Positions 1-64,000 of a stretch of 64,000 bases of DNA are shown here, piece after piece (position 1 is the stretch's first letter; the number at the start of each line of letters is the position of its first letter). Under the pieces are notes generated by a model. It saw only the letters and a program-made list of their open reading frames with translations, had not been told where the DNA came from and made no database searches. The stretch comes from Adineta vaga (lineage: Eukaryota > Animalia > Rotifera). The stretch lies in NCBI GenBank assembly GCA_021613535.1, contig CP075492.1:2046001-2110000 (forward strand). The letters are read 5' to 3'. A program made the position numbers and the translations under genes.

Positions 1-207
1 ATACTGCACCTAGCCTCATAGTTGAAGCGAAAGGCGAAGGAACTATCAGAGACGTGATGGAGTATCTCTACAAAAAGCAGCGTCTGAACGTTGACTTTAA
101 TTGGTTTTGGGAAAACTGCAAGGACATGGCCAAATGGATTTTTGACGAATTCAACTCAGAAGGAAGAACACTCAAACTCACATTCACGAAATACGGTAAA
201 TCTGACA

Positions 208-604
208 ATTAACGACACTAAAATGAAACTTAATTTTGTTTTTATTTGCGTTCATCTATTTTACGACCGATTTCAAACAACTTTATATTTCGTGAATCTT
301 TGGATGACGCTCTTCCGATTCGTTTTCTCATATGTTTTCGTGGAGATATCATTGGTCTAGGATCATGATGTCTTGCTGTCGTTATTACGTGCTACTTCCA
401 TAATAACGACATCCAGCTAATTTTTCCCCCTATCTACGATAGCAAGACATCATGATCGTAGACCGGTGATATCTCCGCACGAAAATATATCAATCGAGAG
501 AGTGTCATCCAAATATTCACCAAATATAAAGTTGTGTGAAATCAGTCGTAAAATACATGAATGCGAATAAAAACAAAATAATGTTTCATTTTAGTGTCGT
601 TATT
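208..604. mobile_element. Foldback/MITE-like element with ~175-bp imperfect inverted arms
   Basis: ~208-382 (aacgacactaaaatgaaac...gatcatgatgtcttgctgtcg) is the reverse complement of ~435-604 (cgatagcaagacatcatgatc...gtttcattttagtgtcgtt). Confidence 0.7.
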
Positions 605-985
605 AGGGAGAAGTACTGTACTAACTAGATTTCGCTACATATTCATTTCCCGTTGAGTACAACATATACTCTCTTTCATTCTTCCATTTCTTCCGCATCT
701 CGATGTTGCTGTATGCCCGCTTCATAAAACTCAATTGATTCCCTATTCATCTCACCGATGAAAATATTTTTTTGCAATAAAATTCATTCTATCTTCGCTA
801 GTAGCAAAAATTCCTTTCCAGCTATGGTTATGAGACAGTTGAATACTATCCAAGCACCCTCGTTCGTCAAACTCAATTAATGAATACTTTTATTTATATA
901 TTGTTTGAAAAAGCTTACATATACAAATTATTATAAGAGAATGTCGATGTCAGGATGAATATCAAATGAAAGCATAAGTATCTTT

Positions 986-1043
986 AAGAGGGTGGGTGTG
1001 GGTGACACTACACTCTTGACCAACACCCACTCACACCTTCAAT
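986..1043. repeat. Telomere-repeat palindromic junction element J1
   Basis: aagagggtgggtgtgggtg-loop-caacacccactcacaccttcaa. Confidence 0.8.
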
Positions 1044-2124
1044 TCATTATAAATTTTGATAATTTGAACTGATACTATGATATATCACAATAAGCACACC
1101 TCTTATTCATTCAATGAAAATGTTATATGGAAAAATCCATTGCATAATATTTGTCGCAATCGATATTTTTCTTTTTCTTTTCATGAAAACGAACGTTGTC
1201 ATACGCTATTGGCGTCAGATATATTCATCAAGATTAATTCGTGTTTACTCACTAAAGAAAAACTAAATATGCAACTGAAAAAGCAGGTAGTATTGTTGGC
1301 AGTCAATATATGTGATAATTATTTGACACGCCTTCCTGTTTTAATATGATGTAACTTATAGAAAAAGAAATATTTTCTGTATGATTATAAACTGATGTAA
1401 GTTGGAAGAAAATCTCTTCATGTGTTTTTACCCACTTATTTGTTATTCATATATTTCCTATTCAAACAAAAATACACAACCAAGATAAAATGCTTTGAAT
1501 GCAAGTAAATAAATTATTATCGTTGATTAGAATAACTATAAAAGAACAGGGATTGTTTATCAGATAGACACAAGACACATTAACGATATTCTACCGCTTA
1601 ACTCGGTTTCGTTTCTTCTATATTATGAATCCAATAGGATTAATATGATCGAGCCTCACCAACTATGTTATTCAAATACTTAGCACGGATCTTTTATCTG
1701 GTTTTATTAATAGCAATTTCGAATATCGACTGAAACTTGTTTTCATAGACGGATTACAAAGATTCGTTTTCGTATAAAATACATTTCTGAGAATATATTT
1801 AGCAATCAATAGCGAGAAATATTGGGGATAAAGAGTAGCACAGGAATTATTATTCAGTTGCGAATGTTTTCGCTATCAATTTGATTTTCAAGGAAGACTA
1901 AGTATGGATAAGCGTTTGATTTTGACTTATGTATAAATGCTTAAGCTGAGATATGTGTTCTTATACTCTCGAATTATTACGGAAATAGTGGAGAGCTTCA
2001 TGATTTGAAATCAATGGAAATAGTGAATTGCATATTTTTCGAAATTTTTATTATCTGTCATCACAGCTATATCATCAGAGATGTAGAGATTTCATACGAA
2101 TGATATTTCGTTTCAGAAGAAATT

Positions 2125-3059
2125 ATGTACACCCTAACAAGTTTTATTATCATCTTGATCCTGTTAACAAATGCTGTTCGATGTCCGGGTGGCGGTGGTG
2201 GCAGCAGCAGCAGAGGAACAGGTAGGACAGGTACAAATACTTTCATCCTAAGTAGGATGAAAATCTATCTTCTACCTCAGTTAATCACTTTTGACATCGA
2301 TCTTTTGACTCTGACCTTTAAGCACCATTTCGAATGAAGGGTAGATGAAAAATGGAAGATTCTATCTTATATTTTTACTTATTGTACACGCTTTAATGTT
2401 GATTTAATTGTGAAACTTGTATCATATTTTATTATTATTTCTGATGCAGGTAAACCATGTCAGACTATACAGCATGTGAAATTGCTCATAAAATAATACT
2501 TGCAATACTTTCGATCATTGTATTTGTGTTTATGTGTCTATGTTTCTGCGGTTTTCATGGCCTTTCTCATTTGAATCAAAAAGAAATGCGTTCCTATAGA
2601 CCAGATACACCACCGCAAAACAATCTCGAGTTTATTAACAAAAATTCTTCGGAAACTATCCACAGCATAAAAGATCCTTTCGAAAATGGTATTTGGTCTT
2701 TACGTTATCATCAATATAATAAATGGCATGGGCCTTATAACTTAGCACTCACATTTAATCATTCATTAGACGAGATAACTGGTCGAGGAACCGATGATGT
2801 TGGTGATTTTACTATTAATGGTGTTTTTTCGTCTATAAATCTTCGATTAGATCTTATTCAAACATATAAAAAAGGCACCGGTGATCCAAATGAAAATCTC
2901 GGCCACACATCAACTATACAAATGACATGGAATTCGACTAAAAATCAATTTGAAGGTACATGGTATGTTCAAACATACAAATATAGTGGAAATGGTATAT
3001 TTGAATTACGTTTCGAAACAGATTCAATACCTTTACTCGATGCAGATTCTCCATGTTAA
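2125..3059 (+). CDS. Single-pass membrane protein of unknown function; signal/Gly-rich first exon (~2125-2230) plus main ORF 2457-3059; possibly frameshifted
   Basis: Signal-like MYTLTSFIIILILL, Cys-rich TM segment, C-terminal beta-rich domain (GRGTDDVGDFTINGVF...FEGTWYV). The obvious splice is 1 nt out of frame with the main ORF. Confidence 0.55.
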
Positions 3060-3217
3060 CAATGAACTAAATAATGTTTTTAGAAATCTTCTCCTATTTT
3101 TAATATCGTTGTACTCATTTAAAAAGAGACATCTCATGTTCGACTCTACAACTCAATTGATTATGCATTATTTTCTTTTTTTGAAACTTCCCTAAATCAG
3201 CAAGAGAATATAGATAA

Positions 3218-3296
3218 ATCTTGAGTAGGTGTGAGTGAGGGTGAAGATACGCAGTGAGAACCAAAATCATCCACACCCACACCTACCCTGTATATG
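3218..3296. repeat. Junction element J2
   Basis: atcttgagtaggtgtgagtgagggtg-loop-catccacacccacacctaccctg. Confidence 0.8.
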
Positions 3297-3545
3297 ATGC
3301 ATTTGTTGTTTGTGACGATTACATGTGATTGATTTTGTCCCACTCGCTTGTTTTATTCTCACCTTAATATGGTCTTTTTTCATTTACCCACCTGTAATAT
3401 ATCTGTCACTAAACGCGCTATTTATTTTTTTGACTCATTCTTCATTAATATCTGTACATACAAATATATGCATATATATATACATGAAGAGATTCAACAT
3501 TTTTTGTACAATAAATTCGATTAAAAAAAGTATTCAATAACTGAT

Positions 3546-4659
3546 ATGCGAATAGTAACGGTAGTTGGAGCAACTGGGAGACAAGGAGGTGCTGTGGTAC
3601 GATCGTTGGTTGAAACAGGTAAATACAAGGTAATTATAATTAATCTTCAACATTCATAGACCATACTAATTGTATTCTGTTCAAAGATTCGTGCTGTAAC
3701 ACGTGATGCAACAAGTGCGAAAGCACAAGCAATAAAACGTCTCAGTGAAAATATTGAGATGGTTACATGTGATATAAATCAAAGTGATGATGTTAAACGT
3801 GCATTTAAAGATTCTTGGGCTATTTACAGTTTGACTGATTATTGGGCACAAGTTGATCGGCCCGAAATGGAAATACATCAAGGCAAATTAATGGCTGATA
3901 TTGCTGCTTCGCTACAAATTTCCTATTATATATTCAGTACAGTCGAAGATGTTAATAAATTAAGTGGAGGAAAATTGTAAGTACATTTTAAAGGGAAATT
4001 CTTCTTCTTGAAAATATTCTTTGATTTATTTTTCAAGAGATTTACCACATTTTACTCAAAAAGCTCAAATACGTGATTATATCAAAGAAAAATATCCTAA
4101 TTTAAAAACAATCTATGTTGAACCAGCATGTTACATGCAAAATTGGCAAGGATTTTCAAAACCACAAAAATTAGATGATGGCACAATTTTATTTGCTTCC
4201 CCACTTGATCAAAAGGCGACATTACATTTAGTCGATATTGATGATACAGGTGCAATTGTTCGTGAAATATTGAACGATCCAGAGAAATATGTTAATCAAG
4301 ATATTTGTATTTGTGCGGAAGAAATTCCTTTCGGAGATATACCAAAGATTTTTACTAAAGTTACTGGTATTCCAGCTACTGGAAAAACATTAACAGAGAA
4401 CGAATATCGAGCAGCGACACAATCCATGCCGAAATCTGCTCAAGATGATCTTTTCAATACGTTTAAATGGTTTGAACAGAGTGGATACTATGGAAAAGAT
4501 AAAGATTGGAAAAATGGACAAAAATTAACTCGTCTCAATACCTTTGAACAATGGTTGGAAAGGAGAATCATAATTTTTCGTATTGTATACTCAAATTTTA
4601 TTCAAATAAAGACATATTCTTCTTCTTCTAAAGCTATTCGAATACTGATATTTCGATGA
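3546..4659 (+). CDS. NmrA/HSCARG-family NAD(P)-binding protein, 3 exons
   Basis: MRIVTVVGATGRQGGAVV Rossmann motif, PHFTQKAQI, YMQNW, LVDIDDTG; GT-AG introns near 3631-3686 and 3977-4037. Confidence 0.85.
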
Positions 4660-4660
4660 A

Positions 4661-4720
4661 CATAATAAGGGTGGATATGGGTGTGAAAGAAGTAGAGATT
4701 TCTGCAACCACCCACACCGA
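4661..4720. repeat. Junction element J3
   Basis: cataataagggtggatatgggtgtg-loop-caaccacccacacc; begins 2 nt after the NmrA stop codon. Confidence 0.7.
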
Positions 4721-6870
4721 ATTACATATCATTTGGTGAACAATTTTGTGATGAACCTAGTACCGAAGTTGGAAATCTTTTATGTCAACTTAGCGATGTA
4801 TTAAAGAAAAAAATTTATTTAACATTACAAAATATAGAAAATTACCCAACAAGTTTAATGATTAATAGTAATAATAATATCGAACGATTTTCTCTTGATA
4901 TTGAAAATGAATGGACATTACGTTGTACTCGTGGATTAAATATTCGTGTTCGAATGAACGATAAGGACAATGAATTACAACAATGTCCTTGACCGACAAG
5001 TTCTTATGGTGATACATGTCAATATCAAAATGAACGTATTAGTATTACTTTTCAGATTCGTATAGGATCAGATTGGCGTACTCTTTTTAGCATCTTAATT
5101 TTATTAATAGATCATCAAGGAAAAATTCATTCACATGATTGAGTAGAATATTTTCCTATTCGAGATTGTCAAACAAAATTTCATGTTAATTTACTTTATT
5201 CTACTCGACCAAGAGATAATAACAAAAATTATTCTGTACGTATTGATGTATCTAATAAACCAACATTAAATTATCGAGCAAGTTGGATTTTCCCAATTTT
5301 ATTTCCATTTCTGCTCGTATGTCCTATCGGTAAATTCGGTTCTCTATGTTATCTCAGACAGATTTCATGTGAACAGAATAATGGTTTATGTATGCTGGAG
5401 AATCTTAGATATAGTTATAGTTGTATTTGTCCTGAAGATTATGATGGAATTCGATGTGAATTTCGTGCAAGACAAATTCATATATCATTTGCAGATAATT
5501 TTGTTATTCCTGACTCATTATCTGTTCATTTCATTGAAACAAATGATAATTCACCACATATTCGAACAACAACAATGACAAGAATTTCACCTCATCAAAC
5601 TGGAATTACAATCTACGAATTAATCACATTCAATGCCATTTTTGCACAATTTGATAAAAAATATTATTTAATTTTTGTTCAAGAATCTCATATTCTTACA
5701 GGAGATATTTCGACAAAAACTATTCCTTCACATCAATGTTTATCTATGTTTATGTGATCGTTCTCGACATGCTAATTGCTTCGAATTTGATTTCAATATG
5801 ACACATGATTGTCAAGAATCAATTCCATGTGAAAACGAAGGTCCATGTTTTCAAGATCATTTAACATGTCCAGCATTGATTATTTGTGTTTGTGACACAT
5901 GTTTTTATGGTACACGATGTCAATTTTTAACAAAAATTTTTCGTCCATCATTAGATGTAATTCTTGGTTATCAAATACGTCCAAACCTTTCGTTAAGTCA
6001 ACAATCAATTCCTGTGAAAGTATCTGTAACTCTTACTATAATTATATTTGTCATTGACATCGTCAATGGACTTTTATTATTTGTAACATTTCATAAAAAA
6101 CAAATACGTAATATCGGTTGTGATCTTTATTTATTTATTTCTTCAATAATTTCTCTAATTGTTATGAATGCTTTTCTATTGAAAACTTGTTTTCTTATTG
6201 CAACACAAATGAATATGATTACAAATCGTTCATTTATTCTTTTTCAATGTCGATCAATAGATTTTATGGTTCGTATTTCTTTAGACACAAGTGATTGGTT
6301 ACATGCTTGTGTTGCTAGTGAACGAATAAGGATCATATCAAAAGGAATTACTTTTAATAAGAGACAAAGTAAAAAAAATAGCTCAATGGATAATTATTTT
6401 CATTCTTCTTATTGTTATATGTACAAATATTCAAGAATTATTACATCGACAACTTATAAACGATGAAGAAGAATAACGAATTTGGTGTATAGTCAAATTT
6501 TCACCATCTAATCAACTATTTAATTCAATTATTAATCTTTTTCATTTTCTCATTCCTTTTTCCATTGATATAATTTCTGCTCTTGTTATTATTGTTATTA
6601 CTGCTCGAAGACGATCAAATATTCAGAAAAAAAACATACTTATAAACATCTTCTCACTTCAACATTTATTCACGTACTTTTAGCATCACCTCGTCTTATC
6701 ATTTTGTTTTTATCTGAATGTATGAAAACAGTTCTAGATCCTTGGCTATTTTTGAGTGGATATTTTATTTCATTCATCTCTTCGATAATGACATTTTCTG
6801 TATTTGTTTTACCGTCACAAATCTAAAAAGAACAATTTTTTCAATTAATAAAATCATTATATTATCGCTG
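4721..6870 (+). pseudogene. 5'-truncated, frameshifted EGF-repeat + 7TM GPCR (LDLa/EGF-GPCR family)
   Basis: EGF motifs (CICPEDYDGIRC, CVCDTCFYGTRC) and TM region SDWLHACVASER, homologous to the gene at 31953-36822. Multiple stops and frameshifts; starts mid-gene right after J3. Confidence 0.85.
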
Positions 6871-6932
6871 ATCATAAACTAATTTTATTAATACAGTACA
6901 AAAACACAGCATTTATGTAGTGTAACACGACT

Positions 6933-6983
6933 TTCGGTGTGGATGTGCCAAATTTTTCCTCCCGATGACATCCATCGAGAATG
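6933..6983. repeat. Degenerate junction element J4
   Basis: ttcggtgtggatgtg-loop-gacatccatcgagaatg, just past the end of the pseudogene. Confidence 0.35.
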
Positions 6984-8058
6984 ACTTCATTCGATAGAGA
7001 ATTAAATTCTGCATCCATCACAACCTTTCCGAAAGCCAACACAACTTCACAGACGAATCCGGATAAGAAATATTCGAACATGTTGCTAACTTTATCTATA
7101 TCCTTCAGACATTGAAATAATGATTGACATATAAGGCAATGTCTATATGAAATTCTAATTATAAAAAGTCATACAATGCTTTTATCAAAAGACGCAAAAG
7201 TCAGAGGTAAACTTTGCCCTAACGATAATAATAAAAATTGGACATAAAATGAAAAGTACGTAAAACTCTTAATGTCAGAAATGCAACATACTTCAAAATT
7301 TTAATAATTAGTTTGAAAAACTAGATGTCATATCGAGTGATTTATCTTAAAAATATCTGTTGATAAAAATTCAAAAAAGTTCTCTCATGTATAATAATGA
7401 AGATTCAACATAGACCAAGATCTGTTCTACTTTATGATTTCTTTTTATTTAGTTGATATATATATATTTGATTAATAACAAATAGAATTAAACAAGAAAG
7501 TTCACATTTGGATTCTTCATAGAAACATTTTTTATTTTTCCTACTATTTTTGATGCTCATAACATTATTTAAAGTATCATCACAAATGTTTCTTTCATCA
7601 TTCTGATAATCGTTTTTCTATGAAAACAATTTTATTTCCATGAGGTACTTTGTCAGACAATCCTTAATAACATGTAAAAGAATAGATATAGCTGTGACCA
7701 CGATATTTTATTAATTGAATAAAAGCAAACATTTACAGACATGAAAAAGAAGATGTGATTACACACGCATAATTATTGAATAATTTTGTTAGAAGTAAAA
7801 CAGATTTTCATAATGATCACCAAACGTGTATGACTGACATCTCATCAGAAGAAATTCTTTTAGATAACTTGAAAATTAAATATTTGAAACATTACCGAAA
7901 GCAACATAAAAATTGTGAACATATTTGTTATTTGAGTTGACTGACAAAAATTTTCTTTGTTAATGATGGGGTAACAACAACAATGATTAATAATATTTAT
8001 ATATATAAATAAACAAGAGTTTTGTTTCATATGTCTATAATCCAAATACGGCATTCGT

Positions 8059-9168
8059 TCACGTCTGTTGTCGATTAGTATCACCGGTATTTCCTTGTCT
8101 TTGTCTGGTTGTAAACTGAGTGTTAATAACACCTATTTGATTCCAGTTGACTATTGCTCGTTCTGCTAATAAAGGCAGATATCGTGTCAAGCCCAGCTTT
8201 CTCAAAGAAAAAATCAATCCATATTGGGCACAACGTTTCATCTCAACACGAAATTTTGCTCCGGATAGAGTAAAAAGATAAAATCCAAGTACAGGATTTG
8301 TATAGTGAAGTATTCGAGAAAGATCAAATGCAAAAGTGAAAATAACTCGTTCAGACGCTGAAAGTGTATATTTAAGGATCGTTAACGCAATCATATTGAA
8401 AATATTCAAAGAAGCATACGGAGCTGAGAATAGGGTAGTAATCAACACTTGAAATAGAAGCATGATAGACAGTTGACGATCATTTGAACTTAAACGTTCA
8501 TTTTGTGCGTTACCAACTCTCGGACCTACACGATTCCGAATACTGCGAACGTTGAAAATCATCAAAATACCAAAGATGCTCATTAATACTATTGGTATAG
8601 CACAAGAAATGAACGAGAAAAATAGGTAGAAGAAAATAGTATATTCATATGTATATATACGACAAGTGTTTACTACGCCATACAACTCAGACTTAAAGAA
8701 AACGAGTATATGAACATAAATTAAAAACATGAATATAATAGTAAATGCAATAATCTTTCGAGCAATTGATAAATTACTCAATCGACGCAGTCGCACATTT
8801 GGTGAGCTGGAGAGAAAACGATCGATAGTGGCAAGTGCAACAAACCATAATACAAGAGAAAAAGAAGGATATACGAAAATATTACGTAACTTACACAATG
8901 CACTGCTCCCTTGTGATGGATCAATACCCCAACCATCTGCGAGATAACGCGTAAATAAGGCCATATGAAGAACAAAAGAGTTGTTGATGGAACCAGCCAG
9001 AAAATACATTGAACATGGATTCGTACGTAAAGAACGACGAGTAAATATAATGATGTTAAATAAATTTCCAAATGTTCCAAAAACAATCTGGAAAGGTGGA
9101 CAAATGCGATTGAGCCAAAACATGACAGTATTTAAATTTGCAGTTAAAATGGCTACTGAATTCGACAT
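8059..9168 (-). CDS. Rhodopsin-like (class A) GPCR
   Basis: 369 aa with 7 hydrophobic segments, GNxxN in TM1, NPCSMYF, IDRF, TM7 NPVLGFYLFTLSGAKFR. Confidence 0.9.
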   Translation of the reverse strand: MSNSVAILTANLNTVMFWLNRICPPFQIVFGTFGNLFNIIIFTRRSLRTNPCSMYFLAGSINNSFVLHMALFTRYLADGWGIDPSQGSSALCKLRNIFVYPSFSLVLWFVALATIDRFLSSSPNVRLRRLSNLSIARKIIAFTIIFMFLIYVHILVFFKSELYGVVNTCRIYTYEYTIFFYLFFSFISCAIPIVLMSIFGILMIFNVRSIRNRVGPRVGNAQNERLSSNDRQLSIMLLFQVLITTLFSAPYASLNIFNMIALTILKYTLSASERVIFTFAFDLSRILHYTNPVLGFYLFTLSGAKFRVEMKRCAQYGLIFSLRKLGLTRYLPLLAERAIVNWNQIGVINTQFTTRQRQGNTGDTNRQQT

Positions 9169-9906
9169 GTTTGAAACGTGAAATAATCTGAGACAAAAAT
9201 ATATAAGATGTAATTAAGATTCAAGTAGCAGCAAACGTAAAGGAGCAAGAAGTAATGTGAATATTAATATAGTATTCAATGGTTCGTATCTATCTTTTTA
9301 TGAAATTGAATCCTGACAAAAGCTATAGTTATTAATATTTATCCCTGAAAACCAAATAGCCCCAGTCATTTCGTGTTCAGTATAACATTATTATACTTAG
9401 AACATACCAAAAGACATGATGTCGTTATTATAAAATCTTACAAAAGGTTCGAGACAATTTTCCTTCTATGTATATATTTTTGACAGATGAAATTGTAGTC
9501 TATAATTCTACAATATTTCAATTGATATCATAAGTATTGCCCTTCATAAAACGTCGAACAGACAGTATAATACAAAAGAAATATCTATTGATATATATTA
9601 AAACTGTAATCGATTCTAATTTTATCAGCTATGGCAATAATTTCACAACTTTTTTGTAATGAGTTTAGATGGTATAAAACGACTTCAATTTCTGTTCTCA
9701 TTAGTGTAAATAAGTTTCTTTCTTTTTCTGTTTTATAATCAGTATCGTGCATAAGAACAGATTCATCTTTGAAGCATGATGAGAATCATTTCTCTTCAGC
9801 TATATCATTTCCATGATTAAGTTCCTGTTTAAAAATTAACTAAAGAACGTCAATTTCAAAAAAATCTTAGTAATTCGTTCATTTCTTTTGTCTGTTACAT
9901 TGAACC

Positions 9907-9992
9907 AAGGGTGTGGGTGTGGGCGTTGAGTGAAATTGAGGGTGTGGGTGTGGGTGTACATGAGGCTATGCTTTTAACCCACATCCTCAATG
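9907..9992. repeat. Junction element J5 with doubled G-arm
   Basis: aagggtgtgggtgtgggcg...attgagggtgtgggtgtgggtgt-loop-acccacatcctcaatg. Confidence 0.85.
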
Positions 9993-10080
9993 ATTCATAT
10001 TATAGGATGTGAATAAAAGGTTTTTTCCAACATAAAATTTGTATATAAGTGTACTTTACATGTTACATTTTCTTTCCATA

Positions 10081-11340
10081 ATGGCAGCTATTTCAATCAA
10101 ACCATATTCATTTACATTTGAAAGTTTTACTTCAAAAGTATATGCAATTCAAAATCAAGCAACTGAACTTGAAAAAATCCTACGTGATTGCAGTCTCGTT
10201 CATTCATATTAATTGATCCATATGACCATTCTATTAGTGAGAAATTTTTCGATCATGAATTGATTAGTAAAGTTATAAAACATTTCGAGAAGAATTATAT
10301 ACCCAAATATTTACAAAAATGGATTCAAATTGGTAAAATGCATGGAAATACATTTTCGTCGTTAACCGAAAGTGAATTAAATTCACCAGTTTCTTCTTAT
10401 GTAAATAACTGTATGGCTTGGAAGATACAGACATTCATCACCAAATGAACTTATAATATCTGTTCAACTAATGGATACAATCGAAACTATTAAATCAAAA
10501 ATTTGCCAACGACGGAGAAAAAAAATATGAAAATAAGATTTTGTACAGTTCAATCAACTGCGTATCCTAATAGAGAAAACTGGTACAATGGTGCAATTCC
10601 TCAGTTAACTGATACGGTTATGGCATGTCGATTATATCAAGATCATTCTATTATCATGACAAATATCATTTCAGAACAGGTAAACTAATATTTTGTTTTA
10701 TTACTTTTCTTGATTTATATTTTAGAATTGGAAATTTCATACTGAACTTGATATATCTGTAAAACACCTTACTGGAACCATAACTTATTTACATGTTCAT
10801 TTATCAGATAATATAGAAAATTTAAAGGCAAGAATACAAGATAAGGAAGGTATTCCTCCAGATCAGCAGCGCCTTATATACACAGGTTGTCAGTTGGAAG
10901 ATGGTGCAACAATGGGCGAATATGATATACCGAATGGAGGTACACTTCACCTAGTACTACGATTACGTGGTGGAATGTATGATTGGACTAGTGGACGATC
11001 AGATTTTGAGAACTTATTATATAATAGTGAAACTGTTATTGAAAATATTTTCGAATTTCATCTAAATGATATGAAACGAATACATCGTCAATCATCAAGA
11101 AATTTACAAGATTTTGTTGAACATGCACATACTGTTGTGGCGTATTTATATCGTGAACTTGAAAATGAGAACAAAATCTATCCATTTACCAACTTAAAGA
11201 ATGATATATTTTCACGAATTAATTATCAAAACGAAAAAAGCAGTGATAGTAGTGACGATCTTGAGGGTGGGTGTGGGCTTTCTGTTTACATCCCTCACAC
11301 CCACCCTACGACGAGTTTCCGCTGCTTCTCATCTCATTGA
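10081..11340 (+). pseudogene. Ubiquitin-domain fusion protein, frameshifted, C-terminus running into J6
   Basis: [19 protein letters not shown]...[11 protein letters not shown] at ~10750-10975; upstream part is split across frames; intron ~10680-10726. Confidence 0.75.
11258..11312. repeat. Junction element J6
   Basis: atcttgagggtgggtgtggg-loop-ccctcacacccaccctacg. Confidence 0.85.
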
Positions 11341-11682
11341 TTTATTTGGCTAGCATATCTATTTAAAACAATCATATCAGATTGTTTTTCGGTTGTGAAT
11401 GATGAGAAAAAGAATATTGTTTTCCTGTAAACTATCTGAATTCTGTGACACCTGAAAATATGATCGAGAAATGTTTCACTTTTTGTAGTAATTTTTCAAA
11501 AGCCAGTGATAGTACATCAAACAATCTGAATTGACATCAATAGAAAAATGAAGACACAACAGTTGTATACTTGATTACATTATACATATATATATATATG
11601 AACAAGTTACCGAACAACACAACATCAAATATTAACTGATTAAGAGATATATTTCGTCAATAAAAACGAACTTATCATCCGT

Positions 11683-12916
11683 CTAAACTATAGACTCTAA
11701 AGTTAGATGATGTTTTGTTATAACTGTTGCTCTGCCACGATCTGCATCACGTGTGCTGGTTGAATCATTATTTAACTGATTATTTTTCTTGATACATCTA
11801 TTGAAAAGATTGTTCAGTTCTTTACGAAAAAGTTTACTTGATAATGTGAAGAGATAAAAGCTTAAACAAGGACCCGTATTTGAACACATACCGACAACTG
11901 CATTAATCAAATTTTCTTTAGCTACTTGAACACTATTTTTTGCTTGAGTAGAGCTTGTTGCCAAGATGATCCATGCAATAGAAAATGTAATACCTGTTAC
12001 ACTATAGACAAGTATTTGAATAAGTAACATTCGAACCATTTGTCTATCTGTTTTGTGTCTGTTTTTATTAACTACGTTGTTTACACTAGTTAAAGGTAAC
12101 ACACGAAGTAGTTTGGATTTCTTTATATTTCGTAACATGAGCATAGCAAAAGCACACATGCTCAACGATGGAGCCAAACCAAAGAAGATTAGATTGAAAT
12201 ATGACAAAAATAGACGATACGTTCCTGGAGGACCTGAAGGATAACATACAGGTTTGTTCGTGGCTGATATAATATCGATTTTGAAAAAGATAGGCACATG
12301 AATATAAGCAATAAAGCAGAGCAGAATAGTAAATGGAATAGATCGAATGGCCACGCGAATACTACTCCATGCTCTTTTATTAGTCGATGTTGAACTACAG
12401 AAATATCGATCAGCACAAGCCAAAACGATTAACCAAAAGGATGATGCTCTGTACAAACAAGATACATTATGCAAATTCTAATTAACCTATTTTATGCGAG
12501 AGTCTGTTAGCAAAAAAGTGCGAACTTTTCTCAGTATATATTTTAATATGTGATCTTACATTCGAACAAGGTGAAATATATTCTACCTACCTGATTGAAT
12601 TTAGGAGAAACCATATCACTTTACATATAATACTAGAATATGCTCCGGGATCTGTCCCTATATAGGCAGATTGAATTAATCTCATGGGTAAAATAAAACA
12701 TGTAACTAAAAGTCCGAAAATCGTTGCAGCTAAAAAGTACATGACACACGGATTCGATCGCAATGAAGGACGAGTAAATATATAAACATTGAATAAATGA
12801 CCAATGAGACCAAGAGGTACGATCAAGTAACAATAACATCTGATAAACATCATTCCTATCCAATTAATGTAATTCGCTTGTAATTGTAAATCGATCATCA
12901 TATCCAAGGAAGACAT
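11683..12916 (-). CDS. Rhodopsin-like GPCR, 2 exons
   Basis: GLIGHLFN, NPCVMYF, ADRYF, FYLFTLSSKLFR; GT-AG intron 12449-12590 joins the two ORFs in frame (NSIR|ASSFW). Confidence 0.9.
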
Positions 12917-13288
12917 TTCTTGTCTTGCAAATGTGTCGGTCTGTTAGAGAAAGTGTTATTCTATGATATGAGGTTGTGGATGGAAAAAAGACTAGTCACT
13001 TTCTCACTGACAGATATTCATCTTTACTCTTATTTTATTTTCACGGATTATATTTGCGACTGAAAAGGGAATTTGTTTTATAATCTGATATCACTGGATT
13101 TATGTCACTGCAAATTACATAGTGACTTGCATTGACTCGTTGTCGCTTGAAGATTTCGTACATATTTTTTTCTTGAAAATTTTTAATCAAATTTATGTTA
13201 TATTGTCACGTCTTGAATTGCGTATCAGAAAAGGAAAAAGTCGTCAAATTCGATATCTAGTTTATTGACTCGAAAAAACAGAAACAAC

Positions 13289-13344
13289 CATCTTGAGGGT
13301 GTGGGTGTCTGCTCTTCAACAACCTCTACACCCACACCTTCGAA
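13289..13344. repeat. Junction element J7
   Basis: catcttgagggtgtgggtgt-ctgctcttcaacaacctct-acacccacaccttcgaa. Confidence 0.9.
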
Positions 13345-13701
13345 TCTAGTTCAGCAGTGTCTATATTTATCTTTCGAATACTCGTTACTCATTGTTTTGT
13401 ATTTCGTTATTCTTTTTATTCTCTATATATTACAAGGTAAACAAACATATTTTTAGACAAAGACGCTTATCGAAGCACATGCGAATATATCGTTTAAAAT
13501 AAACCATTTTGTATATTTGATGAATAGAGATATTGTGTAAATTCACCTTAACCAGCATTTTCTAAATGCAAAATAAAGAATAAAAAAAGGGCAAATGGTT
13601 TATATTTGTTCTTCTTTTTCACGATAAGTAATTTTCATTGTGAAGATTTATCTATACAGGCAAGATGTAACACACATTTATACTTTAAATAGAAACACAA
13701 T

Positions 13702-15317
13702 ATGTTTTGGTTGATGATACTTTTTATATTGGGAATTATTTGTTATATAATTTACAAGAAAAATAAACGAAAAACATCTGTAGATATTCCTCAATATGAT
13801 CATGCGATAGTTATTGGTGGTGATTTTGGTGGAATGATCACAGCTGTTTATTTAACAAAATATTTTTCAAAAATAACAATTATTGAATCTGATGATGTAT
13901 TAAATGATACATTTATGAAATCAACACCTGAACAAATATTAGATTATCGTTGCCGTCTTGAAAGTCCAACATCATTAGGACGAGCTGGTGTACCTCATAT
14001 GTATCTACCACACACATTGACAGTTGAAGGACATCCTATATTAGATGAATTATTTCCCGGTTTATTAAAAATCTTATTTAATGAATATAATATTCGTATG
14101 TATTCAGTAAAAAATGAAGGAAAAATTGCTATTAATAATATATTATTAAATCATAATCTAATAGATAACATTGAGTGGTTAGGTATTGATCGTTTTACAT
14201 TAGAAATTGTTTTAAGAAAATATGTATATTCAAAATATGAAAAGAAAATTCATTGGATATGTAATTCAAAAGTAATTCAACTTTTAACTGATCGATCATT
14301 AAATCTTGTTCAACGTATTAAATATCGTTTAAAACAAAATGATTTTGATATTTATGGTGATTTTATTATTGATTGTAGTGGACGATATTCATCTTCAATA
14401 AAATGGTTAAAAAATGATTTTAATTTAAATATTCCAACTGAACAAATTCATTTTGGTTATGGTGCTCTTTCATTTCTCGCTGAAAGATTAAAAACTAAAG
14501 ATCCATTATTAGATTCATTAAATATACTTGTTCATACAGCTAATGTTCCTGATAATAATATAGGTTGTTTTCTATTACCAATACCTACAATGAAAACTAC
14601 AGATGAAAATTCATTAGGAATAATAACAGCAATTGGTATTAATTCGAATAATTTTGAACATCAACCAAGTAATTCTTATGAAGCTCTATTAGAATGAATT
14701 CAAGATAAAATTCCAACGGAATATTTTACAATATTAAAATCATTGAAAGTAACTGGTCCATTGATTTCATATAGTCGTGAAATAGATTATCGAAAATATG
14801 TAGAAAATTAGAAAAGAAATGGCCAAAAAATTTTATACTATTAGGTGATGCAATGTGTACATTTGATCCTCATTTTGGTCAAGGTATAACTCATGCATTT
14901 AGACAGGCAAGAGAATTAAGAAATATATTTGAAGAAAATCAATATAAATTAAAAGATATTTCTCATATTTATAATTCTCGTGCATCAAAAATTAGTGATG
15001 AATGTTGGATTGCTTCTACTACAAGTAATTGGAAAACATCGACATTAAAAATAATCAAAACATTTCAACGAGATAAACGTTTTTCTAATTCGAAAGAATA
15101 TCAATTACAAACACCATTATTGATTAAATTTATACAATGGTATAGTTTTTGGTTTCTTCAATGTGCTTCGAAATCTGGAAGATTATCTACGGAATTTCTA
15201 TATGTTATTAATCAGTATAAGAATCCCATTCTGTTGTTTAAACCATTAACGATCTTAGCTGTTTGTTATACTGCATTAATGAACTATTTGGGTTTATCGA
15301 AAAAAATATTGACTTAA
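13702..15317 (+). pseudogene. Membrane-anchored FAD-dependent monooxygenase/oxidoreductase (bacterial/fungal-like), disrupted
   Basis: HAIVIGGDFGG (GxGxxG mutated), IIDCSGRYS, LLGDAMCTFDPHFGQG; in-frame stop at 14695-14697 and a later frameshift; no introns seen. Confidence 0.8.
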
Positions 15318-15471
15318 TCAGACTTTTATTTTAACCACATTTTTATAAACTTACTTTAATCTATTTCTTTAACTTTTTATGTACATTGTAAGTAGAGAGA
15401 ATTCTGAGTTCACGCAATTATATTTGATGTATTCTTTTCTATATCTGAAATGTCATCCTTGTCTTAACAAC

Positions 15472-17003
15472 CAGTGATGGGATCGGTTCGTGTTTTTTCC
15501 AAACCGAGCCGAACCGAACCGAAAAGATTTTCAACCGAATCGAACTGGAGTCGAGCGATTTAAAAAAAACTAAAATCGAACCTAATCGAATCGAAAAATC
15601 TTTGAATCGAACCGAGTCGAACCGATTTTATTTAAAATTTCTGTAAATCTTTCTCACTTTGCACTAATAATCGTCGTAAACTATCAGAACTAAATTATTT
15701 CTCATAAATATGTGTGGAACTATAAGGGTTCTGTAGTGCACGGTGGTGTAGTCAGGATTTTTTGAGTAGTGAGCCATTTCCCAGCAAAAACATTTTGAGA
15801 CATGGGCCGTAATGGGCAATTAAAAATCACTTGGGCCGTAACTAAAGATTGTCAAGTTTTCTTCTTACCTTCCAAATATATGTTTTCAAAATACATGACT
15901 TTGAGCGATAGGAACATTTTCCTTTATTTGGACGTCGCTCTATTAGTTGATTATAGTTTAACAACAATCAGCGTGAAAATAAATATATTTAAGTTTTACA
16001 ATACGCAATGTATATCAATTGTTTTATTATTGAGCCATTGTAATAATCTGAAAAATTTATTGGGCCGTAAATTTTTTACTATTGGGCAATCGCCCGATGG
16101 CTACCCTCTGGATACGCCACTGAGTAGTGCACCTTCAATGGTTTTCTACAGAACGCTTAAGGTTCCACACAAATTTTGTATAAATCTTCAAAAGGTTCTG
16201 TATTTGTCCTAAGGAACCCTTTTTTGCTCTACGAAACCTAAAATGGGTTCTGGAATAGAGAATTCTATCCGTGGGTAAAATGCAGGACTATTAATGGTTC
16301 TGTAGATTTTCATGTTCGGTTTTTTTAAACTTTTGGAACATTTGGAAGCTTTTAGTCTTCCCAGAACCTTTTATCGTGGATTCAGTAAACCACTTTTTTC
16401 TGAGTACTCTAGCTTAGTTAACGTAAAGATCTAAACATTAGTGAGAAGCTAGAAATTTAATTAGAGTTGGAATAAAACAACGACACAGAAAAAGATATAA
16501 CAAGTCTCAAGTAATAAGGAAAGTATGAAGGACTTGATTACATATTAATAGAACGAATTCACTACTGTGAAACATGTGCGGAAAAAGAAAGACAATTGTA
16601 TTCATGTCCTAGCAATGATTAGATATTGATTACCATTCATTTCAAACTTAAAATCTCTATTGAGATAAACGCTTACAATACTTATCATTTACAACTTTTA
16701 CATAATTAGAAAGATTAACAATACATTTACAGTTAATACTCAACTAAATTGTATTTCAATATTTGTTATTGTGTTATTTTCATTTGTTCAATGTGTTTGC
16801 TATTAATTCATTTTTCCCTTATTCAACCTTCCCTACAGCATAATTTTCTTACATGACTATAATTGGCGTTGTGATCAATTGACTACGTTTAATTATCGTC
16901 ACACCAATTGTCATGCGACCAATTGTTATAAATTCGTACAAAATATAAAAATCATCTATCATTTGTCCTGAGTGGAACCGAAACCGAACCGATCCCATCA
17001 CTG
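15472..17003. mobile_element. Non-autonomous TIR element (hAT-like CAGTG termini)
   Basis: TIR CAGTGATGGGATCGGTTCG...CGAACCGATCCCATCACTG with subterminal aaccg repeats; no clear TSD. Confidence 0.8.
15741..16122. mobile_element. Nested MITE
   Basis: cggtggtgtagtcagg...ctctggatacgccactg flanked by gtagtgca on both sides. Confidence 0.55.
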
Positions 17004-17123
17004 TAAGAGATATAGATGTCGCATAAATGTATAACGACATGATAGTCATAAATGAATCTATTTTGACTCAATTATAATTAAACAAAACTTATAGATTTAG
17101 TATTATGTTGTCTGTTTGAAATA

Positions 17124-18041
17124 CCCAGGTCGAAACCATCCCATCGGATCCTGTTGGATCCCACATAATCCGACTGTCGGAAAGTGTCAAAACCGTCAGG
17201 GCTTTATACCATCAAATACTATGTAATCTACTCCAGTCAATTCTTACTCGTGATAGGTTTTTCAATGATCTTTAGACAATATTTGACTCATTATAACTGA
17301 TATTTATGGGTATGTTTGTAAGAAGTAGATGTTTATTATTTAGAAAGATTAACTGTACGCTTAAGCGACATCTATTAACAGTTTTTCTAGATGGTCAGCA
17401 AGTCATGTGACGATCTGCTTGAAAAAATGTTCCTTTCGTTCGTTCATTTCTTCAACAGGATACAGTCATTTTTACTTCCGTTCTACTCGAATTAGATTTG
17501 TAAAAATTTTTTATTAACAATTGTATTTTATTTTTTCATTTTAGAGCAAAATAGTTCATTTAAACTTCTTTTTTTTATATATTAATAATTTTATCCTATT
17601 TTTTCCATTCTGGAATCGAATATTTTATTTGAAATTTTCTTTTTTTTATATAATAACAGATTAAAAAAAATCTTTTTTATGAAAAGATTCGTTAGGTAAA
17701 AATTGTCTTTCATCTATCTATTTATCTTTTTTGTAAAATAGTGTTTTCGTTGTTTTATATAAATAATTTCAATAAATGAGTATATGTAAATATAAAATTA
17801 AAAAAAAAGCAATGAAAATCCTGGGTATGAAAACCAGCTGGATCCTGTCGGTTCCGGGATATTCCGATTATCGGATCCGGGTGTCAGAAATCGGCGGATC
17901 TGACATCCGACCATTACCGGTCGGACTCCTGTACCAAGGATTCCGGCGATTTTCGACACGGTTTCTGTCGGGATTCATCGGATTTAGTAGGGTTTCCGAC
18001 AGGATCCGACGGGATCCGGATCCCGGATTACTCGTCCTGGG
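17124..18041. mobile_element. MITE with CCCAGG...CCTGGG termini
   Basis: GC-rich ggatcc-containing ends, ATA on both flanks; termini related to the elements at 52656 and 54384. Confidence 0.7.
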
Positions 18042-18083
18042 ATATTATAGATCACTTCAATTGAATTACGGTAAGATACAAGC

Positions 18084-18130
18084 GGTGTGGATGCGGGTTC
18101 TCTGCTCTCATTTAGATCCTCACCCTCACA
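18084..18130. repeat. Degenerate junction element J8
   Basis: ggtgtggatgcggg-loop-atcctcaccctcac. Confidence 0.55.
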
Positions 18131-18441
18131 AATTATTTTCTTTTTTTTAATATTATCATTGTATCAGTTCATTCTAAAAATTTATTCTCAATGAAACAAA
18201 ATGTAGACGGAAATAATATTTTAACTTTAAAAACACTAATGGAGCAATAACATTAAAAATGTTCAACATCTTATATTTCATAAAAGAAAATGAACTTTGT
18301 ATAGAAAATAATTAAAAGTTCTGTTTTTTTTTCATCAAAGCTTAAAGTTATGCTACAGGATTATTTGATCTTTTAAGTATATAAATAACAAATTATAAAA
18401 TAATATAAATTTCATTATACACTCTATTATCTTTGTAAAAC

Positions 18442-19506
18442 ATGTCAACAACAGCAACAACATCATCATTCATTAATTTCTTTATTATCAAATATATCTC
18501 AACAATTGATAGTTTTTGTAGGAATATTTTTAATGATTATTGGAATTATTGGTGGAATTCTAAATATAATTATATTTATGAGTCTTAAAACATTTCGAGA
18601 AAATTCTTGTTCGTTTTATTTAATAATAATATCATGTGTTAATATAGGTCAATTATTAATTGGTCAATTAACACGTACAATGATTAGTGGATTTTATATT
18701 GATTGGACAATTAATTCAATTTTTTTTTGTAAATTTCGTTGGTTTTTAATTCAAGGATTTACATTAATATCATTTTCATGTATGTGTTTTGCAACAATTG
18801 ATCAGTATTTATCAACATCTTGTAATGATAGATATCGACAATGGAATCATATTAAATTAGCTCATTATCTTTCACTAATTGCATTTATTTCTGCTATTAT
18901 TCATGGAATTCCATCAACTATTTTTTATAATCATGTTATGTCATTGAGTACAAATAAAACAACTTGTACTATTACCAATATTATTTATCAAAACTATCGA
19001 ACTTATGTTTATTTTACATTTATAGCTGGAGTTTTACCAGTTTTTATTAGTGTTTTATTTGGATCATTATCATATAGAAATATTCAACAATTATCATACA
19101 GAAGAGTTCCAATAATTCGACGTGAATTAGATAAACAATTAACACGAATGGTACTTGTACAAGATGTTTATATATTTATTGCTATTGTTCCATATACAAT
19201 TGTGACAATAATTCCAACTGTTATTAATTTTCAAAATAATCCATTAACTAGTGCACAATTACAACTTGCAGAATCATTAACTGCAGCTATTTATTACACA
19301 TATTTTGCAGTGAGTTTTATTTACGTATTTATTTATTTATATATTAATTATTTTATATTTAGTTTCCATTTTATATTTACGTAATTGTATCAAAAAGATT
19401 TCGTCAACAATTAATTCATGTACTTTGTCGAATTTATAATAATTTTGGTAGACAATTACCACAAATTAATAATCAAATCGCGCCAGAAACTGTTAGTATT
19501 AAATAA
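18442..19506 (+). CDS. Rhodopsin-like GPCR, 2 exons; probable N-terminal frameshift
   Basis: GGILN, NSCSFY, IDQY, LDKQL; intron ~19310-19362 then FPFYIYVIVSKRFR. The ATG at 18442 is out of frame with the ORF at 18506. Confidence 0.8.
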
Positions 19507-19929
19507 ATATATAATACAAAAAGAATGAGTAGATGTTGTTTTGCCCTTTTATCGAATATTAAAATTTAGTTTTGCATAAAGAAAATTTTTTTAATATATA
19601 TATATTTACCTAGGCTTATCCAACTTTAGTGTTAGTGGTATTTTATGTTCTTACAAATTCTTCAGAAAATTTTCTTTTTTTAAGAACTAATAAAGAAAAT
19701 GACGTTTTACAGTTTAACACTAATGGGTTCATTTGATCGTCTCATAATCAAAATATTCAAATTTGCTACAGATTCTTTTGAGTATTTCTATATTCTACTA
19801 ATACAAATAGATTAATTAGTATTTAAGACTTTTATCAAGGTAAATCACATTAACTGGAAGAATTTATTTCAAAACAAATTTATTGAAGTTTATTCAATAT
19901 AATTCTTATTAATAAAACATTTAAAAGAA

Positions 19930-20238
19930 AAATTTCTAATTTAACAAAAATAGCATCTGGTGTAATCATGGCCTCTCGTCGTCTAATTATGCTTTTTTCA
20001 ATATTTTCATCAGGAATAATATTATATAAATGTAATAAATAAGCTAATGGCATTTTATCTTTCATTAAAGCAAATTTCATTCAAACACAATTTCGTGGTC
20101 CAATATCAAATCTCATATAAGCAAGTGGGTGACGTTTAATAGCATGACGTTCTGGAATAAATAAATTAGGATCTTCAGGATCCCAAAGCTAACTACTTTA
20201 ATGAATTGAATATACATCCGGTAAAATTACACAACCTA
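19930..20238 (-). pseudogene. Cytochrome P450 C-terminal fragment
   Basis: Minus strand reads LWDPEDPNLFIPERH...AYMRFDIGPRNCV*MKFALM (PERF and heme-Cys motifs) with stops. Confidence 0.75.
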
Positions 20239-21270
20239 TAATATAAAATATATGAAGAATTTACTAAGAATATTGAGATTAAAAATCAGTGTTACATTAT
20301 TTAATCATAAAAGACAATTAAATAACTGAAAAATATGGTACTATGCGAATTACATGAAAGAAAATTCTTTAAAACTTCTTAATCAACATAAACAATTTTA
20401 ATTTTTGTCATTAGAAGAGTCGAGGAAATATTTTCTTCATTATTATAAGAATAATGATAATATATGAAAAAGTTCTCTTTCATATGACTCGAATAATATT
20501 CTGTTATACCTTTTCAATACTGAGGATGTCTTCTTAAATGGCACTTACCGACATCAGGTCAAAATATTCGATGTTTTCCAATGTTTGAATTCAATAGCCT
20601 TCCTAGATGTTCCATAGAACCAGTCTATTCGACATGAAGTTCAATTTTGAGAAAACATCTATTTTTTCTTCAGAACCACTAAGAATTCCGAAACACGAAT
20701 AAATGTCGGGATGACGTTGGATTTAGAGATCCTGTCAATTCTGATCGAATCCATTATTGAATTTGTTACCTGAGTCGAAGATCTGAAGTAATCAATAAAA
20801 TCATACCGGAAGCAGCGGTAAAGCTACTCCTCCAGTTTGTTGTTATAGCGGTGTTAGTGGTCTAAAAGATACAGTAGTGTCAACGGTATAGCAGTTATAT
20901 TTACTACTTTCTGATCGTCAACATCGCTAGGATCTCTGTATTTTTTATACCATTATATTAGTAATATCTCTAGGATTGACGATTACGTCGCTATTACTAG
21001 AAATGTTATTTTGATCATATCTCATATGTTTGTCAATATTTCTAACAGAAAATGAACGACAATATAAATTTGCCGTGAAATCAAATCTTCCATTAACTCG
21101 TTCGTATTTATATTGTCAAAAGCTTTTGAGAAATATACTGACAGAAAGTCATCGATAAAACGTTGAAATAATTGTCTATTAGATTATCCCTATTATTCGA
21201 GTAATTAAATACTTAGTGACAACCATATAAATTTGAGACAAATCTCGATAATCTTTGAAAATAAAAATAT

Positions 21271-21346
21271 CATTCTGCAGGGTGTGGGTGTGAGGATGTG
21301 TATGAGTCAATAACATTCACCCATACTCCCTAACCAACCCTCACTA
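21271..21346. repeat. Junction element J9
   Basis: cattctgcagggtgtgggtgtgagg-loop-cacccatactccctaaccaaccctcac. Confidence 0.75.
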
Positions 21347-21518
21347 TTACAAATAGCATTGTATTTCTCATAAACATATTCATATTTGTTGGATTTAGAA
21401 TAAAAAAAGAAACAAACAGATAGAGGTATTGAAAAACACTGAAAACTATATGGTCTCATAAATGTTATTAAGTTTTGAATAGCACCATCCACAGCGATTT
21501 AAAAAAGAAAAACTTTTA

Positions 21519-22124
21519 TTAATGTCCATCGTCTGATAGTTTGGTATAATCTGTTCTTGGTCGGGAATGATCAGCTGCATTACCTTTAGTGGGAAGCGTT
21601 TCATTTGAAGAATATGAGCACCATTTATTCCTCTTGAATGACCTACGAATGAATTCAATGGAAATGACCATGATAATTGCCAGACCAAGACAAGCCATTA
21701 CTGCAACAATAATGGAAATTACACTTTTTTGTTTTATCGCTGTTATAATTTGAACAGCAAGAAACCAAATATATAAAAAGATAGATACTCCAAGTATAGT
21801 ATATCGACGAACCATGAGATTCACCTCGAGATCGATGAGCACTCGATTCAATATGAATAAAGTAGCAACTAGTAGAAGAAGAATTAAAAGAATCATAATC
21901 AAACCAACGACGGGTGTAAAGGATTTGACATAGTTAAGAGCCGCGAGTAAAACATAGCGTAACATTTTAGCAGCATCTTTTTCCGCATATACCAATACTT
22001 TGGAAAGTGCATCACTAGCTTCTCCAATGCCCAAGATATCACTGAAAACACTACCCATTTCCTTAGATTCTAAAAAAACAGAATCTTGATTGACAAACTT
22101 AAAGAAACGTACTGCAAGGATCAT
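21519..22124 (-). CDS. Hypothetical 3-TM membrane protein
   Basis: 201-aa ORF with three hydrophobic segments; likely start at MGSVFSDILG. Confidence 0.6.
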   Translation of the reverse strand: MILAVRFFKFVNQDSVFLESKEMGSVFSDILGIGEASDALSKVLVYAEKDAAKMLRYVLLAALNYVKSFTPVVGLIMILLILLLLVATLFILNRVLIDLEVNLMVRRYTILGVSIFLYIWFLAVQIITAIKQKSVISIIVAVMACLGLAIIMVISIEFIRRSFKRNKWCSYSSNETLPTKGNAADHSRPRTDYTKLSDDGH

Positions 22125-23329
22125 ATAAAAAGGTCTATATTGTGTTGCAAACGTTACCTATTTATCAACTTACACTGGAATATGTATATAGATCTCACTT
22201 ACCGGTTTTTCAAAACACAGACATACATTTTTTATAGAGTACTAGGCAGCTCGGAATACAATGGATAATATCCTATGGTATCACTGACCGAATAATGATA
22301 TAATAGTACGTAGCGTGAAACTAGGAGTTCTATGACTCTGTTCTAAAAGTAGAAAATTCATGCAAAAACGATGTCTCGATGGACAGATACATTTTTTTTC
22401 GAATCCCAAAATTTACGCGTGAAGTGTTATGTTATGTAGATAAATTAATATATAGATAGTTAAGTATACGTACGGATGATATTACTTGTTTTTTCTGCAC
22501 ACAATATATATTTATGTGAATCAACCAACTGTGCAAATGATACAGACGAGAATGAAAGAAATATACATGGATGATTTTCACGCACGTTTTTTCATCACAC
22601 CGTGCTGTACGGTTTTGTCCTTTCTCCCCACCATTTGCTCGATACGTAAAAGAATATAATTGCACATATTTATACGGCCTACTCATTTTGCTGAATATTG
22701 TATTTTCTTTACATTTTTTGTTTTGTGATTATCATGTCACAGTTATCAAAGCTATGATTCAAAAATCAGTATAAAATACTACAAATCTAATGGAAAGCAT
22801 ACAGCATAACATATAGTATGGGAGCAGTAGCGACCTTACTTAGTATTATTCCACTTTAAAAAATAAAAATAGTACTCAATATTTGGTATTAACATCTGAA
22901 ATTTGAACAAGGTCAAAACGTGCCATAGTTTGCTCATATCATCGTCACCCGCATCCAAAGTTCTCTCTCCTTTTGAAGATGTGGATTTAATACTTAGATA
23001 TGTACACGTGTCATCGTGTTTCACTACTTTCTTTTTTAGCAACTATAACAGAAGTTGAATATACTGTTGATGGTTTATTAAAGAGTTTGAAAGGAAAAAA
23101 ATTATCAATATGATCCACCTCTGATAGACAACGAACATGACTCTTTCTTCATAGATTTGAAGCGTTATGGTATCGATTTTTCCATAAACTGTTGAAATTT
23201 TCAATTCAATTTAAGTAAATTTTTCTTCTCCTAATGTCGATAGATTAGAAAAAGGCAAAAGTCATACTTTCTCGTGAAAAGTGACGATCAAAATTATCGA
23301 ACGTTTAAGATATAACAGTTATTTTGAAT

Positions 23330-23601
23330 CCATTCAGAGATAAACGATCCTTGCGTAGTAAAGCTGAATCAATTCTTGTAAAATCACAATTAAATGTTGC
23401 AGTGATTTGTTGATGCATTGCATTACTTAATAAACCATCAGATCTAAAAAACAACAACAAAAAATCATCATCAATTCATACATTTTTGTCTATTCGTCAA
23501 AAAATTTATTTTCAAATTGAAAATATTCGCAACAGCTTGTGATGGAAAAGAAAATTCATTTCAATCTTTAATAATATCTTCTGCACCTTTAACAATAAAA
23601 A
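23330..23601 (-). pseudogene. AAA+ ATPase fragment (Walker B to arginine finger), 5'-truncated at J10
   Basis: Minus strand IFIVKGAEDIIKD*NE..SQAVANIFNL / SDGLLSNAMHQQITATFNCDFTRIDSALLRKDRL matches the degenerate IEDAE...LNLSDGL...TFN...IDxALLRxGR pattern. Confidence 0.65.
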
Positions 23602-23666
23602 TTGAAGGTGTGGGTGTGGGTGCGTGCATGAAAGAAAACTTCATTCACACTCTCACCTTCAAGATG
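23602..23666. repeat. Junction element J10
   Basis: ttgaaggtgtgggtgtgggtg-loop-cattcacactctcaccttcaagatg. Confidence 0.9.
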
Positions 23667-23739
23667 GTACGAGAAGATCACCAACTGCAAAGACAACAAG
23701 AGAAGAAAAGTCGCGTATAGAATTAGTCTTCAAAGATTT

Positions 23740-24880
23740 TTAACAGCATGGAATAAGAATCGAGAAGTGTAATAAGAACATTTGCAATAAACTATTATGA
23801 TAATGTTCTTGGATGAATTTGAATTGATTTAAGAATTTTTCTATACATTTGTCTGGCTGACTCGATCCGTCTTCCACAATAAAATCAAGGTCTTTTGAAT
23901 AAGAAGCCCATTGTTCATCAGATTTTGGATGTTTTTCATATTGTTGACAAATGTGACACTGACATTCAAATAACCAACTATATTGTAAAAGTTCATGTCG
24001 TCGTTCACGTAAATTAAATTGTGCTATAGAAGTAATAAAAAGAAAAAATATCATATCTTTGAAAGTATTGGTTGAGATTCAAGGCTTTTTCGAGTTGACT
24101 CCGTGGAAATTAATTAGACAGAAAACTTGTGTACTCTTCCCTTCGGTCATATGGCTTACACGTCCATGTCAGCCTCATCTCTCTGGTTTATCGGGCATAT
24201 ACTGTTGACCGCGAAAGAGTAGAACTTGTCTATCTTAGCTCATAAAACTGGTTTTCGGTCAACCGGGTTAAGCGAAGTGTTCAAAATGGACAGTGGCATA
24301 TGTCCACTGTCTAAACTATTTGAACGATTAAACTACTTTTTCTATGGAAAAAAGATTTGAACATTATTTGATATCAATTTGTTTTCTCGGAAAAAAAGTT
24401 GTTCGTATTCAACTACGTAACTATATAATTACCTGTATATGAACAGACCAGCTCTTCTCCAGCTTTAATACGACGATCAGCAATTAATTTCATATGTTCT
24501 TTATCATCATAAGAAAACCATATCCAAAATACATTTGATTCACAGGAATGATTGACCATTGATATATAATAAAATAAACCTTTTTCTTGATTATCATCAC
24601 CTAAATGAATACTATTTGTATCACATATACTAACAACAGAATGTTTATATGGATGAGATCCAACTAAAAAACGAATACGACGTTTGCTTTCTAAATCTAA
24701 TTGATTATAAATCGCTTCGAGAAATATCGATGATGAATAACTTGGAAATTTCATTAATGGTTTTTCACATAGAATAATTGTACCACATTGTATATCACAT
24801 TTGGCAAACATACCATATAGCCTTTATTATCTGTAGGTTTAATGACGAATAGATGGGACTTCGGATCATCAAGAACATGT
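23740..24880 (-). pseudogene. SET-domain (SMYD-like) methyltransferase, probably disrupted
   Basis: KGY/GMFAKCDI (frameshift), SMVNHSCESN, IKAGEELVCSY, post-SET FECQCHIC in the second exon. Confidence 0.75.
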
Positions 24881-25687
24881 TCATCCTTTTATTGTGCATA
24901 AGTTATCAAGAAACAGGATACGAGTATATCGTCATTTTTTCCTTCGCTTTAGTTTATATAATCATACAAAACCGTTATCATATACATAGTATATATCATA
25001 GTGAGTGAAGGAATGAAAGACGACCAATGGATATTCTATGGACGAACCAATGGAAAAAGAGAAATAGAGGTCAAGTTAATCTACCCAGAATAAAAACGTT
25101 CTTTAAATATCGAAATATATCAGTTGTTTTCGCAGTGCGATCGGTCATCAAAAACAGTCATATGGAAAAAGAAGGTAAAAATAGATAAGCTGAAACTATC
25201 ACCATTATTGTTTTATCTTTCCGTTCCACTGTGAAATTATTTCAAAGTATAAATAAACAAATATCATTTGCCAATTTTATTTTAATTATAATGAATATAT
25301 TAGTCAGTAAGAAGATAGTTTAGATTTCATTTTGATGTTTAACATAATTAAGAAGACTGATGAATTACTCAGGTATTTGTGTGAAAGAAACGGAAAAATG
25401 ACAAGTTCTCTAATCAGTTTTCTAATATTCAACCACAACTAGAATACTTTCCACTAGAGATGTTTACAAGATTAAAAAACTTTCTGGATTCGGTAAAAGC
25501 TTTGTGTGCCGTTTCACGTTATCAAATAGTTTATCGGATCAGTATGGTCTCCACCGATTCCATAAAATTGACAGATGAAAATTGAGATCGCGTAATTAAA
25601 AAAAGCATCCATTATAATGGTTTATGCAAAACATGTGATTCCATGTGAAGAAAAAGAACTTCCTTTTCTATCTCGGATGGGAAATAT

Positions 25688-25772
25688 CATCTTGAGGGTG
25701 TGGATGGGGGTGTAGGTTTTGCTTCTCTCAATCACATCCTCACATTCACACACCCACACCCACACCCTCAAT
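25688..25772. repeat. Junction element J11
   Basis: catcttgagggtgtggatgggggtgt-loop-cacacacccacacccacaccctcaat. Confidence 0.9.
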
Positions 25773-26511
25773 CCAAGAGTCAATTGTGTTAGGATTGTTG
25801 TGTTTTGTTGCTCGTTTTAATAAATGCTACGTAGACTTATGTCGAACAACTGCGACTCGAGATCAATCATGAATATTGATGAGACATGTAAATGTTTTTC
25901 ACACATGTTACAGTCAGCCGAAGGTATCGATAGACTTCAGAAGAAAAGCGGGTAATTCCTTTCGACCTGACAGCGAGTGTGCTAGTAATACCTATTTTTC
26001 TTAGTGATGACTTACCAGAAGACTGGTCACTGGCGTCGGATTTTTCTTTTCCACGTCGATCATTTCCTGTAGCGGATTTTCCAGAACTACATTTTTTTTA
26101 AAATATTCAAGCAAATCACATCTAGTTGCATTCATATGCGAAAGATAGGTGATTGCCGAAGCTTAAGCATGATATTCCACAGTGAATAAACATCTGCACA
26201 CTCAAGATGAATTTCTTCTGAGTACTTATACTATGCTACACTTTGTCGATGATCATTTCTGTTCTACACAGATTTAATATCATCAGACCGTGCGTAGGTT
26301 TGTTGTCGTAATCCTTACCTTTGCTTGATTTCTCACTCTACATGCAAAACCAAACTATCTTGTTCTTGCGCACGAACTCATTTCACTACACATAAGCAGC
26401 TAAACGCGTTGAAACTGAATTTTAGCTGCCTCTAATTACAGTTTTCAACGCAAAACGCGATGCTATACATTTATTCTGCGTTTCATGTTCACATGAGTTA
26501 GAAGATCCATG

Positions 26512-29500
26512 TTAAGTACGACTATTTGATCCGGTTTTACATAATTTGGGTAGTTTTGTTTTTAAAGTCCTCATATATGATGACGAAGGTAAAATAAACA
26601 TGAAAAATGTTGCAATCAATGGCATAATCGATAGAAAATAACATGTCAAAAGAAGAAATAATTGCAATTTGTATATGATACATTTAATAATTAGTATTGA
26701 CATGACTAAAAGTAATTTCAAAATGATCATGACAATTGGACTTACAATCTGATCTCTATGCTCATTGATTTGTTGTTTGAGAATAGCCCCGTATGTATGT
26801 TTTTATGCACTTTTTGTTTGACACGTATAGACTTAAATAAGAGTATGCAAGTTGAAATGAGATTGATGAGGAACGGAACGATAGTATTGAATAGATTAAT
26901 AATTGCATCGTAATGACGTATCCAATTAGACGGAAATTTGACGATACACCAAAGACGTTCATCTAAACGTGGATCAGAAATTAGTTCCCGACTGGATATT
27001 TGATGAAGTGAAGCAAGGATAAGAACTGAGAAGAGAATTGGAACAAGAAATTTCGCTACACGTAAGCTAAGTTTCTTGTTAAATGTTAAACCTTTAATGA
27101 CGTTCATTGCTCGTTCACAAGCTATACAAGCTGATAACCAATCACAAAATGACATTGAGAATTGCAAAAGAAAATCGAATAGAATACAACTAGTATTGAG
27201 AAGATGATAATTATCAATGATTATCATTTGATTGATAATCAGATAGATGAATCGTAAGAGAAGAATAGTTAGGCTTATTTGACTTGAAATCGATAATATT
27301 AACAGATAAAAACCACAACCATGTTGACGAATAGTCACATGAGAAAATGTCCATGTTGAACAAATATTTAAAATCATACCAATAACAAACATACAAATGA
27401 TAAGAGCAGAGAGAATTTTAATGAAAATGTTTTGTTGAAAAAATGATTGATTCGCGGTAATCTCTTGTCCAAGCATTGAATCAAGTGTTAGCGAATATCG
27501 TGTCATTGTCAGCTGACACAATGATCCGTAATAACACTCAGGACATATACATACAAAATGTATTTGACCAGCACGTTTATTTTGTACACAACGAGCATTA
27601 TTTTGACAATAGTTTCGATCAGTACATTCGACTCCAGCATAATTGAATATAAGACAATCAACTAGTTTATTACGATCGACTAGACGCATGTAGATTTCAT
27701 CGTAGAAACATTTCACATCACCAAAATATAGATGATAGAATTTAGCTCGTTTAACTTGACTGTAATTCATCATTGTTTGATTTAATCGTTCGCTGACATG
27801 TAGACACCGATTTTCGAGAGAGAAAGTTTTGGTTAAACTTGTTCGATTGTCGTTTAAAAGTGCGAGTAAATAGTACGAACTTCTTTGATTCGATGGATCG
27901 ACAAATGTTTGTAGGAGAATAATCGAAGGTAAATATTGTTGTTGATAATCATGGACGATCACTTCACTTTTCGGATGAATATTTCGAAAAAAGAATGTAT
28001 TTCGATGTGAGAGGACACCTCCTGTTGCATTAAAAGTTTGAAGATAATGTACAATCATATCTGGAATAAATTCAGTTCGACGAGCAATTTGAATGATCAA
28101 TCGAGCAACTTTAAATTGACATCGATTCCCATAATAGCCAATCGAACATAGACATGCTCTGACAGGAGAAGGTTCATTCACAGCGATACATTGACCATTA
28201 TTCTCACAACGAATTCGGTCACAAGGATTGTACGGAATGCGGCATGTGCGACCGATTCGACCCATTGTACAAAGACAGATTGAAAGATTAGCATGGCTTA
28301 CACATTTCGAATATCTTGAATCGCAGTTCAAATCATTGCAAGGATCAACGTTCAATTTTTGATCACAACGAACACCAGTCCAACCTTGTTGACATGAACA
28401 AAAATGTTTCTCAAGTGTATTGAAATAGAATACACATTGACCATGAACACAGCCAAGACGATGACAGATTGTCTTGTCAGTTGAAATGATTTCCAGATCC
28501 ACTTTTACCGATAATCGATTGATTGGAAGAAATGAAAATTGTACTGGATAATACCATGACAATGAGATGGTTCCTATCTCAGTTGTCGTTACACGATAAG
28601 CTTCAATGTGAACATACAAACTGTTGTTATTCAAATGTGAATAGAGAAAATAGATTGCATGTTTAAATGAGGATTGTTCGCGTGGCATATGAATCATTGT
28701 TTCAAGAGAAAGAACTTGATTTTTTTCATTGAATAAAACGAAGACGAAGTGATAAATTGTATTTTGATCGAAAATTGGTGGTATTTCAGTTCGAAAGGTT
28801 AGATATAATCGATTGTTTTGAAATTGACAACGATGACCATAATAACTCGGCGGACATAAGCAAAAATCGTGACCATCTCGAGAGCGAAGAAGAATACCAT
28901 GATGGCAATGAAAAAGAGCATATGGATCAGTTATTTCGACCGTTTCTTCATTCGTTGAGACATCATTATCTGTGCTACCATTGGGAGATTTTATCTGATT
29001 GTCAAATGATTCAGTATCGAATCCTACTAAAGTAAATGGTCGATACTGTCCAAAAGTCACCTCATTGAAAAGATCACAAATCCATTCGTCTTCACCACTG
29101 GGCCAGCAATCGATTTTTTTATCGCACTATTTAGTTTTCGATATACATGTGCCATTTTTGCAAGCAAATTCATTGGTCGCACAATTCATTGTCACTCTCC
29201 GGGAACACCACAATTCATCATCACCGAGTGGACAATCATTTTCTCGATTACAGATCTTAATAATGTGATATATTCTTTTTGTTGATTTTTGACAAAAGCC
29301 GTCGCTCATCTGTCCGATGACGCTCGGTCCCTCCACTCTACGGAATCGGTTTTCTGATGGCATCATGCGTTCGTCCATAGGTAGGACGCAGTCATCTTGA
29401 CCGTTACCAGCTTGTGCAACAGATAAACAACTAAGTTCAGTTTGACTGAAACGAAGACAATAATGTTCGTTGATCGAACAGTTCGAAATATTCTGTGCGA

Positions 29501-31448
29501 GATATGTAGTCAACGAACCAAAACAATTGAGTTCATCGCATTCGTTCAATCGATTCCATACACCGTTGCAACGATGAACTCGAGCATGGCAAGGCCATTG
29601 ATCACAGTTTATCTCATCATCTTTGAAACTTGATGTTGAACAATGTTGGGCACCATTACATAGTTCTTCGTAGGCAAAGAATAAAGATCGTTGGAGAAGT
29701 ACATCTCGAAAAAATTGACAATCATATTCGTTTGTACATCGGATCGGAAATCTTTCGTCATTATCACTACAGCTTCGCTGAGAATCGAACATGTCTAAAG
29801 TGTAAAGAGATATACAGTCAGTAAATCCGTCATTTAAAAGACGTCTTGGTGCACATCCAGTTAGGTTATGACTATATTTGCAAGTAAATCAATCTCTTGA
29901 GATGGCATTACATGATCTGTTGAAATTGTCTATAGCTTCATCTTCTCCGTAAATTGGACAGTCAATGATACTGTCAAGCAGTCGATGATAGGACATTTCG
30001 AGACCATATTTGGACATCGGAACAGTCTAGAATTAGAATGATTTGATGAATAAGAAAAAGTCAAAAAGTCTGTCATCAACCATCGCAGCAACGATACAGC
30101 GTAACCAGGTCCTTTATAACGGCTATTCCAAATTGGAATATATGATTTTGCCAAATAGCAACTATAGTTATCGATTGTTTCCAAAGGTTTATCAAAGAAA
30201 TTAGGATTTCTAATGAACATTGTATCACTAAAACATAAGTAAAGTGGCGCTATACCAAGCCTATAATCTCCTCGATGTGTATAGGAATTCCATACGTACA
30301 CGGTATGAAGAAAAGAATATTCTTCCATTGTTACCACAGGAAATCGAATGACTTGATAGATTCTGACAAAACTGTGCGTTACGTTTGCCAGGCACTTGAC
30401 AAAGAGACTCGGAAACATTAGGTGATTCATACAAGCATGACAATTGAATGTGACAAATCATATGAGACCAACATTCTTTCGATATATCTCCTCGAAAAGC
30501 ATAGATTCGTTTTATCCATAGAGTGCCGCGTGTATCTTGACACTCATCATTTTCTCTACGGCTGATGATATACTCTTTTAAACATACACCATCTCCACAG
30601 GAAAATGCAGCAAAACCACATGAATGTTCGTTACATTCAGTCGAGAATGTTTGTCTACAACTTTTTTCATGTAGTAGAGAAAAATGATCTTGTTCATCGT
30701 CCCATTCTGAACAATCAATTGTTAAATCGAAAGCAAATGCTCTAGGTATACAATGTCCACTTCGACATCGATAATGAGTTCTTTCATCACATTCACTTAG
30801 TTCCTTCTCTAAACATAAATCTTCATCGATACCATTCGTGCAGTCAATTCTTCCATCACAAATCTGACGCCAATCCAAACAAAGACCTGCCAAACTCGTA
30901 CAATGCCATAGCATATAACATGTCATATCATATTCTTCAGTTAAGTTTCTTACATCACGTATATATCTGCGAGACATTGCCCCATTAACTATACTGTGAA
31001 ATGAGAATGTCTTCGCCGCGAATTCATATTGACAACATGTTCCAAATGAATAATCATGTTTAGAACAATTACAAAATACTTGTGATGTATCAATACCATC
31101 AATCAAATAGGTAATATAGTCTGTTATTAAATCTAATGGTGCAAACCATTTCAATAAGTGATCAGCAGTGATGTTTTTCTTTTTCAATTCATCAAAAGTT
31201 AGATTTTGACCAAAACATGAAGAATTGTTATTGATAGGAGAAATCACTGGTACACGAATACAGTATGGAATTGGATATGAAACACGTCCATTAAACTCGA
31301 TACTATGCCGATAAAAGCAAGTATGATCTCCATTATCAGTTGCATATTTCGTATGATATTGGTAAAACTGTGTTTTAATCAATGGAGATAAATGTGCCAA
31401 AAGAAAATTCAGAAATAGATAAAATATAAATGACATCTTTAACTCCAA
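26512..31448 (-). pseudogene. LDLa + EGF repeat 7TM GPCR, frameshifted
   Basis: Signal peptide, LDLa (CLDWRQICDGRIDC), EGF repeats, TM region DWLSACIACER; split over five ORFs. Confidence 0.85.
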
Positions 31449-31667
31449 TATACGACTGAAATAATTGACACAACTGTCATAGAAGTTATATTTAATAATT
31501 TACAACTCGTGACAAATAAAGAGGATTTTATAGGTCACGTCTGATTTGATCTTTTGTCAGGCACATCCTGATCTTACTATTATCTGTTAAACATTCTGAC
31601 TAACTACGGCCATTCAGAATCTACTGAATAATTTTAATTTGGGTGTGGGACCATTGAATGACATCTA

Positions 31668-31719
31668 CATTTTGAGGGTGTGGGTGCGAAAGAAAGGAAT
31701 ATCCACCCACACCCTCAAT
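31668..31719. repeat. Junction element J12
   Basis: cattttgagggtgtgggtg-cgaaagaaaggaatat-ccacccacaccctcaat; extra tgggtgtggg at ~31640. Confidence 0.9.
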
Positions 31720-31952
31720 CCATCTTCAAATCAGCAAGGATTACGTGTCAATTTCTATTTATGAATCATACCTTTCATTTAGTTAAAATAGAAAATCCAT
31801 CTGTTTTATAATTTCAGAAAAAAGATTACAAATCTAATATGTATTTATTCCATTTGCATTTCCGTGAAAGAAAAGAAAGCATGTTTTCCTATACAATCTA
31901 TGAATATAAAACTATACTGAAAGTTAATTTTATTCATACCAGTCATTTAACA

Positions 31953-34900
31953 ATGTTGATTATATACGTAATAATAATTCTTGTTCAATATCGTACAGTG
32001 AATACTCAATATTCATTATATTACTCAGATAATCATCAAGGTTCGTATGCAACATTTGATTGTCTATACTTTCATACTGTTCAATATGACAAAAATGACA
32101 ATAAGTTTTATAATATTACTGATCAATTAACATCGTATTGTCGACGACCAGATAATGATGAAAAAGAAGAAAATTTTAATGATTTATTGGATGAAATATT
32201 AATAAAAAAAATTAGTTTTAAAGAATTAAGAGAACAAGATGTGAAAAGTGAACAACTTCTTCAATGGTCAGCACCAATTGATCTTGTTGAACGATATGAA
32301 ATGAATAATAATGATTCAGAATTTTTCTATAATTGTTCATCACCATGGTTTGGTTCAAAATGTCAATATCAATTTATTTTTAATGAATCTTTCTCATTTA
32401 ATAAAATTGTTCAAAAATTCGTATCTGATCGTAACAAAATCTCTTTAAATGTATCGATTACAACATGTTATGGTTTATTAAATAATTGTCCGCGTGGTCC
32501 ATGGTCATTATGTCTCGATTGGCGTCAAATATGTGATGGTAAATCTGATTGTATCAATGGAGAAGATGAACAATGGTGTGAAATATTAGAAACAAGTACA
32601 TGTAATGATGATGAATATCGATGTCATTATGGTGGTCAATGTATTCCAAAGATATTTTTAAGAGATAACGAGGCAAGTACTGATTGTCTTGATGGTAGTG
32701 ATGAAATACTGCCAGAGCCAAGGTTGTCGTCGTATTCGCAAGTCAATAACAAGGCAAGTACTGATCATCTTGATGGCAGTGATGAATCACTACTGCTACG
32801 GTCAAGCCTGGTTTCGTATTCGCAAGCCGTTCCGTGTGGTGATCTTATCATATTTCGATGTGACGAACGTATTTCTCGATATCCATTCTCTTTTCCATGT
32901 GGCAATGAAGAATTTATTGGGACCAGGCCTATACCAATTAATGGAAGATTTTGTTCGAATAAACGAGAACAACAAGTGGGTTTAACTATGCTTACATCAT
33001 TTGATCATATTAAAGATATTCATTGTCGACAAACATTTCGTTGTTCACTTCTTTCTAATCGAAGTTATAGTAAGTAGAAAGATCTTTATATTCGTATAAA
33101 AATAATTCATTTTCATATTATTTTTAGATGTCGATAATATAAATGGTCCTAATCGTCCATTATATGTTTATTTTGAAGGTATTTGGAATAAAGATTGTGA
33201 ACTTTTATCAGAATATTGTTCAGATGAATGGTTAGTATTACCTGAATATCCAATAATGTATGGATTTTTTCAATTTATCTATTTAACAAATCGATCAATT
33301 AATGAATTTAAAAATAATGTTATGCCAGATTTTATTTGTTTTGATGCAAAAAACTGTCCAATGTTATTATCAAAAATAATTCCAATTAAAATAATTGATA
33401 ATTTAACATGTTGTCATACACTTGATTTACCAAACGCATATGAAACAAAACATTTTCATGATATTAATGAATTCTTCGATGAAACTTATAGTGCTTGTGT
33501 ATTTATTGGTAATGTCATGTCATGTGAAAATTCATCTTATTTTTATTGTAATCAATCACAAAAATGTATTTCATATAATCGTGTTGGTGATGGATTTCAA
33601 GATTGTTCTTTTAATGAAGATGAAGATTTTCCTTCATGTCAATTAAATGATTCAAATCGATTTCGTTGTCCATCTAATCCAGATAAATGTTTATTACCTG
33701 TAGCAATTGGAGATTTACTTGATGATTGTTCAACAAATGAATTATTGGAGAGTCAACATGGAATTGAACGGAAAATATCATTTCCATCTTTATGTGATCG
33801 AATTCCGAATGATGAAATTTTACAAATAGCTGAAAATGAAACTGATGAAACAAATTGTCATTTGTGGCCATGTGATAATCCATATTCCCATTGTAATGGT
33901 TATTGGGATTGTCTTAATGGTATTGATGAACTTTATTGTAATAAAACAAATTGTTCATTCAATGAATTTCAATGTAAAAATGAAGATTTAAAGTTAACTT
34001 ATTGTTTACCATTTAATCAATTATTTATTAAACCAAAAGATAATTGTCGATGGAATAATTATTTTATTGAACTTTATTTTCATAATGGAACACAAGATCT
34101 TAGTCAATATTATTATTCATTTAATAAATCAAAATGTATTAATAAAGATAATATTTGTATTTCTCATATGAAAAAAATCAATTTACAAGAAGATATATGT
34201 TATCAAAGTCCGGATATTATTGTATCTTTCCTTAGTGAAGTTATTAAAATTGATAATGATCATCATACATTTTTATGTAGAATGAATCAAGAAGTTTCAG
34301 TAAAGTATATGGAGAATCGTTTTATGACAACATTAAATCTTGGTTATTTTCCAGAAATAACATCAACTATTCCTCATGAAAATATTTCAAATATAAATGA
34401 AGAAAAAGAGATAATATCAAGAATAGATCCATCACTTGCTTGGTATTGTCATTATGGTATTCCTCTTTTCTATGGTAATAAAAATAAAACAAAAGTATGT
34501 CTTTGTCCACCAAATTATTATGGTTCACGATGTCAATGGCAAAATCAACGTATTAGTTTAACAATTCAAATAAAAACACATTTAAATATACCATTATTAA
34601 GTATTTTTCAATTTATTATTATGTTAATTGATGAACAAGGAAATATAACTTCAAATAATTATGAACAAATTCTTTATATGCCTGATCAAAAATGTAATTC
34701 GAAATTTAATATTTATTTACTTTATCCAAATCGTCCAAAATATCTTTCATCAAATTATTCAATTCGTATTGATCTTTATAATAAATCAAGATTAGATTAT
34801 TGGTCTAGTTGGATTTTACCAATTCCATATCAATTTTTACCAGTGAATCGAATTGCAACACAATTAATGATTCCAAAATTTCGTCAAAATCATTTATGTA

Positions 34901-36822
34901 ATTTATCATGTGGAGAATATGGACAATGTATTCGATATATTAATCTAAATAATTCATTCTTTTGTCAATGTAATCGTGGATATACAGGTCGTTATTGTCA
35001 TATAAAACAATCATGTCAATGTCCATTAGATTCATTATGTATTTCATCATCAATTTGTTTATGTCCATTAAATAAATTTGGTACATATTGTTATGTAGAT
35101 CGATTCATCTGTCAATTAAATAATAATCCATGTGAAAATAATGGATTATGTATTCCTACAGATGATCGTATAAATTACAATGGATTTATTTGTATTTGTA
35201 AAGAAGGTTATCATGGTAAACAATGTCAATATAAAAATAATTTAATTCATATTAATTTTAATTATAAAATAAGAAATAATAATTCTTTATTATTTATTCA
35301 TTATATAAAAGCATTTGATCAAGAAATTGAACATCAAAGAATAACAATATTAAAAAAAATTCTTTATGGTTATAATTCAATTACAATTTATGTTAAACAA
35401 TCATTTAATATTATTTTTATTCAAACATTTGGTGATAATAATTATTATTTAATTGTATTAAGAGAAATATATTTTCTATTAGAATCTTCAATTAATGTTA
35501 ATTTATTACCTAAACAACATTGTTTATCTGTTAAAAATCATCTTAATAAAACATTTTATGAATATAAATATTTACATCGTATTAAATATTATCCATATCT
35601 ATGTCAACAAAATCGAGAATTGATGTGTTTTTATGATGAATATCATTTATGTATATGTGATACAAAACGTTTTTCCAATTGTTTTTTATTTAATCACACA
35701 TTAAAATATGATTGTCATGAAAATAATCTTTGTTATAATGATGGACGATGTTTTCAAAATAATCAAACATGTCCAACAACATTTACATGTTTATGTTCTG
35801 ATTGTTATTATGGTAATCAATGTCAATTTACAACAAAAGGTTTTCTGTTTTCATTAGATCCAATACTTGCTTATCATATTAAACCAAATATATCAATTAA
35901 TCAACAACCATTTATTATTAAATTTAGTATTTTTATAACAACGATTTTACTTCTATTTGGTTTAATTTTAAGTTCATTATCATTAATAACATTTCAATCA
36001 GAAAAAACGAAAGAAATTGGTTGTGGATATTATCTTTTAACATCATCAATAGGTTCAATTTGTATGATTTTAATCTTAAAGATTAAATTTTGGTTACTTA
36101 TTCTTATACAAATGTCAACTATTAATAATAAAACGATTTTATTAATGAATTGTATTTCAATTGAAATCTTTCTAAAATCTCTTTTAGCATCAACTGAATG
36201 GATAAATGCCTGTGTTTCAACTGAAAGATTATTTACTGTTATAAAAGATGTTAAATTTAATAAAAAACAAAGTCAAATATGGTCAAAACGAATAATTTCT
36301 ACGATAATTTTATTAACAATATTAACACATATTCATGACCCAATTAAAAGAGAATTAATTTATGATATTGATGGAGATCAACAACGAATATGGTGTATAA
36401 CAAAATATTCATCACAATTAACAACGTATAATACATTTATAACACTTTTTCATTTTCTAATGCCTTTTTCAATTAATTTTTTATCAGCTTTATTATTGAT
36501 TATTATCGTAGCACGTAAACGTTCAAATATTAAACATGAATTAACATATAAACAACATTTACAATCACAATTAAAACAACATAAATATATTCTTATTGCA
36601 CCAGTAACATTAATATTATTAAATTTACCACGTTTAATAATATCATTTGCATCTGGATGTATGAAATCACCAGAAAATTCATGGTTATATCTTATTGGTT
36701 ATTTTGTTTCATTTATTCCACCAATTTCAACTTTTTTTGTTTTTGTTTTACCGTCAAAAGCTTATAAAAGTGAATTTGATAAAACAATTCAACAATGGAT
36801 TCGACGAATTCAACGAGGGTAG
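31953..36822 (+). CDS. LDLa + EGF repeat 7TM GPCR, 2 exons
   Basis: MLIIYVIIILVQ signal, LDLa repeats, EGF repeats, 7TM (EWINACVSTER); intron ~33072-33128. Confidence 0.9.
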
Positions 36823-36858
36823 TTGTATAATTTATGCAACCACCCACAACTACACACA
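36812..36858. repeat. Degenerate junction element J13 overlapping the GPCR stop codon
   Basis: aacgagggtagttgt-loop-caaccacccacaactacac. Confidence 0.45.
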
Positions 36859-37711
36859 ATCAGAAACAAGACAAATCAATTACATACTAGAGCCCGAAAC
36901 GAGGCAATATTTCACTGCTTTGACTCGCCTCGTCTCTTGATAAATTTTAAAAAGCCTACTTCGTCTCGCTTTGGTTTTTAAAGATATTATCAAAATCGGC
37001 TGCGAATATATTGAGATCATTTATAATACAATGTATTTTTGCGATACTCACCATCTGAAATACACAACATGTCGAGTGTTCAGTATGTGAGGTTTCTCAA
37101 TATACGGATGAAAGTAATATCGAAATCGGTAGAAGTAATCTAGCCTACCGTAATGAATATAATGAAATAATATAAATATAATGGTGAATACAACCACGTT
37201 TATTTGGGGTTAAGTGAGAACAAAAACTAAATGAGAAAACACTATATATGGCTTGGTCTAAAAACTGTTTTAGGTTGATTTGTAAAAAAACCTCTCCTGC
37301 GACCAAAACAAATTCAAGTATTGTATTTCATTTTTACAGCACCTGTTACCCTGTATTGAGAAATACAATATATCACAAGGTGCAGCATGGAAAGCTCTAC
37401 AATTTACATAATACTGCTTATTTTATAATTGCACTTGTTGTTTTCAAAATGAACAAAATTTTGAGTGATCAAATTTCGACAACACGAGGTGGCAAATCTT
37501 TTTGGTCCAAGAGGAATTTGTTTTTTTCCGACTTCATCTTTTTATAACTGATCATCGTAAATTGTAGAGCTTTTCACGCTGCATCTTGTGATATATTTCA
37601 TTTTTTCGAAATAGTGTAATAGGTGGTGTAAAAATGAAATGCAGTATTTAACTTTATTTCGGCGTTGGGAGATTACGCACTCACACCCTAGTTGACAAAT
37701 GCTTTGTACTG

Positions 37712-37771
37712 CTCGAGGATGCAGGTGTGGGTGTCTGCTCTTCAACAACCTCTACACCCACACCCTCGAAT
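37712..37771. repeat. Junction element J14 (same loop as J7)
   Basis: ctcgaggatgcaggtgtgggtgt-ctgctcttcaacaacctct-acacccacaccctcgaa. Confidence 0.9.
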
Positions 37772-38354
37772 CTAGTTCAGCAGTGTCTATATTTATCTTT
37801 CGAATACTCGTTACTCATTGTTTTGTATTTCGTTATTCTTTTTATTCTCTATATATTACAAGGTAAACAAACATATTTTTAGACAAAGACGCTTATCGAA
37901 GCACATGCGAATATATCGTTTAAAATAAACCATTTTGTATATTTGATGAATAGAGATATTGTGTAAATTCACCTTAACCAGCATTTTCTAAATGCAAAAT
38001 AAAGAATAAAAAAAGGGCAAATGGTTTATATTTGTTCTTCTTTTTCACGATAAGTAATTTTCATTGTGAAGATTTATCTATACAGGCAAGATGTAACACA
38101 CATTTATACTTTAAATAGAAACACAATATGTTTTGGTTGATGATACTTTTTATATTGGGAATTATTTGTTATATAATTTACAAGAAAAATAAACGAAAAA
38201 CATCTGTAGATATTCCTCAATATGATCATGCGATAGTTATTGGTGGTGGTTTTGGTGGAATGATCACAGCTGTTTATTTAACAAAATATTTTTCAAAAGT
38301 AACAATTATTGAATCTGATGATGTATTAAATGATACATTTATAAAATCAACACC
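37724..38354 (+). repeat. Near-identical duplicate of 13298-13928 containing the 5' fragment of the FAD oxidoreductase (38128-38354)
   Basis: Constant offset of 24426 nt with only a few substitutions. Confidence 0.95.
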
Positions 38355-38417
38355 ATCTTGAGGGTGTGGGTGTTATTATTACATCTCTCTAACACCCGCA
38401 TCCACATCCTTAAGATG
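38354..38417. repeat. Junction element J15
   Basis: catcttgagggtgtgggtgtt-loop-aacacccgcatccacatccttaagatg. Confidence 0.95.
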
Positions 38418-38713
38418 ATCGAAAGATGAATGTTGCATCCACATCCCATAAATCATTTAATTAATCTTCATTTAGATAGGTAGAATACCGTCAAGCAGAG
38501 AAAAACATGACAAAGACTATTGTATGAGGAATCATCAAGCGGAACATATTTATTAAGAGGTTTTCAATAGTTTTGTTGCAATCTTTATCCATCTTACTAT
38601 GTAAAAAGCCTTGTACTTGTTTAAACATTGAATCTTTTGCGATGGAATATTCTCTACGAAAAGGTGGTTTCTCTGAATAGGAAAAAGATTATAAAAAGTC
38701 TCACTATCAGTTG

Positions 38714-41700
38714 CAGTGATTGGACGAGTACAAGTACGACAATTACTAGTACAAATAATTGTTACTTAAGTAATTGTACTATGGACTTGGACTCAGTACA
38801 TTGTACTGTAGTACGTTGTACTCAATACCCGTACTAAGTAGAATGTACTACAGTCAAAAGTAAGTACATTGTACTCAGTACAATGTACTTAGTACTTCGT
38901 TATAATTTCATGTTTTGTATTTATCATTATTTTCTAAGTTATTATTTCCCGTTGCCATGATATAATGACATCTAGAGGAATGAAAAAATAAAAGGAGATA
39001 TTTATATTACAATATCATGTATTAATTGACATAAAATCAATATAGTTTCAATGGAGGTATATAACTAATGAATAGTGTTATCTGAAGGACAGAAAAGAAA
39101 TAAAATAGCAAAGTAAAAGGAAGTGTATTGGTGCGTATGAACAACGGATGCACCAATGTCTTGTTTGTACATGGTCGTAAAACTGACTATATGTTATTAG
39201 TCACCGTGAAACAACATCTTACATCTGAATATAAATTCTATACAAGTCTTCGTCAATAAGCATGGCTGCTGAACAATTGAAGAAGTATTTTGATTTTTCA
39301 ATTATTGACAACAATAGAGTGAATGGTTATTGTAAACCGTGCAATCGCAATTACAAGGATAAAACTGGAATTGTCAGCAATTTCGTAAAGCATTTAAAAC
39401 GAAAACATTCATCTGAATATGAAACATTATTTGGTTGTCGCGTTGAAGATGCATCAGAAGATGGTAATGCTGGTGACAGTCAATCAAAATTAGAATTATC
39501 ATCAAGTAGTACTAAACAAGATTGTATTAATATGTCTATTGCAAAAAATCTAATTATCAAATGTAATTTACCATTGAGTTTAGTAGAGAATGCTGCTTTT
39601 CGTCTATTCATGAAAGAATGTACTGTCAAATGGGACCCCATATCGTCGAGAAAATTGAAACATGATGGAATTACATTTTTGGCGAATAGAATGAAAAAAA
39701 TTCTTTATGAAACACTAAATGGTGCAAAATTTGTTACTTTAACTGTTGATGCATGGTCTGACAGACGAAGCAGGTCATTTATTGGCGTGACCTGTCATTT
39801 TATTAATTACAAGTGTGAACCACAAACAGTTTTAATTGATTTTGTACGATTAAAAGGAACACATACTGATGAAAATATTCAACGAACTACCGAATTTATT
39901 CTCGATCGTTATAATCTCAAAGACAAGGTGTATAAGATAGTCACGGACAATGCTTCATCAATGATAAAAGCATACAAATTTGGCCTGTCTGTTGATGATG
40001 AAATTTATGATGATTACAACGATGAACCTAAACCAAATTCAAATAGTAATACTGCATTCGATGACAACGATCGTAAGCATTTTTTTCTACTTAAATGAAT
40101 AAAAAATAGAAATAATGTAAATCTTTTCAATGTAGATGATATAAATATTGATGACTTGAAGCTTATGAATGTTTCATTTGCTGACAATTATGATGATGTG
40201 GAAAATCCTTCGAATATTCGTTTATCATGTTTTATACATTCTTTACAATTATCTATACGTGATGGTTTGAAAAATTCTTCTTATGTACCAAAAGTACTTA
40301 AAAAGTGTCAAGCGCTTGCCAAATTTTCACACAGATCATCAAAAGCTGTCGAAACACTTGAAGAATTGAATAAAAACATCAACAAAATGACAATTACTCG
40401 GTGGAATAGTGAATTTTTATTAGTCAAATCCATTTTGTCAATTGGTAAAACAGATCTTGAATCGATTGCATCTTTAATGGAAGATCCAATTAAATTTTCT
40501 GATAATGATTTCATTGTTTTAGAAGAGCTTGTTGATATTCTTCAATCATTTAATGATATCTCAATTAAATGTCAAGCAGAAGCAGCAGTTACTATTAGTT
40601 TAGTCGTTCCATCTATTGTACATTTGATTTCACATCTTCGTGATGTTAGACAAGATATATCGTTATGTGTTAAACTGGTGCAGCAACTTGAACAATCAAT
40701 TAAAACACGTTTTGGTGGAATTATTAATCGATTGAATTTAGGTGATCTTGCTGATAACTCTGCCTATGGTGATCCAATATATTTCATAGGTGCTGTTTTG
40801 GATCCAGCATTTAAATTTTTATGGATCCATGATTTGAAATTACTTACTACAGCAGAAAATCGTTTAAAACAGCACATAATCGAATTGATTATTAATGAAA
40901 TGAAAAAGGATTTACCAGCAACAATTAGTGCACCAATGAATATCGATTCTTGTTTAACATCATCATTCGTATATTCTGCTTTTTCTTCTACCATCACATC
41001 ACCGAGAAAACGTCGGAAATTATTCAACTAAGATAATAATATTGATCTGAATTCGAATGCACCATCTTCACTCGATCCTGCTATAGAACTTGATGCTTTT
41101 TTGAACGATCCAGTTCGTCCAAATTTTTCTACTTATTGGTTTCATTCACAACTGAAGATTCTTAAAAGTTTAATCGTAAGAATTTTTTCAGTTCAGGCAA
41201 GTTCAGCGCCCATTGAGAGAGTTTTCTCTCATGCCGGATTGATATTAACATCAAGAAGAACGAACATGAATGAGACTTTATTTAATGATTTAGTTCTTCT
41301 CCGTGTGAATCAGAATTTACTTTGAAACAATTGCCTCACATTCTTTATTTGCATCAATTGTTCTTTTCACATGTGTTTCTGTTGTTTTACCATTTATTTG
41401 TCACTTGTTTCGCTCTTTATTTTTACTTACTATGCTTTTTATTAAATCACTGTTTGCTGCTGTCTTTTCATGAAACGAATAAAGTTTTTACTTATCATTC
41501 TAACATCATCTGATGTTCATTATCGAATGTTCAATGAAAGCTTATATACAGCTAATTACCAAGTGAAGCGCACTTAATACATATTTAACAAACGGGCTAC
41601 TCAACAACAAAATATTATTCCGTATTTGATTTGACGTTGCATAGATAAATAATTCATAAAATTTAAAATTCAGTAGTCCACATTAAAAGATTACCTGAAA

Positions 41701-42022
41701 AATACACTATTTAGCAAGCTGTTGAGTGAATGTCTATGGATGAGACCATATTAAAAGTATGTATCCCGCAGAAATCATAAATGAACAGCTAGAAAAAAGG
41801 ATTAAATTTAACAACATCTGATTAAGTACCTAGTACACATGTACTATAGTACCGGCACTAAGTACGTTGTACTGGAGTACAATGTACTGAAGTGCCAGTA
41901 CTAAGTACACAAGCTAAGTAAAAAGTATATGTACTTGTACTGCACATTTTTACTAAGTACTAGAGATTTTTAAGCAAAAAGTACGAAAAGTACCAAGTCC
42001 TGTACTAAGTATCCAATCACTG
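38714..42022 (+). mobile_element. hAT DNA transposon
   Basis: TIR CAGTGATTGGA...TCCAATCACTG, dense subterminal AGTAC/GTACT repeats, internal transposase. Confidence 0.9.
39262..41325 (+). pseudogene. hAT transposase (BED finger, DDE, dimerization domain) with one premature stop
   Basis: CKPC..HLKRKH, TVDAWSD, VTDNA, CFIHSLQL, TRWNS, SSAPIERVFS; intron 40073-40135; TAA at 41029-41031 is in frame with the C-terminal domain. Confidence 0.9.
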
Positions 42023-43070
42023 TCGGTGATGGACATGGAAACTTAACTAATCAAACAGCCTACAGTATTGGTGTTGATCCGATTGGGATAGCAGCAGGTG
42101 ATTTTGATGGCAACCATCACTTAGATATTGCTGCTACCAATGCTGGTAGCAACAATGTGGATGTGTTGCTTGGCTATGGAAACGGTTCATTTCAAACGTA
42201 CACCAAGTATGAAGCTGGTCCTCAACCTAAATTTCTAGCAGCGGGTGATTTTAACAATGATATGAAACAAGATTTAGTGATCTGCAATTCAAATGGTATC
42301 AGTATACTGCTCGGCACATCACGTGGAAAGTTTTATCAACACAGGAGTTATAAAATGGGATTCGGTCCAGAAGCAGTTGCCGTCGGTGATTTCAATAGAG
42401 ATAGCAACTTAGATTTAGCCATAGTCAATAGAAGATCAAATAACATCATTCTATTCTTTGGTAACGGAAATGGAACCTTTGGAAATCAAACTAAGTATGA
42501 TGTTGGTCGTAGTCCAATCTTCATCGTTGTAGATGATTTCAATCACGATCATTATCTAGATTTAGTGGTCGCCAATACTGATAATAGTAGTATTAGCATA
42601 CTTCTTGGTCACGGTGATGGAACATTCAAGCATGAGGAACAGTTTCCAGCGGGTGGTAATCCAAGTGGTTTAGCAGTGGCGGATTTCAATCATGATAAAA
42701 AGTTGGATTTGGCAGTATCACTCTGGAGCACTGACCCAAATAATGCTGTCGGTGTCCTTCTCGGTAATGGAGATGGTACATTTGCGAAACCAGTTAACTA
42801 CAGAGGTGATCTCTACTCCTCTTACATAACTACCGATGATTTCAACAATTACCGCCATCTCGATCTAGCCGTTGTGAACTTTGCCAGCAACGATATCAGT
42901 CTACTCTTAGGCAATGGTGATTGAACATTTCAGGAGCCGTTGTGTTATCGCATGGGATTCAATCCGACAGCAATGATTATCGGTTCATTTACCAAAAAGC
43001 ACAAAGCTGATTTAGCTGTCACGACACACGATAACAATGCTGTTGCTGTACTACTCAATTCGTGTTTGTA
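42023..43070 (+). pseudogene. FG-GAP/VCBS repeat beta-propeller protein, 5'-truncated, with a premature stop
   Basis: Repeated GDFNxDxxLDLAV...LLGNGDGTF; the reading frame starts at the hAT end; TGA at 42922 is followed by one more repeat ending LLNSCL*. Confidence 0.85.
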
Positions 43071-43180
43071 ACTAATCTTAATAAGGATAATATATCATGA
43101 CTAGATTCTTCTTTCTCTACTGGAAATGCCTCGCACTATAAGTCCTGACATGCTAAAGTATATTCGTTGTTTATCTAAGA

Positions 43181-43250
43181 AAGAGTGTGGGTGGGTGTCG
43201 GATGATACTCTACTTTACTCTACACTCACCCACCCACACCCACACCCTCG
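43181..43250. repeat. Junction element J16
   Basis: aagagtgtgggtgggtgtcgg-loop-acactcacccacccacacccacaccctcg. Confidence 0.85.
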
Positions 43251-43407
43251 GTAAATAGTATGTGTTGTACTTGCACCATCACTTACAAATGTTATTGGTC
43301 TTATCTGAATATGTTATACATCTGCATTTGATGAAATTCATACTCTCATGCGTACTGTACCATGCATATCTATATTCTGAAAGTAAGTAAAGGTAAAAGG
43401 GTAAGGA

Positions 43408-46400
43408 TTATATTTCATCTGTTTTATCAGAGAGAAGACAGAATGCTTCGTTAGGCGCATTTAGAGCAATGGAAAAGTCACGATCAATTATTTCTTGATT
43501 GATCACATGACTGAATTCGCTTGTCGATGTCATCGGTGGTACAATACAGATCAAACGTTTGCAGAGACGTAACATTTCTTCGCTGAGAGTAAGATTAGAT
43601 CCTAGACTATATCTCTGTAAAATACATTGTGAAGTAGGATCATTGATCGTATCAATCAGCTCATTGACAATTTCCATCGATGAAATGATATCGTTCAGGA
43701 CGAGTTGAATCAATATTTCTCCCATCAGATAACGTTGTATCATTGATGATGCTCTAAGATGAGCTATAACATAGTCGATAATCTCTCGTTCGGATACTTC
43801 ATTGATGAATTTAACAAATTTCTGTTCAGTGCTAACACTTTCTAATCTTAATGCGACTTCAAGAATGAAATCAACAGTGTACCAGGTTAAATTACCAAAT
43901 GCCATAACAATTGTAAGAACGTCTTGTTGACAACTGAGAGTCCACTTTTTGGATGCTGACCTAAGCGCTTGGAGGAAGCCCAATTCACCGAGAGAACTCA
44001 TTCGAACAACTTGATGATATCTTTTTAACAAATCCGAATCAATCAACTCGACTGCAATAAGAATATACGCTGGATAATTCTGATGTAAAATAGAATCCTT
44101 ATCAACGGTAATATAACATTTAAAATCCTCAACGAATAATGAAAGTAATCGATCTGGATAATCCGAGATAAGAGAACGAATCTTTCTTTCCGTATTTGGA
44201 CGATGAAAGGAATGTCCATTTTCATCTTGTAAACTGCGCATGAGTAAGTGATAAACAACCTCAACATTCATATCGAAACGTTGTAATAATCCTTCTTGTG
44301 CATAGTTGGATAAGTAATAAAGTGCTAGAAGAGATTGTGCATAAGTTTGAACGAGACATGACTGATGATTTTTGTGCAGTTCAATTAGGGTTGTTTCTAT
44401 TGTCTTATCAGGTGAAAATAGTGGCTCTGGTTGTTGAATGTATCGATAAGTCAAAGAGCAGAGAGATATAACTAGTACTTTAGTTGAATATTCACATTGT
44501 TTTTGCTTCGTTGCTGTTTGTGATACAATTTCCCAAAATAGTTCATGCACTATTATCATTTGCTTTCGAAATTCTTTATTCGGCATAACAGATACAGGTC
44601 GAATAACTTCAGCTAATACTTGAGCTGCAATTTCTTGAATTGGGACAATTTGACAAGTCTTTAATAAGTTAATAAGAAATAGTTGATATGTCGAATCTTC
44701 TGAGAAAAGTGTGATAGATTCGAGAATGTTTGAACGACGTTGAACAAGAAAATGCACACCATGGGAAATTAAATTGATAATATATTCGATATCAAATGCT
44801 GTTGTATTTTTCGAATCATTGAAAAGTAAGATAAGTGAATGAATATGTTCAATAAAATGATTAAGAGTATCCCTTTCACATTGTCCAATAAATTTAAGGA
44901 AACTTAATTGTTTAAGATTATCTGAAATACTATTTCGTGTATGAAATCTATCATATTCTATTCGGAGTAATATTTCTAGATCTTCTAATTGGCTGATTTT
45001 TATGATATTGTACAGCATAGAACTACAATTAAACAATGATTTTTCAATATAACTGGAAGTATTGTTCATTAATATATGAAGAATATCGATGTGAAATGGA
45101 ATAAATACAGGATATTGAAAAAATTCACGAGATTGTTGCCTGAGTTTATCGTCTGAACTTTCTAATGATGTACAAATCATTTGAACAATGAACGATGAAA
45201 ATACACCTTTTTCAGCGAGCGATAAACATTGACGTTGAATAAATAAAAATAGATGTGGAGAATCTTTCAATAATCCAAATAATTGTTCAGTTTCTGTTAT
45301 TGTATATTGTTCATTACATAACTGAATGCTAACTTTTTTCCAGTCAGCTTCACTTATTGCCGTCAACTTCACTTCCATTTGTTTATATGATTTCAACAGC
45401 TCTAATGTCTCGACATGCGTGGTGATGTTATCTGACAAATATTTGGAGGAAAATAAATCAATCTTAGTGTTTTCAGTCGAATAATAGTACTGAAAGACTT
45501 GAGCATCGACAGCAATCTCGGCGAGATAGAGCGACGCAAACAAAAATGTATGTCCTGAATGTTTTCTAGACGACCAAATTGTATCATCATCAAAACATTT
45601 TCCAATTGATGTTGATGTTCGCGATGCATAATCTATTACAGCTTTCGAAGGAACAAATGCATCACCAAAATTATCAGAGAGCGCTCTATACACAGCTTGA
45701 ATATCTTCAGTACAAAGAGAACCGTCATTAAAGCATTGTAGAAGTGCATTGTAACGACATTGAAATGATTTTCGAAAAGCATCTCTCATTGTAAAACTAT
45801 GCACTAGTAACAAACAGCTGATTAAAGGAGATTTATTGATGGATTGTACTTCAAAACAAACAGAAATATTTCGTAACAAAATCTGACGGAAATCATTTTT
45901 CATTTGTTCTTGAGAGCGCAAACGCCACAGAGATGCGACAGTGAGCGCGCGAAAATTGATATTTTTAATTGCAACAATAATTCGACAAATTTCATCTGGT
46001 TGATAGTTCCGGCAAAGACGTATTAAACAAATAGCTGAGATAAAAAGTTGTTCATCGTGGCATTTTTCCTTGTTCTTTCCTATTATATGTTCGGTTCGAG
46101 TACGTTCTTGATTCACAGCTGTTTGTATGGCATTCGACGTGCTGAGATCAATGTATTGAGGATAATTTTTAAAATCAAAAGACATTTCAGTTCGAAGACG
46201 AGCAAGAAGGACGACCATGTAACTTCTGAAACCATTTTCAATGAGAATTGGTTCGAGAAGTGATAAAATAAAAGGATGTAAATGATGGCTGATTTTCGTT
46301 TCTATGTAACATAAAATTTGGTAAAGAAAAAATACAAATGGAATTTTGTGATCATCTTCGTTGATATTATGATTTTTTATCAAATTATTGGCAATCAAAC

Positions 46401-49400
46401 GTTCGTAGAGAAACTGCATTGAACGAGGTATAAATGCTAGAAGAACAGAATTAGATGTTTTTTTCAATATTGTTGTTAATGTTTTCTTGAATAATGATGT
46501 CAGTGAAAAATAGTGTTGAATGATACAAAGACGAAGAACACCTGGAGCACGACTTAAGAAATCGTTCGTTTCGATCGTACCCAACTTCGTTGATAGCCTA
46601 ATACAGGCTGGTTTAACTTTCCGCCAACTATTTTGCCGTAAAAGAACTGGATTAGTCGCTTTTGTTAAACGTACAAAACTTATTCCTACCGATTCAATAA
46701 ATTCACAGATATCATTTTCATTTCGAACGGACACACTAACAAAATCAGTCATCACAGAATGAATCCAAGTTGACAATAATGTTGCCTGTCCTTGAATACA
46801 GACAAACATTTGACGTAAATAGAAAAGAACACGTTTGAATCGTTCGATTGCGATAGGAAATGCTGCATAAGTAGAATATGCAAAAAATTCTGATGGCTTT
46901 TTCAAGCCTCGAAGACAAATAAGAGCCATTATCAGATCGATCGAATCTATTGTCACATCTAATGGTGAAGTTCTTTTTAAGTGTTGTTCACATGTATCAA
47001 TAAGTTGCTGTGTATTGCTCATATATCCACCACTATGACTTTGATTAATATATTCAATTAGCAATGAAGATACTATTGAATCTCGATACATACAATGTGG
47101 ATTGAATTTTAATAATAATTCATCATCTCCACGATAGCGAAACAATCCACCATAAATAGCAATGATGAGAGCAACAACAGTTGAATGTAAATGCCAGATT
47201 GGTAGTTTCTTCTCTAATAAATACTCTTGAAAACTGTGTTTGGATATGGATATTGATCCGTCCTGTATCATGTGAATTCGACGCAAAGTTTGGTCCAAAA
47301 TATATTCCGCATTTGGATACCTCTGGATTAATTCATGTAGTTGCTGAGTAAAAAATAATCCCATCCATTTTGGTAGGTTAAGTTTAACTTCATCTCCCCA
47401 TACTATATCTTGTGCCAAGTCATCGAGCCCTTTATTTGGAAGTTCAGTGAGTCTTATAACAAGTTTGCAGAAGGATTCGATGTGCATTTCGCAAGCCAGA
47501 TAATCTGCTAACCAATTTTTAGCTAAGATAACGTTCTCCAACGTACGACTCAATGTGGAATCAAATACTTTACTATAATCCAAACTTACTGCAGTATAGA
47601 ATGCTCGAAATAACGTCGTCTTCGATGGTAAATTGACGAGATCATGCGCTGATTCCAAGAGAAGGAGAGCACCCAGTGGTATGGATGTCTTTTTAAGTTC
47701 CGTAAGTTCGCAACAGAGTGAATCGAATTCATCAGCACTCATTTGATAGCTCGCTAAGCTAAGTGCAAAAATGAGTGGTTCTCTAAAGCGTGGAGCTAAA
47801 GTGTGCTCAATAAGTCGTGTTCCTATTCGAATAGTAGATAATGATATCGAGACATTATCATGACCATTCGATTCATTGATTGGTGTTATTAAAGCAAGAG
47901 CAACAAAATATTCTTGAAATGTACGATGAACAAATCCGTATGTACCCAAGTTGGACACGACTACGATATCTACATTAGAATTCAATGTTTCAATCAAAGC
48001 TTCAAGTTGAGAACTTAAAACTAAGCGATCTGAGACGACCGAAGATGAATGACTGTGGATTGTTTGCAATGAAACGTTACATAAACGCCTGAGATCAAAT
48101 GTGTCAATGAGTCCAGATAGCGATTTTCGATGAAGATAATAGGCTAGCTGTGATAAGATTTGAATGAATGTACGTTCAGATAACGTAGCTGATGTTCTCC
48201 AGCTCGATGCCCATAAAGGTATAGTGGAATGAACGCAATTACAATATAATATGGCTTTTTGACTGGATAGTGTATTTTCGTTCAAAATCGCTGAACATAA
48301 TAATGAGAGAGTCGCGGGAACTGAGAAAGTATGTTCAGTACGATATCGTTTTTGCCAAAAGTATTCATCGAAGCTCTGATTCGTTGAAATTTCATCATTT
48401 TCATCAAAAAGTTTTATTAAGATAGTCAGTACATAAGAAGATAAAGTTTTTTCAATGTGTTCGCTTGTTTTGAATGTTAGACTATGTGTAGTAGCTCTGC
48501 AAATAATTTTCCTGCTCAGCTGATTGATCCAATGATTAACAAAATGAGTAGATTCTTCTTTTGTCAGAGGCGAAAGGAAATAGGGCTTGATAGCTCCGCT
48601 TTTCCATTGATACAGACTGTATTCCATAAAACGACTAGTAATTATGATTTGATTACCTTCAGCGATTTTATCAACATATTTATCTTCAAGATGAACTAAT
48701 TCTGTATCATCGAATGCTGATACTTGATGAGGTGAGCGTAGATATTCACTAATAAATTCAATGACCAGACGCTGAACACAAATTTCCTGTTCAAATGTAG
48801 TCATTTCATCGAGTCCATCAAGAAGAATCAATGCTCGACCTTGACATACAGCACACTTTAGAGTAGCTTCATGTTCATCAGACATATACTGCTCACCCAA
48901 CCATGTTTGAAAACCGATATAATCGAAGAGTTTTGCATCAGGATACTTTGTTAACCATTTTATGAATTCACTGATACGAATGAGAATAGGAACACGTACT
49001 GAGTCGATCTTTTTATCATTCACACAAATACTCTGATGTCCTTCAACAAGTGAACGAGCATTCTGCACTATTAACCAACGCAAAAGTGATGTTTTACCAC
49101 TTCCAGGAGCGCCGAGAAGCATAATCCATCTGTTAGATCGAAGTATATGATGAAGTGAATGTGTGCCATTAAAGGAGTGTTTCTCTACATTAATGGAAGG
49201 TATGAAGTTACGCGAAGTAAAATCAGTTTTTTTCCTATTTTCATCTGACATGATCTGCAAACTTTGACGTGAACAGTTCAATGAAATACTGAGCGAGCCA
49301 AGTTTTTCGTCAAGAAAATGTATCTGCTCTGCGGTGAGATCTGATTGTTCAATAGGCGGCAAAGAAAGACGTGTAAGGATATCTCTTGTACTAATACTGA

Positions 49401-49884
49401 GATTATGTGTTTTTATATTCGAATGAAGTGCAATGCATTTGAAAAAATAATTCTCCATCAATTCTTTATTGCAGTTGAATCTACCAAGAGGTTTTTCAAC
49501 CAATCGAGTTATTCGTTCCTCAAGTGTTTTTTCAAAGTCCATTATTGTGTGAAAACGAACCCAGGCGGGATCGTTCGATTGGATCATCTCTTCGATATTA
49601 GTGGATAACAAATAACTAATTATTTCACGTCGTTTTTTCCATTCGGACTCGTATACAGAATTATATTTGAGATCAATTCGTTGCACTCGTCGACAAAATA
49701 AACGTATCCATTCATGATTACGTTGAGAATCGTGCATATATTGAAAAATCAGACACTGAATATCCTCGATGAAAACTTGCAATGCTCGGCGAACATCTTC
49801 ACTAATCTTCTCGTTTTTTTGCTGTTTCTGACTATGAGCTAAAAAAGTTCTTAGTGATGTTGTAATTTGATCAGTTTCACTCAT
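43408..49884 (-). CDS. Large intronless NACHT (STAND) NTPase with a long helical C-terminal region
   Basis: Walker A GAPGSGKT, Walker B LILLDGLDE, IIITSR, winged-helix FVHRTFQEYFVA; 2158-aa uninterrupted ORF. Confidence 0.9.
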   Translation of the reverse strand: MSETDQITTSLRTFLAHSQKQQKNEKISEDVRRALQVFIEDIQCLIFQYMHDSQRNHEWIRLFCRRVQRIDLKYNSVYESEWKKRREIISYLLSTNIEEMIQSNDPAWVRFHTIMDFEKTLEERITRLVEKPLGRFNCNKELMENYFFKCIALHSNIKTHNLSISTRDILTRLSLPPIEQSDLTAEQIHFLDEKLGSLSISLNCSRQSLQIMSDENRKKTDFTSRNFIPSINVEKHSFNGTHSLHHILRSNRWIMLLGAPGSGKTSLLRWLIVQNARSLVEGHQSICVNDKKIDSVRVPILIRISEFIKWLTKYPDAKLFDYIGFQTWLGEQYMSDEHEATLKCAVCQGRALILLDGLDEMTTFEQEICVQRLVIEFISEYLRSPHQVSAFDDTELVHLEDKYVDKIAEGNQIIITSRFMEYSLYQWKSGAIKPYFLSPLTKEESTHFVNHWINQLSRKIICRATTHSLTFKTSEHIEKTLSSYVLTILIKLFDENDEISTNQSFDEYFWQKRYRTEHTFSVPATLSLLCSAILNENTLSSQKAILYCNCVHSTIPLWASSWRTSATLSERTFIQILSQLAYYLHRKSLSGLIDTFDLRRLCNVSLQTIHSHSSSVVSDRLVLSSQLEALIETLNSNVDIVVVSNLGTYGFVHRTFQEYFVALALITPINESNGHDNVSISLSTIRIGTRLIEHTLAPRFREPLIFALSLASYQMSADEFDSLCCELTELKKTSIPLGALLLLESAHDLVNLPSKTTLFRAFYTAVSLDYSKVFDSTLSRTLENVILAKNWLADYLACEMHIESFCKLVIRLTELPNKGLDDLAQDIVWGDEVKLNLPKWMGLFFTQQLHELIQRYPNAEYILDQTLRRIHMIQDGSISISKHSFQEYLLEKKLPIWHLHSTVVALIIAIYGGLFRYRGDDELLLKFNPHCMYRDSIVSSLLIEYINQSHSGGYMSNTQQLIDTCEQHLKRTSPLDVTIDSIDLIMALICLRGLKKPSEFFAYSTYAAFPIAIERFKRVLFYLRQMFVCIQGQATLLSTWIHSVMTDFVSVSVRNENDICEFIESVGISFVRLTKATNPVLLRQNSWRKVKPACIRLSTKLGTIETNDFLSRAPGVLRLCIIQHYFSLTSLFKKTLTTILKKTSNSVLLAFIPRSMQFLYERLIANNLIKNHNINEDDHKIPFVFFLYQILCYIETKISHHLHPFILSLLEPILIENGFRSYMVVLLARLRTEMSFDFKNYPQYIDLSTSNAIQTAVNQERTRTEHIIGKNKEKCHDEQLFISAICLIRLCRNYQPDEICRIIVAIKNINFRALTVASLWRLRSQEQMKNDFRQILLRNISVCFEVQSINKSPLISCLLLVHSFTMRDAFRKSFQCRYNALLQCFNDGSLCTEDIQAVYRALSDNFGDAFVPSKAVIDYASRTSTSIGKCFDDDTIWSSRKHSGHTFLFASLYLAEIAVDAQVFQYYYSTENTKIDLFSSKYLSDNITTHVETLELLKSYKQMEVKLTAISEADWKKVSIQLCNEQYTITETEQLFGLLKDSPHLFLFIQRQCLSLAEKGVFSSFIVQMICTSLESSDDKLRQQSREFFQYPVFIPFHIDILHILMNNTSSYIEKSLFNCSSMLYNIIKISQLEDLEILLRIEYDRFHTRNSISDNLKQLSFLKFIGQCERDTLNHFIEHIHSLILLFNDSKNTTAFDIEYIINLISHGVHFLVQRRSNILESITLFSEDSTYQLFLINLLKTCQIVPIQEIAAQVLAEVIRPVSVMPNKEFRKQMIIVHELFWEIVSQTATKQKQCEYSTKVLVISLCSLTYRYIQQPEPLFSPDKTIETTLIELHKNHQSCLVQTYAQSLLALYYLSNYAQEGLLQRFDMNVEVVYHLLMRSLQDENGHSFHRPNTERKIRSLISDYPDRLLSLFVEDFKCYITVDKDSILHQNYPAYILIAVELIDSDLLKRYHQVVRMSSLGELGFLQALRSASKKWTLSCQQDVLTIVMAFGNLTWYTVDFILEVALRLESVSTEQKFVKFINEVSEREIIDYVIAHLRASSMIQRYLMGEILIQLVLNDIISSMEIVNELIDTINDPTSQCILQRYSLGSNLTLSEEMLRLCKRLICIVPPMTSTSEFSHVINQEIIDRDFSIALNAPNEAFCLLSDKTDEI

Positions 49885-50182
49885 CCGAAAAGCACAATTC
49901 TCATGTGTTTATTTCTAAAATAAATAATTATCAAACAAAATGCTTTAACTATACTTCCTTCACATCAGCAATACACAGAATCACTAAATAGTACTTTTCA
50001 TTCTTTAACGTTTTTTTTATGGCTACAACAAACAAGCAATGACTCTATACAACTTGTGAAATACTTCCTTTCTCTACTGGTATTTTTTTGAAAGAAAAAA
50101 GAAAAATATGTTACTCTACTTGCTTTTCACCATGCACTCGACAAAAAAATACCGTCAACACAGTTTTTATCATAAGAAAGTG

Positions 50183-50254
50183 CATCTTGAGGGTGTGGGG
50201 TGGGTGTAGATGATAAGCTAGTCCTCACCTTCATCAACACCCACGCCCACACCC
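50183..50254. repeat. Junction element J17
   Basis: catcttgagggtgtggggtgggtgt-loop-aacacccacgcccacaccc. Confidence 0.9.
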
Positions 50255-50396
50255 TTTTGTGCCTTGGAGATTGTGAATCAGCATCGTCATAGAATAGTTA
50301 TTTTGAAAAGAATTAGAAAAAAAAAGTTTATGTATTCTAAAATAGAAGTATTTGAAATTATTCAGACAGTTAAAAAATATAAAGATCAAACGTAGT

Positions 50397-51444
50397 TTAT
50401 TTAAACTGGTACATCAGATCAAGAATTCGATTACGAATCGATAATCGAAAGAAGTCTATTATGTGAAAATAATCTTCTAGAAAATCTTCATGTTCTTTCA
50501 TATATATTGGTCCTTTGATGAATGATATTACTTGATAAATTGAATAGAGTAACCATCGTCTTGGAGTCATTAAGAGATGAACAAATGAATGTTTCAATGT
50601 TCCATAACACGAGACAATCACATCATTTACAATCAACGTTCCTTCAAGTGTAAGCGGTGCATATGCATCAAATAGTTTTATATGATTTTTCTGAACGATT
50701 TTCGCTTCAATAGGCAAATAAACATAATTTCGCATTAAATATAAATAATCTCCAATTTGAACTTGTTCTGCAAAGATATATATCGGTTGAGATTGATTTT
50801 TCTTTTTAATTAATAATGAATGTTTTGGAGTTATTTGTAATGGTTTAATATTAACATTAGATTCGAATAGAATTTCAAGATAATCAATAGGAGAATCATT
50901 GTTATACTTTTGAAATATATCCATTGCGAGAATTGGACTTGAACGAATTTCAATTTGTTTGTTTCTTCTGTGATGGGCAACAAGGATTTCATCACCTATT
51001 TTTACATCACGTATTTTTATTCGAGATCCATCTTCTTTGACTAAAAGCCCACTACCATCAAAGCAAACTACAGAAAAAAAAGAACTATTCTATAAGAATG
51101 CTCTCTGAATATGACTAATTACTTGGTCTTTTCGTCGTGGTTATTGTTATTGTCACTGGAGGAATTGGTGAAGTGCGTTTTATAAAGATATATGTGAAAG
51201 CGATTATAACAGCTAATATAATTATTCCACCAACAACAATTGCTGTTATGATAATAGCTTCACAAGGATGTCTTCCAGAGGATGTTTCTCGCTGATTTTC
51301 ATTAGTAGAGGATGGTGTTTTAATAGCAATATTAGGTGCTGTAGGATATTGATTTGGGATCGGTTGTTGATAATTCGTTGTTTGATGATAGAGTGGTGGT
51401 GAGAGCAATTGATCTTTTAAATATGGTTCTTCAGATCTCGACAT
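50397..51444 (-). CDS. Membrane-anchored Hog (Hint + SRR-like) domain protein, 2 exons
   Basis: 55-nt GT-AG intron 51068-51122 joins the TM exon to CFDGSGLL..IRDVKIGDEIL..ITPKHSL..AYAPLTLEGTLIVNDVIVSCYG. Confidence 0.85.
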
Positions 51445-52391
51445 TATCGAACGTAATTGACAATGTATTTGTTGTTGTTCGTGAAGGGATAGTTACGTTT
51501 TAAATGAGTAAAGCATCACTTGAATAACACACTTTCTTTTACCTTTTCTTCCCTATGCAAATAGAAAATAATAATAACGAGATGAAAATCATGACCATGT
51601 GCGCTTAATGGTAGGTATAATTTCTAGTTACATGTATACAAACTCGAGAAGATTGAAAAAATAACACACGTAAAATAAGGTTGGCGTCACACAAAATTGA
51701 AGCAAATTTGTTTTTCTGATTTTTATACGTAATTCGATGCAGTTTGATGATAGGGTTTTAAAAACTTTTGCTATAGCTTTGAAAGTTTTTCCTCCTGATT
51801 CTAGGACACCACTTTCTGGCTGTTCAGTGCATATCTTTCTCATTGAAAATGCATCAACTCATTTTCTAGTGAAGATAGACGATTTTTTCTTTCACCATTC
51901 GACTTGCTGGATGTCCCAGATATATTCTACGTATTTTCCTTCCTTCATCCACATTCGTTATCAAGACTTCCTCGTTATTCTTCGATGTTTGTTATCGTAC
52001 ACCAGTTTTTTTATTTTTAACACCATTTTTCACTTAATTTATTTTTTCTAGTCAAATTATACGTTTAGAATGATTAAGATCTTTGTGATGATCATTTCAA
52101 ATACCTATCGAACTATTTTTTTAATATTCATACTTATGTGCCATCCTTGTAGGCTATATGGAGTCATATCAGCACCTGGCATCCCCTTTTCAGAATGATC
52201 TGAATAAGATATTTGAGTTTATCTATTCGTTTATATGATATTCATAGATATGACTATCCGTCATCGATCAGGTCTATCATAGATACACACAGAAAGCCCT
52301 CTTTTAAAAGATCACATTAATTTCTTTGATTTCCTATTATCGTTAGATTCTTTTGATCTTTTATCTTTATTATACTTCATTATGTCTCAAA

Positions 52392-52470
52392 GATCGACGG
52401 TGCGGATGACAGTAAAGGTAAACATAAAAAGTTTATCCGACACCCTCACGCATCGGGTACCTCCGCTAGT
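52392..52470. repeat. Degenerate junction element J18 followed by a Helitron 3'-end remnant
   Basis: gacggtgcggatg-loop-atccgacaccctcac, then cgggtacctccgctagt. Confidence 0.4.
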
Positions 52471-52655
52471 CGATAATAAAAACAAACAAGTTCTTAATCA
52501 TACCAATAAATAAGCTTCGTTTCACTTTTCATTAGCGTACATTCGTTTATTGCTCTATACTAGAACTTTATCTATGTTCAAGATATTTATATGAATACTG
52601 GTGTACTAAAATTCGCACTATTGCAGAGTCGCTTATCATACATCATAGTCCTTAT

Positions 52656-53387
52656 CCCAGGTCGAACAATCCGGACCGGAACTAACCGGTTCCAGCACCT
52701 TCCGGGTATTTCATGGAATCAGTGTTCCAGATCGAAATTTATCGGACGGAATCCATTCGTTTGCGATCATATCCTCACGGAAAATATCGTAACAATGCGG
52801 AAAAAAACCTAAAAAATCCACCTATAACCGAAAAATCGGAAACCGAAAAGAAACTAGCAGATCCCGAACAAATTTTCCGACCATTCCGATAATTTTTTTT
52901 CTTTAATCGAGCCACCATTATTGAAAAAAAATACAATCCTATTTGCAATCTTCTTCTCCAACTTACTACGCCTTCGCCGTATTGTGTTATGAATTTTCAA
53001 GAGAATTAGTGTCGGATTTTAATGCCAATCCACGACCTGTTTTATAAGAACATTTTGCACCACCCCAAACCATTACCGGGAGGATTTTGAAAGGATTGAT
53101 AATCCGACTTTCATCCTGTGAAAAATCCTGTCTGTAATGACCATGTCTTAGAATATTTTGATTAAGTTTTGATAGGGATGAAAAATCCGATTTTCATCCT
53201 CTCAAAAATCTTATTGAGATTTGCGAAAAGTGGTTGTTGTGGCAGGATTTCGTGGGCTTTCGTAGGCTTTGTGTGTTTCCGAGCGGTAACGGAAGGAATG
53301 TTCAGCACCCGAATGTTGGACGTTTATCGTTTCCGGTTGTCGGAACCGTGTGGATTGGTACGGATTTATTCGAAATGCATAGGAATT
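52656..53387. mobile_element. CCCAGGTCGA-type MITE with its right end missing
   Basis: Left terminus cccaggtcgaac; no CCTGGG terminus before J19. Confidence 0.55.
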
Positions 53388-53503
53388 TTCAGGGTTTGGG
53401 TGTGGCTGTGCCAGATACAACTAGTACTCACACCCACCCCCACTCACACCCACACCCCCACCCACACCCACACCCAGACACCCACACCCACTCACCCTCA
53501 AGA
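53388..53503. repeat. Junction element J19 with a long (CCCACA)n arm
   Basis: ttcagggtttgggtgtggctgtg-loop-~12 degenerate CCCACA units-ccctcaagac. Confidence 0.9.
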
Positions 53504-54383
53504 CTTCACCCACTCTCATATGTATCCATTTTTATTTACCGACACATTCTCCGTTATTGTCAAACTACATATCGACACAAATCGTCGCTTACTACTATTC
53601 AAGTCAAATCCTGTCAAATCCTAGATTTGGATTTGACTGGAATTGGATTTGGTGCACCCCTGTTTTGAATAAATATTTAAACTTTTATTAAAACGAAAGA
53701 AACAACAAAGTGCAACTGACGTGTAAAAGAAAAAACAAATGAATTTTAATGTTATATTTTATTAAATAAATAATTCGTCATTTAGATATAAACTAAAATA
53801 AAGATCAAAGAAAATATCCAATCAAATCGCGTATTTAAGAATGACCTGTAGATCAATCCTTTCACTATAAAATACTTTCCCGATCGGTCAATATATAGAT
53901 ATCGAATTCATAAAACCATCCTATAGGAAAATTTCATTAATAACGAAATTCTATAATGTTTATTTGAATTTTCATACATAGATTTGATGAGAATAGGAAA
54001 AATAAATAAATTCTTTGAAATTATTTACCTTTACCCTAACTCAACAAAAAATTGTACAAATAGCAAGATACAAGTAAAAGAAATCCAACAACTCTAAATG
54101 AACTTTTTTGATTTGTGCTTGAACCAGACAAGTCTTCAGACATGTCATTAGTATATCACGTTCTTGATCAAGAAACTAAACTAGGATAAAAATTTCAAAA
54201 GATTGAAAGTTTAGTGGACAATTGCCCTCCCCTGGATATGCCACTGTTTGTTTTATTCATTGTACATTTACATTCGTACACAGACGTGTATTGTTGACTT
54301 TTAAGAAAAAAAATAGTTATCTTGTATCTAAAATATTGAAAAAACTTCAATAGAAACATGATATTTTACAAGTGCATTACTAA

Positions 54384-54602
54384 CCCAGGTCGAGGTGAAC
54401 AGAGCGAAAACGTGTTCCGAACGGACGAATGAAAATGACAAAACGTTCTGAACAGCCCAAAACGCTGTGTTTTAGCTGACCGAACATGTTCCGATCTACT
54501 TATTAGAAAATTCGCAACGTGTTCGGAACACTGTTCAGAACGTTTTACCATTTTTGTTCGCCCGTTCGGAACACGTTTTCGCTCTGTTTGCCTCGACCTG
54601 GG
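54384..54602. mobile_element. 219-bp MITE with ~45-bp TIRs
   Basis: cccaggtcgaggtgaacagagcgaaaacgtgttccgaacgg / ccgttcggaacacgttttcgctctgtttgcctcgacctggg. Confidence 0.85.
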
Positions 54603-55220
54603 AAATTATATGATTTTGTTCTAGAAATGTCATACATAAACCTATTTGAGAACTATTTTTCTTACTAAAATTATACATCCGTTGACGTCAAACATATTGA
54701 AAAACAACGCAAACATTTCTCATTAAATCTGAAGTTATATATTCATTTTTTGATAAGAACAATTACAAAAAAAAAACAATTGATATTCTATCATGCATAG
54801 TATATGTGTCGTGCATAACTAGAATAAGATACTTGTGTTATTAATTACTAGTTGAAAAAAAACAATTTCTTGGAATAATAATATTATCTAATAAAAAGAA
54901 TATCTTTGGGTAGGCGTCATTTTCATAGAAAATTCTATTCTACGAAGATGAATGGCACTAGTTTGATTGAGTATATAATTTGATTTCAACTTTAGCTTAT
55001 TATTTTTTATTGACAATCGAAAGGTTTTCAATTCACATAATAAAGATTGATCCAGCATCTGAAGTTCATTGAACTGTTAAACAACACTTTTGATTTGAAT
55101 ATCTTGATAAAGATATTCTCATTGAACAATAAACAGTATGGATATTTCTCTAACTTTCTTTCTACAGAAATAAATATTCTGTTTTGACGGTGAATACCAT
55201 CGTTTTCCTATCATATTCTA

Positions 55221-58200
55221 GTGACAAAACTCTTCAATTATATTCGTCATCTATATTCAAAAGTCAAGTCCTCTATTGAAAATTTCAATTTATTTGAATC
55301 TATTCCTCCATCTACTGATCAACATCAACTTCGAAATGAAAAAATTTCAACTAGAACATTTATCTTTCTCTTGATTACATCATTAACTATTCTTCTCTTA
55401 TACACTTCACTGATTGATATTACACAAACTGTCAATATTAAACAACCAACCATGTCAAAATATTTAGAATTATATTCTCAATATTCACAAACATTAACAT
55501 GTCCATGTACACAAATATCAATTAGTTATGAAACATTTCTTTCTATTGAATATAGATTTCATCAAGTATGTGATAGTTTTCTTGTCAATGAAGATTGGTA
55601 TAGTTTCATTTCTGAATCTAATACCGCCTATACTCTGTATTTAAATGATTATCGGTGGACAAGTTTATTTTTATTTCAAGCTATAAATGCGTTCTGTGGG
55701 TTAATTAAGCAAACGATTTCTAATCGTTTGAGGCAATTTTATTCAAATCAATATGTTAGTGCATCTGTCATATCATCACAAGTATTTACATTAGAAGTTC
55801 AAACATTGACAGCTCAGTTCATATCGTCTACAACTAACGAATTTTTATTATCATTAAATACAATACAAGAGACAACCCGGAGCAACTCTTTACTTTCGAG
55901 TCAACAAACTAATTATGCCTTGTATGTACCGAATAGAACTGTAAGTGGCTATATGTCTCTATCTTCAAAATCCTATGATGGTTGTAGCTGTTGGGTATCA
56001 TCTACATGTATGAGACAATCATCAGTCTTTGAACATTTTACTATAAGGGCATTATATAATATACCAGGTATTTATAGAGGATGTTATATCATTCAAACTT
56101 TACTTCAATCGGATCTTCGATGCTTTTTTAATCAAAGTTGTATCAATGAAGGACTGTCATTTTATAGTTTGACTCCATCAATATATGTAACCGCTCTTAA
56201 TAAATCATTACTGTATCGTTTTTTTCCAAATTCAACACTGAAAGAAATCGTTAACGAGCTGATGGTTGAACGATGGATGACATCAATAATGTATGAGAAT
56301 TATTATGATAAATGTCAACCAATAGAGTGTACTTATACTCATCGAACAAAGAATGACATTATTTATATTGTAACAACATTTATTGGTTTGACTGGCGGTT
56401 TAATAACAGTATTGAAACTTACTATACTATCAGTGGTTAAATTGATTAGAAGAAAACGACAAGTATCACGGACAGATGTTGGTAAGAAATAATATAAGTT
56501 TTTAAGGGTAACCGAAAACTACAACATTTTCTCGAGCTATATTTATAAAATATTTATATTGGGAAGAAATCTTTTTGGTAGTGTTTCTTTTGTCTCACTA
56601 TTTTTCGATAGTATTGCCATACTATATGCAACGGACAAATAAATACTGTTTTGAAATCCTGACATAAAATTAAATTGATGTTAGATCAACAAAATGTGAG
56701 TGCCAATGACAGTACAAGTCCCTTTTTGTACACACTCTCACTTCCACTCATACATTTGTCTTATTAGTGTTTCAGCTTATATATGTGACTAGCGGAGATA
56801 CCCGCTGCAAAAACGACACAATTTACGTTTTTTATCTACAGCAGTGCTTTTCTTATCACCCACAGGACCTCCTCGTTCGTATTTATCCGTCATGTATCAA
56901 AAAATCCTCACACCCTCCTTTTCCGCCCTGACTTAGTTAGTGTAATCTTTCAGGTCGTCACTCAGCGTACGCTACCTGTCTTCCACACGTCTTTCTCCTC
57001 CGTACTGAGATCCTTCCTATATCCCTTTTCGCGTCATACACCAGGTCTTTTTTCAGAACTTCGCATCTCTTCATTAGTTCTTTCCTACAGATTTTCTCTC
57101 GCTTTGCATACGAAATACAGCTCTGTTCCTTTTAAATCCACTCCTACTGTCCCGCTGCAACTCCAGTCCCATTCTACACCCACTGTCCCGCTGCAACTCC
57201 AGTCCCATTCTACACCCACTGTCCCGCTGCAAGTCATTCTCTACTTTATAAACTTCACTTCTACTCTATACAGGTAGAGTAGTCATTTCACTCCAGATTC
57301 AGTTTTTTTTAGAACCCAACCCATGCTTTGTAGTTGTCTATCCTGGATGCAGACACCTACACCCACCCTCATTCCTATATGCCATCTTGAGAGCGAAATT
57401 TCACACACGCCGCCTCTCCATCCCTTGATGGCTATTCTAACTTCATTTCGACCTTCCTCTGGATCGAGGGAAGCATTGTGGAAAGTTTGGTGACGTTAGC
57501 TGTTACAGGGAACGTACGCATAACGAACAAACAGACAAACTTTCTTCTTTATATATATAGAAGATTATATAGATAGATATATAGATAGATAGATAGATAT
57601 AGATTAAAGAACCTTTAATTGTCACATTTATTGCAAGAAATAAACAGTATCAAATAAAAAACCCTCAAAACTGGAGCACATTCTGTAAGTTTCTACCAAA
57701 ATAACGACAATTGAAATTCAATACGACTTGGGTGAAATTTCACCCAGACACAGATTCCCACCCTCAAATCAATATATTTCGATACGGAACGTGTAAATTA
57801 TCGTAGATGTGCGCTCTGACGGCCTTCGGCCGCCTTCGCTATCGATTATTTAAAGTTTTTGAAATGCTGCAATCCTATTGGTCAGTTTCATAGATTGCCC
57901 GCAGGAAGCGTAGAATTTATTTTTTTCGGAACAAAGTAAATGTCGACCTTCCCGTAAGCCTAGAGAAGCATTGTGGAAAGTTTGGGAATGTTAGCTATCA
58001 TTGAACTGCCTGGGTGAAATTTCACCCACGCTCCCCACCCCCACCCCCTGATGACCATTCTAACCCCATGTCGACCTTTCCTGGGACCTAAGGAAGCATC
58101 GTAGAAAGTTTGGTAGGTGTGGCTATTACAGCGACCGAATGCATAGCGAACAGACAGACAGACAGACAAACTTTCCTCTTTATATATATAGAAGATTAAT

Positions 58201-61094
58201 TCAATAATAAAAGTTTTTACACAATTGTTTTTACTATTTTATGAATGATTCAAGAAGAAGACGAAAGATATAATATCGGTCAAAGATTGAAACATTATTT
58301 GATCACATATAATGCGTTCCAATCAATTCCTCCATCTACCGATCAACATCAACTTCGAAATGAAAAAATTTCAACTAGAATATTTATCTTTCTCTTGATT
58401 ACATCATTAACTATTCTTCTCTTATACACTTCACTGATTGATATTACACAAACTGTCAATATTAAACAACCAACCATGTCAAAATATTTAGAATTATATT
58501 CTCAATATTCACAAACATTAACATGTCCATGTACACAAATATCAATTAGTTATGAAACATTTCTTTCTATTGAATATAGATTTCATCAAGTATGTGATAG
58601 TTTTCTTGTCAATGAAGATTGGATCAATTATACTGCTACATCTGTTGATTTTAATGTCATAAAAATTTATGACTTTCGTTACCTAAGTTCATTCATATTT
58701 CGAAGTTTGAATGTTCTTTGTAAGTTAATCAATCAAACGATTTCTAATCGTTTGAGGCAATTTTATTCAAATCAATATGTTAGTGTATCTGTCATATCAT
58801 CACAAGTATTTACATTAGAAGTTAAAACATTAGCAGATCAATTTATATCATCAACTAAAAACGATTTTTCGTTGTCGTTAACAACAATACGAAATACCAC
58901 TCAAAGCAATGCTTTATTTTCTGGCTTGCGAACCAATTATAATTATTACATAGCGGTTGATCGGGTTTATCCAGATCCTTATCCAGTATCTTATGGTGAA
59001 TGTAGCTGTTCATCTTCACCTAGATGTCGTTCACAATCTATTATTTATAATTATCCTGATGGCAGGGTTTTATTCATTGTACCTGGTATCTATAGAGGAT
59101 GTTATATAATTGAAGCTTTACTTGAGTCAGATCTTCGATGTTTTTATAATCAAACATGTATAAATGAACTACAATCATATTATTCATCAACTTCGTCAAG
59201 AAATAGAACAGTCCTTGATAAATCATTATTAGTTCAATTTTTTACAAACTCAACAATTAGTGAGCTTGTTAATGAATTAATGGTTGAACAATGGAAGAGC
59301 GCAGTAAAATACGAACAATATTACAATGCTTGTCAACCAATAGAATGTATTTATTCACATGAAGCGAGAAACAAGCCGATCTACATTGTAACGACACTTA
59401 TTGGATTACTTGGCGGTTTGATAACAGTATTGAAGTTAATTATACTAAGACTTGTATCGTTTTTACGAAAACAAAAACAGCAAACAAGAGTACATATTGG
59501 TAAGAAAATATCAAAAATGATTCTTTTGCATTCCACTCGAGTTGGCTTTCTATATGAAAGCAAATCTTTTTATAAAGTACTAATCACTTTTTGACCAGCA
59601 CAGAGTTTATGCTCAAATTTTATGTTGAAGATGACATGTAAATGATTAACGATTGTACAATATGCTGTCCTTCTGCTCACTGCTAACAAGTAAGCGATGC
59701 TTTAACAATCTATAGAAATAGAACCCTTCAGATAGAATAATAAAGGTTGTTCATGTTTAAAGACTCAATTGAAATATTTTCTAAAACTTTGGTTTATTTA
59801 TTTCTGTTTAGTGACGACCATGAATGAAAAGATTCAACCATTAAGCACAAATTTAAAATTATTTTTTCAAAATTTCAATTTATTTGAATCTATTCCTCCA
59901 TCTACCGATCAACATCAACTTCGAAATGAAAAAATTTCAACTAGAACATTTATCTTTCTCTTGATTACATCATTAACTATTCTTCTCTTATACACTTCAC
60001 TGATTGATATTACACAAACTGTCAATATTAAACAACCAACCATGTCAAAATATTTAGAATTATATTCTCAATATTCACAAACATTAACATGTCCATGTAC
60101 ACAAATATCAATTAGTTATGAAACATTTCTTTCTATTGAATATAGATTTCATCAAGTATGTGATAGTTTTCTTGTCAATGAAGATTGGATCAATTATCTT
60201 ACTACAACTTACGTACCTGGTAACATTTCTATCTACGATTTTCGATATACGAGTTCATTCATATTTCAAGCTATAAATGCGTTCTGTGGATTAGTTAATC
60301 GGATGATTTCTAATCGTTTGAGGCAATTTTATTCAAATCAATATGTTAGTGCATCTGTCATATCATCACAAGTATTTCATTTGCAAGTTGAATCATTAAC
60401 AACTCAATTCATATCGTCTACAACTAACGATTTTTTATTATCATTAAATACAATACGAAATACTACTCAAAGTAATTCGTTATCCACTGGTCCTCTAACT
60501 AACTACAAACTATATATAGAACAAGGTAGTGGTACTATCACTAATATTCCGCAAATGCTTGATGAATGTAGTTGTGCGTCTTCAGCCAGATGTAGTCATC
60601 AATCTCTCATATGTTCTTATGTATGTGATACCCCATATTTTTTGGTGCCAGGTTTTCGTACTGCATGTTATATTATTGAATCATTACTTCAATCTGATCT
60701 TCGATGTTTTTATAATCAAACATGTATAATTGAATTACAAACATATTTCACGTCGTCTACAATAATGAATATCACGTCCCTTGACAGGTCATCACCAAGT
60801 CGATTTTTTCCAAATTCAACATTTGAAGAAATTTTTAATGAATTAATGATTGAAAGATGGAATTCAACGTTAATGTATGAAAAGTATTATAGTGTATGTC
60901 AACCAATTCAATGTATTTATACCCATGAAGCGAAAAATAGTATTATTTATATTATTACTACTTTATTTGGACTTACTGGTGGTTTGACAAAAGTTTTTAG
61001 AGTATTCATACCGTATTTGGTTAAATATACTACAGTTTTGATTCGCAAATGGAAACTAAGAAATAGTACAGTTCAACCAATGACTGATACATAA
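55221..61094 (+). CDS. Membrane protein made of three tandem ~420-aa exons (TM - Cys-rich ectodomain - TM), unknown function
   Basis: ORFs 55221-56492, 58245-59594 and 59769-61094 are paralogous (LTCPCTQISI, CQPIECxY). The first two end at G|GTAAG donors; the third follows an AG acceptor and has the stop. Confidence 0.75.
56789..57564 (-). mobile_element. Non-autonomous Helitron in an intron
   Basis: Minus strand 5' A|TCTTCTATATATATAAAG ... 3' hairpin GCGGGTATCTCCGC ending in CTAG|T; internal 36-bp tandem repeat at 57146-57232. Confidence 0.75.
57603..58195 (-). mobile_element. Second related Helitron-like copy, 3' end unclear
   Basis: Same 5' end TCTTCTATATATATAAAGAGGAAAGTTTGTCTGTCTG; shared gtgaaatttcac and aagcattgtggaaagtttgg blocks. 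Confidence 0.6.
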
Positions 61095-61750
61095 TTATTT
61101 TTCTTTGACTAATAAAATATATTGTGAAAATCAGACAGCACTATTATTATTGTCGTCTATGTTTAATTACAGTTTCTTTGCTTAAGCTTATTTATCGTCG
61201 ATCTTGCCTGCTTCTTAAATTTCTTCTATATCTCGTGTGATTCTTTGCATATTGAAAAGGCTTTTTTGAAAGGTACTCAATTCTAATCAAATATTATTTT
61301 TATAGTTTATCCTTCATTTTTTTTTCATGTCAAAATTTAAAATACGGAGGCACAGAAAATATAAGAAGAGAATGTAATTAACATAAAATTTATTTTCAAA
61401 TAATACTTAAAAAACTGGGAAAAAAGCTAATTTAAATTCGCATCCTTTTTGTGTTTATTTAACTGTATTTAAAATAAATATATGTCATAAGAAAACCTAT
61501 TTAATTGAAAGTTCTGAAAAAACAGGTCAAATTACAATACTCTTTTTTTTGTGACAGAACATAAATATACATGTAAGTTATCTAAATCTTCATCGACATT
61601 TTCTACCTTTCTTATGTTTTTTATTCTTTAGATTTAAATCAATTTTCCCGTTAATTGAATATTGACGTGAAATATCGCATTCTATATTTTATCATTAGAA
61701 ACAAATTATACACTACAGTTTTTCTCTTTACTAAAAGTCTCTGTTGACTA

Positions 61751-64000
61751 ATGAATCGAGGTGTAAAGAGGATTGGTGGATTAATATCTGTGATATTTGC
61801 GTTGGGAATTATCATTTTTTTATTGATTTATTTCATCAGAAAAGAATATCTACTAGATAGACGATCAGGTATGTGTTATTACGTAATTAAATTATGAAGA
61901 TATAAAATAGATACAATAGTTTCAAAAAATGTACTACTTCGTATCAACTCATTTAGATGAAATACTTAAATCTAGATCATTTGAGATTTTATTTTTTACT
62001 GCAAAATGTTACAAATCCTTCTAATTTTAAATATTTATTTCATTAGAAGTGCGATCGATTTATCAATCCAAACTGACGGTATTTAGTCCAATGTATATTC
62101 ATTCCCAAGACCATTGGTCAACATCGATTTTTTATTATGAGTATATACAAATCGAGGTTAATACAACAGGAACTTACACTATTATGTCCAATAGTACCAT
62201 GGATATGCAAGCATTTTTATTTAATCATACTTTTAATTCTTCAATAGTAGATCAAGATTTTATTATATTCGACGATAGTAGCGGTGACAATTACCAATTC
62301 ATGTTTAAAACCGTGTTTCAAGCTACAATAAAATATATTTTATTTATAACAACTTCTGTAGGGAACACAGTAGGAAGTTTTTCAATTATTGGTTTGGGTC
62401 CAACATCGATCAATATTTTTTCAAGTGAATCAAACTAGGAATAAACTATTTCACATAAAATAGATAGTCTAGAATTGAGAAAATGAAAAATATGGGAGTG
62501 AGGATTTGGTTTGTGAAAAAAGCAATCCTTCCGTCCATATCTTCACTCTCATAAATTAGTAAAAATCGATCTTTTCTTCTAGTTACATCTCTGATCAATT
62601 CTCAACAAGTGCAATCATATTACTCATCAGCATTAACAACAAACAGTCCATTGTATGTTCATCCTGAATATTCTTCGCCAACTGTAGTTTTTTATTATCA
62701 TGCTATTCAATTAAGCGTGATAACAACAGGAGCTTATTCAATATTGTCAAATAGTGTTTTGGATACGCAAGGATATATATATAATGATACTTTTAATTCT
62801 ATATTTCCTACTCAAAATTTATTGTTAACCGATGACAATACTGGTGGCAATAAACAGTTCATGTTGACATTAGCTCTTTATTCTGGAAAAAATTATACCT
62901 TAGTCGTAACAACATTCTGGCCGGGTTTTAAAGGAACATTTTCATTAACCACACGTGGTCCAGCATCGATTACTTTTTTACGGAGTAAGTCAATCTAATA
63001 AAAATACCATTTATGAGACTAGGCGAATTTTTAAACATATTCACATTTCTATTCTGACTCTTAACACATCCATGATCCTCACATATCTTCAGCCATCCTT
63101 TGTTTAAATGATTTCTTAAATCTGATTTTTTTCTATTATGAACCTTAGTGAATACAACAAGTATACAATCCACTTACTCATTGGCTTTGACGACATCGAA
63201 TCAATTGTATGTCCGTCCTGAAGCATATGCGCCAACTGGTGCTTTTTATTATCAGACTATTCAATTGAAAGTGTCAATAACAGGAGTTTATACTATCGCA
63301 TCTTATGGTACCATGGAGATAAAAGGATATATATATAATCATACTTTCAACTCTACATTTCCAAATCAAAATTTACTTATATCAAATGTTAACACTGGGA
63401 AAGACAAACAGTTCTCGCTTTCAATAAATTTTTATTCAGGGTTAAATTATGTCTTCGTTACAACAACATATTGGCCAAATGCCACAGGAACATATACAAT
63501 AATTGCAAATGGTCCAGCATCAATTAATTTTGTATTGAGTGAGTACATAGGATAAGAATAGTAATCGTTATACGATATGTATTAGGGAACTTACAATAGT
63601 GTTTCTCAATTAATAGTATTCCGTGTAAATCAGGACAAATTTTATACGAAAAATAAATAGTATTTATACATCTTTCTAGATTTCTTCCTTTAAACTATTT
63701 TCAATTCTCATTTCAGCGTAAAAACTTTTTACACTGCTGAGTTATTTGTATTTTCTTCTGGTTACATCTTGAGGGTGTGGGTGGGTGGGTGTGGAAGAGG
63801 AGAAACCTACACCCACACCCACACCCTCAAGATGCTAATTAAATACTGAATATTGACGAATTCTGTTTTTTTCTATTAGTTAACTTAACCAAGATACAAT
63901 CAAATTATTTATCTGCTTTAACAATATCTAGTCCAATGTATAAACGTTCTGGAAGTAGTGAATCATCAGCCACCTTTTACTATCAAGCTATTCAAATTCG
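61751..64000 (+). CDS. Type II membrane protein with tandem ~120-aa beta-sandwich (PPC-like) exons; runs off the window
   Basis: Exon 1 MNRGVKRIGGLISVIFALGIIIFLLIYFI|gt; repeat exons at ~62049, 62583, 63148 and 63880 (YYxAIQL..TGxY..S..DTxGYIY..DD..G..QF..YxLVVTT). Confidence 0.7.
62491..62553. repeat. Degenerate intronic junction element J20
   Basis: tatgggagtgaggatttgg...ccatatcttcactctcata (16/19 inverted match). Confidence 0.5.
63765..63834. repeat. Junction element J21 (most intact copy, intronic)
   Basis: CATCTTGAGGGTGTGGGTGGGTGGGTGTGG-aagaggagaaa-CCTACACCCACACCCACACCCTCAAGATG. Confidence 0.95.

What the first reader, a model, noticed from the sequence alone, without database searches (positions are those of the whole stretch)
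37724..38417. Duplicated segment begins inside one palindrome and ends exactly at the first base of the next
Seen: 37724-38354 copies 13298-13928. Identity starts within the G-arm (ggtgtgggtgt) of J7/J14, includes the same loop and C-arm, the upstream region and about 76 codons of the FAD enzyme. It stops at ...tcaacacC|ATCTTGAGGG, and the sequence after J15 does not resume the gene. J15 is therefore a rearrangement junction created inside a CDS, not an insertion, and the loop travels with the downstream cassette. This is the most direct evidence of mechanism in the window.
Basis: seen in the sequence. Interest (0 to 1): 0.88.

Follow-up and report, generated by a model that had tools for sequence, protein, structure and literature searches.

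The report
Gene fragment stitched in by telomere-repeat scars
In this Adineta vaga (bdelloid rotifer) region a 631-base copy of a gene's promoter and first 76 codons sits between two small telomere-repeat palindromes, and its cut end was likely capped with telomere-type sequence and then joined to unrelated DNA, a clear single example of a break-repair scar class that this scan has met before in rotifers.

Summary
37724-38354 copies 13298-13928 (631 bases, 4 mismatches). It starts in the G-rich arm of palindrome J7/J14 and stops inside codon 76 of an FAD-enzyme gene, one base before the ATCTTGAGGG that opens palindrome J15. The gene does not resume to the right. Assembled contigs from four separate studies carry both junctions, so this is not a misassembly.

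The window is Adineta vaga. The palindrome arms are its telomere repeat TGTGGG, nearly always G-rich arm first (13 G-then-C pairs against 1 C-then-G).

The opening ATCTTGAGGG next to arbitrary DNA recurs in 75 AT-rich, rotifer-like metagenome loci. Long-armed copies share a 9-base centre.

Best reading, inferred: a copied piece of the gene region ended in a break. That end was capped from an RNA template with a fixed start plus telomere repeats, then fused head to head with another capped end. On the left, the join ran through the telomere-like arm of J7.

The closest known kind is vertebrate interstitial telomeric repeats inserted at break repair, including TERC-ITS. Earlier notes of this scan already describe the scar class in other rotifers. 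This locus adds a dated, read-supported case that joins non-contiguous DNA.

The parts
13290..13349 (.). Palindrome J7 (source copy): start ATCTTGAGGG 13290-13299, G-arm to 13308, 19-base loop 13309-13327, C-arm 13328-13338, then TTCGAATCTAG
   Evidence: folds as DNA hairpin at -12.6 kcal/mol, z -4.7
13298..13928 (+). Copy A of the duplicated 631-base segment
13702..15317 (+). Full-length FAD-dependent oxidoreductase gene of the tryptophan-halogenase-like family. First ORF 13702-14697, later ORF 14853-15317; the exon joins were not mapped here. It carries GGDFGG where relatives have S or G at the third position
   Evidence: 100% identity over 98% of the query to A. vaga protein I4U23_011269 (503 aa); relatives carry PF04820. 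Alignment
37661..37692 (.). Weak, decayed telomere-like pair ending in C-arm CACTCACACCC (37678-37688); the only C-then-G neighbour of J14
37698..37723 (+). 26-base piece ATGCTTTGTA...GGATGCAG that abuts J14's G-arm. A like piece at 57323-57350 abuts a C-arm
   Evidence: compared by eye; the MAFFT alignment was off register
37724..37775 (.). Palindrome J14: G-arm without the ATCTTGAGGG start, then the same loop as J7 and C-arm ACACCCACACCCTC
   Evidence: hairpin -11.4 kcal/mol, z -3.5
37724..38354 (+). Copy B of the duplicated segment
   Evidence: contigs of 4 runs
38128..38361 (+). Truncated reading frame: 77 codons plus a TGA that lies inside the element's ATCTTGA. It keeps GGGFGG
   Evidence: weak Rossmann-type Pfam hits; NAD_binding_8 23.1 bits against cut-off 21.9
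38355..38417 (.). Palindrome J15: start ATCTTGAGGG 38355-38364, G-arm to 38373, 18-base loop 38374-38391, decayed C-arm 38392-38409, end TTAAGAT(G)
   Evidence: hairpin -10.5 kcal/mol, z -4.4; 8-11 other contigs per run share 36-44 bases of its arm and loop with other left flanks
38418..38713 (.). Unassigned fragment right of J15 with no long open frame. 38498-38647 also occurs elsewhere in the genome with other flanks
38714..42022 (+). hAT-type DNA transposon: 11-base inverted ends CAGTGATTGGA / TCCAATCACTG, BED zinc finger ORF 39262-40098, second ORF 40156-41031. The 8 bases on either side do not match (ATCAGTTG against TCGGTGAT)
42023..42924 (+). FG-GAP repeat coding sequence that starts directly at the transposon's right end, so its 5' part is missing

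Best explanation
J15 is likely the scar of a break inside a copied FAD-enzyme gene fragment, whose cut end was capped with a fixed start (ATCTTGAGGG) plus telomere repeats and then fused head to head with another capped DNA end. Shown: the 631-base copy, its two boundaries, the non-contiguous right flank, and the presence of both junctions in independent data sets. Also shown: the arms are the rotifer telomere repeat, arranged G-arm first, and the same start sequence abuts unrelated DNA at many rotifer-like loci. Inferred steps follow. (1) A DNA end at ...GGATGCAG (37723) carried or received telomere repeats. (2) Its G-rich tail paired with the G-arm region of J7 24 kb away and primed copying of J7's loop, C-arm, the promoter and 76 codons. 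Alternatively, a fragment broken at the J7 palindrome was captured there. (3) Copying or the fragment ended at ...TCAACACC. (4) A reverse transcriptase, most simply telomerase reading its RNA from just 3' of the template, added (C)ATCTTGAGGG and TGTGGG repeats. (5) The end of the right-hand DNA was capped in the same way, which now reads ...CCTTAAGAT on the top strand. (6) The two caps were joined, leaving the loop at the joint. About 0.6% divergence has built up since.
For: Contigs of 4 of 4 runs from four studies carry both junctions, and the shared segment has about twice the word depth of its flanks. The organism is A. vaga. TGTGGG is the bdelloid telomere repeat (PMC7943196, PMC8494291; passages). 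Arm order is G then C in 13 adjacent pairs against 1 C then G, as expected if each segment's two 3' ends were extended. J15 has the canonical start on both outer sides. Exact ATCTTGAGGG occurs 7 times in 64 kb, always at an outer arm edge; I estimate about 0.1 expected by chance. After removing duplicates, 75 of these are AT-rich. They have unrelated left flanks but a half-conserved AACT just before the start, as expected for copying that begins at slightly different points of one template. 8 of 42 G-then-C centres in those loci carry CTTCTCTTT or its complement within 1 mismatch, exactly between long arms. The background is 8 of 64 per 200 bases. J15's arm plus loop recurs at 90-95% identity in 8-11 other contigs per run with different flanks, so the centre is copied and is not random filler. 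A second ORF is cut off at a canonical start: the LINE endonuclease ORF in L112. New telomere repeats at breakpoints are reported in A. vaga (PMC13564844, passages). Vertebrate TERC-ITS show telomerase-RNA pieces beside inserted repeats, including head-to-head cases in 3 of 41 loci (PMC8537989, passages).
Against: No bdelloid telomerase RNA was available, so the origin of the start and the centre is untested. J7 and J15 have different loops, which one template does not simply explain. In the window, the loops match the 9-base centre only at 2 mismatches (6 of 13), which is weak. The plain enrichment test for the 9-base core was negative: 9 of 57 downstream against 8 of 64 upstream at up to 1 mismatch. 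J14's left edge lacks the canonical start. No empty allele or sister haplotype could be examined, because no genome is held. The order of events and the copying step are therefore inference. An Athena/Terminon reverse transcriptase is not excluded, since its RNA also ends in ACACCC or TCACCC repeats (PMC6431247, passages). Of 6 metagenome ORFs that run into a canonical start, only 1 gave a Pfam domain.
Confidence: 0.55

Rival explanations
1. The palindromes are a small foldback or MITE-like mobile element. Under this reading, one copy jumped into a complete second copy of the FAD gene, and a later deletion removed the rest of the gene.
For: The element has defined inverted ends (ATCTTGAGGG / CCCTCAAGAT). 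It occurs in many copies across rotifer-like contigs. Other genomic copies share J15's loop. Strong hairpin folds are predicted.
Against: No direct repeat of 3 or more bases flanks the four complete elements I inspected by eye: 63765-63834, J15, L100 and L034. Arm lengths range from 8 to over 80 bases and loops from 9 to 45. G-tracts with the same start run to contig ends like true telomeres in 4 of 75 loci. This reading needs two events at one spot and still does not explain the left boundary inside J7's arm. No transposase is associated: 30 neighbouring ORFs are ordinary host genes.
Confidence: 0.15
2. J15 already existed at the target. Palindromes are fragile, so a break at its outer edge simply captured a stray FAD fragment by end joining, and the left join is ordinary ectopic recombination between two telomere-like arms. 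No new capping took place.
For: Three telomere-like elements lie within 760 bases (37661-38417), and a transposon without matching flanks follows. This suggests a repeatedly broken site. The left breakpoint lies in 11 bases shared by all arms.
Against: The fragment end coincides to within one base with the canonical start. J14's left edge has no such start, so a single pre-existing element cannot supply both J14's G-arm and J15's start. The same start abuts another cut ORF elsewhere (L112).
Confidence: 0.2
3. Assembly artefact: the 631-base copy B was placed wrongly by the assembler.
For: The two copies are 99.4% identical, the kind of repeat that confuses assemblers.
Against: Junction-specific contigs are present in 4 of 4 runs from four studies. 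They include copy B's private base at 38343 joined to J15 and the right flank. Shared-segment depth is about twice that of the flanks.
Confidence: 0.02

Closest known systems
Short interstitial telomeric sequences and TERC-ITS of vertebrates (Nergadze et al. 2007, PMC2246262, seen in the search listing only; Sola et al. 2021, PMC8537989, passages read)
   Same: In both, the species' own telomere repeat is inserted at internal sites during double-strand-break repair. Non-telomeric pieces lie beside the repeats; in vertebrates these are copied from the telomerase RNA just 3' or 5' of the template. Head-to-head pairs are explained by extension of both break ends.
   Different: In vertebrates head-to-head loci are rare (3 of 41) and the flanking piece has been matched to a known RNA. 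Here head-to-head is the rule, at about one per gene spacer. The start and centre are conserved, but their RNA source is unknown. This case joins DNA from two different places.
New telomere formation at breakpoints, and Athena/Terminon attachment, in Adineta vaga (PMC13564844 and PMC6431247, passages read)
   Same: The organism and the repeat are the same. Telomere repeats are added to truncated ends. Terminon RNAs end in ACACCC or TCACCC repeats, and TCACCC is the complement of the TGAGGG seen at the element start.
   Different: Those reports describe terminal caps and arrays in one orientation. They do not describe small internal G-then-C palindromes with a fixed start. No hammerhead ribozyme match (window scan at E up to 1) and no reverse-transcriptase domain (Pfam on 19 ORFs) lie in this window.
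Fusion-type interstitial telomeric sites (telomere-telomere fusion)
   Same: Head-to-head orientation, G-strand then C-strand.
   Different: Fusion sites are single relics of chromosome fusion with long arrays. Here the arms are 8-25 bases, there are at least 13 pairs in 64 kb, and they carry a conserved outer start.
Integron gene cassettes with attC hairpins
   Same: Imperfect palindromes lie between genes, with conserved outer cores and variable centres.
   Different: No integrase or other recombinase gene was found in the window. The organism is an animal. The arms are telomere repeats. Only one copied segment supports any 'cassette' behaviour.

Membership tests
Interstitial telomeric repeats inserted at break repair | Short internal array of the species' own telomere hexamer | tested here: met
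   GGTGTGGGTGT with up to 1 mismatch: 37 hits against 0.14 expected. TGTGGG is the bdelloid repeat (PMC7943196, PMC8494291).
Interstitial telomeric repeats inserted at break repair | An orthologous or allelic empty site shows insertion at a break | not testable with these tools
   No genome is held. Contigs of the four runs show only this arrangement across 38336-38500.
Interstitial telomeric repeats inserted at break repair | Junction joins ends with loss or rearrangement of flanks, without target duplication | tested here: met
   J15's left flank is FAD codon 76 and its right flank is unrelated. No flanking direct repeat was seen by eye at J15, 63765-63834, L100 or L034.
TERC-ITS | The flanking piece matches the telomerase RNA next to its template | not testable with these tools
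   No bdelloid telomerase RNA sequence was available. The conserved start and centre are candidates only.
Fusion ITS (telomere-telomere fusion) | Head-to-head orientation | tested here: met
   13 G-then-C pairs against 1 C-then-G among adjacent blocks within 60 bases.
Fusion ITS (telomere-telomere fusion) | Single relic of two full chromosome ends with long arrays | tested here: not met
   Arms are 8-25 bases and there are at least 13 pairs in 64 kb between ordinary genes.
MITE / foldback transposon | Terminal inverted repeats | tested here: met
   ATCTTGAGGG ... CCCTCAAGAT at 63765-63834, J15, L100, L034 and L114.
MITE / foldback transposon | Target-site duplication of fixed length | tested here: not met
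   None at the four complete elements inspected by eye. This is a small sample, not a census.
Integron-like cassette system | Site-specific recombinase gene with an attachment site next to the array | tested here: not met
   Pfam on 19 window ORFs found GPCR, EGF, NACHT, Hint, FG-GAP, SET, NmrA and BED finger domains, and no integrase.
Terminon / Athena 3' end | Hammerhead ribozyme motif directly before the C-rich repeats, and a reverse-transcriptase ORF | tested here: not met
   No hammerhead match in the window at E up to 1. No reverse-transcriptase domain among the window ORFs. In the 20-loci Rfam scan I saw the 150 best rows, which had no hammerhead; 126 lower rows were not shown.

The most novel reading that the evidence does not exclude
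Bdelloid rotifers routinely mend and reshuffle their DNA with an RNA-templated capping step that writes a fixed signature on each broken end: a start (C/AACT)ATCTTGAGGG, then telomere repeats, then a short centre. The capped ends are then fused. This stitches together pieces from different places, gene fragments with promoters included. The start and centre would be copied from the telomerase RNA outside its normal template. If so, these scars spell out part of an undescribed rotifer telomerase RNA and give a base-exact record of past breaks.
Probability: 0.3. Interest if true: 0.8.

Novelty: new variant of a known kind. Interest (0 to 1): 0.6.

Why it matters
Bdelloid rotifers survive massive DNA breakage, and their chromosome ends are mosaics of foreign and duplicated genes. 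How the pieces get joined is not settled.

This locus is a rare case where the source (13298-13928) and the product (37724-38354) of one such event both survive, only 0.6% diverged. The cut falls inside a reading frame, so it cannot be an ordinary insertion.

It shows that the telomere-repeat palindromes mark joins between non-contiguous DNA. It also shows that the join begins with a fixed, cross-species start sequence.

That gives a concrete, searchable signature for counting past breaks. It also gives a testable prediction for the sequence of the rotifer telomerase RNA, or of another templating RNA.

Tried and rejected
- **Whole-genome search:** the window's own genome is not held.
- **Rfam:** the window gave only one sub-threshold microRNA-like hit on the 63765 hairpin. 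Twenty metagenome loci gave only sub-threshold microRNA-like hairpin hits plus one tRNA. No known RNA family explains the elements.
- **Key papers:** the Terminon and Athena primary papers (PMC5850863, PMC1890498) are not held. What I say of them comes from a review (PMC6431247) and from recall.
- **Literature search for the motif:** four strings searched inside words gave only unrelated primer hits. No held paper prints the start sequence.
- **Helitron 3' end:** I considered a hairpin plus CTRR. CTAG follows J7/J14 and CTAA follows the 63765 element, but the other elements lack it, so I rejected this.
- **Penelope pLTR:** these repeats are about 200 bases and come with target duplications (PMC3846280, sections 6 and 9 read), so they are not the same thing.
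- **Alternative left flank of J15:** a loose end suggested one. One search showed that those contigs fit only 36-44 bases, so they are other elements and not an allele.
- **RNA evidence:** no RNA holder was listed among the sequencing runs. Expression of the truncated frame is unknown.
- **Enrichment of the 9-base centre:** a plain test over 200 bases downstream was negative. Only the position-specific count in long-armed copies stands.
- **Earlier notes on this genome:** none.

Full report
**What is there**

[quoted passage not shown] The ORF 13702-14697 is 100% identical, over 98% of its length, to NCBI protein I4U23_011269 (503 aa) on a 20.35-Mb contig. The other ORFs are typical animal genes: rhodopsin-type receptors, EGF and LDL-receptor repeats, NACHT, Hint, SET, FG-GAP and a BED-finger hAT transposase. 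No whole genome is held for it.

**The observation**

Aligning 13230-14000 with 37656-38426 gives an unbroken match from 13298/37724 to 13928/38354. That is 631 bases with four mismatches:
- 13339/37765, T/C
- 13823/38249, A/G
- 13873/38299, A/G
- 13917/38343, G/A

The flanks on both sides are unrelated. The match starts with 11 bases of the G-rich arm of palindrome J7/J14. It then includes the identical 19-base loop, the C-rich arm, the upstream region, and the reading frame from its ATG to the second base of codon 76.

In copy A the frame continues. In copy B the next bases are ATCTTGAGGGTGTGGGTGT, the opening of palindrome J15 (38355-38417). The frame closes at a TGA inside that opening, giving 77 codons (38128-38361). 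No frame to the right of J15 resumes the enzyme.

Two small qualifications apply. The C at 38354 may belong to the element, because 6 of 7 exact ATCTTGAGGG in the window are preceded by C. On the left, the breakpoint can lie anywhere in the 11 generic arm bases.

**Is it real DNA?**

I laid the assembled contigs of four runs from four studies of the same organism on 37300-38900 and on 38336-38500.
- In 4 of 4 runs one 218-base contig covers 38325-38542. It carries copy B's private A at 38343, the junction, the whole of J15 and 125 bases beyond.
- In 4 of 4 runs one 196-base contig covers 37558-37753 across the left junction.
- Each has 30 letters on the repeat side, one short of the tool's 31-letter rule. 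That is the expected result at a repeat edge with 31-letter words.
- Loose ends at 37724 and 38354 show copy A's flanks. The shared segment has about twice the word depth of the flanks; the tool warns that depth is not a copy number.

A misassembly is therefore very unlikely. These are contigs, not long reads, and some runs may come from the same laboratory clone.

**What the palindromes are**

Their arms are TGTGGG, the bdelloid telomere repeat (PMC7943196 and PMC8494291, passages), with the variant TGAGGG.
- GGTGTGGGTGT with up to one mismatch occurs 37 times, against 0.14 expected.
- Among adjacent telomere-like blocks within 60 bases, 13 pairs are G then C and 1 is C then G. That one lies between two neighbouring elements. 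There are also 2 G-G pairs and 7 C-C pairs.
- The pairs sit in nearly every gene spacer.
- The outer edge is conserved. Exact ATCTTGAGGG occurs 7 times, always at an outer arm edge, and near variants occur at other edges.
- As single strands the elements fold far better than shuffles, with z from -3.5 to -8.8.

**Beyond this genome**

Of the 122 matches, 45 lie in contigs of 42% GC or more, and I set those aside. Some of them are plainly bacterial chance hits, but the cut-off may also have dropped a few short rotifer contigs dominated by repeats. The other 77 (75 after removing duplicates) are AT-rich, and ordinary animal genes lie beside them.

Among those 75:
- The left flanks are unrelated, but the four bases before the start lean to AACT (A .44, A .55, C .47, T .51).
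- 35 have a C-arm downstream, 31 show a G-tract only, 4 run as G-tract to the contig end, and 5 are too short to judge.

Among 42 G-then-C centres, 8 carry CTTCTCTTT or its complement within one mismatch, placed exactly between long arms. The background rate for such a match is 8 of 64 per 200 bases. A plain downstream-against-upstream test was not significant (9 of 57 against 8 of 64), so only the position-specific result counts.

Within A. vaga, 8-11 other contigs per run share 36-44 bases of J15's arm and loop at 90-95% identity, with different left flanks. The centre is therefore copied sequence and not random filler.

Of six metagenome ORFs that run into a canonical start, one is demonstrably a cut-off domain protein. 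It is a LINE endonuclease ORF in L112 that ends 27 codons after the domain.

**Mechanism (inferred)**

If both 3' ends of a break are extended with G-strand repeats and the ends are then joined, the top strand reads G-arm, joint, C-arm, with the first-added bases on the outside. That is the anatomy seen here.

The fixed start next to arbitrary DNA, with a ragged AACT or C before it, fits copying that begins at slightly different points of one RNA, just 3' of a telomere-repeat template. The shared centre fits read-through at the other template edge.

Vertebrate TERC-ITS show both kinds of telomerase-RNA-derived flank, and rarely (3 of 41 loci) head-to-head repeats that the authors ascribe to a second enzyme acting at the other break end (PMC8537989, passages). 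New telomere repeats at deletion breakpoints are reported for A. vaga itself (PMC13564844, passages).

For this locus I propose the following sequence:
1. An end at ...GGATGCAG bore telomere repeats. It paired with J7's arm and primed copying through the loop, C-arm, promoter and 76 codons. Alternatively, a fragment broken at the J7 palindrome was captured.
2. The copy ended at ...TCAACACC and was capped.
3. The cap was fused with the likewise capped right-hand DNA, forming J15.

The four differences are split evenly. The C-arm T and the Asp in copy A look derived, and the Val and Ile in copy B look derived.

**What speaks against this reading**

- No rotifer telomerase RNA could be compared.
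- J7 and J15 have different loops.
- Window loops match the 9-base centre only at two mismatches (6 of 13).
- J14 lacks the start on its left.
- No empty site could be examined.
- An Athena or Terminon enzyme remains possible, because its RNA ends in ACACCC or TCACCC repeats (PMC6431247). However, the window has no hammerhead match and no reverse-transcriptase domain.

**Rivals**

- **Foldback transposon plus later deletion.** It is weakened by the lack of target duplications at the four complete elements I inspected, by the very variable arms and loops, and by the need for two events at one spot.
- **Capture of the fragment at a pre-existing fragile palindrome.** It is weakened because one pre-existing element cannot supply both J14's start-less arm and J15's canonical start.
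- **Misassembly.** It is all but excluded.

**Relation to earlier work of this scan**

Notes on other rotifer windows (Rotaria, Adineta steineri, another Adineta) already read this element class as head-to-head telomere-repeat scars. One note suggested copying from an RNA template, with TERC-ITS as the closest known kind. These are unchecked AI notes and are not independent support. They pointed me to the TERC-ITS paper.

What this locus adds is a source-and-product pair showing that such a scar closes a cut inside a reading frame and joins DNA from two places. It also adds the cross-locus counts for the start and the centre.

**Verdict**

This is a new variant of a known kind, telomere repeats inserted at break repair. 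It is informative for the mechanism, but the class is not new to this scan. Interest 0.6.

Noticed in passing
13820-13825 against 38246-38251: The full-length gene reads GGDFGG in its dinucleotide-binding motif. The truncated copy keeps GGGFGG, and eight relatives have S or G at that place. The 331-aa ORF of the full-length copy gave no Pfam family, while the 77-aa fragment gives weak Rossmann-type hits. The intact-looking gene may be the impaired one.
   Followed up: partly
38714-42022: A hAT transposon with 11-base inverted ends but unlike 8-base flanks (ATCAGTTG against TCGGTGAT). Its right end abuts FG-GAP coding sequence whose 5' part is missing, so a further rearrangement happened here.
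   Followed up: partly
37698-37723 and 57323-57350: A shared piece ATGCTTTGTA...GGATGCAG ends at a G-arm in one place and at a C-arm in the other. The same end may have been used twice, or it may be part of an unrecognised element.
   Followed up: no
10810-11340: A ubiquitin-domain frame runs straight into a canonical ATCTTGAGGG at 11258, and its last 27 codons are encoded by the palindrome. The gene may be truncated, or it may be using the scar as its end.
   Followed up: partly
L054 and L013 (metagenome loci): In these loci the DNA just outside the two arms is itself inverted-complementary for about 12-14 bases. This is what fusion of two sister copies of one capped end would give.
   Followed up: no
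56850-58050: A cluster of C-strand-only telomere-like blocks, with a tandem repeat of about 36 bases at 57140-57230. The orientation pattern differs from the G-then-C pairs elsewhere in the window.
   Followed up: no
38498-38647: This 150-base stretch right of J15 occurs elsewhere in the genome with other flanks on both sides and higher word depth. It is an unclassified repeat.
   Followed up: no
55221-61094 and 62049-63555: Three tandem paralogues of a 420-450-aa membrane protein; the one scanned (55221-56492) has no Pfam family. There are also three tandem 129-135-aa ORFs, of which 62609-62998 was scanned and has none.
   Followed up: no
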